A DNA stretch of 13,179 nt from positions 1 through 13,179 of the forward strand of contig CAYXWT010000016.1 in NCBI GenBank assembly GCA_964468895.1. The letters are read 5' to 3'. Positions 1 to 13,179 of the stretch are shown piece by piece (within the stretch, counting starts at the first letter, position 1; each line of letters begins with the position of its first letter). The notes below the pieces were generated by a model. That model was not told the DNA's origin. It saw only the letters and a list, made by a program, of their open reading frames with translations, and did not search any database. Both the position numbers and the translations under genes were made by a program. The stretch is from an uncultured archaeon. Its GTDB lineage: Archaea > Iainarchaeota > Iainarchaeia > Iainarchaeales > CSSED10-239.

Positions 1-1843
1 TTTTACTAACTGTGTTTTGTATTTGTCCTGGACTACTATTGTATTTATCTATAATTTGATCTTCAGAAGTCTCTTTAATCCAATCGTTAATTAATCTACT
101 TAATTGTATTTTGTTTAAAAGATTTAAATCTTCATAATCAAAATTTATTTTGTCTTTAATATTGTCAAAAATATTAAATAATTCATCTTCATTATACTTT
201 TTGTAATTAATATAAGGATATAGTTCAGTTGTATTACAAATAGTAAATATTCTTTCTAAATCTTTTATCTTATTAACATCTATTTTGCTTTTAATATTTA
301 AATCTGTTATAATATTATTAGCAGAAATAGGATCTAAATATAATAGACATACTTTTTCTCCAAGCTTACTTATTTTTAATTTAGTTGTGTTTTTTATATT
401 TTCTATAAAATTATATTCTATAAATTCTGTAATAATTTCTGTGATATTTTTTTGAATTTCTAAATTATTTCCAAAAGTAAAATAATAAAAAGTTCTAGAA
501 ATGTATTCTAATATTTCATCTATAGTTTCTAAATTATTTATTAAAATTATAGCTAACAAATGTGATCTAAGTAATTTAATTTTAGATAGTTGTGATTCTA
601 TATTTGTAGGTTTTGCTATAATGTATGAATTATAAATTAATGGAATATTTTGTTCTTTGGTTACATTTGCTATTGCTTGACCAGCAGTATCATATTTTGG
701 TCTTCCTGCTCTTCCAGCCATTTGATGAAATTCATTAATAGGTATTGGATTCATACTTCCATTACTAAATCTATAAATGGAATTAATTACAACCCTATAT
801 GCAGGTAAATTAATACCAGCTGCAAGAGTTGGAGTTGCAAAAATTACTTTGATATTACCTTTTCTAAATTCTTCTTCAACTATGTTTCTTTGTTTTGAAA
901 TTAATCCAGCATGATGAAATGCAATTGAATTTTTTATACAATTATATAATAACATACATTGTTTTGTTGGTTGTTCAAGACAACTAGATGCTTCTTTTGC
1001 AATTTTTATAAGTTCTTCTGAATTACTAAAATCTTTAGTAATTGCTGAATATTTTGAAGAAAAAGACATTGTATTTTTTCTGGAATTACAGAAAATAATT
1101 ATTTGTTTATTATTTTTTAAAGTATTATATATTATATTACTTAGCCCATTATCTTTTATTTTATTAGTAATATTATTTTCTTCTAACTCTTGAATGTTGT
1201 TTTCTAAGTATAATTTTTTATTATTTAATATACATACTTCTAAAGGTACTGGTCTATAATCACTTGTAATTAATTTTGCATCAAGCCAATTACTAAGTTC
1301 ATCTGAATTTCCAATAGTAGCTGAAAGTCCTAAAAAACAAATATTTGTATATAAGTTTCTAATTTGTGTAATTAGTATTTCTAAAGTTGATCCTCTATCA
1401 GATCCTAGTTCGTGTATTTCATCAATAGTGATTAGTCCAATTTCATTTATCCATCTGGGATTATGCCTAATTATAGAGTCAAACTTTTCATAAGTTAGAA
1501 ATAAAATATTATAATCTTTTAAATTTTTTGATGATGCATCCAAATCACCAGTAGAAATACCAATTTTCAAATCATATTTTTTTGCAAACTTTTTTTTAGT
1601 TTCTTTATAATGTTCACTAGTAAGTGCTTTAAGTGGAGATATATATATAACTTTTTTTTTTTTATTTAAAACATAATCTAATAAGTACATTTCAAATATT
1701 GTTGTTTTTCCTGAAGCTGTTGGAGAACAAACAATTATATTTTCACTTAAAGTTAAATACTTTGAAGCTAGTTCTTGTGGAGGGTTTAATGATTTATAAT
1801 TATTAATTTCAAGTACTTCTTTTAGAATTTCTTTTTTATTCAT
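1..1843 (-). CDS. hel308: Ski2-like / Hel308-family superfamily-2 DNA helicase, N-terminal ~614 codons; the C-terminus runs off the left edge. Not in the supplied ORF track.
   Basis: Own minus-strand translation from ATG at 1843..1841: MNKKEILKEVLEINNYKSLNPPQELASKYL... Motif I SPTASGKTT (1700..1726), motif II DEIH (1412..1423), LGLSATIGN, SDYRPVPL, AFHHAGL, ATPTLAAGINLPA, motif VI QMAGRAGRP (698..724). The C-terminal part reads ...NDWIKETSEDQIIDKYNSSPGQIQN. No in-frame stop in my hand translation down to position 2. Confidence 0.9.
   Translation of the reverse strand, partial: MNKKEILKEVLEINNYKSLNPPQELASKYLTLSENIIVCSPTASGKTTIFEMYLLDYVLNKKKKVIYISPLKALTSEHYKETKKKFAKKYDLKIGISTGDLDASSKNLKDYNILFLTYEKFDSIIRHNPRWINEIGLITIDEIHELGSDRGSTLEILITQIRNLYTNICFLGLSATIGNSDELSNWLDAKLITSDYRPVPLEVCILNNKKLYLENNIQELEENNITNKIKDNGLSNIIYNTLKNNKQIIIFCNSRKNTMSFSSKYSAITKDFSNSEELIKIAKEASSCLEQPTKQCMLLYNCIKNSIAFHHAGLISKQRNIVEEEFRKGNIKVIFATPTLAAGINLPAYRVVINSIYRFSNGSMNPIPINEFHQMAGRAGRPKYDTAGQAIANVTKEQNIPLIYNSYIIAKPTNIESQLSKIKLLRSHLLAIILINNLETIDEILEYISRTFYYFTFGNNLEIQKNITEIITEFIEYNFIENIKNTTKLKISKLGEKVCLLYLDPISANNIITDLNIKSKIDVNKIKDLERIFTICNTTELYPYINYKKYNEDELFNIFDNIKDKINFDYEDLNLLNKIQLSRLINDWIKETSEDQIIDKYNSSPGQIQNTVSK
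1652..1663. repeat. 12-nt homopolymer (T12 on +, A12 on the coding strand) inside the helicase gene, encoding N-K-K-K-K
   Basis: Counted directly: c + 9 t (1651-1660) followed by 3 t (1661-1663). In frame it reads AAT AAA AAA AAA AAA GTT. Confidence 0.9.
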
Positions 1844-2004
1844 TAATATAATTATATAACAAATATATTTAATACCTTAATTATTATTTTTGAAATCAAA
1901 TTATATAGATATAATTAAATATACGTTTAATTTAATATTAATATGACTTTATATATTTAATTATCTATAAATTGTATATAATATTTTAGTTATTATAAAT
2001 TTAA
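1844..2004. promoter_or_regulatory. Divergent intergenic region between the helicase (-) and the CARDB-like gene (+); presumed to hold both archaeal TATA/BRE promoters
   Basis: 161 nt with no ORF, almost pure A/T with many TATA-like strings. Neither flanking start codon has a Shine-Dalgarno motif, consistent with first-in-unit genes with short or no leaders. Individual boxes cannot be picked reliably in this composition. Confidence 0.3.
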
Positions 2005-2547
2005 ATGAAGGTGATTTTTATAAAAACCAAATTTACTTTAATGATGTTTGTTTTAGTATTTTCATGTTTATTTGCAAATAGTATTTTTGCAGATGATGTA
2101 GGTATTATAGATATTATTACATATGATACTATAGAAATGTATAGCAATTTTGATGTAAATGTAGTTGTAGTTAACAATTCAGGTGCTAATAAAGATGTTA
2201 ATTTAAATGTAGACATATTATCTCCAACAGGTTTTGGTGTTGGTAATGCGAAAAAAGATGAAATCATTTTTGCAAATTCTACTCAATTAGTTACAGTTCC
2301 ATTTATTTGGGATGCTAATATAGATACTAATGCATCTATTAATAGTCATATTATTAATGTTGAGCTTGGTAATGATTATATTGAAGGGTCTATTAAGAAT
2401 AATTTTTTAAGAAAGTATTTTATAATTATAGGAAAGGAAAAAAAGATTCCTGTGCCAGATTTTCCTCTAATTCTTTCTATATTATTAGTATTTACAATAG
2501 TTTTAATATATTCAAAACCAGAAAATAAACCTAAAATCAAAAAATAA
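2005..2547 (+). CDS. Secreted or surface-anchored CARDB-like domain protein with a C-terminal P-x-F + TM + basic tail
   Basis: Signal peptide MKVIFIKTKFTLMMFVLVFSCLFANSIFA/DD. CARDB-like pattern by eye: FDVNVVVVNNSGANKDVNLNV ... STQLVTVPFIWDA ... HIINVELGNDYIEGSIKNN. C-terminus PVPDFPLILSILLVFTIVLIYSKPENKPKIKK. Confidence 0.7.
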   Translation: MKVIFIKTKFTLMMFVLVFSCLFANSIFADDVGIIDIITYDTIEMYSNFDVNVVVVNNSGANKDVNLNVDILSPTGFGVGNAKKDEIIFANSTQLVTVPFIWDANIDTNASINSHIINVELGNDYIEGSIKNNFLRKYFIIIGKEKKIPVPDFPLILSILLVFTIVLIYSKPENKPKIKK

Positions 2548-2583
2548 AATTTAATAAAAAAATATAAAAAAATGGTGTCATAT

Positions 2584-3504
2584 ATGGATTCAAAAATAAT
2601 AAAAATTTTACAAAAATCAGGTACTATAAATAATAAAACTCATAAATTTGCAAAAAAATTTATAAAACCAGATCTTTCAATTTATGAGATTGGAACTAAA
2701 ATTGATGATTATATAATAGAACAAGGTGGCTTTCCTGCTTGGCCTGTTAATCTATCTGTTAATAATCAAGCTGCTCATAATAGTTATGGTAAAGATAATG
2801 ATTATAAATTAGATGAAAATGATGTTTTAAAAGTAGATATTGGAGTTTCTATTGATGGTTATATTACAGATGCTTCTCAAACAATTATTTTTAATAAAAA
2901 TCATGAAAAATTAAGAGAATGTACTTTTAAAGCTTTAGAATCTTCTAAAAAATATCTTGAAGAAAATTATAAAACTGCTAAAATTTCAAAAATTGGAGAA
3001 ATTATAGAAGAAAAAATAAAATCTTATGGCTATAAACCAATTTCTAATCTTACAGGTCATTATATAGATAGATATAAAACACATGATTTTCCTTCAATTC
3101 CAAATGTTTTATCTGATTTAGATTATAAATTTAGTGAGTTTGATAAAGCTTTTGCAATTGAACCTTTTGCTTCAGATGGAAATGGATTTGTAAGTGAAGG
3201 TGAAAAGATATATATTTTTGAATTTGTTGAAGATAGAGCTATTAGAAATCAAGGTGCAAGACAAATTTTAGAAGAAATTAAAAAATTTAAGGGTATGCCA
3301 TTTTCTGAGTCTTGGGTTGGAAAAGATTTAAGTGAATTTAATAGAAAAATTGCACTTAGAGAGTTACTAAGATCTGAAATAATTTCTGGATATCCAGTAT
3401 TATTAGATAAGAAAGGATGTTTTGTTTCTCAATGGGAAGATACTTTCATAATTGATTTAAAAGAAGGTTTATTAGATTTAGTGAATATAAATGAATTATT
3501 CTAG
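2584..3504 (+). CDS. map: Methionine aminopeptidase, type 2 (archaeal/eukaryotic class, peptidase family M24A)
   Basis: FPAWPVNLSVNNQAAHNS; metal-ligand contexts VDIGVSIDGYITDASQT (Asp, Asp), LTGHYI (His), FAIEPFAS (Glu), SQWEDTF (Glu). A helical insert between the last two, typical of type 2, is present (ARQILEEIKKFKGMPFSESWV...LRELLRSEIISGYPVL). Start called at ATG 2584 because GGTG (2574-2577) lies 6 nt upstream and archaeal MetAPs begin near this point. The ORF-track start ATG 2572 is the alternative. The usual E-H-T after the last ligand reads E-D-T here. Confidence 0.92.
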   Translation: MDSKIIKILQKSGTINNKTHKFAKKFIKPDLSIYEIGTKIDDYIIEQGGFPAWPVNLSVNNQAAHNSYGKDNDYKLDENDVLKVDIGVSIDGYITDASQTIIFNKNHEKLRECTFKALESSKKYLEENYKTAKISKIGEIIEEKIKSYGYKPISNLTGHYIDRYKTHDFPSIPNVLSDLDYKFSEFDKAFAIEPFASDGNGFVSEGEKIYIFEFVEDRAIRNQGARQILEEIKKFKGMPFSESWVGKDLSEFNRKIALRELLRSEIISGYPVLLDKKGCFVSQWEDTFIIDLKEGLLDLVNINELF

Positions 3505-4651
3505 ATTGTTTAGTTTAAAAAATATTTTAAAGATATTTTTAATATCTTTAAGTCTTATATTTTGGGTTTATTTTTATATTAACTCAAACATAAGTTTAGA
3601 TATACTTATAATATTTGACTTACCATCTATTATGAATACTTTTTTTACTACTAACTTTTTGATATTTTTAATATTATTTCCAATTACAACTTCATTAATA
3701 ATTTCATTTTCATATAAAGGAGAAAATAAAACTAACATTTTGATAACAGGTATTGGAATAATATTAGGATCTTTGATAAGCTTACTTCTTTTTGGATTTG
3801 ATTTTAATTTTGTAATATTTTTAGTTTTATATTTAATAATACATATTGTAATAAATACATTTACAAAAACTAAATTTGAAAGTGAAGCTAAAAGTAGTGT
3901 TTTAGATACTGCAAATTATTCTTGTTCAAAAATATCTTTATTTTTGACAATTATTTTATTTATAATATTATTTATAAGTTTACTTCCAAATCAACAACAA
4001 AAAGCAGTAAATTTAGAAGTTGGTATTGTGAATCTTTTTGTTGGAGATGATTTAAGTAATTGGTTAGGTACTTCTTATAGTATAAGTAAAAGTTGTACTA
4101 AGCAAAATCTTGAACAAATAATGGGGCAACCACAATATAAAGCTCTAGAAGAAAAAACAGATGTTGAAAGTATTAATTTTACAAATTATTTAGATTCTAC
4201 TTATGATTCTATAGATGATGAATCTTCATTTGATTTAGCAAACCTGAACACTTTAGAAGTTAAAGAAAACGTTTTGAATACCATTAGAACTATTCCTATG
4301 ATGGTTATTGTAGAAAAGTATTTTGCAATAGTTTTTTCTTTTGTAGTTGTTTCTTTTGCTTATTTATATTTTGGATTAGCTTTTGGTATATTAGGTGTGA
4401 TATTTGTGATTATATTTAGAAAGTTATTAGATTCTAAACATAATAATTCTAAAGATAATGATAATAAAGTTTTAAAAAACATGTTAGACAAAGATATTAA
4501 TACAAATCTGTTAAAGACTGATAATACTAAAGAAGAATCTACTATTGAAGAAAAAATCTCTGAAGATAAGATATCTCAAGAGAAGCAATCTGATACTAAA
4601 GATGATGATCTTCCTAAAGAAAAAGATGTAGATGACTTTAAATTTAATTAA
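3491..4651 (+). CDS. Polytopic membrane protein of unknown function (about 7-8 TM segments, ~100-aa loop, K/D/E-rich C-terminal tail)
   Basis: ATG 3491 overlaps the end of map by 14 nt (map stop TAG 3502-3504), with AGTGA 6 nt upstream. Hydrophobic segments lie near aa 12-31, 38-73, 82-123, 146-165 and 268-310. The loop (aa ~167-267) has 1 Cys and acidic patches. The tail (aa 311-386) is low-complexity K/D/E/N. Confidence 0.72.
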   Translation: MNYSRLFSLKNILKIFLISLSLIFWVYFYINSNISLDILIIFDLPSIMNTFFTTNFLIFLILFPITTSLIISFSYKGENKTNILITGIGIILGSLISLLLFGFDFNFVIFLVLYLIIHIVINTFTKTKFESEAKSSVLDTANYSCSKISLFLTIILFIILFISLLPNQQQKAVNLEVGIVNLFVGDDLSNWLGTSYSISKSCTKQNLEQIMGQPQYKALEEKTDVESINFTNYLDSTYDSIDDESSFDLANLNTLEVKENVLNTIRTIPMMVIVEKYFAIVFSFVVVSFAYLYFGLAFGILGVIFVIIFRKLLDSKHNNSKDNDNKVLKNMLDKDINTNLLKTDNTKEESTIEEKISEDKISQEKQSDTKDDDLPKEKDVDDFKFN

Positions 4652-4675
4652 ATATAAAAATATAAGGCAATTATT

Positions 4676-5986
4676 ATGATTTTAAAAAATAAAAAATTAT
4701 TATTATTATTTGGGAGTGTTATTTTCTGTTTTATATTAATTAATAATATTTTTGCAATATCTATTTTAGATACAAAAGATATTTCTAAAGATTATTTTTT
4801 TAATGATGAATATATAGATAATAATACCAAAATAGTTTCTTGTGAAAACGAAACTTATTTTGTAGTTCCTGCATTAAACTCAAATGGTTCTGTTACTTTT
4901 TTTGTACCTATTAATAATAGTAGTGGACAAATTTATTCTGAAGATGATGATGTGTTAAAATCTTTATTTAAAACAACTTATTTTTTAAAAAAAATAACTA
5001 CTTCTAATAGTAATAATTATTTATCTTTACAATTAGTTGATAAAATAAACCAATTAATATTAATATTAAATTCCAAAAATTCACAACTTCAAGGTATTAT
5101 TAATAATGATTATTCTTTAGAAATTACTAATACTTGTAAATCATCACAATCAGAGTTAAATAATTTATTAGAAAATTTAGAGACTTTAAAAGTAAATTTA
5201 GAAAATGCTTATAGAAAACAAGAAGAATTTACAAATAATTCTGATTGTTTAAAGACTGATAAATTAATACTTATTTTTAAAAATGCTTTTGAAGGTTATT
5301 CTGATATAACTGAATTTGCATTAAATTTTCAAAATTCCACAAATTTAATTACTGAAAAAGTAGTTGCAAATAATGAACTAGATCAAATTACTAAAAATAT
5401 GATTATTAATTATGCTTCTTCACCTTTAAGTTTAAGTTCAGAAATATCAACTATATATGATAGTTTATCTAAAACAAATTCTTTTTATAACCCTATTGTT
5501 AATTCTTTATTAAAAACTGGAGATAACAATCCAATTAATTTACAAGTACATAATTTTTTAGCAAGGTCTGATTTAGTGAAAGTTAATGCAATACTCTATG
5601 GTTTTGATGCTGAATTAAATGGTTCTGTAGATGAGGTTTCGAAATATGTACTCAGTAGTGAATTAAACGAGCTATGGGTTGACCAAGAATCAGTAAAACG
5701 TGTCAAGACATCTTATTTAGAGGTTACTAAATTGTATGAGGATAAAGATTATTCTTTAATAATTAATAAAGTAAATTATTTAAAATTACAATTAAAGAAA
5801 GTTATTAAAAGTGGTTCAGAAATAAAAGAAAGTGAAAATAATTTTGATTTTGAAACAAAGCATTATTTAATAACTGGAATTGCGATTGTTCTTATTCTAT
5901 TATTGATTTATCTTATAAATAAAAACAAAAAGAAAAAAAGATATACTAAAGTAGTAAATAATAATAAAAAAGATCCTTTTAATTAA
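4676..5986 (+). CDS. Surface protein: N-terminal signal peptide, long helical/coiled-coil ectodomain, C-terminal TM anchor and poly-Lys tail; function unknown
   Basis: MILKNKKLLLLFGSVIFCFILINNIFA signal. Heptad-like stretches (SELNNLLENLETLKVNLENAYRKQEEF). Sequons NNT, NET, NGS, NSS, NST. C-terminus HYLITGIAIVLILLLIYLINKNKKKKRY. Weak SD AAGG 8 nt upstream of ATG 4676. Confidence 0.72.
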   Translation: MILKNKKLLLLFGSVIFCFILINNIFAISILDTKDISKDYFFNDEYIDNNTKIVSCENETYFVVPALNSNGSVTFFVPINNSSGQIYSEDDDVLKSLFKTTYFLKKITTSNSNNYLSLQLVDKINQLILILNSKNSQLQGIINNDYSLEITNTCKSSQSELNNLLENLETLKVNLENAYRKQEEFTNNSDCLKTDKLILIFKNAFEGYSDITEFALNFQNSTNLITEKVVANNELDQITKNMIINYASSPLSLSSEISTIYDSLSKTNSFYNPIVNSLLKTGDNNPINLQVHNFLARSDLVKVNAILYGFDAELNGSVDEVSKYVLSSELNELWVDQESVKRVKTSYLEVTKLYEDKDYSLIINKVNYLKLQLKKVIKSGSEIKESENNFDFETKHYLITGIAIVLILLLIYLINKNKKKKRYTKVVNNNKKDPFN

Positions 5987-8019
5987 AGCTCATATTCATT
6001 AAGTATTTTTTCATCAATTTTATATTTATTTAATGCAAGCTTAAATTCTATATAGTCTTTAGGAGGATTTTTAGTTAATTTTTCAATAAATTTAGTTCTA
6101 GAATTAATAATTTCTAAAAGATCATTTAATTTAATGTTGTGTTCTCTAGAAATATCTTTTAATATTTCACTTTTGTATGTTATAGGTAAATCATTAGTAA
6201 ATAACCCATCATTATTTTTCTTTTTAGAATCAGATATATAATCATATACTGCATTATATTCTATTTTGTTTTCTTTAACATTAAATCCTCTAACTTCATC
6301 AATTTCTTTAATAGCTCTTTTAGTTTCTGAGCTACCACTAAAACCAGTAATAATGACTATATCCATACTTGTTAACAAAGATGGTTCTAATGATATTGGT
6401 GGAGTTATTAATCTATTTACAAGATCATTTATACTTTTAGAGTGAACTGTAGATATACAACAGTGACCTGAAGCCATACCTTGGAACATAAGTGCCATTT
6501 CTTCTCCTCTAACTTCTCCAATAACTAAATAATCTGGTCTTTGTCTAAATGATTCTTTTAACAGATCTTCCATAGTTACTTCACCGTATTTTTTACCTCT
6601 AGCATCAGGAGGCCCAAAACCAGGTCTTGAAATTTGTGGAATCCAATTATCCATTAATAAATTAATTTCTCTTGTATCTTCAATAGAAACAACTCTTTGT
6701 CCTTGTGGTATAAATGAAGTTATAACATTTAAAAGAGTTGTTTTACCAGCAGCTGTTGGACCAACAATAATTGCAGTTTTTTTAAATTCAATAGCTGTCC
6801 AAAGATAAGCTGTAATTGTTGGGTTTAAAGTATTACTATTATTAAGATCAATAGCAGTTAATGGTTTTGAAGGAAATTTTCTAATAGTAAAAGTAGGTCC
6901 TCTAGTTGAAACATTTGTTGTTAGAGTTGCATTTACACGAGATCCATCCGGTAATATAGAATCTAATAACGGAGAAGCATAAGATACATAACTTTTACAT
7001 AGATGAGCCATTTTAATTACAAATTCTTGTAATTTTTTTTCATCATTCATTACAATATTAGTGACAAGATGGCCATATTTTCTATGAACTATAAATACCG
7101 GTATACCAGTACCATCTCCTTCAATATCTTCAATAAGAGGATCATGCATTAGAGGTTCTATTTCGTCTAATCCTTTAATTTGTCTTGCTATATAATAAAT
7201 GATTTTCTTTTTTTGTTCAGAATCTAATTTTAATTTCTTTTTTGCAAATATTCTATCTACTTGTTTAAATAATGAGGCATCATCTTTAATATCTATTAAT
7301 GAAATTTTATCAATTAATTCGTTTTTAACATCTTCTAGTATTTTCTTTTCAGAAGTATTTAATTCAGGTTCAACAACAACATATTCTTTTCTTCCATTTT
7401 TAGTTTCAACAAAAGCATATGCAAAACCAGGTATTAGAGCTTGATAATTTTCTGGTTTTAGTTCATTAGGCATTTCAAATTTAGGCCCAGTATAATTAAT
7501 AATATCTTCTTCATTTGTTTTATTTATTACAGGTTTTTTGTTTTTAGAAAATAATGTTTTTATAAATTTATTTAATTTAATAAATATACTTTCTTTTTTG
7601 ATAGTTTGTTTTTTAGTTAATATTTTGGGTTGTATTAGAGGTATCTCTTTATGTATTTCTTTAATTTCTTTTATTGGTATTTCTTTTACAATTTTCTTTT
7701 TTTTAAAAATATTATTTAAAATAGATCTATTTCTTAAGGTAAATTTTGTATTATATGGTATTTCCATATTTCTACATAATTCTAATAAGCAATTATTAAA
7801 TTCAATTAATTTTTTTAAAACATCTTTGTCTTTGTTTTTGGATGTTTCTAGTATTTGCTTGTCTTTTAATTCTTTAATTAATTGAGAAGAAGATATTTTA
7901 CTTTCAATTAATTTATTAATTAATTCTTGCTCATTTGAAGATCTACTATCTTCTATTTTAGAAATAGTATGCGCTAGGTCTACTAACTTTTTTGTATCTT
8001 TTGAGTTTGGAATTTTCAT
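5983..8019 (-). CDS. FlaI/ArlI/PilB-family type II/IV secretion (type IV filament) ATPase with a ~190-aa Lys-rich N-terminal extension
   Basis: Walker A VGPTAAGKTT (6736..6762). SIEDTREINL Asp box. Walker B RPDYLVIGEVRGEE (6499..6537). His box GMASGHCCISTVHS. FlaI-type N-domain YQALIPGFAYAFVETKNGRKEYVVVEPELNTSEKK. The ORF-track start at 8031 is TTG (plus strand reads caa). I prefer ATG 8019 (MKIPNSK...), which has GAGATG 6 nt upstream. Confidence 0.93.
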   Translation of the reverse strand: MKIPNSKDTKKLVDLAHTISKIEDSRSSNEQELINKLIESKISSSQLIKELKDKQILETSKNKDKDVLKKLIEFNNCLLELCRNMEIPYNTKFTLRNRSILNNIFKKKKIVKEIPIKEIKEIHKEIPLIQPKILTKKQTIKKESIFIKLNKFIKTLFSKNKKPVINKTNEEDIINYTGPKFEMPNELKPENYQALIPGFAYAFVETKNGRKEYVVVEPELNTSEKKILEDVKNELIDKISLIDIKDDASLFKQVDRIFAKKKLKLDSEQKKKIIYYIARQIKGLDEIEPLMHDPLIEDIEGDGTGIPVFIVHRKYGHLVTNIVMNDEKKLQEFVIKMAHLCKSYVSYASPLLDSILPDGSRVNATLTTNVSTRGPTFTIRKFPSKPLTAIDLNNSNTLNPTITAYLWTAIEFKKTAIIVGPTAAGKTTLLNVITSFIPQGQRVVSIEDTREINLLMDNWIPQISRPGFGPPDARGKKYGEVTMEDLLKESFRQRPDYLVIGEVRGEEMALMFQGMASGHCCISTVHSKSINDLVNRLITPPISLEPSLLTSMDIVIITGFSGSSETKRAIKEIDEVRGFNVKENKIEYNAVYDYISDSKKKNNDGLFTNDLPITYKSEILKDISREHNIKLNDLLEIINSRTKFIEKLTKNPPKDYIEFKLALNKYKIDEKILNEYEL

Positions 8020-8060
8020 GTGACATCTCAAATCTTTATTAAATTATAAAATTAAGAAGA

Positions 8061-8429
8061 TTATTTGGTTTCTTCTTTTTTTGTTTCCTCAGAATTTATT
8101 TCTGGTAACCCTTCAGCTTCTGTTTTTTTATTATAAATTACTTTAAGTTCATTTAATTTATCACTTATAGAATTTACTATGCTTGCAATTTCATCCCAAG
8201 TTTTCTTTTTACCATTTATGTTTTCTTCTTCTTTTTTCTTATTAGCTTCTAACATGGTTGCATAAGAAAACTTAGTGATTTCATCATCATCTAATTTAAC
8301 TTTAATTTTTTTAAGTTCGTTTTCTAAATTATCTCTTTCTTCTTCAGCCATATTCAATAACTCTAATTTTGAAACAATTATGTTACAATTTTTTTCAATA
8401 TTTTTTAAAATTTCTTTATTATTTGCCAT
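8061..8429 (-). CDS. Small soluble acidic coiled-coil protein (122 aa), unknown function, translationally coupled upstream of the ATPase
   Basis: No hydrophobic segment; E/K-rich helices (MAEEERDNLENELKKIKVKL; DKLNELKVIYNKKTEAE). GAGGT (8437..8441) lies 7 nt upstream of ATG 8429 and overlaps the stop codon of the preceding gene. Confidence 0.7.
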   Translation of the reverse strand: MANNKEILKNIEKNCNIIVSKLELLNMAEEERDNLENELKKIKVKLDDDEITKFSYATMLEANKKKEEENINGKKKTWDEIASIVNSISDKLNELKVIYNKKTEAEGLPEINSEETKKEETK

Positions 8430-8434
8430 AAAAA

Positions 8435-8923
8435 TTACCTCATATTTTTATTAATTATTTGATTATTATAATTATAAGTTTCTATATAATATATATCTTT
8501 GTTAATATATGTACAATTACATAAATATATAGGCATTTTGTTTATAAAGTTATCTATTTTTATTGTTGAATTATTACTTATAGTTCTGTTAAAATCATTA
8601 TCTATGAATAAATTACAATCTTTATCCAAATAATTACTTATAATCATACTATTATCTTTATTTTGGACTATATTACACATTTTTGTATTATAGTTATGTG
8701 ATTTAATAAAATTTACAAAACTATTATTAAAATTATCCATATTTTGAATATTTAAATTTGGATTTTCATTTAAAATTAAGAATTCTGTAATATAATTTTC
8801 ATTTAAATTTTGAGCAAGTTTAGAATTATCAGGAATTGTTCTTATATTAATTATTAATAAACTTATTAATGATATTATAATTAAGGTTGTTATAATAAAC
8901 ATAAATGCTTTTTTAGATTTCAA
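8435..8923 (-). CDS. Small membrane-anchored or pilin-like protein (162 aa) with a class III-like N-terminus; TTG start
   Basis: Start codon is TTG (plus caa 8921-8923), with GGTGG 7-9 nt upstream inside the end of the preceding gene. The first ATG (8902) would remove the basic n-region. N-terminus (M)KSKKA/FMFIITTLIIISLISLLIINIR, then an N-rich ~130-aa domain with 4 Cys. Confidence 0.62.
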   Translation of the reverse strand: MKSKKAFMFIITTLIIISLISLLIINIRTIPDNSKLAQNLNENYITEFLILNENPNLNIQNMDNFNNSFVNFIKSHNYNTKMCNIVQNKDNSMIISNYLDKDCNLFIDNDFNRTISNNSTIKIDNFINKMPIYLCNCTYINKDIYYIETYNYNNQIINKNMR

Positions 8924-8926
8924 TAT

Positions 8927-9286
8927 TTATTCCACCCAAAATATTATACTTAATGTTTTATTACTATCTGCAAAGTAATAGTCTATTGCCTTTTTATTAA
9001 TTGTATTTAATTCTTGTTTAATAATACAATTATCATCTATATAATCACAAATCTTAATAGTAAATGAGCTATTAATTAATGTATAAAGATTATTATAAAT
9101 TATTGTTGTGTTTCCATCTTCAATTAATTCTCTGAACTCAGTGTCTTGAGATTTTAATTTTAGTAAATCTTTAACAGTATTATTAATTTCTAAAGATTTA
9201 TCTGGTTTTTCATAAATATCCACAACTATAAATAAAAATGAAAATAAAATTATTATTGCAATTACTAATTCTAATGATTTGGTCAT
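8927..9286 (-). CDS. Small membrane-anchored or pilin-like protein (119 aa) with a class III-like N-terminus
   Basis: MTKS/LELVIAIIILFSFLFIVV, then a ~90-aa domain with a Cys pair (KICDYIDDNCII). Weak SD AAGG 6 nt upstream of ATG 9286. Only 3 nt separate its stop from the next start. Confidence 0.62.
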   Translation of the reverse strand: MTKSLELVIAIIILFSFLFIVVDIYEKPDKSLEINNTVKDLLKLKSQDTEFRELIEDGNTTIIYNNLYTLINSSFTIKICDYIDDNCIIKQELNTINKKAIDYYFADSNKTLSIIFWVE

Positions 9287-9308
9287 AATTTGCCTTTAAT
9301 ATTTATTT

Positions 9309-10217
9309 TTAATTAAACATACCCGATACTAAATTTTCAATAATTAGATAGTATTTTTCAGCATCATCTTCTTCAGCAAGCATTTCTGGAGGTATTGCAT
9401 AATATGCAACTTTATTAGAATGACTTGTAACTATTAATGGAAAAATATCACCGTAATTTTTAGAATCATTATCAATTAAATTAGATCCAAAATCAACTTT
9501 TAGTGGAGTTGGGTTTGGTTCTATTAATTTAACTATTGTATAATCATCATATATTAATAAATTTTGTTTGAGACCTCTAGTTAAAGGATTATCACTAGAG
9601 GCTACTAATTTACCTGTTCTTATATCTGATGAACAAGTTTTCAAATCACAAAAATTAGAAACATATTTAACTCCTAAATAAGTATCAAATCTAATCCAAT
9701 TATTTTGATCATCAACTCTTTGCCATCCAGTATATTTTTTAGTAATTGGATTTTCAAAATATTTATCTTCAGGTGCTTTTTCTAAACCACTATCTCCAAT
9801 CCAAATTAATCTGCCACCTTGTGTAACATAATTCATAAGTGTAATTATAGTGTTTGTAGATATTTGTCTTGCATGATCTACTATTACTAAACTAACACCA
9901 CTTAATTGGTCAGAACTAAAATAATTAATATTTCCAAGATTGGCGTGATATCCTGCAATTTCTTTATTTGCTAGTAATTCTCTTAATCTTTCAGGGTTAC
10001 CCATGCCTGTTCCTTCAGCAGGATTAGATAATATTAATATACTAGGTTGTTGTTTTCCACTTATTATTGTTTGTACACCCCAATATACTTTACACCATCC
10101 TTGTATTTTACCACATCTAATACTCCCAGACCAAGTAAACATAAATAGTGCTGCTATTAGAATTACTGCTAGTAAAATAATTCTTCCAATCCAAACTTTA
10201 TTATTTTTTTCAGGCAT
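9309..10217 (-). CDS. N-terminally membrane-anchored protein with an extracytoplasmic alpha/beta domain (possibly DUF4350/ThuA/class-I glutamine-amidotransferase-like fold); first gene of the operon
   Basis: Anchor KVWIGRIILLAVILIAALFMFTW. Cys pairs CGKIQGWC and CDLKTC. Flavodoxin-like strand-helix pattern PSILILSNPAEGTG...PERLRELL...GVSLVIVDHARQISTNTIITLMNYVTQGGRLIWIGDSG, resembling the conserved GGxLxxxGD segment of that fold family. The fold assignment is by eye only. Confidence 0.75.
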   Translation of the reverse strand: MPEKNNKVWIGRIILLAVILIAALFMFTWSGSIRCGKIQGWCKVYWGVQTIISGKQQPSILILSNPAEGTGMGNPERLRELLANKEIAGYHANLGNINYFSSDQLSGVSLVIVDHARQISTNTIITLMNYVTQGGRLIWIGDSGLEKAPEDKYFENPITKKYTGWQRVDDQNNWIRFDTYLGVKYVSNFCDLKTCSSDIRTGKLVASSDNPLTRGLKQNLLIYDDYTIVKLIEPNPTPLKVDFGSNLIDNDSKNYGDIFPLIVTSHSNKVAYYAIPPEMLAEEDDAEKYYLIIENLVSGMFN

Positions 10218-10358
10218 ATTTTATTCATTTTTAATTTAATTTCTTTAGAATCTATTTATATCTAATATAAAAATATTTTATATTCTTTTTGGTTTTATAA
10301 ATATATACATTATAATATTATTTATAGTTATTTATATTTAAAAAAGAGGTTATTATTT
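10218..10358. promoter_or_regulatory. Divergent promoter region between the filament operon (-) and secG (+)
   Basis: 141 nt without ORFs. TATA-like TTTATATTTA at 10331-10340 (+) and TTTTTATATT/ATATAAATAG on the minus strand 40-55 nt upstream of ATG 10217. GAGGT at 10346-10350 is the SD for secG. The operon's first gene has no SD. Confidence 0.35.
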
Positions 10359-10529
10359 ATGAAAATGAAAAAATCTAAAAATTCTGGTAATGGACCAAGT
10401 TCTGCTTTAGGAATTATGAAATTTAAAGAAACAGTAGATTCTCCACAAATGTCTCCAGAAACTGTTGTTATATTTGTAGTAGTAGTTATTATTATTGTAA
10501 TTATTGTTAAATCAGCTTTTGGTTTATAA
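10359..10529 (+). CDS. secG: Preprotein translocase subunit Sec61-beta (archaeal SecG), 56 aa; not in the supplied ORF track
   Basis: Own translation: MKMKKSKNSGNGPSSALGIMKFKETVDSPQMSPETVVIFVVVVIIIVIIVKSAFGL*. It matches the archaeal Sec61-beta layout: basic N-terminus, S-(A)-G-L-x-(R/K)-F, then x-x-x-P-E/K-x-V, followed by a single C-terminal tail-anchor TM. GAGGT lies 8 nt upstream of ATG; TAA stop at 10527-10529. Confidence 0.75.
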   Translation: MKMKKSKNSGNGPSSALGIMKFKETVDSPQMSPETVVIFVVVVIIIVIIVKSAFGL

Positions 10530-10546
10530 TTTTAAAAAACAAATTA
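10530..10546. terminator. Shared oligo-T termination spacer between convergent secG (+) and the 801-aa gene (-)
   Basis: The 17-nt spacer ttttaaaaaacaaatta gives TTTT directly after the secG stop on + and TAATTTGTTTTTT after the 801-aa stop on -. Archaeal termination uses oligo-T tracts. No stem-loop is present. Confidence 0.3.
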
Positions 10547-12952
10547 TTAGTATGGTTTAATTATAATTTTTACTATTTCTTTTTCTAAATTACAATTTAT
10601 AAAATTAGAATATCTTTCAATTATTTCTTTTGAACCTTCTCTATTTGTACCATATTCTAAATTAGTTCCTTTATTTATAATATTTAGATAATAGCTATTT
10701 TCTAAACTAAAATTATCTAAATCATCTTGAAATATATTTTTAGAAAAATATTTTGTAAATTTAATATTTTGATAATCAAATAAATTATCTAAATTATTAA
10801 TTTCATTTTTTATTCTTAAAGTAACATTACTTTCACAATTGTTTATTAATAAATGATCAGAACTATATGTGAAAACACATGAATTTAAATCATTTGTATT
10901 TCTTTCAAAAACATTTATACTTATAATAGAATTATAATCAAAGTTTTCTTCTAAATCTATTATTTGTAATTTTTCATTTTTATTATTAATATTTAATTCA
11001 TCACCAGAAATAGAAATTTGAAAATCATTTAAATCAAAACTTTCATTATTAGTAATATCAATTTTATAAATTCCATTATTTAAATTAGTAACAACAATAC
11101 TTGGTTCGTTAGCAGTATATTTTCTAACAAACACATGATCTACAACAAGTGTATCTGGATTGCCGTAACCATCAGTAGAAAAATAAACTGGCAAAGTATC
11201 TGGATAAATATAATCAGAATCATCAAGTGTGTATTCTAAAATACCACTTTTATAATATGTAATTAAATCAGCAGATATTTTTTTAATTTCATAAACATTA
11301 TAATCTCTAGGATCATGAGTTACTTCAGAAGTATAATCTGAATTTTCATCATTTGCCCAAGACACAGATGATGTTTGATCATCAGCTCTACCGTACCAAC
11401 TAGTTCCATTAGTTAAAACATCTCCATGTGGGAATGGTTTAAATGGATCATCAGCAAAACCAATTAAAGTTGAATGTCTATTAGAAGTTATTTTAGATCT
11501 TGCATGTAGTATATTTTCTATATCCATATAATTAAAATTAGAATTAATTCCTATGAAATTATCAGCAGATGCAGAAGTATTAGAAATAGTTAATTCTCCA
11601 TTACTTGTAGTTATTGTTCCATAAGTTTCTCCATAACTATCCCATTTATCAGTATTTAATGTGTCTTCATCAAAATCATCAAAAAATTCAAATATTTTAT
11701 CTCCATTGGAATCAAAACAACTATTTTTAGAAATATAAATCGTTTTAGTAGAACTAGCTTCTAAATTTAATTTTAACCAAATATTAAAGTCATCATTATT
11801 ATCTTCTATATAATATTGAATACTATTTAAATCTAAATTAGAAAAATTAAAATCTATTTCTTCATCGCTATCAATATTTACCCAAAATTCTTTTGTATTT
11901 GGAAATAATATTAATTTATTATCTTCAAAAGAATTAGTAATGATTTTTATATTTTTATTATTATCTTCTAAACTAATATTATTTTCTAAATTAAAATCAA
12001 AACTTCCAGCAATATTATTATATTTATTATTAACAATATTTGTTGTAACTATATTATCATCAATTTCAAAATTAAAATTATTTGATTGTATTAGATTATT
12101 ATCAATATCTATTACTAAATCATTAATTTTATAAATTTTAAAATCATCAATATAAGTAAGATCATCAATAGTTTCAAATATGATTTTACCATCATTTATA
12201 TTATAATCTAAATCACCTTCAACTTTTATACCATCAATAATTGCAAAAGCTGAATTACTAGAATTAGAGCCAAAATAAACTTTTCTCCATTCTGTATTCT
12301 TATATGAATAATTAGAATCTAGTAAAGTACAACTTATACTAGTACAATTAAATAATTTTTGATTACTACCAGTGATTTCTAATTTTAAATAATTAGAATC
12401 ATCATCAACATAATTAAAATAAATATTTAAATTAAAGCAATTAATATTAATAGTACTATTAAAATCATAAAAACTATTAATAGTAGATATATTTGTATCA
12501 ACAGCAAGTTCTAAAGCTTCATAAGTAATAATAGGATTAGTACCATCTTTAACTTCAAAACTTTCTAAATAATTATTATCATTAAAACTTTCAGAAAATA
12601 TTGGTATTCCAATATTATTTATATTTTTATCTATATTGTAGAAATTTGTTTCTTCTTTTAAAACACCATAAACTAAATTATTTTCTATAAAACTAAAAGA
12701 ATCAGAAAGTCCATAATTATTATCATAAGAATCTAATATTAATAAATATGGTACAACTTCACTATTATTTGTATCAGTATTTATTATATCATAAACTTTT
12801 GTATTTGTATTTATATTATTATAAATACTATTTGCTATGAATATGTCTTCACTATTATCACTAATAGGAAGATTTTCAGGAATGTAACTTAAAACAGTAA
12901 CTATTATCATCAAAAAAACTATTGATGAAATAATCCAATCTATATATTGCAT
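10547..12952 (-). CDS. Large N/D/I-rich surface protein: N-terminal TM/signal anchor, ConA/LamG-like module, DUF2341 domain plus second ConA/LamG-like module, beta-rich C-terminal region
   Basis: MQYIDWIISSIVFLMIIVTVLSY anchor. DUF2341-like IDFNFSNLDLNSIQYYIEDNNDDFNIWLKLNLEASSTKTIYISKN (aa ~355-412, nt ~11717-11890). This is followed immediately by the hallmark FEFFDDFDEDTLNTDKWDS...NGELTIS...DTLVVDHVFVRKYTANEPSIVV (aa ~417-618, nt ~11099-11704). An earlier lectin-like module, aa ~118-275, ends ...GKIIFETIDDLTYIDDFKIYK. AGGA lies 5 nt upstream of ATG 12952. Confidence 0.85.
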   Translation of the reverse strand: MQYIDWIISSIVFLMIIVTVLSYIPENLPISDNSEDIFIANSIYNNINTNTKVYDIINTDTNNSEVVPYLLILDSYDNNYGLSDSFSFIENNLVYGVLKEETNFYNIDKNINNIGIPIFSESFNDNNYLESFEVKDGTNPIITYEALELAVDTNISTINSFYDFNSTININCFNLNIYFNYVDDDSNYLKLEITGSNQKLFNCTSISCTLLDSNYSYKNTEWRKVYFGSNSSNSAFAIIDGIKVEGDLDYNINDGKIIFETIDDLTYIDDFKIYKINDLVIDIDNNLIQSNNFNFEIDDNIVTTNIVNNKYNNIAGSFDFNLENNISLEDNNKNIKIITNSFEDNKLILFPNTKEFWVNIDSDEEIDFNFSNLDLNSIQYYIEDNNDDFNIWLKLNLEASSTKTIYISKNSCFDSNGDKIFEFFDDFDEDTLNTDKWDSYGETYGTITTSNGELTISNTSASADNFIGINSNFNYMDIENILHARSKITSNRHSTLIGFADDPFKPFPHGDVLTNGTSWYGRADDQTSSVSWANDENSDYTSEVTHDPRDYNVYEIKKISADLITYYKSGILEYTLDDSDYIYPDTLPVYFSTDGYGNPDTLVVDHVFVRKYTANEPSIVVTNLNNGIYKIDITNNESFDLNDFQISISGDELNINNKNEKLQIIDLEENFDYNSIISINVFERNTNDLNSCVFTYSSDHLLINNCESNVTLRIKNEINNLDNLFDYQNIKFTKYFSKNIFQDDLDNFSLENSYYLNIINKGTNLEYGTNREGSKEIIERYSNFINCNLEKEIVKIIIKPY

Positions 12953-13179
12953 AATAATCCTAATACTATATTAAACATATTAAATATAAAGGTAAATAAC
13001 AAAAATTATTTTCTAATTGTATTATTGTGTCATCTACCAATATTAATCCATGTTTATATTTTAACAATTGTGTTTTATTTTTATTTGAGCCACCAATTTC
13101 AATATCATTGGTTTTGTTTTTTTATATTTATTTTATAATCTAGTGTTTTTTTTGTATTCTTTTATATAATTTATATCTA
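12953..13179 (-). promoter_or_regulatory. Upstream non-coding region and putative promoter of the 801-aa surface-protein gene
   Basis: 227 nt with no credible ORF on either strand. The minus strand shows TTTATATTTA (plus 12981-12990) 29-38 nt upstream of the ATG, the same decamer as at 10331-10340 upstream of secG. Confidence 0.3.

Follow-up and report, generated by a model that had tools for sequence, protein, structure and literature searches.

The stretch of DNA analysed here (the window, 13,179 nucleotides) probably carries one half of a split, lineage-specific archaeal pilus of the Tad/Epd type, namely the ATPase and minor-pilin half of a system with two single-domain platform proteins. 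This reading builds on homology, synteny, signal motifs, purifying selection and a separate platform/pilin locus in a genome that almost certainly belongs to the same lineage. The host, a DPANN archaeon, is very rich in AT (21-33% GC) and has relatives among the genomes labelled Candidatus Iainarchaeum.

Open reading frame calls and the sequence itself place five tightly packed genes on the minus strand between positions 10217 and 5983, with spacers of 22, 3, 5 and 41 nt (Table 1), as described in the first-pass annotation of the window. Two junctions have Shine-Dalgarno (SD) motifs: GGTGG lies 8 nt upstream of the TTG at 8923, within the 3' end of the 119-aa gene, and GAGGT lies 7 nt upstream of the ATG of g122 at 8429; the window sequence upstream of the 302-aa gene has no such motif. 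The Sec61beta gene is also preceded by GAGGT, thus the genome does use SD sites. The start of the 678-aa ATPase is ambiguous because of an in-frame TTG at 8031, which would give a last spacer of 29 nt; a database protein with 99% identity (P0001) has 681 aa. The plus-strand gene at 4676-5986 is convergent and, as first described, overlaps the ATPase stop, by 4 nt. Close packing is not peculiar to the five-gene run: the neighbouring M24, 386-aa and 436-aa genes are equally tight. Pfam and NCBIfam searches with all window proteins identified no T2SSF, A24, KaiC/ArlH or archaellin, and T2SSE was the sole match of the ATPase.

Table 1. Genes of the window discussed in the text
Feature	Position	Strand	Basis
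g801, DUF2341 surface protein, 801 aa	10547..12952	-	Pfam, orthologues
Sec61beta	10359..10529	+	NCBIfam PRK01253 6.9e-10
g302, membrane-anchored ThuA/class-I-glutamine-amidotransferase-like, 302 aa	9309..10217	-	AlphaFold2, Foldseek
g119, predicted minor pilin without leader, 119 aa	8927..9286	-	homologues in same position
g162, predicted minor pilin, class III signal, TTG start, 162 aa	8435..8923	-	N-terminal motif
g122, soluble coiled coil, 122 aa	8061..8429	-	position, conservation
T2SSE ATPase, 678 aa from ATG	5983..8019	-	Pfam, PDB matches
386-aa polytopic membrane protein	3491-4651	+	convergent to ATPase

Judged by its sequence, the last gene of the run encodes an ATPase of the FlaI/GspE type, in agreement with its first assignment to the FlaI/PilB family: it matches Pfam T2SSE (E 6e-31) and, in the PDB, 2OAP (2.8e-88) and FlaI 4II7 (7e-63), and its translation shows a Walker A motif (GPTAAGKTT), an Asp box, a Walker B motif (LVIGEVRGEE) and a His box, as well as an N-terminal extension of about 200 aa. 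JGI annotates its orthologues as FlaI. The gene for the soluble coiled-coil protein g122 is always directly upstream of the ATPase, both within the lineage and in the outgroup locus L014; a coiled-coil protein also adjoins the ATPase in L010 (just upstream) and L011 (just downstream), with no significant sequence similarity to g122. The g122 family has 17 invariant residues, a K-F-x-Y motif among them, and dN/dS values of 0.02-0.15, and the protein is predicted to be a cytoplasmic partner of the ATPase.

The two small proteins, initially noted for their short basic N-termini and hydrophobic helix, are both pilin-like. The N-terminus of g162 (MKSKKA/FMFIITT, the slash separating positions -1 and +1) is a class III signal. 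All 23 distinct N-termini from the lineage have the motif, which consists of a short, usually basic leader, G at position -1 and then [FY][TM][FY]I; the window protein has A at -1 where the others have G. Retention of this prepilin motif in 23/23 orthologues implies that the cells have a prepilin peptidase. Homologues of g162 were found in L010 (1.4e-10) and L014, and in L014, L010 and L011 the place of g119 is taken by homologues of it (hmmsearch 2e-9 and 1e-3). In the alignment of g119 (MTKSLELV) with its L011 homologue (RRRG/FLHVFEVV), Met1 of g119 corresponds to the +1 residue of the processed homologue; Glu6 is invariant, and none of the 23 distinct g119 orthologues has space for a leader peptide. 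Neither g119 nor g162 matches any Pfam or PDB entry, and outside the N-terminal motif neither has profile similarity to canonical pilins with statistical support (hhalign probability 1-3%). We predict from these sequence features that g162 is a minor pilin and g119 a minor pilin that lacks a leader.

The 801-aa protein g801 (Pfam DUF2341, 3.4e-9) starts with MQYIDWIISS, a hydrophobic helix that resembles a mature pilin and has no leader peptide; the start M[DE][YHF][IV]D[WF] is present in 14/14 distinct orthologues and the N-terminal 400 aa are conserved across all loci of the lineage. The L001 orthologue is a 961-aa LamG/FG-GAP protein, and g801 is orthologous to the N-terminus of a 2211-aa FG-GAP/LamG protein of L014, encoded directly upstream of the g119 homologue. 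It is predicted to be a pilus-associated adhesin with its own transcription unit.

The check for conservation of the five-gene order in metagenomic archaeal loci, proposed with the first description, was positive: the order recurs in L001, L003-L007, L013 and about 28 low-GC metagenome loci (more than 30 related loci) and is not due to chance. The first gene is not a pilus-dedicated one, even though the five genes had been taken as one unit. The AlphaFold2 model of g302 (pLDDT 93.6, pTM 0.91) bears out the anchored alpha/beta ectodomain recognised at first, and Foldseek assigned it a ThuA-like fold: the ectodomain shares its fold with GH42 trimerisation domains and ThuA-like 4PXY (E about 1e-7 to 1e-8; TM 0.63 to 4PXY, normalised on the target) and with GldG/DUF4350/GIFT proteins, and the Pfam matches to ABC_transp_aux, DUF4350, GIFT and ThuA are weak and all under threshold. 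Unlike ThuA/GH42-type proteins, g302 has an N-terminal helix as membrane anchor, two conserved Cys pairs and a conserved genomic partner: Sec61beta, which is divergent from g302 and convergent with g801. The g302 family comprises 130 clusters, and the divergent Sec61beta/g302 pair is conserved, without pilus genes, in about 40 loci of other archaeal lineages. The functional cassette therefore consists of the remaining four genes of the run and the upstream 801-aa gene. In L042, a locus of the same lineage, Sec61beta, g302, g436, g386 and M24 are kept and g801, g119, g162, g122 and the ATPase are absent. Sec61beta is genomic backbone rather than part of the pilus system, and g302, which opens the co-oriented run, is not pilus-specific; the pilus cassette downstream of it is probably co-transcribed with it.

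Platform, peptidase, ArlH and archaellin genes are absent in and near the unit, as first seen in the window. For the platform this extends to the lineage: in more than 30 orthologous loci, none of the reading frames within +-8-10 kb gave a detectable T2SSF. The situation differs in the closest outgroup loci, L014 and L010, where the module of 119-aa, 162-aa and 122-aa proteins and ATPase is directly followed by two T2SSF genes; ahead of the module come a large surface protein (the giant adhesin orthologous to g801 in the case of L014) and, further upstream, pilin genes. A T2SSF-2 profile search, its sensitivity limited by a 5-mer word prefilter, returned 47 proteins; 13 are on contigs equal in bp to an outgroup ATPase contig, and none is on a contig equal in bp to any of the 59 ATPase contigs of the lineage. 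Even the Mb-scale contigs of the lineage (977,747, 839,632 and 671,531 bp) gave no T2SSF-2 match in this prefiltered search. Adjacency of ATPase and platform was therefore lost specifically in this lineage.

A T2SSF pair was found elsewhere, although not beside any ATPase of the lineage. L097, a complete 10,096-bp contig of GCA_043801705.1 (GC 0.262), has housekeeping genes followed by T2SSF-1, T2SSF-2 and at least four canonical pilins (motif KKA/VSPLIATVLL), and no ATPase; its platform/pilin locus has the accessions MFH0905808, MFH0905810 and MFH0905811. The platform proteins are 43% (T2SSF-1) and 42% (T2SSF-2) identical to their L014 counterparts. An ATPase of the lineage, P0036 (MFH0905901), is encoded on a separate 10,140-bp contig; its full-length identity to the window ATPase is 61%, and it is 58-63% identical to all ATPases of the lineage and 44-52% to those of the outgroups. 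Accession proximity (91 numbers apart), GC content and orthology link L097 to the lineage, of which its MAG is almost certainly a member. P0174 shares 60-62% identity with three other T2SSF-2 clusters, the same divergence as among the ATPases of the lineage. No contig joins the L097 platform/pilin locus to the ATPase locus, and no prepilin peptidase gene was located. Most likely, the platform and major pilin genes are at a second locus and the machine is not platform-less; we infer that the window's own genome carries this locus too.

These T2SSF pairs speak against the minimal, self-contained module without platform that had been suggested at first. A filament or attachment module that genuinely lacks both T2SSF and prepilin peptidase would fit the absence of T2SSF around the orthologous loci and the lack of T2SSF-2 matches, in the prefiltered search, on the 59 ATPase contigs, three of them 0.67-0.98 Mb, and leader cleavage is needed by only one of the three pilin-like proteins; we nevertheless regard it as very unlikely, given the orthologous T2SSF pair with pilins on a separate contig, the prepilin cleavage motif of g162 and the two T2SSF genes used by sister systems. 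None of the T2SSE assembly ATPases is known to function without a platform.

There is very little to recommend the idea that the convergent 386-aa polytopic protein, either by itself or together with the 436-aa surface protein, takes the place of the canonical platform. The 386-aa protein, predicted to have seven helices plus a soluble insert of about 110 aa, is almost confined to this lineage (word-indexed search) and is conserved directly downstream of, and convergent to, the ATPase in every locus of the lineage. However, it does not resemble T2SSF (hhalign probability 0.7%), has no Pfam or PDB sequence match, and a structure search with its AlphaFold model (pLDDT 71.5) gave no match either (best E 0.34, TM < 0.2). 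Its gene shares an operon with methionine aminopeptidase, on the strand opposite to the ATPase, is still there in L042, which has none of the pilus cassette, and has a distant homologue near g302 in L086, a lineage without pilus genes. Equally improbable is a degenerate archaellum or pilus operon on its way out in genome reduction, which would account for the missing platform and major pilins and for the loss of the entire cassette in L042: every gene is intact, the ATPase keeps its motifs, dN/dS values of 0.02-0.29 for each gene (several pairs) indicate purifying selection, relatives show neither relaxed selection nor frequent frameshifts, the gene order is retained at ATPase identities of 55-80%, and Arl genes are lacking.

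Two TadC-like platform genes are found in archaeal type IV pili of clade 1 (Epd of Methanococcus maripaludis) and in many euryarchaeal systems of clade 2 (Makarova, Koonin and Albers 2016, PMC4858521). In the same study, ATPase and tadC are regarded as cognate genes that form an adjacent module, and the loci of subclade 4F, with an ATPase type also present in nanoarchaea, are described as encoding a cytoplasmic coiled-coil protein, arCOG07564. The system described here shares with Epd and clade 2 a VirB11/T2SSE ATPase, several minor pilins, a locus that also encodes large surface or adhesin proteins, two single-domain T2SSF proteins (in the outgroup loci and L097) and major pilins whose genes can be separate from that of the ATPase. 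It differs in the unlinked ATPase and platform genes, in its 119-, 162- and 122-aa families, which match no Pfam/NCBIfam model, and in its two leaderless pilin-like components. CpaF of the bacterial Tad/Flp system is among the best PDB matches of the window ATPase after the archaeal ATPases (4.6e-35), and the platform pair of roughly 290-aa single-T2SSF-domain proteins and the small pilins and minor pilins are also Tad-like; in contrast, TadZ, secretin and TadV are absent here, and the N-terminal ATPase extension and archaeal-type class III pilin signals are additional differences. With the archaellum there is likeness in ATPase fold and family (ArlI/FlaI), but an archaellum was rejected: the NCBIfam FlaI equivalog score of 312.7 is below the cutoff of 550 and there are no genes for ArlH, ArlJ, ArlF/G, ArlX/CDE or archaellin nearby. 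Modular type IV pilins with lectin or adhesin domains, such as PilB/PilC of Streptococcus sanguinis, and the tip minor pilins TcpB/CofB likewise join a large adhesin module to an N-terminal helix of the pilin type; here, the module is DUF2341 (g801) or LamG/FG-GAP (the L001 and L014 orthologues), and g801 differs in having no leader, so that its first residue corresponds to mature +1.

In the split pilus that we favour, the ATPase would be the hexameric assembly motor, with g122 as small cytoplasmic coiled-coil partner. It would dock on a TadB/TadC-like platform pair and polymerise the major pilins, both supplied by the second locus (T2SSF-T2SSF-pilin x4), with the prepilin peptidase encoded at yet another place. 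The proteins g119, g162 and g801 would interact to form a priming or tip complex, and the large g801, incorporated into the filament, may serve as its adhesin.

The window has a GC content of ~22%, and its archaeal nature is indicated by Sec61beta (recognised by NCBIfam), a type-2 methionine aminopeptidase (M24) and a truncated helicase ORF. The five adjacent minus-strand genes g302, g119, g162, g122 (named, like g801, g386 and g436, by protein size in amino acids) and the T2SSE ATPase gene had been described in the first-pass annotation as a type-IV-filament-like operon without platform protein, prepilin peptidase, ArlH and archaellin, possibly a minimal attachment or filament module. The layout behind this proposal could be reproduced from the sequence: the spacers are 22, 3, 5 and 41 nt long, the Shine-Dalgarno motifs GGTGG and GAGGT are present at junctions, g302 has no such motif and the ATPase gene shares 4 nt with the convergent gene at 4676-5986. 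GAGGT is also found upstream of Sec61beta, indicating that Shine-Dalgarno sites are used by this genome. Searches of the window for tRNAs and Rfam families had zero matches, and a sigma-70 promoter/terminator scan, a model not applicable to archaea, returned the same counts as shuffled controls.

Gene content of the window (positions of minus-strand genes are given from start to stop where known)
Feature	Position	Strand	Remarks
Truncated helicase ORF	2-1876	-	
180-aa protein	2005-2547	+	Signal peptide, weak Transglut_C/Ig-like match (0.013), C-terminal membrane anchor
Type-2 methionine aminopeptidase (M24)	2572-3504	+	
g436, convergent with ATPase	4676-5986	+	Overlaps ATPase end by 4 nt
T2SSE ATPase, 678 aa from ATG	8019-5983	-	Alternative in-frame TTG start at 8031
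g122, 122 aa	8429-8061	-	
g162, 162 aa	8923-8435	-	TTG start
g119, 119 aa	9286-8927	-	
g302, 302 aa	10217-9309	-	
Sec61beta	10359-10529	+	NCBIfam; 141-nt intergenic region towards g302
g801, 801 aa	12952-10547	-	

On the plus strand (2572-5986), the M24 gene overlaps the start of g386 by 14 nt and is then followed by g436; this trio is conserved across the lineage and the 180-aa gene is kept upstream of M24 in all relatives. The g436 protein is secreted, helical and C-terminally anchored, and the g386 copy of the window has an additional ~60-aa tail rich in Lys, Asp and Glu. Pfam, NCBIfam and PDB searches identified nothing significant for the 386- and 436-aa families.

The ATPase matches Pfam T2SSE (PF00437) with 107.8 bits (cutoff 24.9, E 6e-31) and its top solved relatives are Archaeoglobus GspE (2OAP, 2.8e-88), Sulfolobus FlaI (7e-63) and CpaF (4.6e-35), in line with its initial assignment to the FlaI/PilB family. 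It is an active-type enzyme: Walker A (GPTAAGKTT), Asp box (VVSIEDTREI), Walker B (DYLVIGEVRGEE) and His box (ISTVHS) are all intact in the translation. With the NCBIfam equivalog for archaellum ArlI/FlaI (NF058587) it scores 312.7 bits, below the curated cutoff of 550, and is thus a FlaI/GspE-type assembly ATPase and not ArlI. Likewise, ArlH (KaiC-like), ArlJ, ArlF/G and archaellins have no Pfam or NCBIfam match in the window or within 10 kb on either side of the orthologous loci, so the reported absence of ArlH and archaellin holds. The ATPase has an N-terminal, Lys-rich extension of ~200 aa that is common to its orthologues of 646-747 aa and may bind the 122-aa coiled-coil protein. This extension is also found in the outgroups (646-906 aa with these included) and is absent from canonical FlaI/GspE.

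Orthologous ATPases with 55-80% identity over the full length are found in the same context at the loci L001, L003-L007 and L013 (the latter labelled Candidatus Iainarchaeum sp., GC 21%). The shared order is a g801 homologue, Sec61beta on the opposite strand, 302, 119, 162, 122, ATPase and the convergent 436, 386, M24 and 180 genes, with L11/NusG/SecE/FtsZ beyond the 180 gene. A scan of genome contigs with the ATPase as query returned only three relevant loci, and the 302-aa protein had no identical database entry. A metagenome scan seeded with 10 sequences of the 302-aa family identified ~28 further loci of low GC (0.22-0.33) in which the genes are ordered in the same way. Every gene of the unit has a dN/dS between 0.02 and 0.29 (Nei-Gojobori). 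The recurrence of the order, together with these ratios, establishes a real, functional unit with an arrangement that is far from chance.

One in-lineage locus, L042 (ERZ795051 NODE-2538, 2715-7685; GC 0.26), has kept Sec61beta, 302, 436, 386, M24, 180 and L11-NusG-FtsZ and is without g801, g119, g162, g122 and the ATPase: it is a natural cassette-less relative. In addition, the divergent Sec61beta/302 pair is present in ~40 loci of other lineages (GC 0.30-0.58; 28-37% identity), none of which has a pilin-like or ATPase gene after the 302 homologue. Both observations place g302 outside the pilus genes, and its inclusion as first gene of the filament unit had to be given up: the pilus cassette consists of 119-162-122-ATPase plus g801, and g302 is a backbone gene ahead of it.

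The description of the 302-aa protein as an anchored alpha/beta ectodomain protein was correct. Its AlphaFold2 model (45 homologues, pLDDT 93.6) has a class I glutamine-amidotransferase-like fold with 105 PDB matches at E <= 1e-3 in Foldseek, the top ones being GH42 trimerisation (middle) domains, the ThuA-like 4PXY/4JQS and PurQ (E ~1e-7 to 1e-8 for the GH42 domains and 4PXY). The weak Pfam matches to ABC_transp_aux (0.0038), DUF4350, GIFT and ThuA agree with this fold; the best of them (ABC_transp_aux, DUF4350, ThuA) are all under the cutoffs for membership. With regard to a catalytic Cys-His-Glu triad, the conserved strand-turn is GDxG, with Asp142 invariant and Cys absent. At 50% identity the family falls into 130 clusters, and no Pfam model exists for it; the Sec61beta/302 pair is found at 9309-10529 of the window, in L015/L016 and in L046-L096, and some loci (L015, L047, L050, L055) have a 302 paralogue one or two genes downstream. 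The conserved link with a translocon subunit hints at a function in secretion or in envelope biogenesis; this widespread ThuA-like ectoprotein is unrelated to the pilus and may merit separate study.

The two small proteins had been called pilin-like, and this is supported for both, in different ways. The g162 protein is prepilin-like, with a class III (prepilin) signal (MKSKKA/FMFIITTLIIISLISLLI, the slash marking the cleavage position) that is present in all 23 distinct orthologues: the leader is short and usually basic, position -1 is G (A in the window protein) and [FY][TM][FY]I comes next; a hydrophobic helix of ~20 aa starts at +1, as in type IV pilins. It has no match in Pfam or PDB, and hhalign against canonical DPANN pilins gave a probability of 3% with only the N-terminal helix covered. 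No gene for an A24 prepilin peptidase was present in any fetched locus. Proteins of the g119 family begin with M-[TI]-[KR]-S-x-E, and a hydrophobic helix comes next. An in-frame stop 1-10 codons upstream of the start in 23/23 distinct orthologues leaves no room for a leader, and a cleavable class III leader is absent from all of them. The homologue in the outgroup locus L011 starts with ...RRRG/FLHVFEVVFAI, and in the alignment Met1 of the window protein is opposite the +1 residue of this homologue; the g119 protein thus looks like an already mature pilin and not like a prepilin.

The g801 protein carries a DUF2341 domain (Pfam, 3.4e-9), and 14/14 orthologues start with M[DE][YHF][IV]D[WF] and a hydrophobic helix. 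In the outgroup locus L014 (2085-9103), a 2211-aa FG-GAP/LamG protein is encoded immediately before the 119-aa homologue; the first 400 aa of the g801 protein are orthologous to the N-terminal part of this giant protein. Both g119 and g801 are leaderless, with Met1 at the +1 position of a processed pilin, and in both, residue 5 or 6 is acidic and conserved. The g122 protein is, as originally assigned, a coiled coil; it is conserved and always encoded directly upstream of the ATPase. The 119-, 162- and 122-aa families have no significant sequence match in Pfam, NCBIfam or PDB, and profile-profile alignment to canonical DPANN pilins gave no significance outside the N-terminal helix. The literature searched contained no description of this pilus cassette or of leaderless archaeal pilin-like subunits.

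No T2SSF (the platform protein, PF00482) is detectable in any reading frame of more than 30 in-lineage loci, which leaves not even a pseudogene remnant there. The cassette is orthologous to complete systems: in the outgroups L010, L011 and L014, whose ATPases are the nearest to that of the window (49% identity), T2SSF directly follows downstream of the ATPase. L014 has three pilin-like genes, the giant adhesin, 128 aa (=119), 172 aa (=162), 115 aa (=122), ATPase, an HD-domain gene, T2SSF (290 aa) and T2SSF; L010 has pilins, 672, 130, 166, 235, 111, ATPase, T2SSF 289 and T2SSF 288, and the order of L011 is similar. These layouts point to an ancestral system with two single-domain platform genes right behind the ATPase, as in Tad and Epd. 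In L014, the closest outgroup system, the HD-domain gene (12154-12690) that separates the ATPase from the T2SSF pair is YfbR-like.

A profile search with T2SSF-2, of limited sensitivity, identified 47 proteins. By exactly equal contig sizes, 13 could be assigned to outgroup ATPase contigs and none to any of the 59 in-lineage ATPase contigs. One match, P0174, has an AT-rich amino-acid composition and is encoded on L097, a complete contig of 10,096 bp (GCA_043801705.1, GC 0.262). L097 has the housekeeping genes Cdc48, M50 peptidase, TatD, methyltransferase and DRG GTPase, then T2SSF-1 (43% identical to that of L014), T2SSF-2 (42%) and at least four canonical pilins (KKA/VSPLIATVLL), and no ATPase. 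The stand-alone T2SSF-T2SSF-pilin x4 stretch spans 6275-10096; three of the pilins have 156 aa and two of these are near-identical tandem duplicates. The in-lineage ATPase P0036 (MFH0905901), on a separate contig of 10,140 bp, is 61% identical to the window ATPase over 100% of its length and 58-63% identical to all in-lineage ATPases, versus 44-52% to the outgroups. GenBank protein accessions are consecutive within one MAG, and with a gap of only 91 to the L097 proteins (MFH0905808, MFH0905810, MFH0905811) it is very likely that both contigs belong to one genome, giving a lineage member a separate platform/pilin locus. P0174 shares 60-62% identity with three further T2SSF-2 clusters, mirroring the divergence between in-lineage ATPases. 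Most likely, judging from these sequence relationships, the platform pair and the major pilins of this lineage were separated from the ATPase/minor-pilin cassette and not lost, the second locus being known from one of its members. The gene-level absences noted for the five-gene unit are confirmed at the locus, the platform included, while its reading as a platform-less module gives way to that of a system that is most likely canonical and split. Uncoupling of this kind is not unique to the lineage, as the T2SSE ATPase of another DPANN locus, L012, also has no adjacent T2SSF. On this Nanoarchaeota-type contig (8314-12037), the gene of the ATPase (539 aa) is flanked by RtcB and archease and overlaps at its start with a Cys-rich ORF of 79 aa; two canonical pilins are found 2 kb upstream.

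A canonical system could still be primed by leaderless pilin-like subunits of a class not described before, among them a giant adhesin whose N-terminus is of the pilin type, a possibility that we consider real but less likely than not. It is the weaker and more probable version of a reading in which the window organism and most of the lineage have no canonical T2SSF, and the ATPase acts via an unrecognised membrane partner, with the coiled coil and the pilin-like g119 and g801, which need no prepilin peptidase. This stronger version agrees with the failure to detect any T2SSF on three in-lineage contigs of 0.67-0.98 Mb, in a search of limited sensitivity; given the T2SSF pair of L097, we regard it as very improbable. 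The 386-aa membrane protein was rejected as a divergent platform: hhalign with T2SSF gave 0.7%, the best Foldseek E was 0.34, Pfam and PDB have no match, the protein persists in the cassette-less L042 and a distant homologue is found elsewhere. Its AlphaFold model has a pLDDT of 71.5 and no Foldseek relative.

The architecture fits the archaeal type IV pilus plan (Makarova et al. 2016, PMC4858521), in which clades 1 and 2 have a pair of tadC-like genes, pilin loci can stand alone, adhesins are large and subclade 4F has a coiled-coil cytoplasmic protein and an ATPase type also found in nanoarchaea. The differences from this plan are the uncoupling of ATPase and platform, the lack of annotation for the partner families and the two leaderless pilin-like components.

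In the split canonical system, the 801-, 119- and 162-aa proteins would assemble into a complex for priming or at the tip, in which the DUF2341/LamG-type domain would be the adhesin. The ATPase, with the 122-aa protein, would dock on the TadB/TadC-like pair and polymerise the major pilins, and an A24 peptidase encoded elsewhere in the genome would process these and the 162-aa protein. Such a pilus may serve attachment, in keeping with the DPANN lifestyle.

DPANN archaea presumably rely on being physically attached to hosts, and the annotation of their surface machineries is poor. The data define a conserved DPANN pilus cassette of adhesin, leaderless pilin-like, prepilin-like and coiled-coil proteins and ATPase, whose partner families are not covered by any model in Pfam or NCBIfam. 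The leaderless pilin-like subunits are a testable oddity, and the general dependence of T2SSE ATPases on a T2SSF platform is not overturned. The cassette is separable from platform and major-pilin genes, and locus-based tools (TXSScan-style rules, "FlaI without FlaJ" calls) would thus misjudge genomes that are split in this way.
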